64,000 bases of DNA from an uncultured Verrucomicrobiota bacterium (GTDB lineage Bacteria > Verrucomicrobiota > Verrucomicrobiia > Limisphaerales > J093), in NCBI GenBank assembly GCA_964568145.1, contig CAZMOZ010000016.1, positions 9,766 to 73,765 of the forward strand. The letters run 5' to 3'. A model generated the notes under the pieces. The model had not been told where the DNA came from, did not search any database, and saw nothing but the letters and a program-made list of their open reading frames with translations. Shown piece by piece: positions 1 to 64,000 of the stretch. A program made the position numbers and the translations under genes. Position 1 is the stretch's first letter; every line of letters begins with the position of its first letter.

Positions 1-619
1 GTTTTCTTGGTGTCAACACGCACCAGACAGGTTGTCCGGCGCACATCTTTGAGGACGCTGGCCTTCTTCCGCTCGGAGTCCCCTCTCCGGCCTCTGATTC
101 AGCACCTCGCCCACACCCCCACTGCTCCTCCCTTCCGCATTCCTGCGTACTTCAAAGCTACCTTGCCAGTTATTGATTCCTCTTCAGCACGGATATTAAG
201 AACAGTTTTCGTGCCAGAGCCCTCGGGCAGGCTTGGGTGACATTCCAGTCTGTTTGTCTGGAACAAGTTGCAAATCCTGATTGAGGCCGGCAGAACCGCT
301 TCCAGCTCTCGAAATGTGTAAGCGCTGCCGACGTCAGCCACGCCTTGTTACCGCCGGGCCAGGCTTGTTTCGCTGCAAACTATTGGCCGCAAGACGCTAA
401 CGAAAGCCGTGAGAATGATGCTGTTGTGTAAGCTTTGCCGACGGGTGGTTACACTTGGCAGCAAGTCGCGAGTTGGAGCTGGCTTTTCGCGAAATCCGCT
501 GAAGCCCAAATTGATGTGACTGCCAACATTCCGTGTGCAAACTGGCCGGGTGCTCTGAATCGGTTCGTGGTTCATGGAGATCGGTATCACCCTGCCCGGA
601 CAGGCACCACCTCGTGCCC

Positions 620-1774
620 TTACTTGCTGCGGTGTGAAGTGGTTGCACCCGTTCCGGCAAGCGCCTGATGGATCACCGCGTGTCCCAGCGGATTCAGGTG
701 GCCATCGTTCGGGTAAAACAGCCGCGCGCCGTTTTTCGCGAATTCGCTTTGCAGCATTGTCACCAGATCGTGAGCCGCAATGCCGCGTTTGTCGCAAACC
801 GTCAGCACATGCCGGGCGAAGAATCGCTGGTATTGCGCCGAAAGCGACTGGGGTTCCTCGACGCACGACCGACCCGCCAGCACCAGCACCCGCAGATCGG
901 CCTGCGCTTGGGCGCAGGTTTGCTGGAGGCGCGCCAGAATGGCGTCGAACACGTCGTTGGCGCCGCGGAACCGCGCTTCGAACGTAACACCGTAATCCGG
1001 TGTCGGCAGCAGGACGTCGCGCGCCCTCCGCCCCAGCGCAAACCGCCGGGCAACCCGCGCTCCCCAGCCATCCTCAGGCGCCGATTCGCCCAAAACCACC
1101 GTGGCTAGGTCGGGCGGAGGCTGCCTTTCTGTGTTGGGAGCAATCGGCACGGGCACGTTCTTGAGTGCCAGTCCGTTGGTCGTCAGGACGAAGTGCGGTT
1201 TCGCGGCGTTAAGCTGGATCGGCCGGGCAAACTGATTGTCCAGCAAATCATTCCCCACATAAACCGCCAGCCACACCGCGTCCGGACGGACCCGTGGCAG
1301 TTCGTCTTCGAGAAGCAGTGCCTGCTGGTCCGTGCTGAAGCCGGGGATGGACAGATTGAGAAAGGTGTTCGTGCCATCGCGGTTCAGCCGGCTGACGAAT
1401 GTCTCGCCGTCGTTGACGCCCAGACCGAAGGTGAAACTGTCGCCCACCACCGCGATCAGCCGGCCGCAGCGGTTCCTCGGCTGGGCCGGGTCCGCGCGGT
1501 AGCCCGATTCGTTGATCGCGTATCGCACGGCGAAATCGTGATGCCGGTGCGCACCCTGCCAGCCGGGGGTGAGCCGCCAGCCCAGCCGGGGATCGTACCG
1601 AATGAAGCCCGGGTCCAGCCGGTCGCTGCCTTGGATGGCGGCCTGCCTCCAGCGCAGCACCAACTCCGCCACCGCCAGTCCCAACGCGCTCACCAGCAGC
1701 ACGACAATGAGCCGAAAGGCGAGTCGTTTGTTCAAGCTGGCGCAGACTAGGGCACGCACAGCCAGGCTGGCCAA
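620..1774 (-). CDS. SGNH/GDSL-type hydrolase with N-terminal membrane anchor
   Basis: 384-aa ORF. Block I motif VVGDSFTFGLG and block V motif NDGHLNPLGH. Hydrophobic N-terminal segment LIVVLLVSALGLAVAELVL. Confidence 0.7.
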   Translation of the reverse strand: MASLAVRALVCASLNKRLAFRLIVVLLVSALGLAVAELVLRWRQAAIQGSDRLDPGFIRYDPRLGWRLTPGWQGAHRHHDFAVRYAINESGYRADPAQPRNRCGRLIAVVGDSFTFGLGVNDGETFVSRLNRDGTNTFLNLSIPGFSTDQQALLLEDELPRVRPDAVWLAVYVGNDLLDNQFARPIQLNAAKPHFVLTTNGLALKNVPVPIAPNTERQPPPDLATVVLGESAPEDGWGARVARRFALGRRARDVLLPTPDYGVTFEARFRGANDVFDAILARLQQTCAQAQADLRVLVLAGRSCVEEPQSLSAQYQRFFARHVLTVCDKRGIAAHDLVTMLQSEFAKNGARLFYPNDGHLNPLGHAVIHQALAGTGATTSHRSK

Positions 1775-2152
1775 TCCAAAAGCACAGTTGGAGCGTGGAG
1801 CAATCCGGTGTGGCGGAATCGTGACCCAATGCTGTGGAATGGGTGAATGGTTAAATGAGTTGCAAACTCGGGAACCTTCAGCCCCCGGCGAAGCATCCGG
1901 CGTGGCAATTCAAATGGAGTAGAAAGGCAACCCGATTTTCCCCGGCATGCGTCGGCGGCGCGCGCGATTCGCAAAGCCGCTTGCTGCGCCGCCATCACCT
2001 GTCAGCGCTCATGGGTGTTCAACTGCAATTTGCGGAATCAGCGCAAATGCGCGCGACGTGCGCCCCAAGGCGGAACCTTGCTGTGGCTTGACGCCTCAAC
2101 ATTTTGTAGGCACCGTCGCCGGTGGCCACATTTAGCGGTGGTCCGGCCGATT

Positions 2153-2638
2153 ATGCGTTGTCCCAAGTGCGGTTGCCACGATGACAAGGTGATTGATTCC
2201 CGCGCTTCGCGCGAAGGGGCCACCATCCGGCGCCGTCGGGAGTGTCTGGCCTGCGGTCATCGCTTCACCACCTACGAGCAGGTGGAAACCCGGCCGCTGG
2301 TGGTCATCAAACGCGACGGCCGGCGCGAGGCTTTTTCCAAGGACAAACTGCGCAACGGCATCACCCGCGCCTGCGACAAGCGCCCGATCAGCCCCGCCAC
2401 CATCGAGGAGGTGGTCGAGCGCATCAGCGGCGAGTTGCACAGCGAGTTCGACGGTGAGGTGGCGGGCACGCTGATCGGCGAGCGTGTGATGAACGAGTTG
2501 CGGGCGCTCGACCCGGTGGCCTACGTGCGTTTCGCCAGCGTTTACCGGCGGTTCGAGGAAGCCACGGATTTCGTGCAGGCGGTGAAACGTCTGGAGGTGC
2601 CGCATGATACAGCTACGTACCGATTGCCTGGTTTTTGA
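2153..2638 (+). CDS. nrdR: Transcriptional repressor NrdR
   Basis: MRCPKCGCHDDKVIDSRASREGATIRRRRECLACGHRFTTYEQVE is the zinc ribbon, followed by an ATP-cone. I moved the start to ATG 2153, because the ORF-track start at 2015 adds a non-homologous leader. Confidence 0.92.
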   Translation: MRCPKCGCHDDKVIDSRASREGATIRRRRECLACGHRFTTYEQVETRPLVVIKRDGRREAFSKDKLRNGITRACDKRPISPATIEEVVERISGELHSEFDGEVAGTLIGERVMNELRALDPVAYVRFASVYRRFEEATDFVQAVKRLEVPHDTATYRLPGF

Positions 2639-3161
2639 GACGGCCCACGGCCGCATCCCGTGCTCGGCCGAACTGGTGGTGACCGAACTCATCGGCGATG
2701 TCTCCGGCTTGCTGGATCCGGAGCTGCTGCACCACGCGGCGGCCGGCGTGCTGCGGTACTTCCGGGACGACCTCGGCCGCGAATCGGTGACTGTGGAGGA
2801 ATTCACCCGGGCGCTGGTCCGGGTGCTGCGCAGCCTCGGCCTGCAGGTCACGACCGACGAGCCGGCGCCCGCGGAGGCCGTGCTGGCCGCGAACCTGGAC
2901 CTGCAAGACCTGGCTTTGGAGTCGAGCCCCAGTTTCGAGCTAGCCTTCTTCAACCGCCTGCGCCGCGAAGTGCGTCTGCGCCTCGAACTGGCGCCGCGCG
3001 TCCTGCGCCTGCACGGCTTGCGCGGCTGTGTGAAACACCTGGCGGCGGCGCGGCGCTGGTGCCCGCGCTGCCGGCGGCTCTCCGATCAAATCCTGTCCTT
3101 CCTCGGCGAATGCCTTTTGGAGACCGCCCCGGGCGGAAATTGCGCGCTCGTGGTTAGCTGA
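2604..3161 (+). CDS. Hypothetical protein (overlaps the nrdR 3' end)
   Basis: 185-aa ORF with ordinary amino-acid composition, co-directional with and overlapping nrdR. No family recognised. Confidence 0.5.
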   Translation: MIQLRTDCLVFETAHGRIPCSAELVVTELIGDVSGLLDPELLHHAAAGVLRYFRDDLGRESVTVEEFTRALVRVLRSLGLQVTTDEPAPAEAVLAANLDLQDLALESSPSFELAFFNRLRREVRLRLELAPRVLRLHGLRGCVKHLAAARRWCPRCRRLSDQILSFLGECLLETAPGGNCALVVS

Positions 3162-3480
3162 CTCGCTGGGGCGAGACTCCGTCGTACCCTGCCATCAGCC
3201 GGGCACAGATGTCCTCATCCACGGCGGCGCGGGGCGGGTCGCTGGGGCGAAGACCGCAGGCCCGGATGCCCACACCACCATCGCCGACGATGTGCTGACG
3301 CCACCCTGACTGCCCGCGCGGATCCGAAGTGCGCCTTGATGGGAATCCGCTTGGCTTTTTCTGCATCAGCGGCTAATGCATTTCCGTAATGAACTCACCC
3401 GCCGCGATCCGGGCTGAGCGCGCTGTCCGCGAAAAGCTCGCGCCTGTCGCGGTGCAACCTTCCTCATCGCGGAATCTCCC

Positions 3481-5097
3481 ATGAATCCAAACCCGTCCCT
3501 CGCTTCCGTTTCGTGCCCGTGCTGCGCCTCGGTGTCCCGCGCCCGCCAGCAACCGGCCTTGCTTGGTCATGCCGCCGCCGAACCCGCGCCGCTGGATTTC
3601 GCGCTGAACCGCCGGCGCTTCGTGGGCGGTCTGGGCGCGCTCTTGGTCACGCTGCCGTCGCTTTCCGCCGCAGAGGCCAGGGCCTGCTGTTCCGTGAAAG
3701 AACGCGCCCCGCTCCGCCGCAAGCCGCTGCGCGTCCAGCCCGTGCTCACGTATGAAACGCCGCAACGCCGCGAGGCCACCAGTTGGCGCAACTGGGGCGG
3801 CATCCAGACCGACGAGGCGGCCCGGCAGGAGCAGGCCCGCATCACCGGGGAGTTGAAGAAGCTGGCGGCGCAGGCGGAGTTCCCGCTCGAAATCCGGCCG
3901 GTGCTGGCGGTGAAAACGGTCGAGCAGGCCGCGAACATCGCCCAGGGCGACTACGACGTGATGCTCATGTACGCCGCGGGCGGCTGGCTGAACATCCTCG
4001 AGACGCTCACGCGCAAGGACCGCTTCAACCTGATGTTCCTGCGCCACCTGCCCGGCCCGGCGTACCTGTGGTACGAGATCGTGCATCCGCGCTTTCTGCG
4101 CAAAACCGTGGACGAGTACGGCCAGCCCGGCATGGACGTGAACGACGTCATCACGGACAGCTACGACGAGATGCTGTGGAAGCTGCGCGCGTTGCACGGG
4201 CTCAACAGCACGCACGGCAAGCGCGTCGTGTGCATTGGCGGCGCGGCGGGCTGGGGCGAGGGCGGCCGGAAGGCGCCGCGCATCTCGCGCGACCTGTGGA
4301 AGCTCGACCTGGTGGATTACTCCTACAAGGACCTCGAGCCCCGGCTGACCGCGGCGTACAAGGACAGCGCGCTGGTGGCCGCTTGCGAGCAGGCCGCGAA
4401 GGCGTACCTCGGCAAGGCCGGTGTGAAACTCGAGACCACCCGCCAGTTCGTCGCTAACGCCTTTGTCCTGCGCGAGGTCTTCCTCGACGTGATGGAACAG
4501 CACCAGACCGACGCCCTCACGGTGAACCACTGCATGGGCACGATCATGGGCATGTCCAGGACCACCGCCTGCCTGACGCTCAGCCTGCTCAACGACGACG
4601 GCTACCTGCTGTTCTGCGAATCCGATTTCGTGGTGATCCCCTCCGGCATCCTGCTCCATTACATCTCCGGCAAGCCGGTGTTCCTGAACGACCCGACCAC
4701 GCCGCACGACGGCATCGTGACGCTCGCCCATTGCACCGCGCCACGCCGCATGGACGGCCGGCGGCTCGAAAAGGCGCGCATCCTGACGCATTTCGAGTCC
4801 GACTACGGCGCCGCGCCGAAGGTCGAGATGAAGCTGGGCCAGATCACGACCAACCTCGTGCCCGATTTCAACTGCCAGAAATGGGTCGGCTTTGCCGCGA
4901 CGATCGTCGGCAACCCGTTCCTCGAAATCTGCCGCTCCCAGATTGACGTGAAGGTCCACGGCAACTGCCAGAAGCTCCTCGAAGAGATGAAGGGCTTCCA
5001 TTGGATGCTCAGCTACGGCGACTACCTGAAGGAATGCGGCTACGCGCTGCGCAAGCTGGGCGTGGACATGCTCAACGTCAGCGCCCGCAGCGCCTGA
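3481..5097 (+). CDS. Tat-signal protein, possibly L-fucose/arabinose-isomerase-like
   Basis: 538-aa ORF. Twin-arginine motif NRRRFVGGLGALLV. The segment LFCESDFVVIPSGILLHYISGKPVFLNDP resembles the CE-D catalytic region of FucI/AraA-type isomerases; this is a weak match by eye. Confidence 0.6.
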   Translation: MNPNPSLASVSCPCCASVSRARQQPALLGHAAAEPAPLDFALNRRRFVGGLGALLVTLPSLSAAEARACCSVKERAPLRRKPLRVQPVLTYETPQRREATSWRNWGGIQTDEAARQEQARITGELKKLAAQAEFPLEIRPVLAVKTVEQAANIAQGDYDVMLMYAAGGWLNILETLTRKDRFNLMFLRHLPGPAYLWYEIVHPRFLRKTVDEYGQPGMDVNDVITDSYDEMLWKLRALHGLNSTHGKRVVCIGGAAGWGEGGRKAPRISRDLWKLDLVDYSYKDLEPRLTAAYKDSALVAACEQAAKAYLGKAGVKLETTRQFVANAFVLREVFLDVMEQHQTDALTVNHCMGTIMGMSRTTACLTLSLLNDDGYLLFCESDFVVIPSGILLHYISGKPVFLNDPTTPHDGIVTLAHCTAPRRMDGRRLEKARILTHFESDYGAAPKVEMKLGQITTNLVPDFNCQKWVGFAATIVGNPFLEICRSQIDVKVHGNCQKLLEEMKGFHWMLSYGDYLKECGYALRKLGVDMLNVSARSA

Positions 5098-5111
5098 GCC
5101 GGGCATTCAGT

Positions 5112-5264
5112 TCAACCGCGAATGGACCCGAACCCACACGAATAAAACCAGAAGCCGAAGTTGGCCGTAGCGCAGCGCATTCCGCCTGCCCAACTTCGGC
5201 TTTCGGGATAACGGATGGCTTGGTCCCGCGAATTCGTGTCCCCTGGTGTTCATTCGTGGTTCCC
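5112..5264. repeat. Composite palindromic element: inverted flank module / REP-like hairpin / flank module
   Basis: Central hairpin with arms AGCCGAAGTTGG and CCAACTTCGGCT (5148-5207). It is flanked by an imperfect inverted pair, AACCGCGAATGGACCCGAACCCACACGAAT (5114-5143) and ATTCGTGTCCCCTGGTGTTCATTCGTGGTT (5232-5261). It fills the convergent gap between two genes. Confidence 0.75.
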
Positions 5265-5283
5265 AGCCCGGTCTGCCCGAGCC

Positions 5284-6489
5284 TCACAGCCGGTACTGCG
5301 GAACCTTGAGCCACGCGCCGCCTTGCAGCGCGGACTGGTGGGCCACAATGCCCGCCACGGTCATGTTCAATGCCAGCGCCACGTCCACCAGCGGCCTTCG
5401 CTTTTGCAGCACGGCGGTGACAAATTCGTTCATCAGGTGGCCGTGCGAGCCGCCGTGGCCGCCGGCCTCCACGCCTGGTGGCAACGGCGGGCGTTTCGTG
5501 TCCGGCAGCTTCCTTTCGAGGCCTTCGTAACGGCCGTGAAAGGTCCCCCGCTGGCCGCGCACCCGCCCGCGTTCGCCTTCGTCGCCAGGCGTGTCCCAGC
5601 TCACGGCCATGCGGGACATGCCGCCTTCGCTGGCGCGGAACAGCGCGATCTCCGTGCCGAACGGATTGCGATACCGGTTGTTCGCCGGCTGCAGGTGCTG
5701 AATCCGGCTGGGCATGCCCAGGCACGACACCTCCGTGAAGCTGCCGCCGGTCACGCCCAGGTGGTACGCGTTCGAGTGCGTCGGGTACCACTGCGGCGGC
5801 AGGCCCACGCGCCAGTCCTTGAACGACGGGATGGGCTGTTCCATGTAATGGTAGTACTCGCCCTCCGAATAAAGGACCTCGCCCAAACCGCCCGCGCGGT
5901 AGATTTCGCGCATGGCGTGGAGGTCGGCGTGGTAGCAGGAAGTCTCGAACAGCATGTACGTCAGGCCGGATTTCCTGACCGCCTCGAAAAGCTGGTCCGC
6001 CTCCTCCAGCGACCCGAACACCGCCGGCACCGCGCTGGCGACGTGCTTGCCGTGCTTGAGCACTTCCAGGCAGTGCCGCGCGTGACTCGGCGCATCCGTG
6101 GCCACGAACACCGCCTCGATGCGGTCGTCTTTCACCAGTTCCTCGAGCGACGGATACGTCTTGTCGCAGCGACACGCCCTGGCCAGACCCGCGCAACGCG
6201 CCGGGAGGAGGTCGCTCACGGCCACAATCTCGACGTTCGGGTGGTCCTGGAAGCTGAACGCCGCTCCAAACTGGCACACGCCGTAGCCCACGATGCCGAC
6301 GCGCAGGCGCCGGTCCGAAACCGGTTTCCACTCCCGCGATGCCTCGGGATTGGCGGGCGCCTTTTCGAAGCCGGCGATCGGAATTTCCTGGGCGCGGGAC
6401 GACACCGCGGCGGCGGCGCCCGCTCCAACGGTTTTCAGAAACGCGCGACGCGTGCTGGCATGCGGCGTGGGAACAGCGGGAGATTTCAT
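5284..6489 (-). CDS. Gfo/Idh/MocA family oxidoreductase with Tat signal
   Basis: TRRAFLKTVGAGAAAA Tat leader, LRVGIVGYGVCQFG Rossmann start, and EIVAVSDL...IEAVFVATDAPSHARH, which is typical of the family. Confidence 0.85.
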   Translation of the reverse strand: MKSPAVPTPHASTRRAFLKTVGAGAAAAVSSRAQEIPIAGFEKAPANPEASREWKPVSDRRLRVGIVGYGVCQFGAAFSFQDHPNVEIVAVSDLLPARCAGLARACRCDKTYPSLEELVKDDRIEAVFVATDAPSHARHCLEVLKHGKHVASAVPAVFGSLEEADQLFEAVRKSGLTYMLFETSCYHADLHAMREIYRAGGLGEVLYSEGEYYHYMEQPIPSFKDWRVGLPPQWYPTHSNAYHLGVTGGSFTEVSCLGMPSRIQHLQPANNRYRNPFGTEIALFRASEGGMSRMAVSWDTPGDEGERGRVRGQRGTFHGRYEGLERKLPDTKRPPLPPGVEAGGHGGSHGHLMNEFVTAVLQKRRPLVDVALALNMTVAGIVAHQSALQGGAWLKVPQYRL

Positions 6490-6752
6490 GCCGGCGTGTT
6501 AACGCGACGTCCGGCTTTTGTCACGCGCTGACACGGGCGCCTCTCGCAGCGGCAGCCCTCTTCGACTGCCTCAAAGGCCGGCATCCTGCCGTGCCAAGCT
6601 GGGTAGCCGGCCCCTCGCTGAGGGTCGGGAACCGTCGCCTCTCAGCGAGAGGCGCCCCACCGCTTGACCCTGTCTCGGCGTTTCGCACGGTATCCTGCGG
6701 TTGTTCGCAGAACTTGCTTTCCACCCGCCCTCGGTCTTTTCACCATGCCGGC

Positions 6753-8159
6753 ATGACCGCTTTCCGCCTGCTTGCCGGCTTGAGACTGCTCGCCGCCGCG
6801 GGGCTTTGCGCCGGGTCGGCGGCGGCCGCCTCGCCGCCCACCGCCGAATCGCGCTTCCGCGTGGATCTGCCGCCGGCACCGTTCGCCACCGCGCTGCTCA
6901 CCAACTCGCCCTTCGGCATCAACACCGCCCTCGAACCCGGCCAGCCCGATCTCGAAAACCATCTGCAGGCGATGCAGGACCTCGGCATCAAATGGGGCCG
7001 GCAGGACTTCACCTGGCGTAGCATCGAGCGCGCGCCCGGCCGATACCAGTGGCAGGCTTACGACGCCTTGGTGGACAAGCTCCGCGCGCACGGCATCCAG
7101 GTGCTCGGCTGCCTGGCCTACGCGCCGTCCTTTCACAACCCGGCCACCATCGCCGGTGCCGACGCCTACGCGAAATTCGCCGAAGCTGCGGCGCGTCGCT
7201 ACGCCGGGCGGGTGGACCACTGGCAGATCTGGAACGAGCCCAACGGCGGCTTCTGGAAAGGCAGTCCCGAAGATTACGCGCGGCTGCTCGCCGCAGCCGG
7301 ACCGGCCATCCGTTCGGCCAACCGCCAGGCCCGGGTGGTGGCCTTGAACATGGCCTTTTGCGACGTGCTCTGGGCCGGGCGCGTGCTCCGGCAGGTGCCG
7401 GCCGGCGCCTATGACATCGTGGCCTTCCATCCGTACCGCCCGCCGAACGCGCCGGAGGACAAGTTCGACTGGTGGACGCTCGACCAGTACGTCAAAAGCT
7501 GGCACGCGGGCGACCTGCCCACCAATTACGCGCTGGTGAACATGACCTTCCTCGAACAAACCGGTGAACTGGTCCGCCTGCTCCGCCAGCTCGGCGCGCC
7601 CAAGCCGCTGTGGGTCACGGAAATCTGCTGGAACTCGCACATCCACCCGTACGGCACCAGCGAGCTGCGCCAGGCGGACCTGGCCGTGCGCTTCCACGTC
7701 CTCGCCCTCGCCTCGCGGGAGATCGAAAAGGTGTTCTGGTGGACGCTCCGCGACCAGGGCGTGCGGCAGTTCGACCAGGCGGACATGGTGGGCCTGGCGC
7801 GCTTCGATCTTTCGCCCAAGTATGCCTTCGCGGCCTACGCCTGGATGACCCGCCAGCTCGAGGGCAAGCGCTGGGTGCGCAACGACGCCTTCGGCCCGGA
7901 GGTCTTCGCGGTGGCCTTCAACGACGAGGCCCGGAAGGAAGACGTGCTCGTCGCCTGGGCCAATCAGCCCGTGGCCTACATCCGCGTGAACACACCGGAG
8001 GCCGGGCTGACGTTTTACGACGTCTTCGGCGCGCGGCGCTTCGTGGAGCACGATCCCATTCGCACCGGCAGCCTCACCGTGCCAGTGGGCGAAAGTCCGA
8101 TTTACATCGTCGGACCGCAAGGCCTGAAGGCCGCCGTGAAGCCCGCCCCGGGCTGGTGA
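6753..8159 (+). CDS. Secreted glycoside hydrolase, clan GH-A (GH5/GH39-like)
   Basis: Signal peptide MTAFRLLAGLRLLAAAGLCAGSAAAA. Acid/base motif HWQIWNEPN and nucleophile motif LWVTEICW. Start set to in-frame ATG 6753. Confidence 0.75.
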   Translation: MTAFRLLAGLRLLAAAGLCAGSAAAASPPTAESRFRVDLPPAPFATALLTNSPFGINTALEPGQPDLENHLQAMQDLGIKWGRQDFTWRSIERAPGRYQWQAYDALVDKLRAHGIQVLGCLAYAPSFHNPATIAGADAYAKFAEAAARRYAGRVDHWQIWNEPNGGFWKGSPEDYARLLAAAGPAIRSANRQARVVALNMAFCDVLWAGRVLRQVPAGAYDIVAFHPYRPPNAPEDKFDWWTLDQYVKSWHAGDLPTNYALVNMTFLEQTGELVRLLRQLGAPKPLWVTEICWNSHIHPYGTSELRQADLAVRFHVLALASREIEKVFWWTLRDQGVRQFDQADMVGLARFDLSPKYAFAAYAWMTRQLEGKRWVRNDAFGPEVFAVAFNDEARKEDVLVAWANQPVAYIRVNTPEAGLTFYDVFGARRFVEHDPIRTGSLTVPVGESPIYIVGPQGLKAAVKPAPGW

Positions 8160-8203
8160 GGCGTGCCCGGACCGCGACGGCCGGCCGTTGTTCCTCACCA
8201 AAC

Positions 8204-8242
8204 GGGAACCAAGAAGGAACACCAAGGAACACGAATTCGTGG
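8204..8242. repeat. Flank-module repeat (reverse orientation) containing the palindrome CACGAATTCGTG
   Basis: The reverse complement CCACGAATTCGTGTTCCTTGGTGTTCCTTCTTGGTTCCC aligns with CGCGAATTCGTGTCCCCTGGTGTTCATTCGTGGTTCCC at 5227-5264. Confidence 0.7.
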
Positions 8243-8499
8243 AGTCAGTCCCCGGGCAGTCGGCGCGCGGAGCCCGCCAGCCGGTGGGCGCGTCCAGCGC
8301 CTGGCATCGTCAGCAGAGGCCAACTGCCTGCACTAGTCCGAGCAGCCCTGGTTGCTCCACGACGTCCGTGCGACAAGGCGACTAGGAAGAACGCGACCGC
8401 CAGCACAGTCAGCACGGCCTCGCACGTCAACTGGCGCATATTCAAGTTTGCCAGATTCTGCGAGCGAAGTGTAAGGTGTTTCTGGAGCTGGAGCCGGTT

Positions 8500-9186
8500 A
8501 TGACGACGACGTTATTCGAGACAGGCATCTACACGATTCGGGACGCCTCGCGGCTGACAGGCGTGTCATCGTGGCGCATTCGCCGCTGGTTGCGCGGTTA
8601 CGAGTTCCCAACCAAGCAGGGCCGTCACCGGTCGGAGCCAATCTGGCAGGGCCAGCTCGAACCAATTGACCACAGCCTGGCGGTGGGCTTTTTGGACCTC
8701 ATGGAGATTCGCTGCGTGGACGCATTCCTGCGCGCCGGTGTCGGTTGGAAGACCCTTCGCTTGGCCCACCAGCACGCGCAACAGGCGCTGGGACTTTCCC
8801 ATCCGTTCTGCACGAACCAGTTCAAGGTGGCGGGACGCAACATCTTCCTGGAAATCCCTCAGGAAGAAGCCGAGCCGATTCTGTGGGATATCGCGCGGGA
8901 CCAGCGCGAATTCAACCGGATCACACGGCCGTTCCTGAAGGACTTGGAATTCTCGGCTGGCGACCTGCCCCAGCGCTGGTGGCCGAGGGGCAAAAACCAC
9001 GGCGTGGCGCTCGATCCTCGGCGGAGTTTTGGCCAGCCGATCATCTTCCGCGACGGAGTTCCCACCGGCATCCTGGCGCGGAGTGTCCGGGCGAATGGTT
9101 CCATTCGGAAAGTGGCGCACTGGTTCGAAATCAGCCCGGCTTCCGTCCGCGAAGCGGTTGAGTTCGAGCAGTCGCTCGCCGCGTGA
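8500..9186 (+). CDS. Antitoxin-like protein: N-terminal HTH plus C-terminal DUF433 (VapB45-like)
   Basis: The N-terminus YTIRDASRLTGVSSWRIRRWLRGY looks like a MerR-type HTH. The C-terminus GQPIIFRDGVPTGILARSVRANGSIRKVAHWFEISPASVREAVEF fits the DUF433 pattern. GGAG lies upstream of ATG 8500. Confidence 0.7.
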   Translation: MTTTLFETGIYTIRDASRLTGVSSWRIRRWLRGYEFPTKQGRHRSEPIWQGQLEPIDHSLAVGFLDLMEIRCVDAFLRAGVGWKTLRLAHQHAQQALGLSHPFCTNQFKVAGRNIFLEIPQEEAEPILWDIARDQREFNRITRPFLKDLEFSAGDLPQRWWPRGKNHGVALDPRRSFGQPIIFRDGVPTGILARSVRANGSIRKVAHWFEISPASVREAVEFEQSLAA

Positions 9187-9575
9187 GGTTCTTCTTCGAC
9201 AACAACCTGGCACCCAAACTGGCCCACGGCTTGGACCAGATGGTCGTACCGGACCACCGCGTCATTCATCTCAAGGACAATTTCCCCGGCAACGTCAAAG
9301 ACCTCGTCTGGATGCGGGCGCTGGCCAAGGAGCAAGACTGGGTCATCGTCACCGCTGATGTCCGCATCAGCCGCAATCCACACGAGGTGAAGGCGTGGCG
9401 GGAGGCCGGGCACACGATCTTCTTTCTCAAACCGGGTTGGACGGACCTTACGTTCTGGGAACAGGCGAACAAGTTCACGAAGTGTTTCCCCGCGCTGCTC
9501 GAAGAGGCCGAGCGAGCCGAACGCGGGTCGGCGTTCATTGTGTCGGTCAATGGGAAGGTTGAGCCGTTGCGGTGA
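9183..9575 (+). CDS. PIN-like toxin domain protein (DUF5615/VapC45-like)
   Basis: MRFFFDNNLAPKLAHGL...WVIVTADVRISRNPHE. GTG start with a GTGA overlap on the upstream stop. The pairing with a DUF433 partner is the usual arrangement. Confidence 0.7.
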   Translation: MRFFFDNNLAPKLAHGLDQMVVPDHRVIHLKDNFPGNVKDLVWMRALAKEQDWVIVTADVRISRNPHEVKAWREAGHTIFFLKPGWTDLTFWEQANKFTKCFPALLEEAERAERGSAFIVSVNGKVEPLR

Positions 9576-9597
9576 GGGCGGCAACACACCAGCGTTA

Positions 9598-9660
9598 AAC
9601 CCGAAAACCGAAATTGGGCAGGCGGGACGCACTGCGCTATGGCCGACTTCGGTTATCGGG
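9598..9660. repeat. REP-like hairpin, subfamily a (reverse orientation)
   Basis: CCGAAAACCGAAATTGGG...CCGACTTCGGTTATCGGG. The reverse complement of the loop, CCATAGCGCAGTGCGTCCCGCCTGCC, matches the loop at 5165-5190, CCGTAGCGCAGCGCATTCCGCCTGCC. Confidence 0.75.
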
Positions 9661-9742
9661 TTGAAGCTCTGGAACCCTTGTGCTTCATGCGCCTTTTGGT
9701 AGCCACCTCTTTGGCGGCGGCGGCAGTCGGCGCGGATTGGGT

Positions 9743-9762
9743 TTGTGTCCCTTGGTGGTTCC
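9743..9762. repeat. Partial flank-module repeat (forward)
   Basis: TTGTGTCCCTTGGTGGTTCC resembles GTGTCCCCTGGTG...GTTCC of 5227-5264. Confidence 0.5.
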
Positions 9763-9775
9763 GCGCCCGCCCCGC

Positions 9776-10867
9776 TTACCGCACCCATTCCACGAGGATC
9801 TGCTTCACGTCGCTGACGCCGATCTGCACGAGCGAGGCGTTCTGGTACAGCGCCAGGTTCGGCTTCACCGCGGGCACGTCGGCGAGTTCGCGCTGGCGCT
9901 CGAGTTCGCGCACGGCCAGCACGTCCAACGCCACCGGATCGGTGCCGAACCAGAGCTGGTTCAAGACCGCCGCGTAATGCAGCAGCGTGCGCTCCTCGCC
10001 GTAGTATTGCGCCAGCAAGGCGTCGGTCACATTGAGCACCACGCGGTCCCCCAGGATGGGCAGCGCGCAAATCTCCGGCACCGCCACCGCCAGCCGGCCG
10101 GGGTCGGCGGTGAACCGGAGCGTGTTGTCCACACTGCCCAGCGCCAGACTCATCAAGTGGCCCGAGACGCTGGTCTGGTTGTGGTTGAGCAACGGGGTGA
10201 CGCTGATGATCTTGGTCATGCCGGAGGTGACGAGCCGGCTCACGTACGAGCGCCGGCCCAGCGATTCGCGCCGCAGATCGAACTCGAGGTCGCCATGCAC
10301 CAACTGGCCGAGGATCGCGTTCTCGTAAAACTCGTTTGTGTCGTAACCCGCCTCCGCCGCCGCGGCCACACGCACGCCCTGACGCTCCGCCAGTTCCACA
10401 AAGCCCGCCGGCCGCAAAGTCAGCATCTGCTTGTCCCAGATCACCACCTGGCCCGGCGGATGCCCGGCCGTGAGCAGGCTCGACACCAGCGCCTCGACCA
10501 CCGCCGGCCGCGTCCCACTGAGCGCGCCAGGGGCGGAGAGGACTTTAATACCAACCGTGTCCTGTGTGCTCACCAAGCTGCGCCAGGCCTCTTCAGGTGT
10601 CGGTTTGCCGGTCAGGTTGGTCAAGCCGCGGTCCACCATGCGGCGCAGCACCTCCGGCTGCGGCTGGTAAGCCTCCGTGGCGGCGGTGTCCTGCACCATC
10701 ACCACGCGCGCCTGGGCGGGCGCGGGCAGGGTGAAGACGGGCGGGGACGGCGGCCGCGGTTCCGGCGCGGCCGGCGCGGGCGTGTCCTCGCTGTCTGCTA
10801 AGCCCGTCAAGGCCAGCAGGAGCAGCGCGAGCGCACAAAAATGTGGGTTCCTTGACTCGCCAGACAT
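9776..10867 (-). CDS. DUF362 domain protein, secreted or lipoprotein
   Basis: 363-aa ORF with a signal sequence LALLLLALTGLA. The body (VGIKVL..., VTPLLNHNQTSVSGHLMSLALGSVDN, GTDPVALD) fits DUF362 by eye. Confidence 0.6.
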   Translation of the reverse strand: MSGESRNPHFCALALLLLALTGLADSEDTPAPAAPEPRPPSPPVFTLPAPAQARVVMVQDTAATEAYQPQPEVLRRMVDRGLTNLTGKPTPEEAWRSLVSTQDTVGIKVLSAPGALSGTRPAVVEALVSSLLTAGHPPGQVVIWDKQMLTLRPAGFVELAERQGVRVAAAAEAGYDTNEFYENAILGQLVHGDLEFDLRRESLGRRSYVSRLVTSGMTKIISVTPLLNHNQTSVSGHLMSLALGSVDNTLRFTADPGRLAVAVPEICALPILGDRVVLNVTDALLAQYYGEERTLLHYAAVLNQLWFGTDPVALDVLAVRELERQRELADVPAVKPNLALYQNASLVQIGVSDVKQILVEWVR

Positions 10868-11008
10868 GGGGTGTTACCACCGGGCGACATGTTGGCCGCC
10901 CAAAAGCGGGGGCAGTTATCGGGCCTCTCCCGTGACTTTGGCAAGCTTGACCGCCCCGCCGCATCGCCGCCTCCCATCCGCGCTCCCGGCCGGCCGGGCG
11001 TCGGGTGG

Positions 11009-13003
11009 ATGACCGCGTGCGTCCTCGTATTGCTGCTGGCCGCCGGGTGCGGCCCGCAAGGCCGCGATCAGTTGCTGCTGGGCCAGCGGCTGATCCGCGA
11101 AGGCCGGCCGGCCGAGGCCATTGAGCCGCTCCAGGCCGCGGCGCAGGCCTTTCAAACCAACACCGCCGCCGCCGCGCAGATTTTGAACTACCTCGGCCTG
11201 GCCTATCATCAGGCCGGGCGCCCCGCCGAGGCGGCGCAGGCTTACAAGGCGGCGCTCGACAAGGATTTCAACCTCTTCGCCGCCCGCTACAACCGCGGCG
11301 CGTTGTTCTTCGAGCAGGGCAACCTGCCCGCCGCCATCAACGAACTCACCACCTACACCGCGCACCAGCCGAAGGACCCCGCTGGCTGGCTGCTGCTCGG
11401 CAAGGCCCAGCTCCGCGCCGGCTTGTACGACGCCGCGGACCGCAACCTCCTCCAGGCGCTCCGCCTCAACCCGTCCCCGCAGCAGCAGGCCGAGGGGCTG
11501 AACGCCCTGGGCATGGGCCAGGCCCAGCGCCGCCGGGCGCGCGAGGCCTTCCAGTACTTCGAGGCCGCGCTCAACCGCGTCACCAACTACCCGCCGGCCT
11601 TGCTCAACCAGGCGGTGCTCTCGCAGCAGTTGCAGGACCGCAACTTCGCCCTTCAGAAGTACGCCGCGTACCTCGCGGCCGGCAGCAACGCGCCGAACGC
11701 CGACGCCATCCGCGCGCTCACGAACCAGCTCGCCAGCCAGCTTGCGCTGGCGCTCAAGCCGACGTCACCACCCACGAATCAGGCCCCGGCCACTAACCTG
11801 GTTCTGAACGTCCGCACTGCCTCGCCGCCGGCCGTGGTGCGGACCTCGCCGCCGCCATCGCTGGTCCAAACCGCGGCGCCGCCGGCGATCGCGCGCACCG
11901 GCCCGCCGCCCGCCGAGATGACCGCGAGGCCGCTGCCGGTTTCGAGCAACCTTGTCGCCCAGACCGCGCCGCCTTCCACGAAGCCGCCCGCCGAAACCGC
12001 GCCGCCGCGCGGCGACCGCACGACCACGGCAGTGAGAGCCGTCACCGCGCCAGAGGTCCCGCCCGCGCAACCCGAGCCGCCGCTGGAGCGGGTCCAGCTC
12101 GACGCGGAGCCGGAGATCAAGCCGGCCGTGGACGTCGCGCTCGCGCGTCCGACAGCGGTCGCTTCGTCCACCAACTCGGTTTCTCCCGCGCCCGCGCCCG
12201 CCACGGGTGGTTCTGCCACAACTTCGCCCCCCGCCACGACCACGGCGGCTGAAACGGAAGACGAGAAGGCGCCGAAGCGATCACTGATCGCGCGGCTCAA
12301 TCCGTTGAACTTGTTCCGCGGCGACGAGGATCCGGAAAAGGCGCGTGAGCGCGAGGCGAAGAAAGCGGCCGGGCAGGCGCGCAAGGCGGAAAAGGAAGCG
12401 GCGAAGAAGCACACCACGCCCGTGACGCGGCAACCCGCGCCGGCGCCCGCTCTGGTCCAACCGACCACGCCCGCCCCGCCCACGTTCACGCGCTACGCCT
12501 ACACCGCGCCCGCCGCGCCGCCGCCCGGCAACCGCGCCGAGTCTGAGCGGCAGGTCGCGGAAGGTCTCGCCGCGCACAAGGCCGGCCGGCCCGGCGATGC
12601 CCAGGCCGCTTACACGCGTGCCGTGCGGGCCGATCCGGCGAACTTTCAGGCCCAGTTCAACCTGGCCGTGGCCGCTTACGAGAATCAGGACTGGCCGCGC
12701 TCCCTGGCGGCTTACGAACTGGCGCTGGCGCTGGCACCGGACGACACCCGCGCGCGGTATGGCTTTGCGCTCGCGCTCGAGCGCGCCGGTTATCCGCTCG
12801 ACGCCGCCGCCGAGCTGGAACGAATCCTCGCCCGCGAACCCGGCAACGTGGACGCCCACCTCGCGCTGGCGAATCTAAACGCCACGACGCTCGGCAACAC
12901 GGTCCGGGCGCGGGAGCATTACCTGAAGGTGCTGCAGCTTCAACCGAACCACCCCCAGGCCGGCCTGATCAAGCGCTGGCTCGGACCGGCTTACCGGCCG
13001 TGA
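11009..13003 (+). CDS. TPR-repeat lipoprotein with a Pro/Ala-rich central linker
   Basis: Lipobox LLLAAGC after ATG 11009. TPR-like repeats at both ends (LNYLGLAYHQAGRPAEAAQAYKAAL; FNLAVAAYENQDWPRSLAAYELALAL). Long low-complexity P/A/T middle region. Confidence 0.8.
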   Translation: MTACVLVLLLAAGCGPQGRDQLLLGQRLIREGRPAEAIEPLQAAAQAFQTNTAAAAQILNYLGLAYHQAGRPAEAAQAYKAALDKDFNLFAARYNRGALFFEQGNLPAAINELTTYTAHQPKDPAGWLLLGKAQLRAGLYDAADRNLLQALRLNPSPQQQAEGLNALGMGQAQRRRAREAFQYFEAALNRVTNYPPALLNQAVLSQQLQDRNFALQKYAAYLAAGSNAPNADAIRALTNQLASQLALALKPTSPPTNQAPATNLVLNVRTASPPAVVRTSPPPSLVQTAAPPAIARTGPPPAEMTARPLPVSSNLVAQTAPPSTKPPAETAPPRGDRTTTAVRAVTAPEVPPAQPEPPLERVQLDAEPEIKPAVDVALARPTAVASSTNSVSPAPAPATGGSATTSPPATTTAAETEDEKAPKRSLIARLNPLNLFRGDEDPEKAREREAKKAAGQARKAEKEAAKKHTTPVTRQPAPAPALVQPTTPAPPTFTRYAYTAPAAPPPGNRAESERQVAEGLAAHKAGRPGDAQAAYTRAVRADPANFQAQFNLAVAAYENQDWPRSLAAYELALALAPDDTRARYGFALALERAGYPLDAAAELERILAREPGNVDAHLALANLNATTLGNTVRAREHYLKVLQLQPNHPQAGLIKRWLGPAYRP

Positions 13004-13004
13004 G

Positions 13005-13090
13005 GGGCAGGAGTCAGTGGTCAGTAATCAGTGGTCAGAAGCTGGAAGTCAGCATCTGGCGTCCGGTATCCGGCATCTGCCGTCCGGCAA
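13005..13090. repeat. Word-repeat element (TCAGTAATCAG / GTCAGAAGC / GTATCCGGCATCTG type)
   Basis: GGGCAGGAGTCAGTGGTCAGTAATCAGTGGTCAGAAGCTGGAAGTCAGCATCTGGCGTCCGGTATCCGGCATCTGCCGTCCGGC. Homologous to 35868-35965. Confidence 0.7.
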
Positions 13091-13120
13091 CACCCACACC
13101 GCGCGTAACTCACCGCACTG

Positions 13121-14161
13121 TCACGCGGCCGGAACGCTGCTGCCGGCTTTGAGCGCGGCGAGTTCTTTTTCGAGTTCGGCGACGCGGCGGACCAGTTCCG
13201 GCAGGCGTTCCATCAGGACCATCTGCCGCTTCATCTGCGTGGCCGGGCGGGCCGGCGACCCAAACCAGACCTGGCCGGCCGGGACGTTCTGAATCACCCC
13301 GGACTGTCCGGCGATGACCGCGCGGTCGCCGACCGTGAGGTGGCCCACCACGCCCGCCTGGCCGGCGATGGTCACGTAATTGCCCAGCCGCGCGCTGCCG
13401 GCCACGCCCGCCTGCGCCACCAGAATGCAATGCTGGCCCACCACCACGTTGTGGCCGATCTGGACGAGATTATCCACCTTGGTGCCCCGGCCGATGACCG
13501 TGGCCCCGAGCGCGCCGCGGTCCACGGTCACGTTGGCGCCCAGCTCGACGTCGTCCTCGATCACCACGTGGCCCACCTGCGGGATTTTGCGATGCGCCCC
13601 GCCATCCAGCACGTACCCGAAGCCGTCCGAGCCCACCACCACGCCCGCGTGGAGCCGCACGCGCTTGCCCACCTGCGTGCCGGCGTACAGGGTCACGCCC
13701 GGAAACAGCCGCGTGTCTTCGCCGAGCCGGCAGCCCTCGCCCACGTAATCGCCGGCCATGAGCACGACGCGGGCGCCGATTTGCGCGCGCTCGCCCACCA
13801 CGCAAAGAGGCCCGACGTGGGCGGTGGCGTCCACGCTGGCGCTCGCGGCCACCACGGCCGTGGGGTGGATTCCCGCCGGGAACACCGGCTCGGGATAAAA
13901 CCACGGCAACACCCGCGCGAAGGCGATCCGCGCGTTGGGCACGCGGATCAAGGTCTTGCGCGAGATCACGTCGGCGGCCAAGAGGATGGCGGCGGCCGCG
14001 CTGGTTTCGGCGCGCGCGAGGTGTTTGGGGTTTTCAGCCCAGGTCAGGTCGCCCGGCCCGGCGTTGTCGGCCGGCGCAAAACCGGTGAGGCGCACGGCGG
14101 GGTCGCCCACGACGCGGCCCTGGAGACGTTCGGCAAGTTCGGCGGCGGTGAAGGCGGGCAT
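13121..14161 (-). CDS. lpxD: UDP-3-O-acylglucosamine N-acyltransferase
   Basis: 346 aa. N-terminal LpxD domain (AAELAERLQGRVVGDPAVRLTGFAP), long left-handed beta-helix hexapeptide repeats and a C-terminal helix. Confidence 0.88.
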   Translation of the reverse strand: MPAFTAAELAERLQGRVVGDPAVRLTGFAPADNAGPGDLTWAENPKHLARAETSAAAAILLAADVISRKTLIRVPNARIAFARVLPWFYPEPVFPAGIHPTAVVAASASVDATAHVGPLCVVGERAQIGARVVLMAGDYVGEGCRLGEDTRLFPGVTLYAGTQVGKRVRLHAGVVVGSDGFGYVLDGGAHRKIPQVGHVVIEDDVELGANVTVDRGALGATVIGRGTKVDNLVQIGHNVVVGQHCILVAQAGVAGSARLGNYVTIAGQAGVVGHLTVGDRAVIAGQSGVIQNVPAGQVWFGSPARPATQMKRQMVLMERLPELVRRVAELEKELAALKAGSSVPAA

Positions 14162-14185
14162 GGGCGGGCGGGGAACCGGCGGAGT

Positions 14186-14548
14186 TCAAATGCCGCGTTC
14201 GCTGACAATGCGGTTGGCCTCGTCCAGCACGACGACCTGGGGCTGCCAGCCGTGGGCGTCCACCTCCTCGACGAGGGCGAAGCTCATGATGGTCAGCCGG
14301 TCGCCCACCTGGCCGCGATGGGCCACGGCGCCGTTGAGCACGATGTCGCCCCGGCCGCGCGGGCCCGGGATGGCGTAGGTTTCAAAGCGCGCGCCGTTGT
14401 TCATGTTGCCGCACAGTATGCGTTCGTACGGCCGGAGCCCGGCGCGATCGAGCAGGTCTTCGTCAATGGTCAGGCTGCCCTCGTAGTTCACGTTGGCGGC
14501 CGTGACGCGCGCGCGGTGGATTTTCGACTTGAGCAATTGTATGAGCAT
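14186..14548 (-). CDS. panD: Aspartate 1-decarboxylase
   Basis: MLIQLLKSKIHRARVTAANVNYEGSLTID carries the self-cleavage Gly-Ser site. Start set to the internal Met at 14548. Confidence 0.92.
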   Translation of the reverse strand: MLIQLLKSKIHRARVTAANVNYEGSLTIDEDLLDRAGLRPYERILCGNMNNGARFETYAIPGPRGRGDIVLNGAVAHRGQVGDRLTIMSFALVEEVDAHGWQPQVVVLDEANRIVSERGI

Positions 14549-14605
14549 AACCGGCGGGCGGGCGGCCTCGCCGTGTGGGCAAATTCGCAACCCGGCCCCG
14601 CCAAG

Positions 14606-15661
14606 TCAATCTCCCGGCGGGCCGGGCTCGGAGGCGGGCCCGGCCGGCGGAGCGTTCTCCGCCGGCGCACGTTGCAGGCCGCGAAGCTGGGAGCGCACCA
14701 GCCGGGCGGTCATCTCCAGCTCGAACTCCGAGATGCCCAGGCTCCGGTGATCCACGCCGAATGCCGTCAGCCAGCGGTCTTCCACCGGCTGGTAGCCCAG
14801 CGCCCGGCAGAGCCGGTGCTCGAGGTCGGCCATGTGCCCGGCGCCATAAAACACGGCCACGGAGGCCGGCGCGGGCCGCCGGGCCAGCGCGGCGCGGGTG
14901 TCCCGCACCACCGCCTCGTTGCGTTCCTCGACCAGCACCCGCAGGAGCCGCTGCAAGCCCGGCGGCAGGCCCGCGATCTGGGTGAGGTCGTTCGGCAACT
15001 GACCCAGCACCTCGATCAGGGCCACCTTCGTGGCCGCTTGCAGTCGCGGGCTCGCAGCCAGCAGGGACACGCCCAGCCGGGCCAGTCCGCCCAGCAGGCC
15101 TTCCCCGCTCATCGCCTGCACCAGCGCGTCGAACTCGACCGCGCCCGCCTGCGGCCGGCTGCCGGGCGCGGGCTGGGCCGGCTCGTTCGTCGTTCCGCCG
15201 AACACACGGGCAAGCTGCTCAAGGCTGAGGTCGCTGTTCCGGAAGTGCGGCCGCTCGTAATTGATGGCGTCGAGCTGGAAGGTCAGCCCCAGCGCGCGCG
15301 CCAAATCCACCTGCAACGAATACCCCTCGTGCCGGACCGGCGGGCCGTCGCCGGAGCGGATGGCCTCGAACAGCACCACCGTCTGCTCGTCCAGGAAGTC
15401 CTGCAACGCCGTGTAGTAATTGCTGGTGCCGATGTGTGTGACCGCGACCAGCCAGAGGTCCGCGCCGCCGCGCCCCCGCACCGGGGCGAGCCGGCGCAAG
15501 GCGACTTCGAGCGCGATCACGCCGTTGGTGTTCTTGAGCGACCGCAGGTAAGGCCGCACGTCGTCCACGCTGGCCGGCTGCGCAGTGGCGGACCAGCCGG
15601 TCAGGCACAAGCCGGCGAGGACGGCTGGCGCAGCCAGGCGTTGGAACATTCCGCGTTTCAT
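14606..15661 (-). CDS. TraB/GumN family protein, secreted
   Basis: Signal peptide MKRGMFQRLAAPAVLAGLCLTGWSATAQ. Motifs WLVAVTHIGTSNYY and VAVFYGAGHMADLEHRL fit TraB/GumN. Confidence 0.65.
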   Translation of the reverse strand: MKRGMFQRLAAPAVLAGLCLTGWSATAQPASVDDVRPYLRSLKNTNGVIALEVALRRLAPVRGRGGADLWLVAVTHIGTSNYYTALQDFLDEQTVVLFEAIRSGDGPPVRHEGYSLQVDLARALGLTFQLDAINYERPHFRNSDLSLEQLARVFGGTTNEPAQPAPGSRPQAGAVEFDALVQAMSGEGLLGGLARLGVSLLAASPRLQAATKVALIEVLGQLPNDLTQIAGLPPGLQRLLRVLVEERNEAVVRDTRAALARRPAPASVAVFYGAGHMADLEHRLCRALGYQPVEDRWLTAFGVDHRSLGISEFELEMTARLVRSQLRGLQRAPAENAPPAGPASEPGPPGD

Positions 15662-15818
15662 CACACCGCCCAAAATGCCAGCAGTCGGGCCGGGATGCCA
15701 GCGAGGGGTTGGGGCACTCAGCCTGTAACGCAGCTCAAAACGCGCCGCGGGCGCTCCGGGCGGTGGCGACGGTGACTTGCACCGCATGGTAATCCTGCCG
15801 CGACTGCGCCGGCGGCGA

Positions 15819-16010
15819 TCAGTTCGCCGGGTCTTTGGGTATCAGGAACCACAGAACCAGGTACACGATGATTCCGGGAAACGCGGCGCTGAGGATCGAG
15901 ACCAGCACATAGACCAGCCGGACCCGGAACGGCGACCAGCCCAGGTAGTGGGCCAGCCCGCCGCATACCCCAGCGATGACGCAGTCTTTCGTGGAACGGG
16001 TGAGTTTCAT
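15819..16010 (-). CDS. PspC domain membrane protein
   Basis: LTRSTKDCVIAGVCGGLAHYLGWSPFRVRLVYVLVSI is the canonical PspC domain. Confidence 0.85.
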   Translation of the reverse strand: MKLTRSTKDCVIAGVCGGLAHYLGWSPFRVRLVYVLVSILSAAFPGIIVYLVLWFLIPKDPAN

Positions 16011-16038
16011 GGCGAGGAGCGATGCGGCGCGCGCACTC

Positions 16039-16296
16039 TCAAAGGGAACGCGGCGGCAGGTCCGCGGCAGCCTGCGCGCGGGGCCGGCCGGCGAAGAAAT
16101 AGATCAACGCGCCGATGAGGTTCACGAAGACGATGACAATCACCCACACGATGCGCTCGGAGTCGTTCAAGCCCCGGTTCTGGATGGCATGGATCAACAT
16201 CCACAGCCAGAAGGCAAACAGCGCCAGCGACACCGGTAGAAGCACCAGCATCAGGACAAGCTCGATGATGCCAAGAAAGGCCAGGGAAGCTGTCAT
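16039..16296 (-). CDS. Small membrane protein, PLD-nuclease-N-terminal (PLDc_N) type
   Basis: Two TM helices with FAFWLWMLIHAI...VWVIVIVFVNLIGALIYFF. Start set to Met at 16296. Confidence 0.6.
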   Translation of the reverse strand: MTASLAFLGIIELVLMLVLLPVSLALFAFWLWMLIHAIQNRGLNDSERIVWVIVIVFVNLIGALIYFFAGRPRAQAAADLPPRSL

Positions 16297-16580
16297 GGCG
16301 TCAAGACACTTGGGGTCGGTAAGCGGAAGTCGAGCGCAGGCGCGGCCAGGGTGGAGCAATCACCCCGCAGGCGGCGCGATGGAATTGGAATCATGGCATG
16401 CATCTGGACTCCGGAGTTGTCGGACAAAAGTCTGCCACAACCGCCGTCCCGGCCGAAAGCGCAAACGCGGGTCCAGCAGCCCAGCCGGCGCATCTCAATT
16501 TCGCACCGGCAGCGGGCGGGCCGAAGTGGCCCAAGCGACCTCGCCTAAGGCCGTGCCGCGGGCGGCGCGGCCCGCGGCCG

Positions 16581-16620
16581 TGAAGTCCGAAGTCCGAAGC
16601 GGAAGCGAAGCTCGCCGAAG
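16581..16620. repeat. Word repeat (GAAGTCCGAAG type)
   Basis: GTGAAGTCCGAAGTCCGAAGCGGAAGCGAAGCTCGCCGAAG in a 485-bp non-coding gap. Same words as at 49932-49957. Confidence 0.6.
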
Positions 16621-16745
16621 ATGCCCGCGTCGCAGTTCCGCATTGCGCATTCCGCAATGGGAATGCCGGGGCTCGACGGAGTCTCGCCCCACCCCGTCAA
16701 GAACGGACCGGCACAAAGGTGAGATGCGCCCGCCCGGCAAACGGT

Positions 16746-16774
16746 TTGACTTGGTTTTTTGCGAAACTTAGATT
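16746..16774 (+). promoter_or_regulatory. Candidate sigma-70 promoter TTGACT-N17-TAGATT, 7 nt upstream of the ATG (leaderless candidate)
   Basis: TTGACT at 16746-16751, a 17-nt spacer and TAGATT at 16769-16774. The ATG of the polyprenyl synthase gene is at 16782, and no Shine-Dalgarno sequence fits in between. Confidence 0.4.
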
Positions 16775-16781
16775 CCGCGCA

Positions 16782-17840
16782 ATGCTGGCGACTCACACGA
16801 CCGCGGCCGCCGCCCCCGAATCCGCCGCGCCCGCTCCGGACCTTTCGCTGTCCTGGCGGCACATTGTTGCCCCGGTGCAGCCCTTCCTGCGCGCGGTTGA
16901 AAGCCGGCTGTCCGCCCAGATCGCGGCCTTCGAGCCGGAGATCGAGGAGCACGCGCGTTACGCGCTCAGCAGTCAGGGCAAACAGCTCCGGCCCGCCCTG
17001 GTGGGGCTCAGCGCCGAGGCCGCCGGCCGGCTCCACGACGATCACGTGACCGTGGCGGTCATCATCGAGATGGTCCACCTGGCCACGCTGGTCCACGACG
17101 ACGTGATGGACGCCGCGGCGATGCGCCGTCGCCGGCCCACCCTGGCCGCGCAGTGCGGCGCCGCGACGTCCGTCCTGGTGGGCGACTGCCTGTTTGCGCA
17201 CGCGCTGGTGCTGGCGGCCAGTTTCCCCACCCCGAACGTGTGCCGCGCGGTGGCGTCCGCGACCAAGATCGTCTGCACCGGCGAAACCATCCAGACCGAG
17301 CGGCCGGGCCGGCTGGGGCTGAGTCGCGAGGAATATTTCCGCATCCTGCGCATGAAGACCGGCGAGCTGTTCGCGCTGTCGTGCGAACTGGGCGCGCGGC
17401 TCGCCGGCGCCGGTGCCGAGGAGCAACAGGCCTTGCGCGCGTACGGCATGGAGTTGGGCACCGCGTATCAGATTTACGACGACTGCGTGGACCTGTTCGG
17501 CACCGAGTCGCAGGCCGGCAAGTCGCTCGGCACCGACCTGCTCGGCGGCAAGCTGACGCTGCCCCTGCTGGTAGCCGGCGAGCGCGCCCGCGGCAGCCGC
17601 CACGCCGAACTGGAGCGGCTGCTGACGCCGTGGCACCCGGAGAACCTGCCCCGGTTGCGCGAGATGCTGGAGGAAAGCAACGCCCTCGCGGAATGCCGAC
17701 AGGTCATCCGCGGCTTTTGCCGGCGGGCGGGCGAAGCCTTGCAGGGCCTGCCGCCCACCGCCGGTCGCCGCGCGCTGGTGACAGCCACCGATTTCCTGGC
17801 CCGCCAGACCGACGGTCTCGGGTCCAGCGACGGTTCTTGA
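16782..17840 (+). CDS. Polyprenyl diphosphate synthase (long-chain, IspB-like)
   Basis: First Asp-rich motif LVHDDVMDAAAMRRRRPT and second motif YQIYDDCVDLFG. Confidence 0.88.
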   Translation: MLATHTTAAAAPESAAPAPDLSLSWRHIVAPVQPFLRAVESRLSAQIAAFEPEIEEHARYALSSQGKQLRPALVGLSAEAAGRLHDDHVTVAVIIEMVHLATLVHDDVMDAAAMRRRRPTLAAQCGAATSVLVGDCLFAHALVLAASFPTPNVCRAVASATKIVCTGETIQTERPGRLGLSREEYFRILRMKTGELFALSCELGARLAGAGAEEQQALRAYGMELGTAYQIYDDCVDLFGTESQAGKSLGTDLLGGKLTLPLLVAGERARGSRHAELERLLTPWHPENLPRLREMLEESNALAECRQVIRGFCRRAGEALQGLPPTAGRRALVTATDFLARQTDGLGSSDGS

Positions 17841-17850
17841 TCGGCGTACC

Positions 17851-18477
17851 ATGCCGCCCACCGCCCCAGGGATCCCTCCCGCCCTGGCGGTCGCCCCGAC
17901 GAGCGAGCCCGCCGAGGACGCCGAGTTGGTGCGCCGGGCGCAAGCCGGGGAACTCGATGCCTACGACGCGCTGGTGCGCCGCTACCAGGAGCGGATTTAC
18001 GGCGTGGTGTACCACATGACCTCGAACCACGAGGACGCGGCGGACCTGGCGCAGGAGGCGTTCGTGCGCGCCTACCGGGCGCTGGCCAGCTTCAAGGGGG
18101 ATTCGAGCTTTTTCACTTGGCTGTACCGCATCGCGGTGAACCAGACCCTCAACTTCCTCAAGCAGCGCCGGAACCGGGGGCACCTGAGCCTGAACGACCT
18201 CGATTTCCAGGCCGAGAACGACCCGGACGTCGTGGCGCTGATCTCGGAGAAGACCCCGCGGCGCGAGACCAGCCTGCGCGAGCTGCAGGAGAGATTGAAC
18301 GCCGCGCTGCAAAAGCTGTCTGAACAGCACAGAATGGTGGTCACCCTGCATGACATCCAGGGCCTGCGGCACGAACAGATTGCCGAGATCATGAAGTGCA
18401 ACGTGGGCACCGTGCGCTCGCGGCTGCATTACGCCCGGCAGCAATTGCAGGCCTTGCTGGCCGACTGGACGCAGTGA
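17851..18477 (+). CDS. ECF-type RNA polymerase sigma factor
   Basis: Region 2 YDALVRRYQERIYGVVYHMTSNHEDAADLAQEAFVRAYR...FFTWLYRIAVN and region 4 HEQIAEIMKCNVGTVRSRLHYARQQL. Confidence 0.9.
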   Translation: MPPTAPGIPPALAVAPTSEPAEDAELVRRAQAGELDAYDALVRRYQERIYGVVYHMTSNHEDAADLAQEAFVRAYRALASFKGDSSFFTWLYRIAVNQTLNFLKQRRNRGHLSLNDLDFQAENDPDVVALISEKTPRRETSLRELQERLNAALQKLSEQHRMVVTLHDIQGLRHEQIAEIMKCNVGTVRSRLHYARQQLQALLADWTQ

Positions 18478-18478
18478 C

Positions 18479-19012
18479 ATGAACCCGGGAGACGACAACT
18501 TCGACAAGGTGCGGCGGCTGCTGGCTTGGAAACGGCATGAAGCGCCGCCGCCCGGCTTCTTTGCCGCCTTCCCCGAGCGGGTGCGCGCGCGGATCTGCCA
18601 GCCCGCCCGCGCGCCGGCCGCGTCTTGGTGGGAGCGGTTGTGGGCCGGGGATCTGTGGCGTCCCGCCCTGGCGGGCGCTTGTGCGCTGGCCGCGGGCGGC
18701 CTCCTGATCTGGCAGTTCAACGCGGGGGCGCGACCTCCGGGCCCGGGGCCGGGCCTGGTCCGCCAGGAGCTTCCCAAGCTCGGATCGGGGGCGTCTTTGG
18801 AATCTCCGCGCGGCGTGTTTCAACGGCAGCTTCCCGACACGTTGGCCGGTTTCGGACAGTCGAGCGGCGAGCCGGACAGCAGCATGGCGCCGCGTGGGTT
18901 GTTCGCTCCCGGCGCCGGCCTGCGCGGTCCGCTGACCCCGGCTTCGGTCACAGGCCATCCACCCGCGCTCACGGTGACGGGTGTGAATCTGGGCGGCCCG
19001 GAAGCGCGGTAG
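18479..19012 (+). CDS. Putative anti-sigma factor (single TM)
   Basis: Starts 2 nt after the sigma gene stop. One hydrophobic segment (PALAGACALAAGGLLIW). Assigned by position only. Confidence 0.5.
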   Translation: MNPGDDNFDKVRRLLAWKRHEAPPPGFFAAFPERVRARICQPARAPAASWWERLWAGDLWRPALAGACALAAGGLLIWQFNAGARPPGPGPGLVRQELPKLGSGASLESPRGVFQRQLPDTLAGFGQSSGEPDSSMAPRGLFAPGAGLRGPLTPASVTGHPPALTVTGVNLGGPEAR

Positions 19013-19366
19013 GCAGGTCGCCTCCCGCCAAGCCGGAACGGATTCAGCCCGGGGATCACGCCCCCCCGGGCGTTGCCGGAGGCGTCCTCACCTCCCGCTG
19101 CTGAACCCACACACCGCCTGGCCAGGCAAATCGGGTCCGGGGATTGGCGGCGTTCCGTGAGGTGCCTGTCTGCCCACCGGCACGCGGAAAAACGCGCCGA
19201 AGGCGGGTGCGCCCCCCAGTTTCCATTTATGATCTCCGGGTTCGGTAACCTCGTGAGTGGGACGCCTGCGAGTGAGGGTGGGCTGGCGGCCCGCCAAGGC
19301 TGCAGCGAACAGCCAGGTTGGCTGTTTTGCCAATTCCTGTTGAGCCGTTCCGGCCTAGGCGGAAGT

Positions 19367-20752
19367 TCAGTAGGTCCGCACAAACACCAGACTCTGCCCC
19401 GCGGCGCTGAGGATCAATTCGTCTTGTTCCAGCACCGCCGTGCCGCGGCTTTCCTTCCCCTGCTCGTTCTGGATGGTGACCTTGTAGCGCAGGCTGGAGC
19501 CTTCGCGCTCCCAAGTGCCCTTGCCGGCGAGATTCGCGCCGGGGATGGCCGGCACGGCGGGAGCGGCCGGGGCCGCGTCCGGCGCCGGGGCGGCGTCGGG
19601 CCCCCGGCGCATCAGGCCGTAGCGCTCGGCGTAGCCGGGCGGCAATTGTTGCACGCCGGAGGCCTGTTGCTGGGCTTGCAGCGCCGCCTCGGCGGCCTTG
19701 CGGGCCGCTTCGACGATCTGCCGTGCCTGCTCGCTCAATTCCACGCGGAGCAACAGGCTCTTGTCCGGCGCCGCCATGACGGTGAGCTGCGGAATCCAGA
19801 CCATGAGCAGTTGCTTGAGCTCCGACATCTGCTTGGGCGGCATGTTCGGATTCTTGCGGCGGGCCAGCGTGAACGTGGCGTGCGGGTCCAACTGCCACCA
19901 GCCCAGAATCTTCTCCTCGTCGTATTTGGCCGATTTGCCGGTCTTGAGGTACTGGTACAGGTCCTTCAGCGACAGGGCTTCCAGCTCGCCCATCACCTCC
20001 GGGTTGTTCAGCAAGGCGACGATCTTGGGATGCTTGATCACTTCGAGTACAGGACCGCGCGTCTGGAGGAGATTCAGCAAGGCGGTGTCGGTGGCGATTT
20101 CCTTGAACTCCGGCCGCTCGCCCCAGGCGAGGAACGCCGGGTAATTCGCCAGCCGCTGCTGGAGCGTGGCGTAGTTCTGGTAAACCAACCCCGCCACGTC
20201 GCAGGCCAGGTAGTAATTTTCCGGCATCGGGTCCAGCGCGGCCAGGGTGCGGTCCAGCCCGGTGGCGGTGATGTCATTGCGGGCCGCGCTCAGGAAGCGT
20301 TGCAGCGCCGGGCTGTCCTCGCCCGTCACCTGCACCGCCGGGTAGCCGAGGATGTAGATGACCAGGCCGACCAGCAGTGAATAGATCACGCCGCCCACCA
20401 GACCCACCACCAGCCCAAGGCGCTGGTTCAGCCGCTCGAAGCGCAGCCGCGTGTAGTCGTCCGTGGCGTACTTGAAATGCAGCATCACCTTGTGATGCAC
20501 CAGGAAGGACAGGCCCACGAACAACAGGGCGATCAGGAAGAAGACCGCCACCGGCGGCAGCAACACCGCCCAGAACGGGTGCGTCAACCCCACCTTGGGC
20601 ACCAGCGGCTTGAGCAGCGGTGCCAGCGGCAGGGCCAGGAAGCTGGCCAGGATGACGCCGACCAGCGCCACCAGCGAGCGGATGGCGCCTTTGTAGTAAC
20701 TCGTCAGCCCGAGAATGACGAAAATCGCGATGATAATCAGCCAGAGCAACAT
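19367..20752 (-). CDS. CvpA family membrane protein with a large C-terminal domain
   Basis: N-terminus MLLWLIIIAIFVILGLTSYYKGAIRSLVALVGVILASFLALPLAP plus further TM helices fit CvpA. Start set to Met at 20752. Confidence 0.65.
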   Translation of the reverse strand: MLLWLIIIAIFVILGLTSYYKGAIRSLVALVGVILASFLALPLAPLLKPLVPKVGLTHPFWAVLLPPVAVFFLIALLFVGLSFLVHHKVMLHFKYATDDYTRLRFERLNQRLGLVVGLVGGVIYSLLVGLVIYILGYPAVQVTGEDSPALQRFLSAARNDITATGLDRTLAALDPMPENYYLACDVAGLVYQNYATLQQRLANYPAFLAWGERPEFKEIATDTALLNLLQTRGPVLEVIKHPKIVALLNNPEVMGELEALSLKDLYQYLKTGKSAKYDEEKILGWWQLDPHATFTLARRKNPNMPPKQMSELKQLLMVWIPQLTVMAAPDKSLLLRVELSEQARQIVEAARKAAEAALQAQQQASGVQQLPPGYAERYGLMRRGPDAAPAPDAAPAAPAVPAIPGANLAGKGTWEREGSSLRYKVTIQNEQGKESRGTAVLEQDELILSAAGQSLVFVRTY

Positions 20753-20847
20753 GCCGGTAATGTAGGCGCGGACCCCGTCAAACGCACGTGAAAAACAGCC
20801 GGCGGCGACGGGATGGGTCGTGATTCCGTCGAGCCCTGCCATTCAGT

Positions 20848-20906
20848 CCGAAAACCGATGTTGCTTGCAGCGCCGGATTCCCATCCGGCTCAACTTCGGT
20901 TTTCGG
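20848..20906. repeat. REP-like hairpin, subfamily b
   Basis: CCGAAAACCGATGTTG-cttgcagcgCCGGATtcccATCCGGct-CAACTTCGGTTTTCGG. Near-identical in reverse orientation to 40247-40305. Confidence 0.8.
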
Positions 20907-20945
20907 ATTCAGAGCGGCGGCCCGGCTCGCCGGCCGCCGGGCGTC

Positions 20946-21716
20946 TCATTTCGCGGCGGGCGGCCGCTGATGGCGGAGCAGCCACTCGTAAAGCCTCGGG
21001 TTCGCGTAAGTCTCCGTCCAAGAATCGTGCTGGGCCTCCGGGTACACGGTCAGTTCCACTTCGCGCACCCCCGCCTTGCGGAGCGCGTCCACCATGCGTT
21101 CGGATTCCACCAGCCGCACGACCGGATCCTTCGCCCCGTGAAAAGCCCACACCCCCAGCGTGCGCAGCGCCTCGGCCTTCGTCGGATCAGCCAACAGCAC
21201 CTTGAGCGGGTCGCCGCCGCCGCAGATCGGCACGATGGCCGCGAAGCGTTCGGGGTAGGCGAGGCCCAGACTCCATGTCCCGTAACCGCCCATGCTCAGA
21301 CCGGTCAGGTACACCCGTCTCGGGTCCACCGGTTGCGTGGCCAGAATTTCGTCCAGCAAGGCGAGCACCTCGTCGTTGTCCCAGACCCGGCCGGCGGGGC
21401 ATTGGGGCGACACGACGATGAATGGGAAGTCCGGCTGCTCGCGAACGATCTTGGGCGGACCGTGCTTGGCCACCAGCCAGATGTCGCTGCCGCGCTCGCC
21501 CGCGCCGTGCAGGAACAGGATCAACGGCCACTTCTTGTCCGGCTGCGTGGCGGCGGCCTTGGGCACGAACAACAGGTAGTCCAGCGACACGGTGCGCGTG
21601 ATCTGCCGGGTGAACTTGCGGACCTGCTGCACGGTGTCGGGCTTCACATCCTGGGCGGCGGCGGGCAGCAGACACGCGCTGGCGGCCAGCAGGCTGAGGA
21701 ACGGCTTGGTTTGCAT
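20946..21716 (-). CDS. Secreted alpha/beta hydrolase (carboxylesterase / prolyl-oligopeptidase-like)
   Basis: Signal peptide MQTKPFLSLLAASACLLPAAAQ, PLILFLHGAGERG, and nucleophile elbow GLSMGG. Confidence 0.75.
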   Translation of the reverse strand: MQTKPFLSLLAASACLLPAAAQDVKPDTVQQVRKFTRQITRTVSLDYLLFVPKAAATQPDKKWPLILFLHGAGERGSDIWLVAKHGPPKIVREQPDFPFIVVSPQCPAGRVWDNDEVLALLDEILATQPVDPRRVYLTGLSMGGYGTWSLGLAYPERFAAIVPICGGGDPLKVLLADPTKAEALRTLGVWAFHGAKDPVVRLVESERMVDALRKAGVREVELTVYPEAQHDSWTETYANPRLYEWLLRHQRPPAAK

Positions 21717-21831
21717 GGCGGGAATGGGGTTGCGGTGTTCATTCGGGAAACCGGTGCGTGGCCGGACCAGCACGCCGGCGCGGCAATCCATTTCGGGTTC
21801 AGCCACGCCACGGGTTCACGCGTGGAGGATG

Positions 21832-22830
21832 TCACATGAGCTTGAGCTTGGGCAAGTCCTGCGCGTCCACCAGGCCCACCGGTTCGCGCCGGGCGTTGAC
21901 CACGATGAGGTCGTCAATGCTGCGCTCGTTGAAAATCTTCAGCGCCTCGACCGCCAGGGCGTCTTCGCGCACGCACACCGGCCGGCGGGTCATCACCTGG
22001 GACAACGGCCGGGTCAGCACGTGTTCGTCCGCCGCCATGTGCCGGCGCAGGTCGCCGTCGGTGAACACGCCCACCAACCGGCCGCGGGCGTCCACCACGC
22101 TCACGCTGCCGGCCTTGGCCCGGGTCATGACCAGCAGCGCCTCCTTGACGGTGAGCGTCCGCGGGGCGACGGAGTTGCGCTCGCCCCGGCGCATGATGTC
22201 CTGGATGCGCAGCAGGAGCGCGCGCCCGATGGCGCCGGCCGGGTGGTGGCGGGCGAAGTCGTGGGGCTTGAAGCCGCGCGCCTGGAGCACGGTCATGGCC
22301 AGCGCGTCGCCAAGGACGAGCATGGCCGTGGTGCTGGTGGTGGGCGCGAGGTTGAACGGACAGGCCTCGCGGGGCACGCGCACGTTCAGCACCCGGTCGC
22401 TGTGCCGGGCCAGGGTGGAGCGCGGCTGGCCGGTCACCGCCACGAGCCGGACGGCGAAGCGCTTCAAGGCGGGCAGCAGGTTGAGCAGCTCGTCCGATTC
22501 GCCCGAATAACTCAGCGCGAGCACCAGGTCGCCGTCGTTGACCAGGCCGAGGTCGCCATGCACGGCGTCCACCGGGTCCAGCGCCACGGCGGTCGAGCCG
22601 GTGCTGGTGAGCGTGGCGGCGATCTTGCGGCCGATGTTGCCGGACTTGCCGATGCCCACGACCACCACCTTGTTGCGGCGCCGGAGCGTCTCGATCACCT
22701 CCTCGACCACGGCGCTGAAGGTGCCGTCCAACTGGCCGCGCACAGCGCGCAGGCCGGCCAGCTCGAGGTCAAAGACCTGCCGCGCGCGGGCCAGGTGCGG
22801 GCGCGGCCGGGCGGCGGGGGCGCGGCGCAT
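21832..22830 (-). CDS. kdsD: Arabinose-5-phosphate isomerase (KpsF/GutQ/KdsD family; SIS plus 2 CBS)
   Basis: VVVVGIGKSGNIGRKIAATLTSTG SIS motif and a C-terminal CBS pair. Confidence 0.85.
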   Translation of the reverse strand: MRRAPAARPRPHLARARQVFDLELAGLRAVRGQLDGTFSAVVEEVIETLRRRNKVVVVGIGKSGNIGRKIAATLTSTGSTAVALDPVDAVHGDLGLVNDGDLVLALSYSGESDELLNLLPALKRFAVRLVAVTGQPRSTLARHSDRVLNVRVPREACPFNLAPTTSTTAMLVLGDALAMTVLQARGFKPHDFARHHPAGAIGRALLLRIQDIMRRGERNSVAPRTLTVKEALLVMTRAKAGSVSVVDARGRLVGVFTDGDLRRHMAADEHVLTRPLSQVMTRRPVCVREDALAVEALKIFNERSIDDLIVVNARREPVGLVDAQDLPKLKLM

Positions 22831-22833
22831 GGG

Positions 22834-23895
22834 CTACTCAAGGTTCGGGTAAGAGCCGAGCACCTTCACGAAGACGCAATGCTGGCCCAGCTCGTCCAGC
22901 GCCCGGGCCACCTTCGGGTCCGTAGCGTGGCCGTCGCAATCCACGAAGAAGTAGTACTGCCACGCCTTCCGCTTGCTGGGGCGCGACTCGATCTTGGTCA
23001 TGTTGATGCGGTATTTGCGGAACGGCGCGATGGCGCCGTGCAACGCGCCAGGGCGGTCCGCGATGCAGAACATGAGGCTGGTGCGGTCGTGGCCGGTGCG
23101 GGGCGGGCACTGGCGGCCCAGCACCAGGAAGCGCGTGGCGTTCTCGGCGTTGTCCTGGACGTTGTGCTCGAGCACCGGCAGGCCGTACTTCTCCGCCGCG
23201 AGCAGGCCGGCGATGGCGCCGGCGCCCTTTTCGCGGGCGGCCAGCTCGGCCGAGCGCGCGTTCGAGGCGGTCTCGAGGATCTCGACGTCCGGCAGGTGGC
23301 GCTGGAGCCATTGGCGGCACTGGGCCAGCGACTGCGGATGGATGTACAGGCGCTTGATCCGCGCGCGCGGCGACTTGCTCATCAGGCACTGGGAGATCGG
23401 CATCACGATCTGCGCCACGATCTTCAGGTCGCTGTCCATGAACATGTCCAGCGTGTGCGTGACCACGCCCTCGGTGGAATTCTCGACCGGCACCACGCCG
23501 AAGTCCGCGCGGCGCTTGGCCACCTCGCTGAACACGTCGGCGATGGTCTTGAGCGGCAGGTACCGCAGGCTGTTGCCGAAGCGCTGCATCGCCGCCTGGT
23601 GCGTGAAGGTCGCCTCCGGACCCAGGTAGGCGATGGTCATCGGCTTCTCGACGGCCAGCGCGCTGGACATAATCTCGCGGTAGATCGCGCGGATGCCCTC
23701 GCTGGTGAGCGGACCGCGGTTGAGCTTGGTCACGCGGCTCAACACGGCGCGCTCGCGGTGCGGGGCGTAGATCTCCTCACCGTGCCGCAGCTTGAGCGAA
23801 CCGATCTCCAGCGCGCGCCGGGTCCGTTCGTTCAGCAACCGGACGATCTGCTGGTCCAGGCGGTCGATCGCTTTGCGTTGTTCGGGAATGCTCAT
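22834..23895 (-). CDS. pheA: Bifunctional chorismate mutase / prephenate dehydratase
   Basis: N-terminal CM helix [29 protein letters not shown], a PDT domain, and an ACT domain with TKIESRPSK. Confidence 0.9.
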
Positions 23896-24590
23896 GATGA
23901 CGGCTGATCAGACGGGGCCGGGGCGTTTGGGGCGGCGGGCCCGGCGGCCGGCGGGTTGAGCTGCGCGGGCGGCACCGTGGCCAGGCCCGGCTCCACGGTG
24001 AGCAACGACGGCGGACGCTCCACGGGAATGCGCCGCAACTCGTCCCCGCCGGGCAGGTCGTCCAGCGACGCCAGGCCGAAGTATTCCAGGAAAGCCCTGG
24101 TGGTGCCGTAGGTGATGGGCCGGCCCACAACCTCCGCGCGGCCGACCGCCTCGACCAGGCCGCGCTCGAGCAGCGTCTGCATCACGCCATCCACCGACAC
24201 GCCGCGAATCTGCTCGATCTCCGCGCGTGTGATCGGCTGGCGGTAGGCGATGATGGTGAGCGTTTCGAGCGCGGGCTGGGACAGGCGGGCCGGCCGGGCG
24301 CGTTCGCCCGCCAGCACGCGCAGCCAGGAGGCAAACTCCGGCCGGGCCACGAACTGCCACGCCTCCGCCACGCATGTCAGGCCGTAACTGCGCCCGGCGG
24401 CCTCTTGCTCTTCGCGCAAGGCGATCAGCGCGGCGGCGATCTCGTCCGTCTTGGTCTTTTTGAAGGCGCGCACCGCCGGTTCATCGCTCTGGTCGGCGGC
24501 CTGGGCGAGCACCCCCTTGAGGTCGGCCACGCTCAGCGGCTTCTGCGAGGCGAACAGGATGGCCTCGAGGACAAGCTTCAAGTCGGTCAT
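23892..24590 (-). CDS. scpB: Segregation and condensation protein B
   Basis: [21 protein letters not shown] and [27 protein letters not shown] winged-helix repeats. 4-nt overlap with pheA. Confidence 0.9.
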
Positions 24591-25372
24591 GGCAACGCGG
24601 GGGCGGCGGGCGCCGGCGGCACGGCGGGCTCCGGGGAATTGGACTCGTCCGGCGGCGCGGCTTCGATGGTGATTTCGCCAAAGGCCGCGCTCTGGGTGAC
24701 CAGCGCCACGCGCAGCCGGATCAACTCCAGCAGGGCCAGGAACGTGACCACCACCTCGGTGCGGTGCGTGGCGTCGTCGAACAACTCGGCGAAACGAAAG
24801 CGCTGCCCGCCGGCCAGTCGCGCGCGGAGTTCCTCGAGCTTCTCGCTCACCGTCCAGCGGTCCTCGTAGATTTCGCTGGCGCGCCCGCGGGCCTGGAAGC
24901 GCTTGAGGACGGCGTTGAGCGCGCCCACCAGATCGAACAGCGAGACCTCCGGACGGCCGGGCGCGGGCGGCGCCTCCGGCCGGGGCGCCTGGCGCGGGAA
25001 GGTCAGTTCCTGGCGGCGTTCGAGCGTCTGCAACTCCGCGGCGGCGTCCTTGAATTTCTTGTACTCGACGAGCTTGCGGATCAGCTCCCAGCGCGGGTCT
25101 TCAAGGTCTTCGTCCTCCGGCCCGACCGGCGCCTGCAGGTCGCGGGGCAGCAGCTCGCGGCTCTTGATGAGCATGAGCGTGGCGGCCATGACCAGGAACT
25201 CGCCGGCGAGATCGAGGTCCAGCTCCTTCATGAGCTCGACGTACTCGATGAACTGGGTCGCCAGCCGGGTCAGGTTGACCTGGTAAATGTCCACCTCCTC
25301 CTTCTTCACGAGGTAAAGCAGGAGGTCGAGCGGGCCTTCGAAGACCTTGAACTGGACCTTGTATTCGACCAT
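24587..25372 (-). CDS. scpA: Segregation and condensation protein A
   Basis: [24 protein letters not shown] is the kleisin N-terminus. Overlaps scpB by 4 nt. Confidence 0.9.
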
Positions 25373-25489
25373 GCCGTCGCGCGGCGTGTGTCAACGGATG
25401 GGCGACGCTAGCGGAAGCGCGCGCCGTTGGCAACGGGCGGCGTGGCGGGGGCGCATTGCGGCTGCGGACTTCAGCCTGCGGCGGCGTTC

Positions 25490-26833
25490 TCGCTTCGCGG
25501 GCGGAGTTTCCACAACGCGCTGGGCCGGCTCACCCGCGTGGATTTCCCGGACAGCACGTATGTCCAGCACGTCTTCACCAACGGCGCGGGCGTGAAGCTC
25601 CTGGACCGCACCGGCGCCCGCGACCGCCTGGGCAACTGGACCCGCTACGAGTACAACGGCCTGCGGCAGGTCACGCGCGTGCTGGACCCGCTCCTGCGCG
25701 AAACCCGCTACACGTACTGCGGCTGCGGCGGCCCGGAGAGCGTCACCCGCGCGTACGGCACGACCCTGGCCGAGACCACCAGTTACGAATACGACTTCGC
25801 CGGCCGCCTGCGCGGGGTGACCGCCCCCGACGGCACCAGCGTGACCAACACGTACGACCGGTTGGGCCGGCTGGCCATCGTGGGCCGGGCCTTCGACACC
25901 CACACCAATTACTACGACAACCTCGGCCGCCTCTGGGTGGTGGAGAACGCCGCTGGCGTGGTCTCGGAACTGGCCTACGACGACCACGACCGCGTCCGAC
26001 TCGCAATTGACGCCCAGGGCGTGACGGTGACCAACCGCTACGACGCCCTGGGCCGCCTCCTGAGCCGCACGCTGCCCGCGATCAACGCCGTCGAGTCCTT
26101 CGGCTACACCGCCGGCGTCAGCGGCCCCACGGCCCACACCAACCCGGTCGGCAAGGTGACGCTCCACGCCTATGACGCCGCGGGCCGCCAGACCAACGAA
26201 GTGCAGCCGGGCGTTTTCACCAACCGCTTCACCTACACCCCCGCCGACGACCTGGCCACGCTGGCCGACGGCCAAGGCAACGTCACCACCTGGAAGTACG
26301 ACGCCGAGGGGCGCGTCACCGAAAAGTGGTACACGGCCAGTCCACCGCCGACCTGCTATACCTCTACAACGCCAACGGCTGGCTCACCCAGCGCTTCACC
26401 CGCACCGGCACGGGCGCCAGCACCAACGGCTACTTCACCACGTACGCGTATGACAGTGCGGGCAATCTGACGAACATGACCTACCCCGCCGGCACGGCCT
26501 CGCTCACGAACGGGTTCGACGCCTTGGACCGGTTGACGAACCGGCTGGACGGGCTGGGGCAGACGAAGTACCTGTATGCCGTGCTTGGGAACGGCCAGCA
26601 CACGTTCACCCAACGGCCCTTGGGCGGGGAACGAGGTGACCGTGACCAACCGGCACGGTCGGCGGGCGGGGTTGCGGATCGCGCAGCCCGGCGGGCAGTT
26701 CACGGTCACCACCACGTGGGATGCCGCCGGCTGGTGGGCGACCGTGGGCGGCACGGCCGGCACCTTCACCTGCGGCCATCCATCACCGGTGGGTGACAGT
26801 GCCCTGTCGGCGACCGCGCAGTTCACACGGTAA
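25490..26833 (+). pseudogene. Internal RHS/YD-repeat fragment with at least two frameshifts; no N-terminal domain and no C-terminal toxin
   Basis: YD repeats (GNWTRYEYNGLRQVTRV, TSYEYDFAGRLRGVTAPDG, TNTYDRLGRL, TWKYDAEGRVTEKWY). They continue in another frame from about 26335 (YLYNANGWLTQR, TYAYDSAGNLTNMTY) and shift again near 26615 (NEVTVTNRHGRRAGLRI). Confidence 0.8.
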
Positions 26834-27206
26834 AATGTTGCGGCTTCCGGGTTGAAGGCGGAGCGGAGAGATCGTGCCGACGATTTGTTGGGAGGCGCGG
26901 TCGTGGGGCCGCAGGGCGAAGGTGGGTCTGGGGTTTGTGGTTCGTGGTGGCTGGGATGGCAGAACGCCGCTCCTTTCTTCCCAGCGCAAACTTCAGCCGC
27001 AGGCGTGGCCGTCCGTGTCCCCGAAAACCGGGCGTCGTGGCACTCGGCCCTCCGGAACGGGGATGCCGCCGCGTTCTGACGGACATTTACGGGCCGCTGA
27101 GCCAGCGGCTGGGCACCAGCGCCTCCCCGTTGCGCGGCGCGCGCCAGGGCGTATAGTTTTGCATGAAACCCAGGCGCGACATGAACGCGCGACGTATTGG
27201 AGGCTG

Positions 27207-28379
27207 ATGGCTCCTCCAAACACGAATCCGGCCGCGCCGGCCGCCGGTCCGCCGACGGCCCGCGAGGGATTGGCTGACGCGCTCGACCGCCACACCGCCG
27301 CGGGCCGGTTGTGCCGGGCCGAGAACGGCAAGGTCCGCTGCGTGGCCTGCGGGCATCGCTGTCTGATCGCGCCGGGCCGGCGCGGCGTGTGCAAGGTGCG
27401 GTTCAACCGCGACGGGGAACTTCGCGTGCCTTTCGGCTACGTGGCCGTCGTGGCGTGCGATCCGGTCGAGAAAAAGCCGTTCTTCCACGCCCTGCCCGGC
27501 AGCGACGCGCTCACGTTCGGCATGCTGGGCTGCGATTTCCACTGCGCGTACTGCCAGAACTGGATCACCAGCCAGGCGCTGCGGGACGAGGAGGCCACCG
27601 GCCGTTACCATCCAGCCACGCCCGCGCAGTTGGTCGCCGCCGCACGACGCCACGGCGCCCGGCTGATGGTCTCGAGCTACAACGAGCCGCTCATCACCGC
27701 AGAGTGGGCCGCGGCGGTGTTCGCCGAGGCGAAGCCCGCGGGCCTGCTGTGCGCGTTTGTGTCCAATGGCAACGCCACGCCCGAGGCGCTGGACTTCCTC
27801 CAGCCCTGGCTCGCCGCCTACAAGGTGGACCTCAAGGGCTTCAACGACCGCCGCTACCGCACCCTGGGCGGCACGCTCGAGGCCGTGACCGAAACGATCA
27901 AGATGGTCCACGCGCGCGGGCTCTGGCTCGAGGTGGTCACGCTGCTGGTGCCCGGCTTCAACGACCACGAGGCCGAGCTGCGCGAGCTGACCCAGTTCCT
28001 GGCCTCAGTGAGCCCGGACATTCCCTGGCACGTCACGGCCTTCCACCCGGATTACAAGATGCTGGATCCGCGCGCCACGACCGCGGCGGACCTGGTCCGG
28101 GCGGCCGAGATCGGTGCCGCCGCCGGCCTGCGTTACGTCTATGCCGGCAACCTGCCGGGCCGGGTGGGCGAGTGGGAGAACACCCGCTGCCCGCAATGCC
28201 GCCGCACGGTGATCCGCCGGCACGGCTTTGCCGTCCTGGAAAAGCAGATCGGCGCCGATGGCCGGTGTCCCGGTTGCGGCGCCACGGTGCCGGGCATCTG
28301 GAGTTACGGAGACTATTATCCACCCCCGCCGCAGCCGGCGGGGGCGATGGGCCGCTGGCCCCGCCCGGTGGCCCTGTGA
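27207..28379 (+). CDS. amrS: AmmeMemoRadiSam system radical SAM enzyme
   Basis: VRCVACGHRCLIAPGRRGVCKVRFN zinc-ribbon-like N-terminus. Radical SAM CxxxCxxC motif in GCDFHCAYCQNW. Start set to ATG 27207. Confidence 0.85.
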   Translation: MAPPNTNPAAPAAGPPTAREGLADALDRHTAAGRLCRAENGKVRCVACGHRCLIAPGRRGVCKVRFNRDGELRVPFGYVAVVACDPVEKKPFFHALPGSDALTFGMLGCDFHCAYCQNWITSQALRDEEATGRYHPATPAQLVAAARRHGARLMVSSYNEPLITAEWAAAVFAEAKPAGLLCAFVSNGNATPEALDFLQPWLAAYKVDLKGFNDRRYRTLGGTLEAVTETIKMVHARGLWLEVVTLLVPGFNDHEAELRELTQFLASVSPDIPWHVTAFHPDYKMLDPRATTAADLVRAAEIGAAAGLRYVYAGNLPGRVGEWENTRCPQCRRTVIRRHGFAVLEKQIGADGRCPGCGATVPGIWSYGDYYPPPPQPAGAMGRWPRPVAL

Positions 28380-28392
28380 TGGAGGATTTGCC

Positions 28393-29217
28393 ATGCTTAA
28401 AACCGTCCCCCAATTGATCCGGTCTGCAGCGCAGGCCGGCCGTTTCTATCCGGGCAGCCCCACGCGGTTGCAAGCGGATGTGAACGGGTATCTGGAACAG
28501 GTTTCCCCCGCCGAAGGCCCGGTGCCCAAGGCGGTCATCGCCCCGCACGCCGGCTACGTGTATTCCGGCCCGGTCGCCGCGTCGGCGTTCATCCGGCTCG
28601 CCCCGGCGCACGCGCGCCTGCGCCGGGTGGTGCTGCTCGGGCCGTCGCATTACGAGGACTTCGAGGGCCTGGCGGCCACGGCGGCGGACGCGTTTGCCAC
28701 GCCGCTGGGCCTCGTGCCGGTGGATTCCGAGGCGATCGAACGCGCGCTGGACCTGCCACAGGTCAAGGTGTTCGACCGCGCGCACACCCCGGAGCACTGC
28801 CTCGAGGTGGAACTGCCCTTCCTGCAAACCGTGCTGGATGAGTTCGTCATCGTGCCGTTGCTCGTCGGCCATGCCGACCCGGCTGAGGTGGGCGAAGTCC
28901 TCGACGCGCTCTGGGACGGCGAGGAAACGTGCGTGGTGGTGAGCTCGGACCTGAGCCATTACCTCGACGCCGAGACCGCGCGGCGGGTGGACCGCGCCAC
29001 CGCGCGGGCGATCGAGGCCTTGCAGGGCGATGCGCTGGACGGGCGTTGCGCCTGCGGCTGCCGGGCCATCGCTGGTTTGCTGTGCTTGGCGCGAACGCGC
29101 GGGATGAGGGTGGAGACACTGGACCTGCGCAATTCCGGCGACACCGCCGGGCCCACGGACCGCGTGGTGGGCTACGGCGCCTTCGCGTTCTTCGAGCCGG
29201 AAACTTCCACCCGCTGA
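28393..29217 (+). CDS. amrB: AmmeMemoRadiSam system protein B (Memo-like)
   Basis: AGRFYPGSPTRL...AVIAPHAGYVYSGPVAASAF and SSDLSHY are Memo hallmarks. Start at ATG 28393. Confidence 0.85.
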   Translation: MLKTVPQLIRSAAQAGRFYPGSPTRLQADVNGYLEQVSPAEGPVPKAVIAPHAGYVYSGPVAASAFIRLAPAHARLRRVVLLGPSHYEDFEGLAATAADAFATPLGLVPVDSEAIERALDLPQVKVFDRAHTPEHCLEVELPFLQTVLDEFVIVPLLVGHADPAEVGEVLDALWDGEETCVVVSSDLSHYLDAETARRVDRATARAIEALQGDALDGRCACGCRAIAGLLCLARTRGMRVETLDLRNSGDTAGPTDRVVGYGAFAFFEPETSTR

Positions 29218-29354
29218 ACCGGAACACGCTTCACTGCGGGCCGTGGTGACGTTGGCGACCTCGCCTGCGGCAGTCACGCGGGCGGCCCGCCCGCGCCCGC
29301 AGATGTGGACCTCCGCGCCCGAAGTTGCCGGGCGTCGGGAAACTCCGCCCGCCG

Positions 29355-29432
29355 GAAATCCAAATCCGAAGTTCCAAGTTCCAGATTCAAAGTCCCAAGC
29401 CCAAGTCCAGAGTCCACAGACCTCGAGCGGTT
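29355..29432. repeat. Word repeat (CCAAGT / AGTCCACAG type)
   Basis: GGAAATCCAAATCCGAAGTTCCAAGTTCCAGATTCAAAGTCCCAAGCCCAAGTCCAGAGTCCACAGACC. Shares GAGTCCACAG words with the reverse complement of 37301-37335. Confidence 0.6.
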
Positions 29433-29576
29433 TGATTAAAGCTGTGGCCGCGTGGGGAGCGCGGGCTTCAGCCCGCTTCACCGTGCGCGGGCAGACGGGC
29501 GTGGAAGCGGCGTGAACGCCGCGCTCCGAAAACGCTGTCGCAAGCGGCCCCAGTTTTATTGAAAACGCGCTCGATC

Positions 29577-29615
29577 CCCGAACCCCGGACCAAGAACCAA
29601 GAACCAGAAACCACC
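29577..29615. repeat. Word repeat (CCAAGAAC type)
   Basis: CCCGAACCCCGGACCAAGAACCAAGAACCAGAAACCACCC. Confidence 0.5.
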
Positions 29616-29720
29616 CGGCATGCCCCCGCGCTTGCCCGGCGGGCGCAACTCGGCCAGACTCCGCCGGCTTGCGACCGGCCCGGCGGTGGGTGCCCGGCCC
29701 GGTCCGGCCGCGCCACACGC

Positions 29721-30845
29721 ATGTCGCCGTCCCAATTGCTCCGCGAACTCATCGCCCTGCCCAGCGTCAACCCGGCCTTTCTGCCGGCGGGCGACCCGCG
29801 CGGCGGCGAGGCGCGCGTGGCGGAGCACCTGGCCCGGCTCGCGAAGACCGCCGGCTTGCGCGTGACCCGCCAACGCGCGCTTCCCGGCCGGGAGAATCTC
29901 CTGCTCACGCTCGCACCGACCGGCCGCGCGCGCCGGCGGGTGATCCTCGCGCCGCATCTGGACACGGTGGGCGCGGAGGCCGCGCAGTTCCGACCCGTCC
30001 AGCGCAATGGCCGGCTGCACGGCCGGGGCGCCTGCGACACGAAGGGTAGCCTGGCGGCCATGTTCAGCGCGCTGACCGCGGTGGCACATTCGGCCCGCCG
30101 GCCCGCCCACACCGAGATTGTCCTGGCCGGCCTGGTGGACGAGGAAGACGGTCAGCGGGGCGCGCGCGCGTTGGTGGCCTCGGGGCTGGCCGCCGACCTC
30201 GCCATCGTGGGCGAGCCCACCGCCCTGAAAGTGATCACCGCGCACAAAGGCAGCCTGTGGCTGGGCCTGGAGACCCGCGGCCGGGCCGCGCACGGCGCCC
30301 GGCCCGGGCTGGGCCGCAACGCCATTCTCGCCATGGCGCGCGTGGTCGCGTTGCTGGAGACCGAGTACGCCTCCGCGCTGCGTTGCCGGCCGCACCCATT
30401 GCTCGGGCCGGCCACGGTCAGCGTCGGCACCATCGCCGGCGGCGTCCAACCCAACATCGTGCCCGACCGGTGTGAAATTCGGGTGGACCGGCGCACCCTG
30501 CCGGGCGAGACCGCCGCGGGTGTCATCCGGGAAATGCAGGCCTTCCTGCGCCTGCACGGCCTCAAGGCGACCATCGCCAACCTCAAGGAGTTGCCCTGCG
30601 ATCCGCTGGAAACCGATTCCAACCTCCCGCTGGTGCGGGCCTTGATGGATTGCGCGGGCCAGCGTCAGCCCGCCGGCGTGGATTACTTTTGCGACGCCGC
30701 GGTGCTCAGCGCGGGCGGCATACCCAGCGTGGTCTTCGGGCCGGGCGACATCGCGCAGGCGCACACGGCTGACGAATGGGTTTCGGTGCGGCAGCTTGAG
30801 CGGGCCATGGTGATCTTGACCCGGTTTCTGCACGCGCTGCCCTGA
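29721..30845 (+). CDS. M20 family metallohydrolase (ArgE/DapE-like deacylase)
   Basis: LLRELIALPSVNP, ILAPHLDTVG and GRGACDTKGSLAAM. Start set to ATG 29721. Confidence 0.8.
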   Translation: MSPSQLLRELIALPSVNPAFLPAGDPRGGEARVAEHLARLAKTAGLRVTRQRALPGRENLLLTLAPTGRARRRVILAPHLDTVGAEAAQFRPVQRNGRLHGRGACDTKGSLAAMFSALTAVAHSARRPAHTEIVLAGLVDEEDGQRGARALVASGLAADLAIVGEPTALKVITAHKGSLWLGLETRGRAAHGARPGLGRNAILAMARVVALLETEYASALRCRPHPLLGPATVSVGTIAGGVQPNIVPDRCEIRVDRRTLPGETAAGVIREMQAFLRLHGLKATIANLKELPCDPLETDSNLPLVRALMDCAGQRQPAGVDYFCDAAVLSAGGIPSVVFGPGDIAQAHTADEWVSVRQLERAMVILTRFLHALP

Positions 30846-30857
30846 CCGCCCGGCTTC

Positions 30858-32069
30858 ATGCGCGTCGCCCTGCTCACCCACGAGCCGTTTTATCCGCCCA
30901 GCGGCGGCGGGTCGGCCGAGGCGTTGTACCTGGTGCGCGAACTGGCGCGGCGCGGCCATACGGTGACGGTGTTTGCGCCCGGCAGCGGCTGGCCGGAAGA
31001 CCTGGCCGGCCAGGCGGGCGCTCGGCTGCAAACCTTCACGACCTGGCCGATGGGCCGGCGCGCGCGCGCGCGGACGTTGAAGTACCTGCTATACCCCGCG
31101 GCGCTCGCCCGGTTAGTGCGACGCGCGACGGCCCGCGAGCGGTTTGACGTGCTGGTGGCCCAGCACGCGATCGCCTGTGTGGCCGCCGGCCGGCTCAAGC
31201 GGCCCCTGCGCGTGCCGGTGGTGATGAACTTCCTCGATCATCTCACCGGCTTCATGGAGACTTGGCCCGCCTGGCTCATGCCCAAGCCGGTGCTGGCGGG
31301 GCTCAAGCGGTACGAACTCGCGCTGCCGCGGCGCTTCGCGGCCGACGCGGTGCTCACCGTCTCGGAACCGCTGGCCGAGCGCTTCGCCGCCGCCGGCTAC
31401 CCGCGCGACCGGCTGCGCCCGATCTTCTACGGCTACGACGCCGCGCTGTTCCGTTTCGACCCGGCGCGGCTGGCGGCGCGGCGGCAATCCCCGCCGGTGG
31501 TGGTGATGCACGGCTCGTTCGACCACCACCACCTGGGACCCATCGCGCTGGACACGATCGCCCGCGTGTGCGCGGAACGGCCGGAGGCGGTGTTTGAATT
31601 CATCGGGCCGGACACACCGGCGTGGCGGCGGTTTGCGCGGCAGGCGGCGAAGCGCGGCCTGGCCGGCGCGTTGCGCCACACGGGCTTCGTGCCGTACGAA
31701 GAAGTGGCGCGCCGGCTGGACGCGGCTTCAGTCGGGCTGGTGCCCTACGAGGAATCGGCGGGCACGCACTGCGCGTTTGTCGCGAAAGTGGTTGAGTATC
31801 TCGCGCTGGGTCTGCCGGTGGCCAGCACGGCCCTCGCTGGCATCCAACGCTATTTCGCAGACGAGCCGCTGGCGCGTTTCGCCGCGTTCGACGGCGCCCG
31901 GCTGGGCGAAGCGGTGCTGGGCTGGCTGGCCGAACCCGCCGCCACGCGCGAGGCGCTGGCCGCGCCGGCCGCCCGCCGCGTGCGCGAGCAACTGGACTGG
32001 CCGGTCATCTGCCGCCGCGCGGTGGACGCCATCGAACTCGCCCAGCAACGCGCGGCGGAACGGAGCTGA
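30858..32069 (+). CDS. Glycosyltransferase family 4 (GT-B fold)
   Basis: MRVALLTHEPFYPPSGGGSAEALYLVRELARRGHTVTVF N-terminus and a C-terminal E-x7-E region (FVAKVVEYLALGLPV). Confidence 0.8.
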   Translation: MRVALLTHEPFYPPSGGGSAEALYLVRELARRGHTVTVFAPGSGWPEDLAGQAGARLQTFTTWPMGRRARARTLKYLLYPAALARLVRRATARERFDVLVAQHAIACVAAGRLKRPLRVPVVMNFLDHLTGFMETWPAWLMPKPVLAGLKRYELALPRRFAADAVLTVSEPLAERFAAAGYPRDRLRPIFYGYDAALFRFDPARLAARRQSPPVVVMHGSFDHHHLGPIALDTIARVCAERPEAVFEFIGPDTPAWRRFARQAAKRGLAGALRHTGFVPYEEVARRLDAASVGLVPYEESAGTHCAFVAKVVEYLALGLPVASTALAGIQRYFADEPLARFAAFDGARLGEAVLGWLAEPAATREALAAPAARRVREQLDWPVICRRAVDAIELAQQRAAERS

Positions 32070-32078
32070 CGACGCATC

Positions 32079-33410
32079 ATGGCCGAGACCACCACGGGCC
32101 GACTCACGTTCTTCCGGCAGACAGGCTGGATGGTGCTGGCGACCGGGTTGATGGGGCTGTTCATGACCGCCACGCAGATGGTCGCGGCGCGGTGGATGGA
32201 GCCCGGCGAATACGCGGTGTGGTTCGCGCTGTTGCGGGTGTACCTGTTGCTGGGCATTCCGAGCATCGGCCTGCAAACGGTCTTTGCGCACCAGGCGGCG
32301 GCCTCGCTGGACCCGGCCTCGCAGGAGCGCCTCCACGCCACGGTGCGCGCGGTGCTGCGCGTGACGTTCCTCCTGTGGCTCGCCGTGGCGGTGGCGACGT
32401 TTCTCGCCCACGGCTGGCTGTTGCGCACGCTCAAGATCGCCAACCCGGCGGCGCTGTGGATCACGCTGGCCATCGGCCTGGTGTCGCTCTGGGCGCCGGT
32501 AATCCGCGGTCTGGTGCAGGGCCATCAACGGTTCGCGGTGCTGGGCTGGGCGTTGATCCTGGACGGCGTGGGGCGGTTCACCGCGGTGCTGCTCATCGTG
32601 CTGGCGGGCGGGCAGGCCGCGGGCGGCATGGCCGGCGCGCTGCTGGGCCAGGTGCTGGCGGTGGTGCTGTGTCTGCGCGTGGTCTGGAGCGACCTCAGCG
32701 GGCCGGGCGCGGGTTTCGACTGGGGGCCGTGGCTGCGGCAGGTCGGCCCCATCACGGCCGCCACGGGCACGGTGCTGTTTTTGTCCACGGCGGACGTGGT
32801 GTACGTGCAAAGCCTGTTTCCGCTCGAGCAATCGCAACGGTACGTGCCGGCGGCGATGATCGGGCTGGCGTTGACGACCTTTGGCGTGCCCATCGCGGCG
32901 GTGATGTTTCCCAAGGTGGCGCGGAGCACGGCGCTGGCGCGGGGCTCGAAGGCCATGCCGCTGGCGCTGGCGGCGACGCTGGGCGGCGGCGCGCTGGCGG
33001 CGCTGGCCTGCACCGCCTTTCCGGAAGTGCCGCTGCGCCTCATCTTTTTCGGCAAGCCGCTGTACTGGCAGGCCGCGCCGCTGGTGCCGTGGTTTGCCTG
33101 GGTGCTGCTGCCGTTGATCGTGGCCAATGTGCTGATCAACAACCTGCTCGCCGCCGGCCGGTTCCGCGTGGTGCCGTGGGTGCTGGCCGCGGGCCTGCTG
33201 TACCTGGGGTTGCTCTTTGGCGGACGCCACTGGCTGCCCACGCTCGAACCGTTCACCGCCTTTCGCGTGCTGCTCGGTACCTTGGGCGCCTGCAATCTCC
33301 TGCTCCTCACCTTCGCGACGATCTTCACGTTGCGCGAGCCGGCCCTGCCGCTGGACGGGAAGAGCGCAGTTGACGCCAGCGCCCGGACCGCCGCACCGTG
33401 CGTCCCGTGA
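32079..33410 (+). CDS. Polysaccharide/oligosaccharide flippase (Wzx/MOP superfamily)
   Basis: 443 aa, about 12-14 hydrophobic helices, adjacent to the GT4 gene. Confidence 0.7.
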   Translation: MAETTTGRLTFFRQTGWMVLATGLMGLFMTATQMVAARWMEPGEYAVWFALLRVYLLLGIPSIGLQTVFAHQAAASLDPASQERLHATVRAVLRVTFLLWLAVAVATFLAHGWLLRTLKIANPAALWITLAIGLVSLWAPVIRGLVQGHQRFAVLGWALILDGVGRFTAVLLIVLAGGQAAGGMAGALLGQVLAVVLCLRVVWSDLSGPGAGFDWGPWLRQVGPITAATGTVLFLSTADVVYVQSLFPLEQSQRYVPAAMIGLALTTFGVPIAAVMFPKVARSTALARGSKAMPLALAATLGGGALAALACTAFPEVPLRLIFFGKPLYWQAAPLVPWFAWVLLPLIVANVLINNLLAAGRFRVVPWVLAAGLLYLGLLFGGRHWLPTLEPFTAFRVLLGTLGACNLLLLTFATIFTLREPALPLDGKSAVDASARTAAPCVP

Positions 33411-34021
33411 CCAGCCGTCCCCCACTCGATCCCGAGGAACGTCGACTGCTCCTCGCCCTGGCCCGGGAAGCTGTGTGCCGCGGTGTGACGGGCGCGCCGT
33501 TGCCGGAGATCGAGGCGTGCAAGGTGCCGCCGCGGCTGGCGGAGCCGGTCGGCTGCTTCGTCACGCTCACGCGCGAAGGCGTCTTGCGCGGCTGCATCGG
33601 CAACCTCGAGCCCCGCTGGCCGCTGTGGCAGGCGGTGCTGGAAAACGCCCGCGCCGCCGCCACCCGCGACCGCCGCTTCCCGCCGGTCGCACCGGACGAA
33701 GTGGAGACGCTCCGCATCGAGATCAGCGTGCTCACGCCGCCGCAGCCGCTGGTCTGCGATTCGCCGGACGCGCTGCTGGCTCAACTGGCGCCGGGCCGCG
33801 ACGGGGTGCTGCTCGAGCTGGGCGCGCGGCGGGCGACGTTCCTGCCGCAAGTCTGGGACAAGCTCACGGACAAGGTCACCTTTCTGGACCAACTGGCGCT
33901 GAAGGCCGGCGGCACGGCGGGCGACTGGTGGCGGCCGGACGCGCGTGTCTCCATCTACGCCGTCGAGCATTTCGCGGAACCCGACGAACCCGGCGCGGCG
34001 CCCGACCCGCCGGGCGCTTGA
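33398..34021 (+). CDS. amrA: AmmeMemoRadiSam system protein A (AMMECR1 domain)
   Basis: VGCFVTLTREGVLRGCIGNLEP is the LRGCIG motif; RDRRFPPV...IEISVLTPP. Overlaps the flippase stop. An alternative GTG at 33407 would give a GTGA overlap. Confidence 0.85.
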   Translation: MRPVTSRPPLDPEERRLLLALAREAVCRGVTGAPLPEIEACKVPPRLAEPVGCFVTLTREGVLRGCIGNLEPRWPLWQAVLENARAAATRDRRFPPVAPDEVETLRIEISVLTPPQPLVCDSPDALLAQLAPGRDGVLLELGARRATFLPQVWDKLTDKVTFLDQLALKAGGTAGDWWRPDARVSIYAVEHFAEPDEPGAAPDPPGA

Positions 34022-34052
34022 ACGCGGTCGCCACCGGGACTAGTCTGCCGCC

Positions 34053-34274
34053 ATGGACATGGCCACCGTCTTCCGCACCTTCAACGCCCCCGAGGCGCAC
34101 GTCATCCGCGGCCGGCTCGAGGCCGCCGGCATCGAGGCCAGCGTTCGCAATGAGTATTCCGCCAGTGCTCTCGGCGCCGGTGGTATCGCTGGCGTGGAGT
34201 ACTACGTGGATGTCCCGGAGGACTCCGCCGAGGCGGCGCGGGAGTTGCTCCGCTCGCCGGCCCAGCCCGAATGA
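34053..34274 (+). CDS. DUF2007 (putative signal-transducing) small protein
   Basis: VFRTFNAPEAHVIRGRLEAAGIEASVRNE...VDVPEDSAEAARELL. Confidence 0.65.
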   Translation: MDMATVFRTFNAPEAHVIRGRLEAAGIEASVRNEYSASALGAGGIAGVEYYVDVPEDSAEAARELLRSPAQPE

Positions 34275-34463
34275 ACCGGACGACCGCCAGCGAAAAGCCG
34301 TCCGGCGGGGCAAAACGGGCCATGAGCTTCAGCCGCGGAGCAGGTTGGCGGGGTGGCTGGCTTTTCCAGCCGGAAGCATGGAAGCCGCTTCCAGCCGTTA
34401 CACAGTCTCCCCGCCTTGCGCTATTTGCGCCTTTCTGCGGCCTTCTTGATCGCGAAATTTAGG

Positions 34464-35846
<1,383 letters not shown>

Positions 35847-35867
35847 GCCGCGGGTGGGAGGCCGGGA

Positions 35868-35965
35868 GGCAGTATTCAGTAATCAGTAATCAGGAGCCAG
35901 TAGTCAGAAGCCAGGAGCCAGAATCCAGTATCCGGCATCTGGCATTCGCCTTCCGATCCTTCCCA
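35868..35965. repeat. Word-repeat element homologous to 13005-13090
   Basis: GGAGGCAGTATTCAGTAATCAGTAATCAGGAGCCAGTAGTCAGAAGCCAGGAGCCAGAATCCAGTATCCGGCATCTGGCATTCGCC. Confidence 0.7.
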
Positions 35966-36003
35966 ACCGCCCGGAGTCACGGTCCCCGCTCCCTGGAGGC
36001 AAT

Positions 36004-36963
36004 CTACTTGGCGGCCGGCTCGATCAATTGTGGAGGAGCAACCGGATCGGATGTCGCTTCCCGCCCCGCCAGCGCCCAGCGGGCGGCGCTGCGCACCGCT
36101 TCGCTCGCGTCGTTGGTGGCCATCTGGAGCGCGGCGATGGCCGACGGCGTGAGCGTCTCCAGGGTGCCCAGCGCGTGCGCCGCCAGTGTCCGTGGGTCTT
36201 CGTGAAGGTCTGATCCGAGCAAGTCAGCCAGCGCGTCCGCAGTCAAGGACGGTTCGTGTCGCTGCGCCGCCAGATGCAAGGCCGCACTGAGCCGGACCCA
36301 GGCTTCCCGATGCCGGAGTTCTGTGACGAGAATCTGCAAGAGAACCGGATTGGACGGGGCTATGGCTTGAAGCGCGCGGAATGCCGAACGGCGCACATGC
36401 CACGTCGGGTGCCGCAGAAGGGCGAGCAGCGGCGGAACGACTTCGGCAGCATCCGGGTGGACCTGCGCCAGTGCATCCGCGGCCCCAGTGGATTCAAACA
36501 GATCATTGCTGGAAACCAGGGCCAGCAGGTCCGGCGCAAGAATGTGGGCGCTCCAACGCAGGGAACCGGAAGTGATTCGTTGGATGGCCTCCATCCGCAG
36601 ACGGGCGGGCGTGTACTCAGATGGTCTGCCAAGAATTGCTGAGGCGCGGACCAGCCAGTTCGGCGCTCCGATTCCACGCAAATGGAGGACGGCCCTTTCG
36701 GCCAGGGTCGGGTGTGCCTTGAGCATCGCGCGCCAGACGGGCAGCGCCTCGTCGCCCCAGCTCATCAACTCATCCAGCGCGGCAAACCGTTTAACCCGGT
36801 CCTTTGAGAAGCGCAGTTCCACCATCCACGCGCTGACGGGCCTGCCTCCCACTCGAGGTTCCGCGGGCCGGCTGACCATCCAGATCGTCCCGGCCGCCAG
36901 CGCCAGGCCAATCGCCGCCGCGGCCCGCCACTTCCAACCGAGTCTGGCCCACAAGCGCTTCAT
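36004..36963 (-). CDS. HEAT-repeat protein with N-terminal TM anchor
   Basis: MKRLWARLGWKWRAAAAIGLALAAGTIWMV followed by HEAT-like repeats (VVPPLLALLRHPTWHVRRSAFRALQ; ATNDASEAVRSAARWAL). Start set to Met at 36963. Confidence 0.7.
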   Translation of the reverse strand: MKRLWARLGWKWRAAAAIGLALAAGTIWMVSRPAEPRVGGRPVSAWMVELRFSKDRVKRFAALDELMSWGDEALPVWRAMLKAHPTLAERAVLHLRGIGAPNWLVRASAILGRPSEYTPARLRMEAIQRITSGSLRWSAHILAPDLLALVSSNDLFESTGAADALAQVHPDAAEVVPPLLALLRHPTWHVRRSAFRALQAIAPSNPVLLQILVTELRHREAWVRLSAALHLAAQRHEPSLTADALADLLGSDLHEDPRTLAAHALGTLETLTPSAIAALQMATNDASEAVRSAARWALAGREATSDPVAPPQLIEPAAK

Positions 36964-37070
36964 GGCTGGTGCCCAGCCTCGGTATAGCCAACCACGCGTC
37001 GGTTCAACCTGAATTCCGAACTTCGGCAGGCGCGCCGCGTTCTGACGAACACCGTCACGCGGGCGGCTGG

Positions 37071-37130
37071 CCAGAAGACAGAAGGCGGCATCTGGCATCT
37101 GGAATCTGGCATCCGCCGTCCGCCATCCAG
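37071..37130. repeat. Word repeat (GGCATCTGG type)
   Basis: CCAGAAGACAGAAGGCGGCATCTGGCATCTGGAATCTGGCATCCGCCGTCCGCC. Imperfect inverted partner at 37265-37300. Confidence 0.65.
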
Positions 37131-37141
37131 GGCGCGGCCGC

Positions 37142-38464
37142 TCAACCAAACATCCGCTTGAGCCGCCAGGCGTCGTAGGCCGCACGCTGGGCGGGGGTCA
37201 TCTTCGCGAAGTCCGGCGCGCCATCGGCCCGCACCGGCCAGGCGGGGGCGGGCTCGGCGGATCCCGGATGCCTGATCCCGGATGCCGGATGCCGGATGCC
37301 AAGGGGACTGTGGACTCGGGACTGTGGACTCGGAACTTCGCCTTCGCGTCCGGCCAGCGGGTTGTTCCGCACTTCGACGCTTGTCCGCGACCCACCGCCA
37401 TAGCTCATGGCCTGGTCGGTCAGTTCGAGGTCTTTTTCCAGCGGGCGATGCGGCTTGAGGCCCTTGCCTTGCAGAACCCCGTGGTAGGCCCGCACCGCCT
37501 CTTCGGGCGTGACGCGGCCGTCGGTGATGAGCCGCAGCATCTCGATGAACGCGAGCTGGTGTTCAGCGTGGTTGATCTTGCGGCCGAACAGCGCCACGCG
37601 CGCGCCGTACTTCTGCGCGTCGTGGATGAGCTGGAAGGCGTCGTAGGTCGTGCCCGCGCCGCCGCCGAGGACGCCGACCACCATGTTCGGGTCGTACTGG
37701 CAGAGCTCCTCGAGCGCGCGCGGCCCGTGATAGACGATCTTCAGGAACAACGGCCGCCCGGCCTCCGGCACGCCGGCCAGCGTCCGCAGGATGTTGTCAT
37801 TGATGAACTCGCCGAGCTTCTCCGCCGGGATGCCGCTGGCCACGTTCGGGTCGAAGACCTCGAGGAAGTGGCGGAACTGCTTCCGCTCGGCCTCTTCGCG
37901 AAATTCCTTGTAGGCAAGGAGTGTCTGGCGGTCCTGTTCGAGGTCGTTGACCCAGGTGACGCTGTACAGGCCGAGGTTGGCGCCGGGGAAGTCGTCCGAA
38001 CTACGGTCGCACTCGACCCGCCCGCACTGGATCTGGTCAATGCTCGCGCTGCGGAAAGGCTGCGCCGGCTCCCGCGTGTAGCTGCCGTGGCGGGCGGCCC
38101 AGACGTCGGTGGTGTCGTTGGCGCGGGCGGCGGGCGTGACCGGCGACTCGCGGAACAGGCCTTCCTGGATGGTCAGCACGTCGTTCACGTAAGCCGACAT
38201 CAACATGATGTCCACCAGGCCCTGCTGGGTGACTTCGCGGATGATGTCGAGGAACTCGGGCAGGTTGCGGTAGCCGAATTCCTCGCGCGTCCAGACCTCG
38301 GGCGAGAACTGGGCGGGCCGCGCGCCCCGGGCGGACAGATACGACCGCGGCCCTGGCGCGCGCACGCCGAAGGCCATGTCCGCGTCCTTGGCGTCGGCGA
38401 GGATGAACGCGCGGGACCGCGGGTTGGCGCGAATCTCGGCAAGCTTGGCGTCGAGGGATTTCAT
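37142..38464 (-). CDS. Conserved hypothetical protein, possibly aldolase-type TIM barrel, with a repeat-encoded insertion near the C-terminus
   Basis: 440-aa ORF. FILADAKDADM, IMLMSAYVND, FLKIVYHG and VGVLGGGAGTTYDAFQLIHDAQKYGARVALFGRKIN resemble DeoC/FbaB/DUF2090-type class I aldolase folds; this is a weak match by eye. Residues SPQSRVHSPLGIRHPASGIRHPGS are encoded by the word repeat at 37261-37340. Confidence 0.6.
   Translation of the reverse strand: MKSLDAKLAEIRANPRSRAFILADAKDADMAFGVRAPGPRSYLSARGARPAQFSPEVWTREEFGYRNLPEFLDIIREVTQQGLVDIMLMSAYVNDVLTIQEGLFRESPVTPAARANDTTDVWAARHGSYTREPAQPFRSASIDQIQCGRVECDRSSDDFPGANLGLYSVTWVNDLEQDRQTLLAYKEFREEAERKQFRHFLEVFDPNVASGIPAEKLGEFINDNILRTLAGVPEAGRPLFLKIVYHGPRALEELCQYDPNMVVGVLGGGAGTTYDAFQLIHDAQKYGARVALFGRKINHAEHQLAFIEMLRLITDGRVTPEEAVRAYHGVLQGKGLKPHRPLEKDLELTDQAMSYGGGSRTSVEVRNNPLAGREGEVPSPQSRVHSPLGIRHPASGIRHPGSAEPAPAWPVRADGAPDFAKMTPAQRAAYDAWRLKRMFG
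37261..37340. repeat. Word repeat lying inside a coding region (CGGATGCC x4, GGACTGTGGACTCGG x2)
   Basis: ATCCCGGATGCCTGATCCCGGATGCCGGATGCCGGATGCCAAGGGGACTGTGGACTCGGGACTGTGGACTCGGAACTTCG. Confidence 0.7.
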
Positions 38465-38611
38465 GCGCTAACCACAAAGGCACGCAAAGCCCGAGAGCAT
38501 CCGATGGCGGCACGTTTGAGGCCGGGTTTGGACTTCGAGACGCGGACGTGGATGAAGACGGCGGAACGGCGATGTTTTGACAGCCGGGGCGCCGTCCCGA
38601 CACCGGCACCG

Positions 38612-38827
38612 ATGCCGACAGTGATGAGCATCGGGCCGTACCGTTTCCATTTCTAAAGCCGGGAGGGCCGGGAGCCGCCGCACATCCACGTGGCCCGCGA
38701 TGATTTTGAAGCCAAGTTCTGGCTGGACCCGATCACGCTCGCGGCGAGTTTTGGCTTCCGCCCGGCGGAACTGCGCGACCTCCAGCGGCCGGTGGAAGAG
38801 CATCGCCAAACGTTGATCGCCGCGTAG
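38612..38827 (+). pseudogene. DUF4160 family gene interrupted by an in-frame TAA at codon 15
   Basis: MPTVMSIGPYRFHF-TAA-SREGREPPHIHVARDDFEAKFWLDPITLAASFGFRPAELRDLQRPVEEHRQTLIAA. The family normally reads ...F(Y)SNE..EPPH(I/V)HV, so TAA sits where Tyr (TAC/TAT) is expected. Confidence 0.7.
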
Positions 38828-38831
38828 ATTC

Positions 38832-39110
38832 GTGTCCATGGACAATAACGCAGCATCCCCGGTGATCGCGGTGCGCTGCTGGATCGAAGGCCGGCGCGTC
38901 TGGCTCGAGCTGGGCGACCAGCGATTGGTCAGCTTTCCCGCCGCAAAGTATCCGCGGCTGGCCAATGCCAGCGAGGAAGCGCTGGCCCAGGTGCGGCTCC
39001 GTGTCGGCGGCCGGGCCCTGCGGTGGGAGAACCTCGATGAGGACATCTGGGTGGAAGACGCGGTGCTGGGCCGTTTTCCCCGGTCCAAGACCGAGACGAT
39101 CTCCGCGTAG
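38832..39110 (+). CDS. DUF2442 domain protein
   Basis: VIAVRCWIEGRRVWLELGDQRLVSFPAAKYPRLANASEEALAQVRL..GGRALRWENLDEDIWVE fits DUF2442. Starts 5 nt after the DUF4160 stop. Confidence 0.7.
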   Translation: MSMDNNAASPVIAVRCWIEGRRVWLELGDQRLVSFPAAKYPRLANASEEALAQVRLRVGGRALRWENLDEDIWVEDAVLGRFPRSKTETISA

Positions 39111-39133
39111 CCCGGTTCCAGCCGCATGATGCC

Positions 39134-40204
39134 TCACTTCATCTGCGCCAGGATCTGGTCGGTGACCGCCTGCACCACCGCCTCGGCCTCGGCATCCGGG
39201 CCCGCCGTCGTCTCCGCCCGAGCCGGCACCTGACAGGTCACGCCGGGGCGCCATTCGTCGTTGTCGCAAAGCTCGCATTCCTTGAGCCCGTAACGCGGGT
39301 CCACGTAGCCGAGGCTTTGCTTGATCTTGAGCAGGTCCTGGAGCTGCTGGGGTGAGAAGGTGTTCGGCTTCACCCCGAGTTGCGTGGTGACGAGCAGCGT
39401 GCGGCAGTACGCCTCGATGATCTCCATCCGCCAGTAGGCCTCCTCGAGGTTCTTGTGGCTCCAGGTCACGACGCCGTGGTTGGCCATGAGGATGGTGTTG
39501 TGCTGGTCCACCAAGTCGGCGACCAGCCTGCCCATCTCCGGGGTTCCCGGCGTGCGGTACGGCGCGACCGCGACGGCGCAGAAGACCTCGTACTCGGGCA
39601 ACATGCACGTGGGCGGCGCGACACCCGCCACGGCGAAGCCCGTGGCGTACGGCGGATGGCAATGGCACGTGGCCACGGCCTGGGGCTGCCGTTGCATGAT
39701 CTGCAGGTGCATCAGGATTTCGCTGGTGCGTTTTCTCGCGCCCAGAAGCTGGTTGCCCTCGAAATCCACCAGGCACATGTCCTCGGGCTTGAGCGAGCCC
39801 TTGCTGACCAGTGTGGGCGTGCAGATGGCGATGTCCTCGCCGACGCGGATGGCCATGTTGCCGCCGTTGCCGTCCACGTACTCGCGCAGCCACAAGCGCC
39901 GGCCCATCTCGCAAATCTGCTGCTTGAGATCAAGCGCGTAGGCGGAGTTGAAGAACGCCTCGAGCTCGGCCTTCGGCGACCTGGAGTTCAGCGGCCGGGC
40001 GGGCGGACGCAATTCGTCCTGGGCGGCCGGTTTGCTCGGCGCGCCGTTCGCGGCAACAGCCGGCCTGCCGCCGCCCCGCTCCAGCGTGTCCCGCACGAGG
40101 TCGCGGGCGGACGGCGTCAAAATCGCCTCGGCCGGCAGGGTGTTCAGGTCCACGCCCCGGCGGAGCATGTCTTCGATGTCGCGGGCGCTGATGACTTTTT
40201 TCAT
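39134..40204 (-). CDS. Class II aldolase (fuculose/rhamnulose-1-phosphate aldolase-like) with N-terminal extension; BMC-associated
   Basis: Core GNGGNMAIRV...CTPTLVSKG...SEILMHLQIM...ATCHCHPPYATGF...MANHGVVTW with metal-binding His residues. About 110 extra N-terminal residues and a C-terminal amphipathic helix AVVQAVTDQILAQMK. Start set to Met at 40204. Confidence 0.85.
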   Translation of the reverse strand: MKKVISARDIEDMLRRGVDLNTLPAEAILTPSARDLVRDTLERGGGRPAVAANGAPSKPAAQDELRPPARPLNSRSPKAELEAFFNSAYALDLKQQICEMGRRLWLREYVDGNGGNMAIRVGEDIAICTPTLVSKGSLKPEDMCLVDFEGNQLLGARKRTSEILMHLQIMQRQPQAVATCHCHPPYATGFAVAGVAPPTCMLPEYEVFCAVAVAPYRTPGTPEMGRLVADLVDQHNTILMANHGVVTWSHKNLEEAYWRMEIIEAYCRTLLVTTQLGVKPNTFSPQQLQDLLKIKQSLGYVDPRYGLKECELCDNDEWRPGVTCQVPARAETTAGPDAEAEAVVQAVTDQILAQMK

Positions 40205-40246
40205 GGGAAGGGGTGAGAAAAGGGCTCCAAGTGGCGAAGGTTGCAC

Positions 40247-40305
40247 CCAAAAACCGAAGTTGAGCCGGATGGGAATCCGGCGCTGCGGGCAACTTCGGTT
40301 TTCGG
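40247..40305. repeat. REP-like hairpin, subfamily b (reverse orientation)
   Basis: CCAAAAACCGAAGTTG-agCCGGATgggaATCCGGcgctgcggg-CAACTTCGGTTTTCGG, 43 nt upstream of the aldolase start codon. Confidence 0.8.
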
Positions 40306-40439
40306 GCGAGAGCCGGCTTGCGGCATTCCGCTGAATCCCGCCGGGTTGCTCCACGAAAGCTTGGAAATCCTCCGTGGCGCGTCACCGCGCGTATCGTGAT
40401 CGCGCGGTGCGAAAATGGAGTCCGGGAACCTCACCCGGC

Positions 40440-40682
40440 TCAAGCGGCCGAAGCTGTCGGCTGAAGTAGCTCGACCCGGACGATGTGCAGGGGCGAGCCG
40501 TGAACGATCTTCTCGGGCAAGCCGGTGGCGGCATCGGGAGCGAGCGCAATCTCGACTGTATGCTTCGTGATCATCAGAAAATCCCGGTGGGGAATGTCGA
40601 AACTCCTCCCGTCGGTGAACACGATCCGAAACGGCACGAAGGGCTGTTGATCGCGCAAGGCTTTCAGGTCTTCCGGTCGCAT
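40440..40682 (-). CDS. Small hypothetical protein (80 aa), orphan inside the BMC locus
   Basis: MRPEDLKALRDQQPFVPFRIVFTDGRSFDIPHRDFLMITKHTVEIALAPD... has ordinary composition, is co-directional with the operon and is bounded by 135-235 bp of non-coding DNA. No family recognised. Confidence 0.45.
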   Translation of the reverse strand: MRPEDLKALRDQQPFVPFRIVFTDGRSFDIPHRDFLMITKHTVEIALAPDAATGLPEKIVHGSPLHIVRVELLQPTASAA

Positions 40683-40820
40683 AACACAACGCGAGTTTAG
40701 GATCGCCGGCGTGACCTGGCAACAGCGTGGCGCGGCGCGGCCAGGTGCCGTCGGTTCCGCCTGGCGTCCTGTCCGGAGCCTTGCGGCCAGCCCGGCTTGC
40801 TGAATGTCGCCAGTACGCGC

Positions 40821-41123
40821 TCATGCGAAAGGGCTGTAAAACACCTCGTCAATGAGCGCGGTGTTGATGGCGTCCACCGGCGTGGGCTGGGGAAACGGCT
40901 GGGCGGCCTCGCGGCCTTCGATGTAGCCGATTACGTCGCCCACGCCCCCGCCCAGATTGTCATAAACCACGAGGCTGGGATCCTTGCTGAGCGTGATGGG
41001 CGACGCGCCGGCCTTCGGGAAATGCTCGCGGGTGAACGGGCTCACCAGCAGCCAGCGCCCGCCCGTGAACGGCGGGATGGTGCGGTTCAGCGTCACGCGG
41101 CCGATGACGGTGCCGAGTTTCAT
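40821..41123 (-). CDS. BMC vertex protein (BMC-P; EutN/CcmL family)
   Basis: MKLGTVIGRVTLNRTIPPFTGGRWLLVSP...LVVYDNLGGGVGDVIGYIEGREA. ATGA overlap with the upstream BMC-P gene. Confidence 0.85.
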   Translation of the reverse strand: MKLGTVIGRVTLNRTIPPFTGGRWLLVSPFTREHFPKAGASPITLSKDPSLVVYDNLGGGVGDVIGYIEGREAAQPFPQPTPVDAINTALIDEVFYSPFA

Positions 41124-41458
41124 GACGAGGGGCGGGGAGCGGGCGGCGGGGGGCGGTTCAGCCCGCCCGCCGAATCCTGGAGTGCGGTTGTCCCCGGTGT
41201 GACTTCGTCCACGATGCCGATGATCATCCAGCGCGCGGGGCTCTGGTCGTCGCCCACCGCCCGGCGGGCGGCCAGGCCGTCGCTGGAGAGGATGACCCGC
41301 TGGTGCAGGCCGGCGCCGAGGGCGTCGAGGGCGACGAGCGGTGCGGCTTCCGGCTGGCCGTCGCGGCCGATCGGCTGGCAGATGATCAGCCGCCAGCCGG
41401 CGAAGCTGGGGTGCTTGCGGGTGGCCGTGACATTGCCTTCGACGCGGGCGAGCAACAT
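41120..41458 (-). CDS. BMC vertex protein (BMC-P; EutN/CcmL family)
   Basis: MLLARVEGNVTATRKHPSFAGWRLIICQP...VALDALGAGLHQRVILSSDG...MIIGIVDEV. Confidence 0.88.
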   Translation of the reverse strand: MLLARVEGNVTATRKHPSFAGWRLIICQPIGRDGQPEAAPLVALDALGAGLHQRVILSSDGLAARRAVGDDQSPARWMIIGIVDEVTPGTTALQDSAGGLNRPPPPAPRPSS

Positions 41459-41460
41459 GG

Positions 41461-41492
41461 AACTTAGAAGTCAGGAGTTGGAAGCTAGAATG
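41461..41492. repeat. Left arm of the inverted repeat bracketing the four-helix-bundle ORF
   Basis: AACTTAGAAGTCAGGAGTTG-GAAGCTAGAATG. The last 12 nt (41481-41492) are the exact reverse complement of 41834-41845. Confidence 0.8.
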
Positions 41493-41836
41493 CGCGCGGA
41501 GTAACCGTGGAGGAGGCGGCCGACCTCATCGTACAAAGTCAACAACTCGCTGCTGTCGCCGTAACCGAGATCTTTCGCGAGTAGAAGGTAATAATGGCTC
41601 TCCTCCAAGGAACCTTGGGCAATGTTAAAGAACCGGGCCTTGTCGTTGGCACCACGCTTAGGAAATCCCTCGGCAATGTTTGCCGCGATGGACACGGCCG
41701 CACGGCGCAGTTGTGACGTCAGTCCAAAGCGTTCTTCCGATGAAAATCCCTGAGTGAAACGATACACCGCCAGCACAAATTGGTGCGCTTTCCGCCAAAC
41801 TACCAGATCCTGAAAGCTGCGTGCCGGTGTGCTCAT
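41471..41836 (-). CDS. Four-helix-bundle protein (23S rRNA intervening-sequence protein / Avd-like family)
   Basis: FQDLVVWRKAHQFVLAVYRFTQGF..EERFGLTSQLRRAAVSIAANIAEGF.KR...DKARFFNIAQGSLEESHYYLLLAKDLGY is the canonical family signature. Confidence 0.88.
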   Translation of the reverse strand: MSTPARSFQDLVVWRKAHQFVLAVYRFTQGFSSEERFGLTSQLRRAAVSIAANIAEGFPKRGANDKARFFNIAQGSLEESHYYLLLAKDLGYGDSSELLTLYDEVGRLLHGYSARILASNS

Positions 41837-41870
41837 TCTAGCTTCTCACTTCTAACTCCTCGCTCCTCAG
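41834..41870. repeat. Right arm of the inverted repeat bracketing the four-helix-bundle ORF
   Basis: CATTCTAGCTTC-TCACTTCTAACTCCTCGCTCCTCAG. The first three bases are the complement of the ORF start codon. Confidence 0.8.
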
Positions 41871-43357
41871 AAGATCCGCAGATTGTCCACCATCACGCAC
41901 CGCCGCACGCGCGTGAAGGTGCGCGGATTGCAGATGCCTTCGCCGGTGGTGGTGGCGATGGAGAAGTTCGGGTAGCCCTCGCCGCCGCTCCCTAGGCCCG
42001 CCAGGCACGAGCCGTTTTTGATGAACAGCGTCGTCTCCAGCGCCTTCGCCATGGCCGTCATGTGCGCGACGTTGTGCGAGTGGATCATCGCCGAGTGCCG
42101 GTAGCCGTGCTCGGCTTTCTTCGCCAGCGCGATGCCTTCCTCCACCGTCTTCACCCTCACGACCGGCAGGAACGGCATCATCTGCTCCTCCTCGACGAAG
42201 AGATGGTCTGCGGCGGTTTCGGCGAACAGGAGCTGGGTGCCGGCCGGGACGCTGGCGCCAGCCGCGGCAGCCAGCACGGCCGGGTCTTTGCCAATCAACT
42301 CGCGGTTGACCACCGGATGCGGGCAGCCGCCGCCCTGGCCGGGCGGGAACACGAAGGCGGCCTTCGCCAGCCGCTCGACCTGGGCGTCGCCCAGCCGCAC
42401 GGCGCCATGTTTCTCGAGCGCGCTCACGAACGGCTGGAACACCTCCTCGAGCACGAACACCTCCTTCTCGCCGATGCACAGCAGGTTGTTGTCGTAGGCC
42501 GCGCCGAAGACGACGTTGCGCGCCGCGCGGTCCAGGTCGGCGGTGTCGTCCACCAGCACGGGCGGGTTGCCGGGGCCGGCGCAGATGGCGCGCTTGCCGG
42601 TCTGCATGGCGGCCTTGACCACGCCCGGGCCGCCGGTCACGCAGAGCAGGCGGACGAATTCGCTCTGGGCGATCGCGTTGAAGGATTCGAGCGTGGGCTG
42701 CTCGATGACGCAGGCGAGGTTCTCGATGCCGAGTTCGGCGTGGATGGCCTCGTTGATGACGCGCAGGGCGGTGACGGCGCACTTCGCCGCGCCGGGATGC
42801 ACGTTGAAGACCACGGCGTTGCCGGCGGCGGCCATGCTGATGATGTTGCACGCCGCGGTGGGAATCGAGTGCGTGCTGGGCGTGACCGCGCCGATCACGC
42901 CCACCGGCGCGTACTCCTCGAGCGTGATGCCGTGGTCGCCGCTCAGGCCGTACGGCTGGAGAAACTCGACGCCGGGAATCGCCCGCTGGCCCTTGAGCTT
43001 TTCGATCTTGTGGTCGAGCCGGCCGATCTTGGTTTCCTCCAGCTCGATGCGCGCCCACGGCACGGCGTTGAAGTCGCACAGGCGCTTCACGATCTCGACC
43101 ACCTTCGCGCGGCCCGCGACGCCTTGCCCGGATAACTGGAGGTATGCTTCGTGCGCGGCGGCGCAGGCCGCCTGGGCATCCTGAAAGACGCCGAACGTGC
43201 CGCGACGCGCGGCGCTGGAGGGCTTGGCCGGGGTCGGGCAGTTGCAGGCCGGGCGGGCGTCTGGCGCCGCCGGCCTGGCGGGTGCCGGCGCGCCGCCGAG
43301 GCGGCCCAGCACTTCGCTGACGATGTCACGGATCAAGGCTTCATTGACGGTGCTCAT
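41867..43357 (-). CDS. CoA-acylating aldehyde dehydrogenase (PduP/EutE family) with N-terminal encapsulation-peptide-like helix
   Basis: AICAGPGNPPVLVDDTADL and NNLLCIGEKEVFV (catalytic Cys). N-terminus MSTVNEALIRDIVSEVLGRLGG followed by a Pro/Ala linker. Confidence 0.9.
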   Translation of the reverse strand: MSTVNEALIRDIVSEVLGRLGGAPAPARPAAPDARPACNCPTPAKPSSAARRGTFGVFQDAQAACAAAHEAYLQLSGQGVAGRAKVVEIVKRLCDFNAVPWARIELEETKIGRLDHKIEKLKGQRAIPGVEFLQPYGLSGDHGITLEEYAPVGVIGAVTPSTHSIPTAACNIISMAAAGNAVVFNVHPGAAKCAVTALRVINEAIHAELGIENLACVIEQPTLESFNAIAQSEFVRLLCVTGGPGVVKAAMQTGKRAICAGPGNPPVLVDDTADLDRAARNVVFGAAYDNNLLCIGEKEVFVLEEVFQPFVSALEKHGAVRLGDAQVERLAKAAFVFPPGQGGGCPHPVVNRELIGKDPAVLAAAAGASVPAGTQLLFAETAADHLFVEEEQMMPFLPVVRVKTVEEGIALAKKAEHGYRHSAMIHSHNVAHMTAMAKALETTLFIKNGSCLAGLGSGGEGYPNFSIATTTGEGICNPRTFTRVRRCVMVDNLRIF

Positions 43358-43430
43358 GGCAGGAACGGAAAAATCGGAATCACAGGCTCGCCACGCGAGC
43401 GGTTGGGAAGCGGTTCACCTCATGGCCGGA

Positions 43431-43748
43431 TCAGGCTTGGGTCCTGGCGCTGTAGATCACCCGGCCCAGCACGTCCACGGTGTCCACGATACCGATGATG
43501 ACGGCATCCACGGGCGCCTCCTTGAGGCCGGGCGCGAGGCGGGCGCTGCTGCCCTGGCAGAACATCACCAGCTCCCCAAGCCCGGCGCCCACCGTGTCCA
43601 CGGCCACGATGGTGTTCACGCCGGGGCGGAACCGGGTGGGGTCCTTGTCGTCCACCAGCAGGGGCCGGAGCAAAAGCAGCTTGCGGCCGCTCATGGCCGC
43701 GTCCTTCTTGGTGGCGACCACCGCGCCTTCGACCTTGGCGAGGAACAT
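43431..43748 (-). CDS. BMC vertex protein (BMC-P; EutN/CcmL family)
   Basis: MFLAKVEGAVVATKKDAAMSGRKLLLLRPL...VAVDTVGAGLGELVMFCQGSSAR...VIIGIVDTVDV. Confidence 0.88.
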   Translation of the reverse strand: MFLAKVEGAVVATKKDAAMSGRKLLLLRPLLVDDKDPTRFRPGVNTIVAVDTVGAGLGELVMFCQGSSARLAPGLKEAPVDAVIIGIVDTVDVLGRVIYSARTQA

Positions 43749-43754
43749 GATGGG

Positions 43755-43838
43755 GGAGAATTCAGGAGCCAGGAGCTAGAAGCTGGAATGTCGCTCTGAC
43801 GGACACAGTCCTAACTCCTAACTCCTCACTTCCAGCTA
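43755..43838. repeat. Intergenic word-repeat hairpin (ORF-less relative of the 41461/41870 element)
   Basis: GGAGAATTCAGGAGCCAGGAGCTAGAAGCTGGAATG...TCCTAACTCCTAACTCCTCACTTCCAGCTAC. Core inverted repeat AGCTGGAA (43781-43788) / TTCCAGCT (43830-43837), which overlaps the BMC-H stop codon. Confidence 0.7.
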
Positions 43839-44117
43839 CTTCTTCTTCGGCAACACCGCGTCCACGTCCGGGTGCGGGCGCGGGATGACATGGACACTGA
43901 CCAGCTCGCCCTGAATGGCCTTCACGGCCTGGGCGCCGGCGTCCACGGCGGCTTTGACCGCCGCGACGTCGCCCACGACGACGGCCGTGACCAGGGCGTT
44001 GCCGACCTGGGTCATCGGGCCGGCGAGTTCAACGTTCGCGGCCTTGAGCATCGCGTCCGTGCCCTCGACGAGGGCGACCAGACCGCGGGTTTCGAGGAGT
44101 CCAATGGCTTGAGGCAT
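43836..44117 (-). CDS. BMC shell hexamer protein (BMC-H, Pfam BMC domain)
   Basis: MPQAIGLLETRGLVALVEGTDAMLKAANVEL...[20 protein letters not shown]...VHVIPRPH. Confidence 0.93.
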   Translation of the reverse strand: MPQAIGLLETRGLVALVEGTDAMLKAANVELAGPMTQVGNALVTAVVVGDVAAVKAAVDAGAQAVKAIQGELVSVHVIPRPHPDVDAVLPKKK

Positions 44118-44154
44118 AAGCGAGGTACGAGGTTTGATGTGCTGGGTTCGAGGT

Positions 44155-45345
44155 TTAAGTCGCGGATTTTTCCAGAAAACGTTTCACTTCGCGTGCCACC
44201 ACGAGTTCTTCGTTGGTGGGAATGACCATGACCTTCGCGGCGCAATTGGGCGGGCTGAGAACGGCTTCCTGCGCCCGGGCGGCGGTGTTTTTCACGGGGT
44301 CGAGGGCCAGGCCGAGCGGTTCGAGGTCGGCGCAAACGGCGGCGCGGATTTCGGGGCGGTTTTCGCCAATGCCGGCGGTGAAGACCAGGGCATCCAAGCC
44401 GCCCAGTTCGACCAGGTAGGCACCCAGCCAGCGGCGGATTTCGTGGACGAAAAAGTCCAGGGTGGCGCGGGCGCGGGGATGGCCCTGGTCGGCGGCGGCC
44501 TGGATGTCGCGGAGGTCGTTGGAGACGCCACTGACGCCCTTGAGGCCGGCTTCGCGGCAGAGCTGGCGTTCGACTTCCGCCAGGCTCAGGCCCAGGGTGC
44601 ACATGACCCAGGGCACGGCCATGGCGTCGAGGTCACCCACGCGGTTGTTGTGGGGCAGGCCGGATTGCGGGCTTAAACCGAGGCTGTTGCCGATGGCCAC
44701 GCCGTTGCGGATGCCGGCCAAGCTGGAGCTGCCGCCGAGGTGGCAGGAGATGACCCGCAGCGCGGGTTCGCGCACCGGCGTGGCGCCGCTGTTTACGTAC
44801 AAGTCGCGCACGCGCGCAGCCACGTCGGGCCGGCCCAAGAGTTCGGCGGAGCGCTCGGCGATGTACTTGTGGCTCGCGCCGTGGAAGCCCCAGCGGCGCA
44901 CGCCGGCTTCATGCCACGCCGCCGGCACGCCATAGCGCGTCGCGGCGTCCGGCATCCACTGGTAGAACGCAGTCTCGAACAGCCCGACCAGCGGCACCGA
45001 GGGCAGGCGCCGGGCGAAAAGGCGGATGCCGGCGATGTAAGGCGGGTTGTGAGCCGGCGCGATGGCGTTGTAGGCCTCCATCGCCTGCACGACCGGCTCG
45101 TCCAGCCGCACGCAACCGGTGAGGCCGCGGGCCAGGACGGTCTTGAAGCCCACGGCCGCGAGATCCCGGCCGCTGGCGATGTGACCGGCCTGCTGAAGCT
45201 GGCCCAGGCAATCTTCGATCGCCTGCGAATGATCGCTCACCCGCTCGAAGCCGCCCCTGTGCAGCAGGCGCTCGCCGTCGCCGGCAAAATCGAACAGCCG
45301 CCACTTCAGTGACGTGCTGCCGAGATTGGCGACGAGGATTTTCAC
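44155..45345 (-). CDS. ackA: Acetate (acyl) kinase
   Basis: (GTG)KILVANLGSTSLKWRLFDF...FHGASHKY...CHLGGSSS...VFTAGIGEN. Confidence 0.92.
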   Translation of the reverse strand: MKILVANLGSTSLKWRLFDFAGDGERLLHRGGFERVSDHSQAIEDCLGQLQQAGHIASGRDLAAVGFKTVLARGLTGCVRLDEPVVQAMEAYNAIAPAHNPPYIAGIRLFARRLPSVPLVGLFETAFYQWMPDAATRYGVPAAWHEAGVRRWGFHGASHKYIAERSAELLGRPDVAARVRDLYVNSGATPVREPALRVISCHLGGSSSLAGIRNGVAIGNSLGLSPQSGLPHNNRVGDLDAMAVPWVMCTLGLSLAEVERQLCREAGLKGVSGVSNDLRDIQAAADQGHPRARATLDFFVHEIRRWLGAYLVELGGLDALVFTAGIGENRPEIRAAVCADLEPLGLALDPVKNTAARAQEAVLSPPNCAAKVMVIPTNEELVVAREVKRFLEKSAT

Positions 45346-45348
45346 GGG

Positions 45349-45439
45349 AGAATCTGGAATTTAGGAGTTAGGAGCTGGAAGGTTGGGTGTCGCGTGTCTC
45401 GCTGGCTTCTAACTTCTAACTTCTAACTTCTGACTTCTT
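45349..45439. repeat. Intergenic word-repeat hairpin with a 7-nt tandem (TTCTAAC x3 plus TTCTGAC)
   Basis: GGAATTTAGGAGTTAGGAGCTGGAAGG...GGCTTCTAACTTCTAACTTCTAACTTCTGACTTC. ATTTAGGAGTTAG (45359-45371) can pair with CTAACTTCTAACT (45409-45421) in 11 of 13 positions. Confidence 0.7.
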
Positions 45440-45718
45440 TCACTGGAGCCACTTGCCCAGTCCGCTCAGGCCTTCGTGCGGCCGCGGGATGACCTGGACG
45501 CTGACGACCTGGCCCACCTGGGCGGCGGCCGCGGCGCCGGCGTCGGTGGCGGCCTTGACCGCCGCCACGTCGCCCCGGAAAAAGGAGGTGACATAGCCGC
45601 TGCCGATCTTCTCCCAGCCGACGAGGGTGACGTTGGCGGCCTTGAGCGCGGCATCGCTCGCCTCGAGCAGCGCGCACAGGCCCTTGGTTTCAATCATGCC
45701 GAGTGCTTGAGTTGCCAT
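45440..45718 (-). CDS. BMC shell hexamer protein (BMC-H)
   Basis: [61 protein letters not shown]...VIPRPH. Confidence 0.93.
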
Positions 45719-45761
45719 AAATCGGGTCTCGGGTTTGGGTTTTCGCGTTTCGGGCGGGCGG

Positions 45762-46058
45762 TTACTTCGCGGGCTTGGGCGGTGCGTTCTCGCCGAGGAA
45801 CGACTTGAGCAGATCCTCGTGCGGCCGGGCGATGATGTGCGAACTGATGAGTTCGCCCACCTTGCCGGCGGCCTTGGCGCCGGCGTCCACGGCGGCTTTG
45901 ACGCTGCCGACGTCGCCTTTGCAGAGGACGGTGATCATGCCCCCGCCGATGGGGATGGTTTTGACGAGGCTGACGTTGGCGGCCTTGACCATTGCGTCGC
46001 TGGCTTCCACCGAGCCGACGTAGCCTTTGGTTTCGATCATTCCGAGTGCTTCGCTCAT
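45762..46058 (-). CDS. BMC shell hexamer protein (BMC-H)
   Basis: [60 protein letters not shown]...IIARPH. Confidence 0.93.
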
Positions 46059-46061
46059 GAT

Positions 46062-46128
46062 TTTCAGGTGTTGGGAGTTGGAAGTTAGAATCTAGAATCC
46101 AGCCAGGAACCAGAAGTCAGCGGGCGTG
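46062..46128. repeat. Intergenic word repeat (direct, purine-rich on the plus strand)
   Basis: TTTTCAGGTGTTGGGAGTTGGAAGTTAGAATCTAGAATCCAGCCAGGAACCAGAAGTCAGC. Confidence 0.6.
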
Positions 46129-46130
46129 GT

Positions 46131-46808
46131 TCACTTCACCAGTTCGCAGGGCGTGTTGGGTTGCAGGTTGCAGGCGTTGCCTTCGTCCGTGTCTATGTGG
46201 ACCTCCAGCTTGAAGCTCGGATCCACGCGCACGAGCATCTGTTCGAGCGTGAGCGCGCACGGCCCGCCGACATTGAGCCTCATCGCGTCGCCTTGCTTCA
46301 CGCCATAGAACGCCGCGTCGTCCGGGTGCATGTGTACGTGTCGCAAGGCCCGGATCACGCCTTCCTTCATTTCGAAGAAGCCCGCCGGCCCCATCAACAT
46401 GCAGCCCGGGGTGCCCTTGATGTTCCCGGAAAGCCGCAGCGGGATTTCAAAGCCCAAGGCGATGGCGTCGGTGTACGCCAGCTCCACCTGATTGAGTGTG
46501 CGGCACGGGCCGAGGATGCGCAGGTTCGAGATGACCCGGCTGCGCGGGCCGATCAAGGTGACGGTTTCCTTCGCGGCAAACTGGCCTTCTTGGTAAAGCC
46601 ACTTGTGAACCTGAAGCTGACGCCCCTTGCCGAACAAGGCCTCCACCGCCTCGGGTGTCAGATGGCAATGCCGCGCGCTGACGTTGACGACCAACGGGTT
46701 CGGCGCCGTCGCCAGCCGCGGCAAGGGCTTGCCCAACCGCTGGTAAACCACCTGACGAACCAAGTGCTCGACCACCGCCCGGGGCAAAGATTGCTGCGGC
46801 ATTGCCAT
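46131..46808 (-). CDS. pduL: Phosphate acyltransferase PduL
   Basis: Two PduL repeats, VVNVSARHCHLTPEAVEALFG and IRALRHVHMHPDDAAFYG, plus LEVHIDTDEGNA. N-terminal amphipathic helix AVVEHLVRQVVYQRL. Confidence 0.9.
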   Translation of the reverse strand: MAMPQQSLPRAVVEHLVRQVVYQRLGKPLPRLATAPNPLVVNVSARHCHLTPEAVEALFGKGRQLQVHKWLYQEGQFAAKETVTLIGPRSRVISNLRILGPCRTLNQVELAYTDAIALGFEIPLRLSGNIKGTPGCMLMGPAGFFEMKEGVIRALRHVHMHPDDAAFYGVKQGDAMRLNVGGPCALTLEQMLVRVDPSFKLEVHIDTDEGNACNLQPNTPCELVK

Positions 46809-46894
46809 GTTCGAGCGCAGACTGTGCTTGAATTTACGGTCTAGTCAACAAATTTCTTGCAATTTCTACCAAAATCTACCACAAATTTGCCAGA
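46809..46894. promoter_or_regulatory. AT-rich divergent control region between pduL and the DeoR regulator gene
   Basis: The 86-bp gap is markedly AT-rich for this genome and carries reiterated motifs: CAACAAATTTCTTGCAATTTCTACCAAAATCTACCACAAATTTGCC (AAATTTC/CAATTTC/CAAATTT and TCTACCA x2). Confidence 0.5.
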
Positions 46895-47677
46895 ATGACG
46901 CCGGAAGAACGCCAGCAACGGCTCGAGGAGTACCTTCAACAAGTTGAATTTGCGTCACTTGAAGAACTCGCCCAAGCGGTGGAAGCTTCGATTTCAACCG
47001 TGCGACGGGATGTCACGTTGCTGGAAGCGCGCGGCACGGTGCGCCGGACCCACGGCGGCGCGCGCGTCATCAACCCCCGCAGCGACGAGTTCGTGTTCAA
47101 CGCGCGCGACACCCACCAGCTCACGGAAAAGGAGGCCATCGGCCGGGCTTGCGCCGAGCTGATCCAGCCGCGCCAAAGCGTGATCGTGGACGCCGGCACC
47201 ACCTGCTACCACGTCGCCCGCTACCTCGAGCCCAAGAAGCCGCAGATCATCACCAATTCGCTGCCGGTGGCCACGCTGTACGCCTCGTCCAGCCTCGTGG
47301 AGGTGGTCATGTCCGGCGGCGTCATTTACCCGCGGCTCGGCGTGCTGGTCGGGCCGCTGGCCGTGGAATCGTTTTCCCGGATGCACGCGGACGTCGCGGT
47401 CATGAGCGCGGGCGGCATCACCGCCGAGGGCCTGACCAATTCCCACGGCCTGCTCATCGAAATCCAGCAGGCCATGATGCGCGCAGCCCAGCGGGTCATC
47501 TTCTGTCTGGATCACACCAAGTTTGGCCGCAAGTCCATCTCGCCGCTGGCCGGGCTTGAAGGCATCCACACGGTCGTCACGGACGAACAGGCGCCGGGCG
47601 AGTTGGTGCAGCTTTTACGCGGACGCGGCATCGAAGTCGTGACCGCAAAACTGGCCAACGGCGAAGCGGCGCGGTAA
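46895..47677 (+). CDS. DeoR/GlpR family transcriptional regulator
   Basis: N-terminal wHTH EELAQAVEASISTVRRDVTLLEARG. C-terminal sugar-phosphate sensor domain (IVDAGTTCYHVARYL, ITNSLPVA, DVAVMSAGGI). Confidence 0.9.
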   Translation: MTPEERQQRLEEYLQQVEFASLEELAQAVEASISTVRRDVTLLEARGTVRRTHGGARVINPRSDEFVFNARDTHQLTEKEAIGRACAELIQPRQSVIVDAGTTCYHVARYLEPKKPQIITNSLPVATLYASSSLVEVVMSGGVIYPRLGVLVGPLAVESFSRMHADVAVMSAGGITAEGLTNSHGLLIEIQQAMMRAAQRVIFCLDHTKFGRKSISPLAGLEGIHTVVTDEQAPGELVQLLRGRGIEVVTAKLANGEAAR

Positions 47678-47701
47678 GGCACCCGTCGGCCTGCGGGTGC
47701 G

Positions 47702-48781
47702 TCAGCGCTCCGTTGGCAAAGCCACGACGGGAAACTGGTTCGTGGCGCCGACCTGGACCTGGCCCTCCAGACGGGAATTGCTGATCAAGAATTGCAGCGC
47801 GGCTGCGTTGGTAAGCAGCGCTTGCGGCTGATCCGGCAAAGGCGGCGGCGCGACATTCGTCAGCAGCAGCCGGCCGACGAACCGCACTTCTTGTTGCAGG
47901 CCGCGGTTGGTGCCCGCCGCGCGCAGCCCGATGACATGCGGCGGTTGCGTGTTCGCGGTCTGCTGCCGGGCCGGCGCAGGCGTGGTCACCGCCCGCGTGG
48001 CGCTGGTGGCGGGTGCCGCGCGCGTGGCCAAGCCCGGCGAAGGCGCGGTGGCCGGTGGGCTCACTTCCGCCGGGCTGGCCAGCGTGGCCGGATAGATCGA
48101 GCCGTCGGCGTCCACCAGTTGCAGCCGCGACCCGATCTGTTCGACACGGAAGCTTTGTAGAACCTGGTTCGTCGGCGCAGCCGCCCACTGGGTGAAGCGC
48201 TGCTGCACCAAGGGCGCTTCGGCGACGACGCCGAACGAAGCCACCGCCCCGGCTTCGGCCACCTCCGCCGATGGTTTCGTCACCGCCACAACCGGCGCTG
48301 CCAGCTTGTCGGCCATTGCTTCAGTTTCAACGGCGGCCGCCGCAAACGTCGAACGCCTGTCCGCCTCCGCGTCCTTCCCAGCAATAGGCGCAGCCGGCGC
48401 GGCAACCAGCCGTTCCGCAGCCACGGCGGGTGGCTGGGAATCCGCCGTTTGTCCCTGGCGCGCGGCTGCCGGTTCCTGGGCCGACAGCATTTCCGATTCG
48501 CCGGGGCCGGAGCGGAACGTCTTCCAGAGCACCAGACCCGTGAGCATCACGCCCAGCACGCCACCCCAAGCCCAAGGCCGGCGCAGCCACTCCCACAGCC
48601 CGGAGACCGGAGTGACGCCCTCTGACCTCCTGGTTGCCGCTGCGGCCAGTCGTTCCACCTCGCGGTGCAGGCGCTGGCGAACGTGTTCCGGAATGGCGCG
48701 CGGTCCCCGCCAGGCACGACGCCGGCGTGCCACGTACTCTTGAAGCGTGGCTTCGACCGGATGCAGCGGGTCTTCGTTCAT
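47702..48781 (-). CDS. Putative anti-sigma factor / membrane protein
   Basis: Immediately downstream of the ECF sigma gene (13-nt gap). One TM helix, WAWGGVLGVMLTGLVLW. Ala/Pro-rich periplasmic part. Confidence 0.55.
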   Translation of the reverse strand: MNEDPLHPVEATLQEYVARRRRAWRGPRAIPEHVRQRLHREVERLAAAATRRSEGVTPVSGLWEWLRRPWAWGGVLGVMLTGLVLWKTFRSGPGESEMLSAQEPAAARQGQTADSQPPAVAAERLVAAPAAPIAGKDAEADRRSTFAAAAVETEAMADKLAAPVVAVTKPSAEVAEAGAVASFGVVAEAPLVQQRFTQWAAAPTNQVLQSFRVEQIGSRLQLVDADGSIYPATLASPAEVSPPATAPSPGLATRAAPATSATRAVTTPAPARQQTANTQPPHVIGLRAAGTNRGLQQEVRFVGRLLLTNVAPPPLPDQPQALLTNAAALQFLISNSRLEGQVQVGATNQFPVVALPTER

Positions 48782-48794
48782 ACTTGACTCCGGA

Positions 48795-49412
48795 TTAGAC
48801 GGTTTTGAGCGGGGGCGCCTTCCCAGCCGGGGACGTCTTCAGCAGGTCGGCCAGCCGGCGCAGGCATTTGTGCAGGCGCGAGCCGGCGGCCTTGATGCTC
48901 AGGCCCAGTTCCCGCGCGATTTCGTCGTAGCTCAGGTCGCCAAAATACCGCAGCTCGATGACCGTGCGGCACGGGTCGCCCAAGGCATCGAGCGCGGCCC
49001 GCAGCGCGACGCCTTGCTCGTGGCTGGCCAGGGCTTCGTCCGGGCCGGCGGCGTCGCCGGGCGGATCGGGCGTCAGGCCGGTTTGCGGGTCGGGCTGGTC
49101 GAGCGAGACCAGCGGGCGGCCGCCGCCGCGTTTGGCCGCGCCGCGCTTTTCCAGAAAATCGCGGGTCTTGTTCACGGCAATGCGGAACAACCAGGTCTGG
49201 ATCGCGCTGCCGCCGCGGAACGACGCGAGGTTGCGCACCGCGGCCAGAAACACCTCCTGGCAGATGTCTTCGATATCCTCGTGGCTCAGGTCCGGGCTGA
49301 ACTGGAAGACAAACCGGCCCACCGCGTCATAGTGCTGGTCGAACAAGGCGTCCCAGGCGCCGGGTTCGCCGACGCGGCAGCGCACGAGCAGACTGGATTC
49401 GGAATCAGGCAT
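48795..49412 (-). CDS. ECF-type RNA polymerase sigma factor
   Basis: AWDALFDQHYDAVGRFVFQF..DLSHEDIEDICQEVFLAAVRNL..IQTWLFRIAVNKTRDFL and region 4 SYDEIARELGLSIKAAGSRLHKCL. Confidence 0.9.
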   Translation of the reverse strand: MPDSESSLLVRCRVGEPGAWDALFDQHYDAVGRFVFQFSPDLSHEDIEDICQEVFLAAVRNLASFRGGSAIQTWLFRIAVNKTRDFLEKRGAAKRGGGRPLVSLDQPDPQTGLTPDPPGDAAGPDEALASHEQGVALRAALDALGDPCRTVIELRYFGDLSYDEIARELGLSIKAAGSRLHKCLRRLADLLKTSPAGKAPPLKTV

Positions 49413-49477
49413 CGCGGGGCGGGCTGGGGCCGCAAAAGATTTTGCTTTTGCCGGGTCGTCATCCCACCGTTCTGGCC

Positions 49478-49864
49478 ATGACCAAGCCGCTGGCGCTCAT
49501 CTTCTATGAAAGCCTGCTGGCCGGCAATCAGTTGATCAACCGCTTGGGCGATCTGGATTACCGGACGCAGACCGTGGGAGACATTGGCCAGCTTCACGCC
49601 CAGGCGGCGCGCGAGATGCCGCTGGTGGTGGTGACGGAGTTGGGCGCGCTGGCCGAACGGGTGTGCGTGGCGATCCGCAGTCTGCGCGCGGAGTCCGGCA
49701 CGGCGCACATTCCCGTGGTGGCCTACCTGAGCGCCAGGGGTCGCAAGGAAGAGGACCGGCTCACCGACCAGGCGCGGGCCGCCGGCGCCACGGTCGTGGT
49801 GAGCGAGGCTGCCCTGCTGGCGCACCTGGGCACAGTGCTGGATCAGGCGCTGCAGGTGGATTGA
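49478..49864 (+). CDS. Receiver-like (CheY-fold) protein with degenerate phospho-acceptor site
   Basis: The beta-alpha pattern LALIFYES...LVVVTELG...IPVVAYLSA...TVVVSEA fits a receiver fold, but Glu replaces the usual Asp after the third strand and the acidic pocket is incomplete. Confidence 0.5.
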   Translation: MTKPLALIFYESLLAGNQLINRLGDLDYRTQTVGDIGQLHAQAAREMPLVVVTELGALAERVCVAIRSLRAESGTAHIPVVAYLSARGRKEEDRLTDQARAAGATVVVSEAALLAHLGTVLDQALQVD

Positions 49865-49931
49865 GCGGGCCTGCCGGTGCGGCTATCCGCACCAATGCGC
49901 TGTAATTTGGAATTCAGGAAGGTGGGAAAAC

Positions 49932-50086
49932 GAAGTCCGAAGTCCGAAGTCCGAAGGTTGAAAGCCGGCAACCGGCATCGGGCATCCGTCTTTCCCGAAC
50001 TGCGCACCTTGAACCTCAAACCCTTGAAGGAGGTTCGCCCTGCCGGCACAGGGTTGCAGATTTTGAATTTCGGACTTTGGACTTCA
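49932..50086. repeat. Long-range inverted word repeat (GAAGTCCGAAG type)
   Basis: GAAGTCCGAAGTCCGAAGTCCGAAGG (49932-49957) against TTCGGACTTTGGACTTC (50069-50085), about 110-nt spacer. Confidence 0.7.
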
Positions 50087-50304
50087 CCCCCGTCGCCACC
50101 CACGCGGGTCAGCAGCGTAGCTGCCAGCCGCTGGAGGCGCGCACAGCGATGAACTGCAACCCGGTGCCGGTTTGACAAAAACCTTGCTGCGCAAAGGCCC
50201 CGGGTTACTCTCGCCTCAACAGACCGCACCTCCTGCCGCGACACCGCACCGGTTCGGGCACCGGGGTTGCGCCAATCAATAACCAGTCAAAGCTCACAGA
50301 ACCT

Positions 50305-51510
50305 ATGTCACCGAGACCTCTGAACGTTGGCTTGGTCGGGGGCGGCAAGGGCGCCTTCATCGTTCACCCGCACCAGAAAGCGATTCATTTCGACGGCACC
50401 CGCCGCGTGGTCGCCGGCGCGTTGTTTCCCGATCCGCAAATCGCGCTCGAGGAAGCCTCGAACTGGCCCTACCCGATCAAGGGTTACGGCTCGTACACCG
50501 AGATGATCAACGACCAGAAGAACCTGCCCCCCGAGCAGCGCCTGGACTACATCCTGATCGTCACGCCCAACTTCGTGCATTTCGACCCGGCGATGAAGGC
50601 CCTCGACGCCGGCATCCCGGTCTTCTGCGAAAAACCGCTCACGGTGACGCTCGAGGAAGCCGAGCAGATCGTGAAGAAGGTCCGCGAGAAGAAGATCCCG
50701 TTCGGCGTGGCGCACACGTATCTCGGGCACTGGACCAGCCGCTTCAGCCGGTATATCGTGCGCGCCGGGCTGCTGGGCGAAATCCGCTGGGTGGACAGCT
50801 ACTACCTGCAAGGCTGGCTCGCGACCAAGCTCGAGGACACCGGCCAGCAGCAGGCTTCCTGGCGCGTGGATCCCAAGAAAGCCGGCGGCTCCGGCTGCGG
50901 CGGGGACATCGGCACGCACGCGCTCATGCAGCTTCGTTACGTGACGGGGCTGGAGGTTCAGGAAGTTTCGGCCAACCTGGAAATCTTCGTGAAGGGCCGG
51001 CCGATTGACGACCACTTCACCGCCTATTGCCACCTGACCAACGGCGCCCGCGCACTGGTGCGCGCCTCGCAGATCAGCATCGGCCACCTGAACGACCTCG
51101 GCATCGAGGTCTGCGGCACCAAAGGCACGCTGGTGTGGCGGCAGGAAGATCCCGAGTGCATCACCATCAAGCTCATGGGCCAGCCGGACCGGGTGTATTA
51201 CCGCGGCGCGGTCACGCCGGGCGACGGGTTCCTGCCGGCCAAGGCGGAAATTGACAAGGTGATGCCGGGGCTGATGGAGGAACCCACCATCCCGCCGGGC
51301 CATCCCGAGGCGTTCCACGACGCCTTTGCGCGCCTGCACCGCTGTTTCGAGGCCGATGTGCGCAAGTACCAGGCCGGCCAGCCGTTCGCCTGCGACGGCA
51401 CCAAGTACGCCAACGTCGAGGATGGCTGGATGGGCATGGCCTTCCTCAAGACCTGCATCGAATCCAGCAAGAACAAAGGCGCTTGGACGCCCCTGCCGCC
51501 CAAGATCTGA
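50305..51510 (+). CDS. Gfo/Idh/MocA family oxidoreductase (cytoplasmic)
   Basis: [18 protein letters not shown] Rossmann start, [30 protein letters not shown], 401 aa. Confidence 0.85.
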
Positions 51511-51534
51511 CACGAACCGAACTCCCGCAACCCC

Positions 51535-51570
51535 GGGGACGTCGCGGTCGCCGTCCCCGTTTTTTGTTTC
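51535..51570 (+). terminator. Rho-independent terminator
   Basis: GGGGACG-tcgcggtcgc-CGTCCCC followed by GTTTTTTGTTT, 25 nt after the stop codon. Confidence 0.75.
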
Positions 51571-51835
51571 CAAAGAGTTTGCGGAAGCGGCGGGATTACG
51601 GCATTTTGCACGGCATTGCGGCGGGGCCCAACCGGCGAACGGCAGAACGCTGGCTGGAGAAACCTGACGGCGATTGTAGGGTGTGACTGCTGCAGAAAAG
51701 CGGTCGGGTTGGCCGCCGGCAATTTGAAGCCTTGATAATCAGCGGCTTGGGCTTGTAGCTTGGCGCGAGTTATGCTGGCGGGTTGAAATTATTTACTTGA
51801 CCTCAAGTTTGCTTTGTCATGAGTTTTCGCCACGT

Positions 51836-52498
51836 ATGACAAAACGGGCGCGTAGAGGGTTGGTGACCGCAGCCACGTCAATCTCGCTCTGGCCGGCGGT
51901 CGTGTATGGCGTCACCGGTGTCACCTTCGAATTCCGGGACGCCGCGGGCGATACGCTTGGCGGGCCGAACGAGACCCAAGTTCTTCAGGGTGGTTCGTTC
52001 TCGGTGGAGGCGTGGATACACGCGTCCGAACCCGTGGCCGTGGTGAGCTTCAAGGTGAGCTTCCTCGAGTACTTCTGGACGGAGCCCGCCACGTTCATCA
52101 TCAATGCCGCTCCCGACCGAAGCGGCAGCGACTTCGTCAATTCAAACACCATAGACAGCATGGTTCCCGGCGAAAAGCTGGTGCCGGAAAACGACAGCGA
52201 CCTGGGTGCCTTTATTGACCCCCCGGGCTGGGCTGAAGGTGATAAGTTTATCGTGCGACTTTCATTGTTCGTGGACCCCAGCATGCCGGTGGGCACTTAC
52301 ACCCTCGGCCGCGGAGCTTTTGGATTTTCCTGGGGCCGGCCTGAGGAAGGCGGCGAATACGAGTTCGCTGATTTCACGCCCTACTACGTGCATGTCCTGG
52401 CCGTGCCCGAGCCTGGCGAATACGCCTTGGGCGCGGGGCTCGGTCTGCTGGGCATGGCGGCCTTTCGTCGGTACCGGAAGGATCACAACGCCAGGTAA
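51836..52498 (+). CDS. PEP-CTERM sorting-domain secreted protein
   Basis: C-terminus VPEPGEYALGAGLGLLGMAAFRRYRK (PEP motif, TM helix, basic tail). N-terminal signal. Visibly lower G+C than neighbouring genes. Confidence 0.85.
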   Translation: MTKRARRGLVTAATSISLWPAVVYGVTGVTFEFRDAAGDTLGGPNETQVLQGGSFSVEAWIHASEPVAVVSFKVSFLEYFWTEPATFIINAAPDRSGSDFVNSNTIDSMVPGEKLVPENDSDLGAFIDPPGWAEGDKFIVRLSLFVDPSMPVGTYTLGRGAFGFSWGRPEEGGEYEFADFTPYYVHVLAVPEPGEYALGAGLGLLGMAAFRRYRKDHNAR

Positions 52499-52517
52499 TC
52501 CGAGGCACCCATCTTCT

Positions 52518-52550
52518 GGCCGGCGGGGTTTTCCGCCGGCTTTTTGTTTT
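52518..52550 (+). terminator. Rho-independent terminator
   Basis: GGCCGGCGG-ggttttc-CCGCCGGC followed by TTTTTGTTTT, about 20 nt after the stop codon. Confidence 0.75.
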
Positions 52551-52676
52551 GTCAAACGGCTCGCGTGCGGAGGTTTTCACGCTTCCAGCGTTGAACATCG
52601 TACGGGCAGTGGCACCTTGGCTTCCAGAGTGCGACGCCTGCTCAGTCAAACGCAGTCCAAACGGAATGGTCGCGGC

Positions 52677-55271
52677 ATGCTGGCCCTGCGCGCGGCTGGT
52701 TGTTCCCGACCCGGCCGCGGGTGGTGGGGTTTGTGGACGGCGCTCTGGCTCGCCGGGCTTGGCTACCCGGCTTTCGGCGCCGAAACCGTGCGAGACGCGC
52801 GCGAGCATCTCATCGCCGGCCGGCACCTCGACGCCATCGCCGCCGCCCAGCGCGCGCTAGCAGACCGGGACGACCTCGAGGAATGGAACCTGATTTTGGG
52901 CGAAGGCCTGTTGCGCATCGGGCGCTACCCGGAGGCCGGTCAGGCCGTCACCAACGCGCTGGCCCGGCTGCCCCGCAGCATCCGCCTGCGCTGGCTGGGG
53001 CAGGAGGCGTTTCGCCGCAACGGCCAGGCCGAAGCCACCCAGCGCGCCGTTCAGGAAATCCTCGAGCTGGTCTCCGGCCGGCCGTTCGCGTATCGCGACC
53101 CGGCCGAGCTCGTGGTCTTCGGCCAGGCGGCGCTGCGGCGCGGCGCCGATCCCAAGCAGGTGCTGGATCGCGTCTTCGCCGCGGCGAAAAAAGCCGAACC
53201 GCCAGTCCGCGAAGCCTGGCTGGCGGCGGGCGAACTCGCCTTGGAGAAACGCGACTTCGCCCTGGCCGCCCGCACCTTCCAGGAGGGCCTCCAGCGGTTG
53301 CCCGACGATCCCGACCTCCAGTTCGGCCTCGCCCGGGCCTACGCCCCCAGCGACACCCCGTTGATGCTGACCGCGATCGAGGCCGCGCTGGCGCGCAACT
53401 CCAACCACTCCGGCGTCCTGCAGCTCCTGGCCGAGCACCGGATTGACGAGGAAGACTACGCCGCCGCCGAGGCCTTGTACGGGCGCGTCCGCGAGGTGAA
53501 CCCGTACGATCCCGAGGCCTGGGCCGGGCACGCGCTGGTGGCGCACCTGCAAAACCAGCCACACCGCGAGCAGACGGCCCGCGAGATGGCGCTGCGCTTC
53601 TGGACCAACAACCCGCACGTGGACCACTTCATCGGCCGCAAGCTCTCGCAAAAGTACCGCTTCGCCGAAGGCGCGGCCTGCCAGCGGCGCGCCCTGGCCT
53701 TTGATCCGGACTTTCTGCCGGCCCGGGCCCAGCTTGCGCTGGATCTGCTGCGGCTGGGTGAAGACGCCGAAGGCTGGCGCCTGGCGCAGGAGGTGCATGA
53801 GCGCGACCCCTACGACGTGGCGGCGAACAACCTCGTGACCCTGCGGGACGCCACAGCCCGGTTCGCCACGCTTACCAACGAGCACTTCACGTTGCGCATG
53901 AGCGCGCATGAGGCGGCGTTGTACGGTGCGCGCGCGCTGGCCTTGCTGGAAAAGGCCCGCGAGCGGCTCACCAGCCGTTACGATGTCACGCTCACCCGGC
54001 CGGTGCTGGTCGAAATCTTCCCGGAGCAAAAGGACTTTGCCGTGCGGACGTTCGGGATGCCGGAGAACCACGGCTTCCTCGGCGTGTGCTTCGGCCACGT
54101 CATCACGGCCAACAGCCCTGCGGCGCGCCCCGGCCAGCGGTTCAATTGGGAATCCATGCTCTGGCACGAGTTCGCCCACGTTGTGACCTTGCAACTGACG
54201 CGCAACCGCATGCCGCGCTGGCTCAGCGAGGGCATCTCGGTGTACGAGGAGCGCCGGGCCCATCCGGCCTGGGGCGAGCGGCTCACCCCGCGCTACCGCG
54301 ACATGATCCTGGGCGACGAACTCACGCCGGTCGCCAACCTCAGCGCCGCGTTCATCGCGCCGCCCTCGAGTCGACACCTCCAGTTCGCGTACTACCAGTC
54401 GTCGCTGGTCGTCGAGTTCATCGTGACTCGGTTCGGCCCGGAAAAACTCGCGGCGATTCTGCGCAACCTGGGCGAAGGCCAGCCCGTCAATGAAGCCATC
54501 GAAGCGCACACCGTGCCGATGGCCACGTTCGAGCAGGACTTTGCCGCCTTTGCGCGGCGCCAGGCGGAAAGTCTGGCGCCGGCGCTGGACTGGGAGAAGC
54601 CCTCGCTGCCGGCCACCCTGGCCGGTCCGGGCGCGGGCGCCTGGCAGGCCTGGGCCGGCGCGCGCACGAACAACTTCTGGGTGCTCACCGCCCGGACGGG
54701 CGAGTTGATCGAAGCCCGGCAATGGCCGGAGGCGCGGGCCGTGCTCGAACGGCTGGTCGGCGCGTTCCCGGACTTCACCGGAACGGACAGCGCGTGGCGG
54801 CAGCTTGCGGCGGTGTGCCGCGCTTTGGGCGATACCCCGGCCGAGCGCGCGGCCTGGGCCCGCCTGGCCGAAAAAGATGGCGAAGCGCCGGACGCCTACC
54901 AGCGCCTGTGCGAACTGGCCGCGGAGGCTGGCGACTGGGACGCCGTACGGCTCAACGCGGAGCGTTTCCTGGCCGTGGACCCGCTGGTGGCCGCGCCGTA
55001 CCGCTTCCTGGCGATGGCGGCCGAGAACACCAGCGACGTGGCCGCAGCCGTCGCCGCGCTCCGGGCCTTGCTGGCGCTGGACCCGGCGAATCCGGCCGAA
55101 ATCCATTTCCGCCTGGCGCGCCGGTTGCATCGGCTGGGCGACCCCGCCGCCCGCCGGCACGTGCTGCAGGCGCTCGAAGACGCGCCGCGTTACCGCGAGG
55201 CCTTGCGGCTGCTGCGCGAAATCCACACCGCCGCCCCGGCCCACGCGGCCGCCACCCCCCGTCAGCCATGA
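52677..55271 (+). CDS. TPR-repeat protein with embedded gluzincin (HExxH) peptidase domain
   Basis: Signal/TM WGLWTALWLAGLGYPAFGAE. TPR blocks on both sides. MLWHEFAHVVTL (HExxH) with a downstream EGISVYEE. Start set to ATG 52677. Confidence 0.75.
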   Translation: MLALRAAGCSRPGRGWWGLWTALWLAGLGYPAFGAETVRDAREHLIAGRHLDAIAAAQRALADRDDLEEWNLILGEGLLRIGRYPEAGQAVTNALARLPRSIRLRWLGQEAFRRNGQAEATQRAVQEILELVSGRPFAYRDPAELVVFGQAALRRGADPKQVLDRVFAAAKKAEPPVREAWLAAGELALEKRDFALAARTFQEGLQRLPDDPDLQFGLARAYAPSDTPLMLTAIEAALARNSNHSGVLQLLAEHRIDEEDYAAAEALYGRVREVNPYDPEAWAGHALVAHLQNQPHREQTAREMALRFWTNNPHVDHFIGRKLSQKYRFAEGAACQRRALAFDPDFLPARAQLALDLLRLGEDAEGWRLAQEVHERDPYDVAANNLVTLRDATARFATLTNEHFTLRMSAHEAALYGARALALLEKARERLTSRYDVTLTRPVLVEIFPEQKDFAVRTFGMPENHGFLGVCFGHVITANSPAARPGQRFNWESMLWHEFAHVVTLQLTRNRMPRWLSEGISVYEERRAHPAWGERLTPRYRDMILGDELTPVANLSAAFIAPPSSRHLQFAYYQSSLVVEFIVTRFGPEKLAAILRNLGEGQPVNEAIEAHTVPMATFEQDFAAFARRQAESLAPALDWEKPSLPATLAGPGAGAWQAWAGARTNNFWVLTARTGELIEARQWPEARAVLERLVGAFPDFTGTDSAWRQLAAVCRALGDTPAERAAWARLAEKDGEAPDAYQRLCELAAEAGDWDAVRLNAERFLAVDPLVAAPYRFLAMAAENTSDVAAAVAALRALLALDPANPAEIHFRLARRLHRLGDPAARRHVLQALEDAPRYREALRLLREIHTAAPAHAAATPRQP

Positions 55272-56119
55272 GAGTGTTGCGCGTCGTGCTGTTGGGGGCT
55301 CTCGCCTGCGCGCTGGTGGCGCTGGCGCAGCGCCGCCGCGGCGGGGGCTGGGGCGGATGGGGAATCGGGCCAGACCTCCGCACCGCGCGGGAGATTCCTT
55401 CCGGCAGCACCGGCACGCCGGAATGGACCAACGCGCCGGGCTTCGAAAAGGACGTGTTCACCTTCGTCCGCGTCCGGTACAGCGGCAACGGCGGCGGCCG
55501 GGGCGGCTGGGCCACGGACGTGCCGGACAGCGACTTGAACCTCTCGTGGCGGTTGCAGCAGATGACCGCGATGAAGGTGGACCCGGACGGCCGCATCCTG
55601 CGCCTGACCGATCCGGACCTGGCGGAGTTCCCGTTCATTTACATCGTCGAGCCCGGCGGCCTGTGGCTGGGCGAACCCGAGATCGAGGCGCTCCGTCGCT
55701 ACCTGCTCAACGGCGGCTTTCTGTGGCTGGACGATTTCTGGGGCGAACGCGAGTGGGCCAACTGCGAGGAGGTCCTGCGCCGCGTGTTCCCGGACCGCGA
55801 ATTCACCGAACTGGGCCTCGACCACCCGCTTTACCGCTGCGTGTTCAACATCCGCGAAAAAGGCCAGGTGCCGGCCATCAACATCGGCGTCGCCAGCCAG
55901 TGGACCGGCGACACGCGCGAGCGGCCCGACGCGGGCGAGGTGCATCACCGGGTGATCTACGACGACCGCGGTCGCATCATGGTGCTGGCCACGCACAACA
56001 CCGACAATGGCGATGGCTGGGAGCGCGAGGGCGAACACCCGTATTACTTCGAGCATTTCTCGGAGAAAACCGCCTATCCGCTCGCCGTGAACGTGCTCTT
56101 TTACATCATGACCCACTGA
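55268..56119 (+). CDS. DUF4159 domain protein
   Basis: FTFVRVRY...GWATDVPDSDLNLSWRLQQMT...FPFIYIVEPGGL...LLNGGFLWLDDFWG. ATGA overlap with the upstream stop. Confidence 0.75.
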   Translation: MRVLRVVLLGALACALVALAQRRRGGGWGGWGIGPDLRTAREIPSGSTGTPEWTNAPGFEKDVFTFVRVRYSGNGGGRGGWATDVPDSDLNLSWRLQQMTAMKVDPDGRILRLTDPDLAEFPFIYIVEPGGLWLGEPEIEALRRYLLNGGFLWLDDFWGEREWANCEEVLRRVFPDREFTELGLDHPLYRCVFNIREKGQVPAINIGVASQWTGDTRERPDAGEVHHRVIYDDRGRIMVLATHNTDNGDGWEREGEHPYYFEHFSEKTAYPLAVNVLFYIMTH

Positions 56120-56140
56120 CGTTTCATCCCGACTCCAACC

Positions 56141-57190
56141 ATGAGCTATCCCCCCACCGCCGCCCCCGCCGTGACCCTGCCCGCCGCCGCGCCGCTGTCC
56201 TTCCAGGCCGAACGCGAGGCGGTGCAACGCCTGGTCGCCGGCCGCGCCCAGATCGAGGCCGAGCTGGCCAAGGTGATCGTGGGCCAGCGCGAGGTGATCG
56301 AGCAGATCCTGATCGCCCTGTTCGCCGGCGGGCATTGCCTGATCACCGGCGCGCCCGGCCTGGCCAAGACGCTGCTCGTCAAATCCACCGCCCGCATCTT
56401 CCACCTCCAGTTCCAGCGCATCCAGTTCACGCCGGACCTCATGCCGGCGGACATCACCGGCACGGAGATTCTGCAGGACCACGCCGGCGCGCGGCACATG
56501 GTGTTCGTGCGCGGGCCGGTCTTCGCCCACCTGATCCTGGCCGACGAAATCAACCGCACGCCGCCGAAGACCCAGGCCGCGCTGCTCGAGGCCATGCAGG
56601 AACACCAGGTGACCGTGGCCGGCCAGCGACACGCCCTGCCGGAGCCGTTCTTCGTGCTCGCCACGCAGAATCCGATCGAAATGGAGGGCACCTACCCGCT
56701 GCCCGAGGCGCAACTGGACCGCTTCATGTTCAACGTGGTCATGGACTACCTCCCGGAAGAGCAGGAGGCCGAGGTGGTCCGCCGCACCACGGCCGAGCCG
56801 GCGCCGCCCATCCAGGCGCTGTTCGACACCGGCGACGTGCTGCGCTTTCACGAGCTGGTCCGCCTGGTGCCCATCGCGGATGAATTTGTGCGCTACGCCG
56901 TCCGCCTGGCCGCGGCGTCCCGGCCGCACCAGCCCGGCGCGCCGGAGTTTGTGAACCAGTGGGTGAACTGGGGCGCCGGCACGCGCGCCGGGCAGTTCCT
57001 GGTGCTCGGCGCCAAGGCCCGCGCGCTCTTGCTGGGCCGCGCCCATGTCACCGTCGAGGACATCCGCACGCTCGCGGCGCCGGTGCTGCGGCATCGCCTC
57101 CTGCTCAACTACCGCGCCGAGGCCGAAGGCGTGCGCGTGGACCAGGTCACCCAGCGCCTGCTCGAGACGGTGCCCCCGCCCGTGTCATGA
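56141..57190 (+). CDS. MoxR family AAA+ ATPase
   Basis: Walker A GAPGLAKT, Walker B LILADEINRTPPKTQAALLEAMQE, and VLATQNPIEMEGTYPLPEAQLDRF. Confidence 0.92.
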   Translation: MSYPPTAAPAVTLPAAAPLSFQAEREAVQRLVAGRAQIEAELAKVIVGQREVIEQILIALFAGGHCLITGAPGLAKTLLVKSTARIFHLQFQRIQFTPDLMPADITGTEILQDHAGARHMVFVRGPVFAHLILADEINRTPPKTQAALLEAMQEHQVTVAGQRHALPEPFFVLATQNPIEMEGTYPLPEAQLDRFMFNVVMDYLPEEQEAEVVRRTTAEPAPPIQALFDTGDVLRFHELVRLVPIADEFVRYAVRLAAASRPHQPGAPEFVNQWVNWGAGTRAGQFLVLGAKARALLLGRAHVTVEDIRTLAAPVLRHRLLLNYRAEAEGVRVDQVTQRLLETVPPPVS

Positions 57191-58155
57191 CCCCGCCCGC
57201 CGTCCAGACCGCCGGCCCCGGCCGGTTCATTGACCCGCAGGCGTTGATGAGCATCCGCCACCTCGAACTGCGCGCCCGCGTGGTGGTCGAAGGCTTCTGG
57301 AGCGGCCTGCATCGCAGCCCGTACCACGGCTTTTCGGTCGAGTTCACCGAATACCGCCCGTACACGCCCGGCGACGACCCGCGGTATCTGGACTGGCGCG
57401 TCCTGGCCCGCAGCGACCGCTATTTCGTCAAGCGCTTCGAGGACGAAACCAACCTGCGCTGCCACCTGCTCGTGGACCAGAGCCGCTCCATGACCTTCGG
57501 CTCGCTGGCGGGCACGAAGGCGGACTATGCCGCCACGCTGGCCGCGTCGCTGGCGTATTTCCTCAACCTCCAGGGCGACGCGGTGGGCCTGCTCACCTTC
57601 GATGAGCAGGTGCGCGATTACCTGCCGCCACGGCACCGGCCGGGCCATCTCCGGCAATTGCTGTTCCACCTCGACCGGCCCGCGGCGGGCCGCGGCACCG
57701 ACCTTACGGCGCCGTTGCGGCGCGCCACCGAACTGCTCCGCAAGCGCGGGCTGGTGGTGCTGATCTCCGACTTTCTCGCCCCGCTGGACCGGCTGGACCG
57801 GGCGCTGTTGGAACTCGCCGCCGGCGGACACGAAATCGTGGTCTTCCAGGTGCTGGACCCGGCGGAAGTCGCCTTCGAGTTTCGCACGCCCGCAGTCTTC
57901 GAGGACGCCGAGACCGGCCGCCGGCTGCAACTGGATCCTGTGGCCGCGCGGTCGGATTACCAGCGGCGGCTGGAGGCGCATTGCGCGGCGGTGCATGAAA
58001 TCTGCCGCCGCCTCGGCGCGGGCTACACCCGCCTTGAAACCCGCCAGCCGCTCGAGCTGGCCTTGCTGGAATTCCTCCGCCGCCGGACCGAGCGCGGGCG
58101 GCGCAGCGTGCGCGTGGCCCGCCAGACGGCGCGCCGCGCGGCCGTGGTCGCATGA
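57187..58155 (+). CDS. DUF58 domain protein (vWA-like partner of MoxR)
   Basis: GLHRSPYHGFSVEFTEYRPYTPGDDPRYLDWR...LLVDQSRSM. ATGA overlap with moxR. Confidence 0.88.
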   Translation: MTPPAVQTAGPGRFIDPQALMSIRHLELRARVVVEGFWSGLHRSPYHGFSVEFTEYRPYTPGDDPRYLDWRVLARSDRYFVKRFEDETNLRCHLLVDQSRSMTFGSLAGTKADYAATLAASLAYFLNLQGDAVGLLTFDEQVRDYLPPRHRPGHLRQLLFHLDRPAAGRGTDLTAPLRRATELLRKRGLVVLISDFLAPLDRLDRALLELAAGGHEIVVFQVLDPAEVAFEFRTPAVFEDAETGRRLQLDPVAARSDYQRRLEAHCAAVHEICRRLGAGYTRLETRQPLELALLEFLRRRTERGRRSVRVARQTARRAAVVA

Positions 58156-60263
58156 GCTTTCTGGCGCCATGGTTCTTGCTGGGCGCGCTCGCCGTCGCCG
58201 CGCCGCTGATCTTCCACCTGGTGCGCCGGACCACGCGGGAGCACAGGCGGTTCAGTTCGCTGATGTTTCTCCGGCCGGTGCCGCCGCGCCTGACCCAGCG
58301 CAACCGCCTCGAGCATCTGCTGCTGCTGGCGCTGCGCTGCCTGGTGCTCGTGTTGCTGGCGGCGGGCTTTGCCCGGCCGTTTTTGAACCGCCTCCTGCCC
58401 GCCGCGCCCGCCGGCGAACCGGCCCGCCGCATCGTGGTGCTCGTGGACACCAGCGCCAGCATGCGCCGCGGCGAACTGTGGTCCGAAGCGCTGGCGAAAG
58501 CGGCGGCGGTGTTCCGCCAGGCTTCGCCGGCCGACCAACTGGCGGTGCTCACTTTCGACCGCGAAGTCACGCCACGGCTGACCTTCGATCAATGGAACGC
58601 CGCGCCCGTGGGTGAACGCGCCGCGCTGGCGCGCGCCCAACTCGCGGCGGCCAGTCCCGGCTGGGCCGCGACGTATCTCGACGCCGCCTTGATCCGCGCC
58701 GGCGAACTGGCCGCCGAGACGGACGACACTTCGGCGGCGGTCCAACGCCAGATCATCCTGATCAGCGACCTGCAGGTCGGCAGCCACACCGGCGCGCTCC
58801 AGGCCCATGAATGGCCGAAGGACGTTTCGGTGCGGGTCGAGACCTTGACGGCGCCCGCCGCCGGCAACGCCGCGATCCAATGGCTGCCGGAAAGCGACAC
58901 CGCGGCGCCCGCCGCTGACGCAACCACGGTCCGCCTGCGCGTCGTCAACGCCCCGGACTCCAGCCGCGAGCAGTTCCAAGTGGGCTGGTGGCGCGCCGGC
59001 GCGAATGACTGGGCTGCCCCGCCGCAAGCCGTTTACCTCGCGCCCGGCCAGTCGCGCGTGGTGGCGCTGAGCGTGGTCACGAACACGCCCGCCGAGGTCG
59101 TCAGGCTCTCCGGCGACGCCGAGCCGTTCGACAACACCGCCTTTGTGGTGTCACCGGAGCCGGCGCGCCTGCCGGTGCTGTACGTCGGGCGCGAAGCCAA
59201 AGGCGACACCCGCGCGCCGCGCTTCTTCCTGGCGCGTGCGTTCCAGCCCACGCCGCGCCGCGCCGTGGAAGTGCTCGCGTGGAATCCCGACGTCGCGCCC
59301 GCCCCGGCCGCGGCGGAAGCGGCGTCGCTGGCGGTCGTGACCACGCCCATCACGCCCAACGTGGCCGGCGTGTTGCGCGCCTTGCTGGCCCAAGGCCGTT
59401 GCGTGTTGTTCGCGCCGCCGGACGCGAAGGCGGCGGCGACCCTTGCCGAACTCGCGCCCGGCGCGGCGGTGCCGGTCGAGGACCCGCAGCCGAAGGACTA
59501 CGCGCTGCTCGGGGAAATGGATTTCCGCCATCCGCTGTTCGCGCCGTTTGCCGACCCGCGCTTCAGCGACTTCACGAAGATTCGGTTTTGGAAGCACCGC
59601 CGGTTTGACCTCGCCGCCTGGCCCGAGGTGCGGGTGCTGGCGCGGTTTGATTCCGGCGACCCGGCGATGTTCGAAGCGCCGGCGGGCGCAGGCCGGCTGA
59701 TCGTTTGGGCCGCCGGCTGGCAGCCAGGCGAAAGCCAGCTTGCGCTGTCCACGAAGTTCGTGCCGCTGCTTCACGCCTTGCTCGACCTGAGCGCGGGCGC
59801 GCCGCCCGCCGCCGGCCAGTTCGTTGTGGGCGATGCCATCCCGTTGCCGAAATCCGCGGCGCAAACAACGGCCGGGTTCTCGGTCCTGCGCCCCGACGGC
59901 ACGACCGCGAAGCTTGGCGCGGACGAAACCCATTTCTCGCGGACCACCGAGCCGGGCGTTTACCAGCTCATCGCGGGCGGGACGGTTACGCGCTGGGCGG
60001 TGAACCTCGCGCCGGCCGAAAGCCGCGTCACCCCCCTGCCAACCGATGAACTCGAACGCCTAGGCGTGCCGGTGGCGGCCGCGCGGCCGGCGCCGGAAAT
60101 CGCAGCGGCGCGGGAAACACGCCTGCAACGAGCCGAACTGGAAAGCCGGCAGAAGCTCTGGTGGTGGGTGCTGCTGGCCACGCTCGCGGTGCTGCTCACC
60201 GAAACGGCGCTGGCCGGCTTCGCCGCGCGCCGCGCGGCCTGGAGAACGGAGGCGGCCACATGA
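58152..60263 (+). CDS. BatA-type membrane protein (N-terminal double-TM aerotolerance domain plus vWA)
   Basis: MSFLAPWFLLGALAVAAPLIFHL...LLLLALRCLVLVLLAAGFARP, then VVLVDTSASM (MIDAS-like), and a C-terminal TM. Confidence 0.8.
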   Translation: MSFLAPWFLLGALAVAAPLIFHLVRRTTREHRRFSSLMFLRPVPPRLTQRNRLEHLLLLALRCLVLVLLAAGFARPFLNRLLPAAPAGEPARRIVVLVDTSASMRRGELWSEALAKAAAVFRQASPADQLAVLTFDREVTPRLTFDQWNAAPVGERAALARAQLAAASPGWAATYLDAALIRAGELAAETDDTSAAVQRQIILISDLQVGSHTGALQAHEWPKDVSVRVETLTAPAAGNAAIQWLPESDTAAPAADATTVRLRVVNAPDSSREQFQVGWWRAGANDWAAPPQAVYLAPGQSRVVALSVVTNTPAEVVRLSGDAEPFDNTAFVVSPEPARLPVLYVGREAKGDTRAPRFFLARAFQPTPRRAVEVLAWNPDVAPAPAAAEAASLAVVTTPITPNVAGVLRALLAQGRCVLFAPPDAKAAATLAELAPGAAVPVEDPQPKDYALLGEMDFRHPLFAPFADPRFSDFTKIRFWKHRRFDLAAWPEVRVLARFDSGDPAMFEAPAGAGRLIVWAAGWQPGESQLALSTKFVPLLHALLDLSAGAPPAAGQFVVGDAIPLPKSAAQTTAGFSVLRPDGTTAKLGADETHFSRTTEPGVYQLIAGGTVTRWAVNLAPAESRVTPLPTDELERLGVPVAAARPAPEIAAARETRLQRAELESRQKLWWWVLLATLAVLLTETALAGFAARRAAWRTEAAT

Positions 60264-63200
60264 TCCATCCCGTCCTGCAAGCACGGTTGCGACCCGCCGC
60301 GCGACGCCTGGCGCGACGCGCCTTCTGGTGGCGGCTGGCGGCCGGCTGGGCCGCGGCCGCCGCGCTCGGAGCGACGGTATGGGCGGGCCAGCGGCTCAGC
60401 GGTTGGAGTTCTTCGCTGGCCTGGGTGGTCGCGGCCGGGCTCGGCGTGGTCGTCGCGGGCTGGTTCGCCGCGCGCGGCCGGCGTCATCGCCACGACTGGC
60501 GCGCGCTGGCCGCGCGCATCGAGGCGGCGCACCCCGAACTGGAGGGCCGTCTGCTCACGGCGGTCGAGCAGGACGCCGTGACACTGCATGGGCTGGGCTT
60601 CTTGCAGCAACGCGTCGTCTTCGAGGCCTGCGATCACGCGCAGCGGAACAACTGGCGCCGTAGCGTGCCGTGGTGGGGCTTGCCGCTGGCGCACGCGGCG
60701 CACGTCGTGGCGCTCGCCGCCTTTCTCGTGGTGGTCTGGAGTCTGCGCAGCACCGCCCCGCCCACGCTCCTGGCCGCCCCGCCGGCGCGGGGTCTCACGG
60801 TGACGCCGGGCGACCTCGAGCTCGAACGCGGCCACAGCTTGGTGGTGCTGGCGCGTTTCGGCGGTTTGGTCCCGGCCTCGGCCGACCTGGTGCTTCGCGA
60901 GCCGGGCGCGCCGGAACGCCGCCTGGCGATGACCCGCAGCCTGAACGACCCGCTCTTCGGCGGCAGCGTGGCGGAGGTGACCAACCACCTGACCTACCGC
61001 GTCGAGTACCCCGGCGGCCGCTCGCGGGAATTCACCGTCATGGTCTTCGAGCATCCGCGGCTGGTGGGCGCGGACGCCGATCTCGCGTTCCCCGCCTTCA
61101 CCGCGCTGCCGCCAAAGCGCATTCCCGACACGCGCCGCGTCACGGCCGTGGAAGGCACGCGGGTCACGTTGGCCTTGAGCCTGAACAAGCCCGTGAAGGC
61201 GGCGCGGCTCGTGCCGAAAGACCCGGCCGCCGCGGTCGTGCCGCTGACGCTGGCGAGCAACCAGCCCGCCGCGACGCTGGACGGCTTCACCCTCCAGGCC
61301 AGCCAGACTTACGACCTCCGGCTCGAGGACGCCGACGGCCGCACGAACAAGGAGCCGGCCACGTTCACCTTCAGCGCGCTCCCGAACCGCACGCCCGAGT
61401 TGCGGCTCACCTCGCCGCGCGGCGATCTCCGCCCGTCGCCGATCGAGGAAATCGCCTTCGCCGGCACGGTCTGGGACGACTTCGGCGTGCTGGCCTACGG
61501 CGTGGCACATTTGCGGCCCGGCGACGACCCAGTGTGGATCGAACTCGGCCGCGACACGCCCGGCCGCGAGAAACACGCCTTCAGCCACCTGTTGCGGCTG
61601 GAGGAACTCGCGCTCCAGCCCGAGGACCTGTTGTCCTGGTTCGTCTGGGCCGAGGACCTCGGGCCGGACGGCGAACCGCGCCGCACCACCGGCGACCTGT
61701 TCTTCGGCGAGGTGCGGCCGTTCGACGAAATCTTCCGCGAAGGCGAGGGCATGGCCGGCGGCCAGCAGGCTCAGCAAGGCGGCGAACAGGAGGGCAGTCC
61801 CTCGGCGCAACTGGCGGAGTTGCAGAAACAGATCATGAGCGCCACCTGGAAGCTGCTGCGCGACCAGCCGGCGGCCCGGAACCGCGCGCGGTCTTCACAG
61901 GTCGCGCCCGTGGGTTCGCCGCAATCGTTCGCGCCCAGCCGGCCGGCGGGCCACACCGGACCGCGCAACCTCGTCTTCGGCCGGCCGGACTTCATGGCCC
62001 AGCGCGCGACCGTGCGGCCCGCCCCGGCGCGCCCGCCGACGCCCGCCGCCGACACGGGGAATCGTCGCGAGGCGCCCAAGCCGGGCGACGATCTGGGCGT
62101 GGTGCGCGACGCGCAGGAACAGGCGTTGGAGCAGGCTCACGAGGCGGGCGCCGAGGTCGCGGACCCGCGGCTGGCGGCGCTTTGGGAAACCGCGCAACAA
62201 GCCATGCAGGCCGCGCTCGAAAAACTCGAGGCGGCCGGCAAATCGCCGGAGGCCTTGCTCGAGGCCTTCGCCGCGCAGCAGACGGCGTATCAGGCGCTGC
62301 TCAAGCTCCAGGAGCGCGAGTACGCGGTGTCGCGCGGCCGCAACCAGCAGGGTCAGCGCGGCGGCGGTTCCCGCCAGCAACAAATGCAGCGCCAGCTTGA
62401 CCAGCTCGAGCTCACCCAGTCCGAAAACCGTTACGCCACGGAAAGCCGGGCCCAGGCGCCGGACTCGCCCGAGCGCCGCGAGCAGTTGCAGACCTTGAAC
62501 CGCCTGCGCGAACTCGCCCGCCGCCAGCAGGACCTCAACGAGCGGTTGCGCGAACTCCAGACCGCCCTCGAGGAGGCGCGCACCCCGGCCGAGCGCGAGG
62601 CCATCCGCCGCGAACTCAAGCGGCTTCAGGAACAGGAGCAGCAGGTCCTGGCGGACATGGATGAACTCCAGCAACGTCTCGACCGGCCGGAAAACCAGTC
62701 CCGGCTGGGCGAGACCCGCCAGCAGCTCGAGCAGACCCGGCAGGACGTGCAGCGCGCGGCCGAGGCGCTCGGGGAGGGCGCGGTGTCCCAGGCGCTCGCC
62801 GCCGGCTCGCGCGCCCAGGACCAGATGGAACGGATGCGCGAGGATTTGCGGCGCGCCAGCGCGGGCGAGTTCGCCGAGGAACTGCGCGAACTTCGCGCCG
62901 GCGCCCGCGAACTGACGCGCGAGCAGGAAGCGCTGGCCCGGCAACTGGACGCGCTGAGCGATCCCGGCCGCCGCACCTTGAGCGACGCCGAGGCGCGCCA
63001 GGAACTGCTCGACCGGCTGGCGCAGCAAAAGCAACGGCTGACCAACGTGCTCGGCCAGGCCACCGCCTTGTCCGAGCAAACCGAGGAGGCCGAGCCGCTC
63101 GTGTCGCGCCAGCTTTACGACACCTTGCGCCGGTTCAGCCAGGACGACGCCGTGCAGATGAAACAGATGCGCCAGGAGTTGCTCGAGCGCGGCCTGCTCA

Positions 63201-64000
63201 CGTACAGCCTCGATGACCGCCTGCAACAAGCCGCCGAGCAGGAGGCGCAAGGCCTCGAACTCACCGCCGAGATGCTCCGCCAGGGTTACCTGCGCCAGGC
63301 CGACGCCGCCGAAGCCCGCGCGCGCGCGGACTTGCAGACGCTCCGCCTGGGCGTCGAGCAGGCGGCCGAGAAGGTGCTCGGCGACGACGCCGAGGCGCTG
63401 CGGCTCGCCCAGCGCGAACTCCGCGACCTCACCGAGCAGGTGGAACGCGAAATGGCCGCCGCCGGTGGCATCCCGTCGCAAGATCGCGAAGGCCAGGCGG
63501 GCGACCGCCAGACCGGCCAGGAAGACCGCGCCGGCGAGCGCGAAACGGAACGCCCGGATTCCGCCCAGGCTGGCCGGGAAGCTCGGGAAGGCTCGCCGGC
63601 TGGTGAAGAATCGCCTGAAGCGCAGTCGCAGCGCGGCGAACCGGCGGCGGCCGACCAGGATTCGTCTTCGGCGCAGCAGGCCCAGGCCGGAGACCAAGCC
63701 GGCGGCCAAACAGGCGGCGGTTCGCCGGATTCGCCAAACCAGCCGTCCGGTCCGCGCACCGCGCAGTCAACCGACGCTTCAAACCGCGAAGGCTCCAGCC
63801 AGCGCGAAGGCGGCGGGTCCGCGAACGAGTCTCGTGAGCCCGGCCGCCAGGCCGGTGCGGAAACGCGCGGTGCGGACCGGCTGACCGGCGGCGCCACCTC
63901 GGGCCCCGGCGGCCGCGGCGCGCGGCTGCCGTTCGACCTGGACCAAGTGCTCGGCGGTCCACGCGACCTCGCCGGCGGGCCGATCACCGGCGACGATTTC
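60260..64000 (+). CDS. Very large membrane-anchored coiled-coil protein (partial; runs off the window), possibly DUF4175-like
   Basis: Absent from the ORF track because it has no stop inside the window. My manual translation from ATG 60260 (ATGA overlap with the previous stop) reads MIHPVLQARLRPAARRL...WRLAAGWAAAAALG... through Gln/Glu/Arg-rich heptad-like text (RELARRQQDLNERLRELQTALEEAR) to ...GGPITGDDF with no stop (1247 codons). The long antisense ORFs here are shadows of it. Confidence 0.75.
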   Translation, partial: MIHPVLQARLRPAARRLARRAFWWRLAAGWAAAAALGATVWAGQRLSGWSSSLAWVVAAGLGVVVAGWFAARGRRHRHDWRALAARIEAAHPELEGRLLTAVEQDAVTLHGLGFLQQRVVFEACDHAQRNNWRRSVPWWGLPLAHAAHVVALAAFLVVVWSLRSTAPPTLLAAPPARGLTVTPGDLELERGHSLVVLARFGGLVPASADLVLREPGAPERRLAMTRSLNDPLFGGSVAEVTNHLTYRVEYPGGRSREFTVMVFEHPRLVGADADLAFPAFTALPPKRIPDTRRVTAVEGTRVTLALSLNKPVKAARLVPKDPAAAVVPLTLASNQPAATLDGFTLQASQTYDLRLEDADGRTNKEPATFTFSALPNRTPELRLTSPRGDLRPSPIEEIAFAGTVWDDFGVLAYGVAHLRPGDDPVWIELGRDTPGREKHAFSHLLRLEELALQPEDLLSWFVWAEDLGPDGEPRRTTGDLFFGEVRPFDEIFREGEGMAGGQQAQQGGEQEGSPSAQLAELQKQIMSATWKLLRDQPAARNRARSSQVAPVGSPQSFAPSRPAGHTGPRNLVFGRPDFMAQRATVRPAPARPPTPAADTGNRREAPKPGDDLGVVRDAQEQALEQAHEAGAEVADPRLAALWETAQQAMQAALEKLEAAGKSPEALLEAFAAQQTAYQALLKLQEREYAVSRGRNQQGQRGGGSRQQQMQRQLDQLELTQSENRYATESRAQAPDSPERREQLQTLNRLRELARRQQDLNERLRELQTALEEARTPAEREAIRRELKRLQEQEQQVLADMDELQQRLDRPENQSRLGETRQQLEQTRQDVQRAAEALGEGAVSQALAAGSRAQDQMERMREDLRRASAGEFAEELRELRAGARELTREQEALARQLDALSDPGRRTLSDAEARQELLDRLAQQKQRLTNVLGQATALSEQTEEAEPLVSRQLYDTLRRFSQDDAVQMKQMRQELLERGLLTYSLDDRLQQAAEQEAQGLELTAEMLRQGYLRQADAAEARARADLQTLRLGVEQAAEKVLGDDAEALRLAQRELRDLTEQVEREMAAAGGIPSQDREGQAGDRQTGQEDRAGERETERPDSAQAGREAREGSPAGEESPEAQSQRGEPAAADQDSSSAQQAQAGDQAGGQTGGGSPDSPNQPSGPRTAQSTDASNREGSSQREGGGSANESREPGRQAGAETRGADRLTGGATSGPGGRGARLPFDLDQVLGGPRDLAGGPITGDDF

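Follow-up and report, generated by a model that had tools for sequence, protein, structure and literature searches.

Can the genes next to an AmmeMemoRadiSam system tell us what the system does? The question is raised by a locus within a 64,000-nucleotide stretch of DNA from an uncultured Verrucomicrobiota bacterium, hereafter called the window, in which genes of apparent glycan assembly separate the AMMECR1 protein A from the radical SAM enzyme (rSAM) and the Memo-like protein B. The trio is conserved in organisms ranging from archaea to humans, and disease links are known for its eukaryotic relatives, AMMECR1 and MEMO1. We know of no substrate for it. Because of this, and because of the disease-linked relatives, any robust genomic association of these genes would be valuable. 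The initial annotation of the window had taken the tight embedding of protein A as a possible link of the system to an envelope glycoconjugate or lipid-linked intermediate.

Six intact genes occupy positions 27207-34021 on one strand, in the order rSAM, Memo (B), M20 hydrolase, GT4 glycosyltransferase, Wzx-like transporter and AMMECR1 (A), with a 503-nt gap between the genes for B and the M20 hydrolase (Table 1). The split trio noticed in the initial annotation was borne out, with all six genes lying essentially where it had placed them.

Table 1. Genes and sequence elements of the locus and its flanks, in positions of the window.
Feature	Position	Strand	Length	Basis
Promoter-like site P1 (TTGCGC-N16-TATAGT)	27130..27157	+		Pattern scan of window; ~50 nt upstream of rSAM
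AmmeMemoRadiSam radical SAM enzyme (AmrS)	27207..28379	+	390 aa	TIGR04337 276.8 bits, cut-off 220
AmmeMemoRadiSam protein B (Memo-like)	28393..29217	+	274 aa	TIGR04336 257.4 bits, cut-off 26
Spacer with short word repeats (ccaagtcc type) and GC-rich hairpins, contains P2	29218..29720		503 nt	Direct sequence reading
Promoter-like site P2 (CTTGCCC-N17-CAGACT)	29631..29660	+		61 nt upstream of M20 start
M20 metallohydrolase, ArgE/DapE type	29721..30845	+	374 aa	Pfam Peptidase_M20 and M20_dimer
GT4-family (GT-B) glycosyltransferase	30858..32069	+	403 aa	Pfam Glyco_transf_4, Glyco_trans_4_4, Glycos_transf_1, above gathering scores
MOP-superfamily Wzx/PST-like transporter	32079..33410	+	443 aa	Weak PF01943 match; fold match
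AmmeMemoRadiSam protein A (AMMECR1)	33407..34021	+	204 aa	TIGR04335 190.7 bits, cut-off 99
DUF2007 small protein	34053..34274	+	73 aa	Pfam PF09413 2.6e-13; conserved downstream of A in genus
GlcD-like FAD-linked oxidase	34353..35846	+		Pfam FAD_binding_4 and FAD-oxidase_C; TIGR00387 417 bits, below cut-off 568

All three AmmeMemoRadiSam proteins score above their curated cut-offs and are encoded in the same genome, where a genome search found a single full copy of each gene. The CxxxCxxC motif of the rSAM enzyme is present as CDFHCAYC (residues 109-116), together with N- and C-terminal Cys clusters. Protein B, whose gene starts 13 nt after the rSAM stop, matches the Pfam Memo family at 5e-49, and protein A has an intact LRGCIG motif. 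The GTG start of A at 33407 gives a 4-nt GTGA overlap with the flippase stop (33408-33410) and is also the start chosen by JGI in its independent annotation of an identical metagenome contig; an alternative GTG at 33398 would yield 207 aa and a 13-nt overlap. Across 61 genomes A co-occurs with B (41 and 38 genomes, respectively), and the tallies by family and genus match. Adjacency or fusion of the three genes is typical of the system without strictly defining it. In the window, rSAM and B are adjacent, whereas three unrelated genes (M20, GT4 and flippase) separate them from A, which is found 4.2 kb downstream and probably belongs to another transcript. The usual adjacency or fusion of the trio holds elsewhere in the phylum, where B is mostly the fusion partner or direct neighbour of A. 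It does not hold in this order, where the genes are as a rule dispersed: in at least 17 of 22 sampled genomes a stand-alone A has no linkage to rSAM-B. The trio is best read as an ordinary AmmeMemoRadiSam system whose gene arrangement is specific to the lineage.

The three intervening genes form a compact cassette, with GT4 starting 12 nt after M20 and the transporter gene 9 nt after GT4. The M20 protein shares the catalytic and dimerisation domains of ArgE/DapE enzymes, and its closest PDB entry is E. coli ArgE (7rsf, 6e-32). Its His/Asp/Glu-Glu/Glu/His motifs (HLDTV, CDTKG, DEEDG, GEPT, AHTADE) align with those of this enzyme, and the di-metal ligands and catalytic Glu of the M20 family are conserved. 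In contrast to ArgE/DapE proteins, it stays below the cut-off of every ArgE/DapE equivalog model (TIGR01892: 208 versus 297.7 bits) and is kept beside a glycosyltransferase and a flippase, not beside arg or dap genes. The genome encodes ArgJ, so ArgE is not required for arginine synthesis. Identity of the M20 protein across the order is 55-73%. The glycosyltransferase shows GT-B architecture, with an N-terminal Glyco_transf_4 and a C-terminal Glycos_transf_1 domain (PF13439 70, PF13579 66, PF13692 42 and PF00534 33.5 bits, all above gathering); a PDB sequence search at 1e-5 gave no match. In many families its orthologs, 51-83% identical, precede the flippase gene.

By sequence, the label "Wzx-like" for the transporter is weak: PF01943 (Polysacc_synt) reaches 22.2 bits, under the gathering score of 28.2, and is matched by 5 of 19 orthologs at E <= 0.01 (best 4.6e-8). 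Relatives carry the JGI name "O-antigen/teichoic acid export membrane protein". The label holds by the predicted 12-TM MOP fold: an AF2 model (pLDDT 90.6, pTM 0.88) retrieved WzxE first in Foldseek (9g9n/9g9p, E = 1e-6), followed by MATE and MurJ, at TM 0.56-0.71. Judging from the fold alone, MATE-type export of a soluble product may be an alternative to the translocation of a polyprenyl-diphosphate-linked oligosaccharide. The predicted fold and the GT4 gene immediately upstream resemble the situation of Wzx/PST flippases such as the lipid III flippase WzxE of E. coli, and in one related MAG the relatives have genes for a GT2 enzyme and an NDP-sugar epimerase in their vicinity, as in Wzx/Wzy clusters. 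Unlike these clusters, the cassette contains no Wzy polymerase, chain-length regulator or initiating phosphoglycosyl transferase, and its constant partner is an ArgE-like M20 deacylase. O-antigen and capsule loci are also variable, whereas the cassette is single-copy and near-universal in its order. A separate MurJ and two better-scoring PST proteins are encoded elsewhere in the genome.

We compared the arrangement among ten species of the genus. The full gene order recurs in two other species (G003 and G005) and is found in three of the four subclades (G000, G003, G005); seven further species carry partial versions. GT4-flippase adjoins A, rSAM-B or both in all ten. The flippase is followed by A in nine, an adjacency found in this genus only, with the GTGA overlap at four junctions and gaps of 27-95 nt at the others. 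At least three departures of rSAM-B from the locus are apparent (in the G001/2/8 clade, in G007 and in G009), A has left the cassette once without being lost from the genome (G006), and M20 has also been relocated in G001, G002 and G004. Within the genus, the complete arrangement is the ancestral state and is now breaking up. Downstream of A, the DUF2007 gene is also present in G003 and G007, and the GlcD-like gene, for which the JGI gene call uses a start at 34416, follows A in seven of nine other species examined; this oxidase is probably not part of the system. Outside the genus, two genera of another family (f18) carry rSAM-B directly upstream of GT4-flippase, without M20. Neither gene tree places this family as sister to the genus.

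Promoter-like sites precede both rSAM and the cassette. Motifs resembling P1 (TTGC..-TA..(G/A)T) are located 50-80 nt upstream of rSAM in all nine genus members examined, which suggests that P1 acts as a promoter. The spacer between B and M20, which measures 118-350 nt in other genus members, has no Rfam match and folds ordinarily (z = -0.98), and a simple scan of it found no consensus terminator and no E. coli-type promoter. The strict P2 motif within this spacer has no second occurrence in the 64-kb window. Of 20 loci, nine carry it no more than 100 nt upstream of M20, compared with a background of 0.0016 per 200 nt, for a pattern that was drawn up after inspection of the data. The positive loci comprise all five genus members with M20 at the cassette and four other genera (g2, g3, g5 and g7) without an upstream amr gene. 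Since the motif is kept without upstream amr genes, the cassette and A are probably transcribed apart from rSAM-B.

Beyond the genus, the cassette and the amr genes show very different distributions. Within 131 sampled genomes of the verrucomicrobial order, 120 contain a flippase ortholog, which is single-copy in 55 of 61 relatives, whereas A was found in 44 and B in 40. The cassette is present in about 75 sampled genomes lacking both A and B, and M20-GT4-flippase or M20-x-flippase arrangements lie on amr-free contigs in at least 14 other families or genera, including genomes without A and B. None of the 43 other A-bearing genomes of the order has A next to the cassette or flippase, and among 136 genomes elsewhere in the phylum none has a flippase homolog at 30 kb or less from A; the homologs outside the order are all distant (33% identity or less). 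The enrichment of M20, GT4 and flippase genes near A for which a neighbourhood survey had been proposed did not appear: 49 A loci from other orders of the phylum have no homolog of the three within five genes, and a Pfam tally of 125 proteins flanking A showed no enrichment of GT, M20 or flippase families (187 families, none more than three times, with Glycos_transf_1 at three). In sister genera, A closely follows unrelated genes, which encode an NDP-sugar epimerase, a porin, a histidine kinase or, in another genus of the family, a GH95 fucosidase, whose gene A overlaps by 4 nt. A tight overlap with a neighbour is no evidence that this small gene shares a function with it.

We consider it probable that two independent modules lie side by side in the window and that A rides on the cassette operon. 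The first module would be an ordinary three-component AmmeMemoRadiSam system, made up of a stand-alone A and of rSAM-B, a pair preceded by a promoter-like site of its own. The second would be the core M20-GT4-Wzx-like cassette of the order, with the conserved P2 site of the 503-nt gap as its own promoter-like element; its most likely role is to assemble and deacylate a glycoconjugate and to export or flip it. The cassette would have come to lie between rSAM-B and A in the genus ancestor, making A the last or near-last gene of the cassette transcription unit, presumably coupled translationally to the flippase through the GTGA overlap. Operon hitch-hiking by a small stand-alone gene, not a shared pathway, would be the most likely cause of this position, and functional coupling between the modules would be absent. 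Because the cassette stands on its own as a core module in nearly every genome of the order, its position between the amr genes offers a weak clue at best to the function of the system.

An unlikely alternative is that, in the genus and in f18, the cassette yields a lipid-linked or glycan product which the AmmeMemoRadiSam enzymes modify, for example by radical chemistry on a polyprenyl carrier, a sugar or an acyl group, and that selection keeps the genes together. This would account for the presence of at least one amr gene beside GT4-flippase in every species of the genus, for the coupling of flippase and A by overlap, and for the rSAM-B-GT4-flippase order of f18, for which chance is an uncomfortable explanation if it arose as an independent event. 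Moreover, a published prediction reportedly connects Memo-AMMECR1 contexts with aliphatic isoprenoid modification, a role that would fit polyprenol-linked glycan intermediates. However, a cassette that is near-universal in the order has no need of amr genes found in about one-third of the genomes. The absence of adjacency in the other A-bearing genomes of the order and in the phylum sample, the unenriched GT and flippase families, the repeated loss of rSAM-B from the locus within a single genus, the promoter-like motif retained by the cassette, and the overlaps of A with unrelated genes elsewhere likewise argue against a functional link. As glycan genes abound in Verrucomicrobiota, neighbours of this type are to be expected by chance.

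The envelope-glycan link proposed in the initial annotation gains partial, weak support from the neighbourhood of GT4-flippase and amr genes in the genus and f18, but is weakened by the autonomy of the cassette and the confinement of the A-flippase pair to one genus. That annotation had named two observations that would speak against the link, namely intervening genes not conserved beside amr genes in relatives and their independent transcription, for example from the 503-nt gap: the genes do adjoin amr genes in relatives, but the gap contains a promoter-like motif. The more specific proposal that the system acts on a polyprenyl-linked or glycolipid envelope intermediate made by the M20-GT4-Wzx cassette, with the genes joined separately in the genus and in f18, appears quite improbable to us.

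We give even less credence to a recruitment of A alone, to the cassette or to the DUF2007 and GlcD-like genes, where it would work independently of rSAM-B. A does stay with the flippase, DUF2007 and GlcD-like genes while rSAM-B is gone in six of ten genus members, and it is usually unlinked from rSAM-B in the order. On the other hand, A scores far above the cut-off of the system-specific model TIGR04335, its co-occurrence with B and rSAM holds genome by genome and has so far been strict in closed genomes, and in G006 it has quit the cassette and yet persists. Finally, although the source is a 97-contig draft of a metagenome-assembled genome, an assembly or binning artefact can practically be dismissed, given that an independent JGI metagenome contains the identical locus on a contig of 171 kb and that nine other species of the genus show full or partial versions of the order.

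For the AmmeMemoRadiSam family, these results describe an association confined to one genus, with a partial parallel in one other family, and they keep a tempting but weak clue from being over-read. Were the envelope-intermediate reading true, it would provide the first concrete substrate class for the system. Two aspects are still of interest: the recurrence of rSAM-B-GT4-flippase in a second lineage, and the near-universal M20-GT4-Wzx-like module itself.

Between positions 27207 and 34021, the window, a stretch of ∼70% G+C from a draft genome of the Verrucomicrobiota, carries six intact and co-directional genes. The nearest database proteins bear the names "Verrucomicrobia bacterium" or "Verrucomicrobiota bacterium". 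The gene order described in the initial annotation was borne out: the genes for the radical SAM enzyme (rSAM) and the Memo-like protein B are followed by a 503-nt spacer, a cassette encoding an M20 metallohydrolase, a GT4 glycosyltransferase and a transporter, and finally the gene for the AMMECR1 protein A, which overlaps the transporter gene. This overlap comprises 13 nt if A starts at GTG 33398, or 4 nt (GTGA) if it starts at GTG 33407. The GTGA start is the one chosen in an independent annotation of an identical JGI metagenome contig of 171 kb. The genome encodes one copy each of rSAM, B and A, the products of the amr genes. This trio is a genuine and ordinary AmmeMemoRadiSam system with a lineage-specific gene order. 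Open literature searches returned no functional study of the system.

Features of the amr locus and its surroundings in the window
Feature	Position	Context	Evidence or remark
RHS/YD-repeat fragments	25427-26796	between scpA and the rSAM gene	JGI Pfam matches faint
P1, promoter-like site TTGCGC-N16-TATAGT	27130-27157	upstream of rSAM	counterparts in all genus members; pattern defined after viewing the data
Radical SAM enzyme		first of six genes	TIGR04337, 276.8 bits (cut-off 220); CDFHCAYC cluster
Memo-like protein B		13 nt after rSAM	TIGR04336, 257 bits
Spacer		between B and M20	503 nt
P2, promoter-like site	29631-29660	upstream of M20	single occurrence of the motif in the window
M20 metallohydrolase	start ATG 29721		full-length alignment to E. 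coli ArgE (PDB 7rsf, 6e-32)
GT4 glycosyltransferase		between M20 and transporter	both GT-B halves above Pfam thresholds
Membrane protein (transporter), 443 aa		between GT4 and A	Polysacc_synt match weak, 22 bits
AMMECR1 protein A		last of six genes	TIGR04335, 190.7 bits (cut-off 99)
DUF2007 small protein, then GlcD-like FAD oxidase	34053-35846	downstream of A	

The M20 protein has kept the metal-ligand and catalytic motifs in the alignment with E. coli ArgE. None of the ArgE/DapE equivalog models reaches its cut-off with this protein, and the genome already encodes ArgJ; we therefore rejected an identification as ArgE and regard the protein, on the strength of its sequence, as an ArgE-like deacylase. 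The Polysacc_synt domain is better matched in five of 19 orthologs of the membrane protein, whose relatives are named O-antigen/teichoic acid exporters by JGI. PDB sequence searches with this protein and with GT4 gave nothing useful, and a fold search was used in their place. In the search with the AlphaFold model of the membrane protein (pLDDT 90.6), the lipid III flippase WzxE ranked first among PDB structures, ahead of MATE proteins and MurJ. Because the model is confident and WzxE ranks first, the designation as a predicted Wzx-like MOP transporter is justified at the fold level. The housekeeping flippase MurJ was rejected as an identity, since the true MurJ (363 bits) is encoded elsewhere in the genome. 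Two PST proteins, also encoded elsewhere, score better than the window flippase.

When 60 relatives were searched, a flippase ortholog was found in 55 of 61 genomes, mostly in one copy, and many of these genomes have neither A nor B. A wider sample of the order, 131 genomes spanning more than 85 GTDB families, contained the flippase in 120, A in 44 and B in 40 genomes. The arrangement M20-GT4-flippase, or M20-other ∼1-kb gene-flippase, recurs in other genera and families on contigs free of amr genes, with M20 identities of 55-73% throughout. These statements on synteny in relatives rest on tblastn coordinates, as gene calling by a simple GC3-based method was incomplete there. Some families have GT4 swapped for a different ∼1-kb gene or lack it. 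Outside the order, flippase homologs are distant (≤33% identity). The unit of M20, GT4 and Wzx-like transporter (window 29721-33410; loci L065-L084 and L158) is a near-universal, single-copy, independent core module of this verrucomicrobial order.

Among the 10 species of the window's genus, the full order rSAM-B-M20-GT4-flippase-A-(DUF2007)-GlcD is found in the window's own genome (G000), G003 and G005. G009 shows M20-GT4-flippase-A with rSAM-B 50 kb away, while (GT4-)flippase-A is kept in G001, G002, G004, G007 and G008, where rSAM-B lies on a separate contig; B was not found in the 89% complete assembly of G004. G006 retains rSAM-B-M20-GT4-flippase with A located elsewhere. The genus is monophyletic in a tree of rSAM and B (support 99), and the presence of the full order in three of its four subclades indicates that this order is ancestral. 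On the same tree, rSAM-B departed from the locus at least three times and A once. M20 has moved away in G001, G002 and G004, yet is still present in those genomes. The flippase-A junction consists of the GTGA overlap in four species and of a 27-95-nt gap in five.

Several further features of these loci were observed. M20 and GT4 are each split into two frames in G007 (L011, 3492-5819), reflecting either frameshifts or assembly errors, and flippase and A are intact there. Relocated rSAM-B is followed by a gene for a heparinase II/III-like protein of 629 aa in G001, G002 and G008 (L045, L046, L049), a glycan-related neighbor that is probably incidental. GlcD follows A in seven of the nine other species examined, gene calling placed DUF2007 after A in G003 and G007, and the same GlcD-type gene is also found in one genome of another order (L087), three genes away from B-A.

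Among 22 sampled genomes of the order with a stand-alone A, at least 17 show no linkage between it and rSAM-B. The two lie either on different contigs or, where contigs are closed or large (e.g., G009, G372, G379), at distances of 50 kb to 1 Mb, so that dispersal of the trio is the rule in the order and not peculiar to the window. The gene preceding stand-alone A varies by genus and encodes a GH95 glycosidase (4-nt overlap), an NDP-sugar epimerase, or a porin or histidine kinase. In the 43 genomes of the order that encode A but fall outside the window's genus, A is never located near the flippase on the same contig. In the phylum's other orders, most A proteins are fused to B or encoded next to it, and none of 49 loci there contained a homolog of the window M20, GT4 or flippase within five genes of A. 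A Pfam tally of the first 125 of 182 flanking proteins at the phylum level yielded 187 families, each at most three times (three for Glycos_transf_1); neither M20, Polysacc_synt nor NAD-biosynthesis families were among the 25 most frequent.

Three lineages of the order have NAD-biosynthesis genes beside amr genes, namely NadA-rSAM-B-A in G038 (L032), NadA-epimerase-A in genus g7 (L025-L027) and GH95-A-NadC in G017 of genus g9 (L015). Judged from gene order, they could be the remnant of an older nadA-amr-nadC synteny or a functional hint. Several genera, including one species of the window's genus, have a second AmmeMemoRadiSam set (L034-L044, e.g., G007:C4 and G035:C40), which consists of a B-A fusion of ∼546 aa and, ∼3 kb away, a divergent rSAM with 33% identity to that of the window; in G035, this set adjoins orthologs of window genes 37142-40354. 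A B-A fusion seems to be the sole A domain in genera g2, g4 and g11.

The 503-nt gap gave nothing in a simple scan for E. coli-type consensus promoters and terminators or in an Rfam search, and its predicted RNA structure does not exceed shuffled controls in stability. Aligned DNA upstream of M20 contains a fixed motif, CTTGCC-N-CA(C/G)ACT, which can be read as a promoter (TTGCCC, 17-nt spacer, CAGACT; P2). In each of the five genus members that retain M20 at this locus, and likewise in genera g2, g3, g5 and g7, which have no amr gene upstream, this motif is found 42-97 nt ahead of the M20 start. In total, nine of the 20 loci carry it, compared with a background rate of 0.0016 per 200 nt, for a pattern defined after viewing the data. 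This promoter-like motif of the cassette is conserved in family f1. Together, P1 and P2 would be consistent with two units, rSAM-B behind P1 and M20-GT4-flippase-A behind P2.

A parallel arrangement exists in a second family, f18 (G049 and G431, from two genera), in which rSAM-B immediately precedes GT4-flippase; M20 is missing from this arrangement and A is located elsewhere. Contig ends interrupt the locus in both assemblies; those of G431 overlap by 73 nt, which makes the join secure in this genome. Family f18 is not sister to the window's genus on either the rSAM+B tree or the cassette tree, and on the latter groups with genus g9, which is without the linkage. This distribution implies either two separate unions of rSAM-B with the cassette or the decay of an old arrangement in at least seven lineages.

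From the tight embedding of A behind glycan-assembly genes, the initial annotation had suggested a possible link to an envelope glycoconjugate or lipid-linked intermediate. That the amr enzymes act on a lipid-linked or glycan product of the cassette draws weak support from the genus-wide retention of the arrangement and is kept alive mainly by the f18 parallel; we also counted in its favor a role in isoprenoid modification, which Burroughs and colleagues reportedly proposed in 2019 from Memo-AMMECR1 contexts. However, the cassette is independent of the amr genes and A was not found paired with the flippase in the sampled genomes of the order outside this genus, and we consider a functional link unlikely. 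Taken together, the locus probably represents two independent modules that would have become juxtaposed, with A carried on what would be the operon of the cassette and the gene order as the ancestral condition of a single genus, now in slow decay.

Follow-up and report, generated by a model that had tools for sequence, protein, structure and literature searches.

In the stretch of DNA analysed here (64 kb, called the window), a gene for a small four-helix-bundle protein sits between two genes of a microcompartment (BMC) operon. Its family, PF05635, is named after open reading frames (ORFs) inside intervening sequences of 23S rRNA. This raises the question of what kind of element has settled in the spacer of the operon, and how the operon is expressed across it. 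Our best explanation, to which we assign a probability of about 60%, is a cassette of the intervening-sequence type that resides in an mRNA instead of an rRNA. The unit would consist of the PF05635 gene and two arrays, inverted to each other, with about five heptamer words each.

The original prediction had described a perfect 12-nt inverted repeat around the 121-residue ORF, with the complement of the ATG in the right arm, the last codons (..ILAS) in the left arm, and an extension of both arms by purine and pyrimidine words. The sequence bore this out (Table 1), and the words proved to be tandem heptamers. On the mRNA, the 5' arm reads TGAGGAG CGAGGAG TTAGAAG TGAGAAG CTAGAAT-G and the 3' arm reads CATTCTAG CTTCCAA CTCCTGA CTTCTAA GTTCC. 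With about five words each (NNAGRAG), the arms reach exactly from the stop codon of the dehydrogenase gene to the start codon of BMC-P. That stop codon, TGA, opens the 5' arm with its three bases, inside the first word, and the cassette ATG lies inside the last word. Five in-phase NNAGRAG words are read on the coding strand, with the ATG within this upstream arm (..CTAGAATG). The 3' arm codes for the ..ILASNS tail of the protein and its stop codon (41471-41473), ends 1 nt from the ATG of BMC-P and is followed directly by ATGTTGC. By sequence reading, a purine-rich Shine-Dalgarno-like stretch is absent ahead of this ATG. The 12-nt repeat has only two exact copies in the whole 64 kb; with up to two mismatches, 6 matches were found where 1.5 were expected, a number reached in none of 100 shuffles. 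The inverted repeat is prolonged to 30 nt at 80% complementarity and allows several pairing registers.

Table 1. Features of the cassette, its host genes and the related ORF-less elements in the window.
Feature	Position	Strand	Basis
Four-helix-bundle protein ORF (cassette cargo), 121 aa	41471..41836	-	PF05635
5' arm on the mRNA, five purine-rich heptamers	41834..41869	-	Sequence, word phasing, pairing with 3' arm
3' arm on the mRNA, pyrimidine-rich complementary heptamers	41459..41492	-	Sequence, fold
Perfect 12-nt inverted repeat, left copy GAAGCTAGAATG	41481..41492	+	Sequence
Perfect 12-nt inverted repeat, right copy CATTCTAGCTTC	41834..41845	+	Reverse complement of left copy
BMC aldehyde dehydrogenase, upstream host gene	41867..43357	-	PF00171; 80 orthologous loci
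BMC-P (EutN/CcmL), downstream host gene	41120..41458	-	PF03319
ORF-less hairpin, same heptamer word family, between BMC-H and BMC-P	43749..43835	-	Fold
ORF-less hairpin, same word family, between BMC-H and acetate kinase	45346..45439	-	Fold, z -2.9
Heptamer array with a single arm, upstream of the first BMC-H gene; pyrimidine-rich on the mRNA	46074..46120	-	Words

The protein was identified by profile searches. It matched PF05635 with 118 bits (E 2.4e-34, residues 9-109, cut-off 33.8) and TIGR02436 with 114 bits (cut-off 24), and no other paralogue of this type was found in the 64-kb window. At least 7,987 relatives with E <= 1e-5 were present among the 8,000 candidates scored; viral contigs contained none. 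The annotation 'four helix bundle protein' is very frequent and so far unexplained, in a family that took its name from a handful of rRNA intervening sequences, and we know of no catalytic activity for a protein of the cassette type. The same fold is found in Avd, the accessory protein that works with the reverse transcriptase of diversity-generating retroelements. The similarity to Avd was distant (PF22296 E 5e-4, NF033474 E 2e-3), with 21 bits for bAvd against a cut-off of 40 and 18 bits for NF033474 against a cut-off of 80. The called genes in the 10 kb to each side of the ORF included no reverse-transcriptase Pfam, and a diversity-generating retroelement was rejected on these two grounds. 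The median dN/dS within the clade of the ORF was about 0.09, indicating strong purifying selection. GC3 of the ORF was 0.61, compared to 0.92 and 0.90 in the flanking genes, and the cassette had the lower GC3 in 29 of 29 loci (mean difference from the dehydrogenase -0.19). Synonymous sites were saturated between the window ORF and every sampled relative, so that a recent transfer into the genome of the window cannot be shown. Among solved structures the ORF product matched PDB 2GSC (Xanthomonas XCC0516; E 1.3e-20, residues 6-98), a homologue that forms a homopentamer (PMC4990558).

The spacer between the dehydrogenase and BMC-P genes was surveyed in 76 orthologous Verrucomicrobiota BMC loci, which answered whether it is ORF-less elsewhere. 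It was 30 nt or shorter in 49 of the 76, typically 2-20 nt, and carried ORF-less inserts of 31-250 nt in 20, many of them repeat-array hairpins. A close relative of the window ORF occupied the spacer in four loci, a divergent one in one locus and an IS200-type transposase in one locus. A subfamily HMM run over 80 BMC loci recognised only L001 (the window), L002, L005, L021 and L071; the divergent copy of L051 was recognised only on inspection of the long spacer. Occupied and empty sites were interleaved on the dehydrogenase tree (gene trees were built by neighbour-joining, without support values). The empty sites are non-palindromic stop-start junctions of 2-6 nt, the same as in outgroups. Two loci with 98% identical BMC-P proteins allowed a direct comparison of an empty (L014, ..TTTTAG CCT ATG) and a filled site (L089, ..TTC TGAGGAG....TCTAAAT CCT ATG). 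The L089 insert takes the place of a few bases between the stop codon and CCTATG, and no target-site duplication was seen in this pair. A transposon or MITE with terminal inverted repeats was rejected on this lack of a duplicated flank. An integron cassette was rejected as well, since its single 3' recombination site has no counterpart in repeats that lie on both sides of the ORF. Related genomes either carry or lack the cassette at this one junction.

The gene trees disagree, and the divergence of the cassette correlated weakly with that of the host gene (r 0.40-0.46). Between L089 and L103, dN was 0.286 for the dehydrogenase and only 0.045 for the cassette; L002 and L005 have the closest dehydrogenases, yet their ORFs are the most divergent. 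The mean pairwise divergence figure was 73% for both the cassette ORF and the dehydrogenase. All BMC-site cassettes fall into a single protein clade, apart from the cassettes of other contexts, a pattern that a single ancient acquisition with vertical descent and repeated losses would also produce. The distance from the dehydrogenase stop to the cassette ATG was 28-40 nt in related loci and that from the cassette stop to the BMC-P ATG was 12 nt in 16 of 21. The cassette was sense-oriented at every BMC-site locus with readable flanks.

The words themselves were compared between clades. In the BMC clade 65% of the words were T-AGRAG, whereas in the other clades 74-90% were C-AGRAG. More distant relatives have different words, with CCGAAATC accompanying the divergent L051 protein, AGAGGAC in Azospirillum and AAAAGCT in Pseudanabaena. 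Most loci had five to six words per arm, and in the distant family members L174 and L172 the flanking arrays were direct, not inverted. Since the words vary with the protein clade and not with the host site, the arms travel with the ORF, and the two are inherited together as one heritable cassette. The idea of a mobile cassette in the original prediction therefore stands in outline, on the patchy presence, the GC3 deficit, the tree disagreement and the occurrence in other phyla. Its second part, the targeting of palindromic spacers, finds no support in the empty sites, which hold no palindrome in their 2-6 nt, or in the dependence of the words on the protein clade.

Cassettes of the same anatomy were found in soil metagenomes and on plasmids of Nostoc, Aulosira, Trichormus and Picosynechococcus, the Picosynechococcus copy (PCC 7003) lying between cas10 and cmr3. 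The copy of Nostoc punctiforme is at 15234-15599 of pNPUN02 and that of Trichormus variabilis ATCC 29413 at 60378-60743 of plasmid C. Outside the BMC site the flanking genes are co-oriented, and the design recurs in CRISPR, conjugation and other operons. The proposal that the ORF lies in a helix loop as in the rRNA elements, for which excision by RNase III has been shown, is supported by a relative in an rRNA gene. In the 23S rRNA gene of Azospirillum lipoferum 4B, a PF05635-type ORF with 43% identity to the window ORF has inverted heptamer arrays (AGAGGAC.. / ..GTCCTCT) on both sides, and these pair to a stem of about 33 bp. The intervening sequence of Coxiella has three tandem copies of GACAGAT, then GACAGAA-TG at the start of its ORF, and a 28-bp terminal stem that RNase III cleaves at the first heptamer; the ORF is apparently untranslated and decaying while the stem persists (PMC4990558).

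The window element thus shares with the rRNA intervening sequences of Coxiella burnetii, Leptospira, Xanthomonas and Azospirillum lipoferum 4B the protein family (PF05635/TIGR02436), the position of the ORF in the loop of a long terminal-inverted-repeat stem, and the tandem heptamers, purine-rich upstream, with a start codon that ends the last repeat. Both are promoter-less and ride on a highly transcribed host RNA. They differ in the host, a 23S rRNA helix in the one case and in the window the stop-start junction of two microcompartment genes on an mRNA, and in the ORF, which in the window is under strong purifying selection and placed for translational coupling, whereas that of Coxiella is reported to be untranslated and decaying. 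As the bracketing arrays are the same as those of the ribosomal elements, such elements also occur at gene junctions of ordinary operons in several phyla. On this evidence the rRNA case seems to exemplify a general design with a promoter-less gene, inverted heptamer arrays and an exact stop-start slot.

The pairing of the arms was analysed by folding the minus-strand RNA of the region. In the 451-nt RNA the arms were paired in both the minimum-energy and the centroid fold; the z-score of the whole region was only -1.0 because the ORF dominates it. A construct of the arms alone folded at -45.2 kcal/mol with a z-score of -7.2, and none of 200 shuffles was as good. The stem of about 29 bp contains the perfect 12-nt repeat and has the ORF in its loop. 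At its base, GGAGC pairs with GUUCC in the arms-only construct, with UGA immediately 5' and AUG immediately 3'. For the comparison with other loci, duplex energy was dropped as a measure since it was confounded by G+C content, controls in G+C-rich contigs scoring equally, and was replaced by a composition-independent alignment score. With this score and 572 control ORFs as the reference, flank complementarity lay above the 99th percentile at 21 of 28 BMC-site loci and at 12 of 24 loci of other contexts.

Compensatory changes in the stem were not detected: arms paired equally well with those of other loci and with their own partners (25.9 against 25.8 of 35 positions, permutation p 0.44). There was also no significant excess of G-U pairs (82) over A-C mismatches (102). 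With neither covariation nor a G-U preference, the conservation could be one of the words, as protein-binding sites or DNA-level signals, and not of an RNA helix. No promoter-like or terminator-like sites were found at the cassette, and the number of terminator-like sites across the region was at chance level. An intrinsic terminator was rejected, as no G+C-rich hairpin with a T run is present there. Rfam families, rRNA among them, were absent from the window and from six related loci.

Hairpins of the same word family that lack an ORF were found elsewhere in the operon. The related element that had been noticed one gene upstream was verified between BMC-H and BMC-P, and it folded at -39.4 kcal/mol with a z-score of -3.8. 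The hairpin between the BMC-H and acetate kinase genes has the words AGAAGTC AGAAGTT AGAAGTT.. opposite ..CTCCTAA CTCCTAA and a tandem repeat of CTTCTAA (4.7 copies). In L162, hairpins occupy the same two junctions, BMC-H/BMC-P and BMC-H/acetate kinase, and ORF-less array hairpins lie in either orientation at many junctions of these BMC operons. The one-armed array upstream of the first BMC-H gene is preceded by TGAACCACG; in the closest relative, the arms around a GxxExxY cassette at this same junction are of a type that begins with this sequence. The small GxxExxY (PDDEXK_3) ORF is bracketed by the array family that adjoins the IS200/Y1 transposase gene of L057. A repeated 2.16-kb element encodes a protein of 551 aa that had no Pfam, NCBIfam or PDB match; its homologues, on plasmids, were annotated only as 'hypothetical protein'. 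PADLOC defence models matched neither the window ORF nor the GxxExxY protein nor the 551-aa protein.

For the expression of the cassette, a scheme can be drawn from its geometry. Since it lacks both a promoter and a terminator and is slotted in sense exactly between the stop and start codons of two operon genes, it is transcribed with the operon. In the transcript the arms would pair to a stem of about 29 bp and loop out the insert. The dehydrogenase UGA and the BMC-P AUG would thereby come to lie side by side at the stem base, recreating the ancestral stop-start junction. A ribosome that terminates at the dehydrogenase stop, in the first word of the 5' arm, would melt the outer stem and expose the Shine-Dalgarno-like words and the cassette AUG. 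After translating the cassette ORF, it would halt 12 nt short of the BMC-P AUG and could reinitiate there. From this reinitiation geometry we infer that the insert is expressed via translational coupling and leaves the operon unbroken. The analogous rRNA elements make the stem a plausible substrate of RNase III as well, and cleavage there might uncouple transcript segments, as the original prediction had proposed.

The cassette may move by homologous exchange between related BMC loci via the conserved flanks, or by an enzyme supplied in trans; no transposase was seen beside it. Free-standing homing-endonuclease genes of phages (intronless homing) are likewise small, lie precisely between conserved genes, are variably present and have trees that disagree with those of their flanks, and their host genes are mosaic around the insertion point. 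The window ORF differs from these in having no nuclease domain. Its sister cassettes with the GxxExxY protein (PD-(D/E)XK fold) might fit intronless homing better.

Three other readings of these data were weighed. The heptamer arrays may be binding sites, comparable to iterons, of the protein that the ORF itself encodes, a homopentameric ring. The words would be conserved for recognition on DNA or RNA, and the potential for a hairpin would merely follow from the inverted orientation of the arrays; regulation, protection or propagation of the cassette and of the ORF-less arrays would be the task of the protein. We consider this unlikely, although several observations agree with it. Words conserved without covariation, and without a wobble signature in the sense RNA, would be expected of binding sites, and so would the direct-repeat flanks, which a stem does not explain. 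The word type follows the protein clade (T-AGRAG at BMC sites, C-AGRAG elsewhere, others in distant relatives). The five to six words per arm in most loci are suggestive beside the homopentameric 2GSC, but the match of five words to five subunits is numerology. A study in Nostoc postulates a protein partner for heptamer repeats near start codons, and the related Avd is an accessory nucleic-acid-handling protein of retroelements (PMC10053308). The window, however, contains ORF-less arrays of many word types and only one such gene in its 64 kb, and in Coxiella the stem persists although the ORF is apparently untranslated and decaying. A resident accessory gene, acquired once by the ancestral Verrucomicrobiota BMC operon, inherited vertically as a functional gene and lost repeatedly, appears somewhat less probable still; the inverted repeats would then be an ordinary translational or RNA-stability hairpin unrelated to mobility. 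The single clade at BMC sites, the strong purifying selection, the conserved geometry, the sense orientation at all readable BMC-site loci and a mean ORF divergence equal to that of the dehydrogenase (73%) are all compatible with such a history. It has to accommodate empty junctions that are clean and identical to those of outgroups, so that each loss would need to be exact, and also the weak divergence correlation with its exceptions (L089/L103 and L002/L005), the GC3 deficit in every locus and the identical design in CRISPR, conjugation and other operons and in rRNA.

REPIN systems have their transposase gene between inverted copies of the repeat, and REP hairpins stabilise upstream mRNA segments. 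Like these elements, the hairpins described here are short, intergenic and repeated; they are found between operon genes in both orientations, and their presence varies among relatives. The arms could accordingly be REP-type sequences moved in trans by an IS200-like tyrosine transposase (RAYT), with the ORF as DNA trapped between inverted REP arrays and the ORF-less hairpins as the ordinary form. The spacer of L057, where an IS200/Y1 transposase gene lies beside a repeat-array arm, the ORF-less array hairpins in both orientations at many junctions, and the GxxExxY ORF within the transposase-adjoining array family point in this direction, and REPIN/RAYT biology is established (PMC3116915). We nevertheless regard this origin as very improbable. 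The arms are arrays of 7-nt words and not single palindromes, and by eye their ends lack the GTAG/CGTC head that is the classical REP tag (PMC3733652). The bracketed gene encodes a small four-helix-bundle protein, and a tblastn search of the 64-kb window found no Y1 tyrosine transposase. The arrays associated with the transposase belong to another word family (CACGAATGGA decamers) than the heptamers of the window ORF. A word type that follows the protein clade across phyla is unexpected for a randomly trapped ORF.

The dehydrogenase/BMC-P junction and other spacers of these BMC operons are hot spots for hairpin elements, which could shift the ratio of shell protein to enzyme. Culturable carriers exist for work on processing, coupling and binding. 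Through this design, seen in Verrucomicrobiota microcompartment operons, cyanobacterial CRISPR and conjugation operons and soil bacteria, the members of the family share one genomic anatomy. The reported co-occurrence of the family with CRISPR-Cas genes would then have a neutral explanation, and a link is drawn to the heptamer repeats of cyanobacteria, so far unexplained. As a doubtful but far-reaching extension, PF05635 genes and heptamer arrays might together form one multi-phylum system in which each protein clade recognises its own word, and self-contained cassettes colonise operon stop-start junctions and rRNA helix tips and leave ORF-less arrays behind. If this were true, the PF05635 protein would be the missing heptamer-binding factor, and the statistical 'association' of PF05635 with CRISPR-Cas and other operons would be the footprint of a mobile cassette. 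The heptamer repeats that lie close to start codons in bacteria, cyanobacteria among them, and that have long been unexplained, would then be footprints of one mobile cassette class.

A PVM-type microcompartment (BMC) operon was found on the minus strand of the window, which has a G+C content of 68%. Close orthologues of its aldehyde dehydrogenase all came from Verrucomicrobiota MAGs. The 121-aa ORF between the dehydrogenase and a BMC-P gene encodes a clear four-helix-bundle protein (PF05635, E 2.4e-34; TIGR02436, 114 bits). Of the proteins with a solved structure, the Xanthomonas pentamer 2GSC was the closest (E 1.3e-20), and the match to the DGR protein Avd was far below threshold. With a median dN/dS of 0.09, the protein is strongly constrained. 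In 29/29 loci the ORF had a lower GC3 than the genes on either side of it, with 0.61 versus 0.92 and 0.90 in the window.

Genes of the BMC operon and repeat elements of the window
Feature	Position	Strand	Remark
PTAC	46131-46808	minus	BMC operon
BMC-H (first)	45762-46058	minus	BMC operon
BMC-H (second)	45440-45718	minus	BMC operon
acetate kinase	44155-45345	minus	BMC operon
BMC-H (third)	43836-44117	minus	BMC operon
BMC-P	43431-43748	minus	BMC operon
aldehyde dehydrogenase	41867-43357	minus	BMC operon
121-aa ORF	41471-41836	minus	BMC operon
BMC-P	41120-41458	minus	BMC operon
BMC-P	40821-41123	minus	BMC operon
class II aldolase	downstream of BMC-P genes	minus	BMC operon
ORF-less hairpin	43749-43835		word family of the cassette arms; fold z -3.8
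ORF-less hairpin	45346-45439		word family of the cassette arms; fold z -2.9
one-armed heptamer array	46074-46120		

The perfect 12-nt inverted repeat that the original prediction had placed around the ORF was confirmed and is unique within the window. Each arm of the cassette consists of about five tandem heptamers. In coding-strand orientation, the upstream arm reads TGAGGAG CGAGGAG TTAGAAG TGAGAAG CTAGAAT-G, with the dehydrogenase stop codon inside the first word and the cassette ATG inside the last. The downstream arm (CATTCTAG CTTCCAA CTCCTGA CTTCTAA GTTCC) contains the codons for the ..ILASNS tail as well as the stop codon of the ORF and ends 1 base short of the BMC-P ATG. The ATG and the ..ILAS tail are located in the arms as predicted. 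When the minus-strand RNA of 451 nt was folded, the arms were paired in the minimum-energy and centroid structures. The arms-only construct gave -45.2 kcal/mol (z -7.2) with the stem base GGAGC/GUUCC, a UGA immediately 5' and an AUG immediately 3', whereas the stability of the DNA fold was limited to the 12-bp core. No promoter-like or terminator-like site was detected at the cassette. The related ORF-less element proposed upstream was also recovered. Two of the three hairpin elements of the window immediately follow BMC-H shell genes and could act as 3'-end stabilisers of the upstream mRNA.

The likening of the element to a 23S rRNA intervening sequence, with an ORF in a helix loop, was borne out by two examples. 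Azospirillum lipoferum 4B has a 43%-identical ORF within a 23S rRNA gene, between inverted AGAGGAC/GTCCTCT heptamer arrays whose pairing gives a stem of ~33 bp. The Coxiella intervening sequence is reported to have GACAGAT heptamers, the last being GACAGAA-TG, and a terminal stem of 28 bp, with cleavage by RNase III in the first repeat (PMC4990558). ORF, heptamer arms and terminal stem are shared, whereas the host RNA is an mRNA for the window element and 23S rRNA for the intervening sequences. Since heptamer arms and stem also occur in Azospirillum and Coxiella, the window element is of the kind represented by ORF-containing rRNA intervening sequences, with an mRNA as its host.

Among species-representative Verrucomicrobiota BMC loci, 76 had a measurable dehydrogenase/BMC-P spacer and were compared. 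This spacer was at most 30 nt long in 49 loci (as a rule 2-20 nt, for instance TGATG or TGAGCCATG), and in 20 it had an insert of 31-250 nt without a detected ORF. Many of these inserts were hairpins of inverted tandem 7-10 nt words that vary by genome, and a few were ordinary hairpins or unstructured. A close relative of the 121-aa ORF was present in 4 loci, and a divergent TIGR02436 ORF with CCGAAATC-type arms, an IS200-type Y1 transposase and the window's own cassette in one each. A metagenome scan added 24 loci with ORFs 69-79% identical to that of the window; the scans were seeded with peptides, which biases them to close relatives. The upstream flank was the dehydrogenase C-terminus, the downstream flank was the BMC-P start in most, and most had heptamer arms. 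At most operon junctions, more than half of the loci (L002-L081) had spacers of 31-250 nt; at dehydrogenase/BMC-P and BMC-P/BMC-P, most spacers were short.

In neighbour-joining trees, computed without support values, occupied sites were interspersed with empty and hairpin-only sisters in the dehydrogenase tree, and the BMC-site ORFs formed a single clade apart from relatives in other contexts. The BMC-P proteins of an empty locus (L014) and an occupied one (L089) were 98% identical; relative to L014, L089 has a clean insertion that separates the stop codon from CCTATG, and the target is not duplicated. The distance from the dehydrogenase stop to the cassette ATG was constrained to 28-40 nt, and that from the cassette stop to the BMC-P ATG was 12 nt in 16/21 loci. 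ORF and host-gene divergence were weakly correlated (r 0.40-0.46). L002 and L005 had the closest dehydrogenase yet the most divergent ORF, and L089 and L103 had distant dehydrogenases (dN 0.286) and close ORFs (dN 0.045). Our interpretation is a long-established cassette lineage, confined to this junction, whose members were lost and gained again or were exchanged among BMC loci, probably via the conserved flanks. A recent transfer into the window genome was not demonstrable because synonymous sites were saturated against every sampled relative.

The original prediction had also proposed a mobile cassette that targets palindromic spacers. T-AGRAG made up 65% of the words in the BMC clade and C-AGRAG 74-90% in the other clades, cyanobacteria included, while divergent proteins had the words CCGAAATC, AGAGGAC, GACAGAT or AAAAGCT. 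Since word usage tracks the protein clade and the empty dehydrogenase/BMC-P sites have no palindrome, insertion into pre-existing hairpins is disfavoured; the arms travel with the ORF. In two distant family members the flanking arrays were direct, not inverted, and in L033, L050 and L064 ORF-less hairpins of the same words had the opposite orientation.

Other repeats and cassettes were observed in these operons and elsewhere in the window. GxxExxY/PDDEXK_3 ORFs (TIGR04256; E 7e-23 in L057, 3e-16 in L081) form a second kind of hairpin cassette at other junctions (L162:1322-1696, L162:8099-8485, L057:5556-6000, L081:5553-6000; window counterpart 46059-46130), with inverted decamer arrays, ACCACGAATGGACACCAATGG.. 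facing ..ATTCGTGTCC..CGTGGTT. One occupies the PTAC/first BMC-H junction of L162, the locus most closely related to the window; at this junction the window itself retains no more than TGAACCACG and a heptamer array. Another, also in L162, stands at the junction of the aldolase with the following operon gene, where the window has a DUF2442 + DUF4160 small gene pair in opposite orientation (38832-39127, plus; L001:12727-13147); this junction is also variable. Inverted CCGGCAT/GGATGCC heptamer arrays at 37070-37350 (minus) enclose ~170 nt at the 3' end of a 440-aa ORF (37142-38464), whose C-terminal ..SPLGIRHPASGIRHPGS.. is translated array. The L162 counterpart at the same operon position has 423 aa, and the end of the window gene may be an insertion or a gene call running through a repeat hairpin. 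Seven-base tandem words are abundant in the genome; further arrays (35865-35945, 13008-13070, 49931-49988, 29359-29415, 16582-16656) have CAGTAAT/CAGAAGC, GTCAGTG, CGAAGTC/CCGGCAT and other words, some grading into each other, and are mostly single without a strong hairpin. To the left of the spacer transposase (L057:7849-8295; PF01797, E 1e-25) lies an arm built of CACGGATGGA-type words. ORF-less hairpins of this word family also occur in L060, L074 and L081, which points to a REPIN-like nature of some array hairpins.

Two tests addressed the arm helix. Arms paired no better within their own locus than with those of other loci, and G-U pairs were not favoured over A-C mismatches. Both tests being neutral, the conservation is of words, and the pairing may be selected or a mere consequence of inverted arrays of one word family. 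The reading we prefer, with a probability of about 0.6, is that operon read-through transcribes the cassette and the stem would loop it out and bring the stop and start codons of the host genes side by side again. Translation of the ORF would depend on coupling to the dehydrogenase, and that of BMC-P on reinitiation 12 nt past the cassette stop; only the pyrimidine-rich arm precedes the BMC-P ATG. RNase III cleavage of the stem is plausible by analogy to the rRNA elements. The main rival takes the words themselves as putative, iteron-like binding sites of the pentameric protein, which we consider unlikely.

The same design was found elsewhere. In 21/28 BMC-site loci and 12/24 metagenome loci of other contexts, flank complementarity, measured by a composition-independent alignment score, was above the 99th percentile of 572 control ORFs. 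Bracketed homologues exist in other contexts and in the Azospirillum 23S gene; the 64-kb window has no second copy of the ORF. In the other contexts the gene usually lay between co-oriented genes, the upstream ORF ending 10-58 nt before the ATG in 15/24 and the downstream ORF starting 16-58 nt past the stop in 13/24. A four-helix-bundle gene keeping only the 3' heptamer arm occurs, divergently oriented, with the gene of a 551-aa protein in a ~2.16-kb repeated element (L117:2272-4431; copies in L109, L116, L120, L121, L123, L125, L130-L133 and others). Copies are 85-99.9% identical between contigs with different flanks, and the element has subterminal hairpins at its ends but lacks a clear terminal inverted repeat. 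The 551-aa protein had no Pfam, NCBIfam or PDB match; homologues, annotated as 'hypothetical proteins', are present in multiple copies on plasmids of Rhodococcus, Burkholderia and Mycobacterium, and the element may be an undescribed insertion-sequence family.

Cyanobacterial plasmids encode proteins 58-66% identical to that of the window, and each examined copy sat at a co-oriented operon junction: in Nostoc punctiforme pNPUN02, Aulosira laxa, Trichormus variabilis plasmid C (in a gene string shared with a TrbI/VirB10 gene) and a Picosynechococcus PCC 7003 plasmid, here between cas10/cmr2 and cmr3. The arms were inverted TCAGGAG/TCAGAAG arrays, or related GGAG-containing words in Picosynechococcus, with arm-only stems of -36 to -62 kcal/mol. 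Some more distant members lay between cas6 and cas4, in Pseudanabaena (L174) and Anabaena sp. 90 (L175). In the open-access literature covered, the PF05635 family was described outside rRNA only in annotation tables. The family has been listed among CRISPR-associated domains (PMC10910872). Copies inside cas operons may explain this listing, and cassette insertion, not function, may lie behind the reported 'CRISPR association' of the four-helix-bundle domain.
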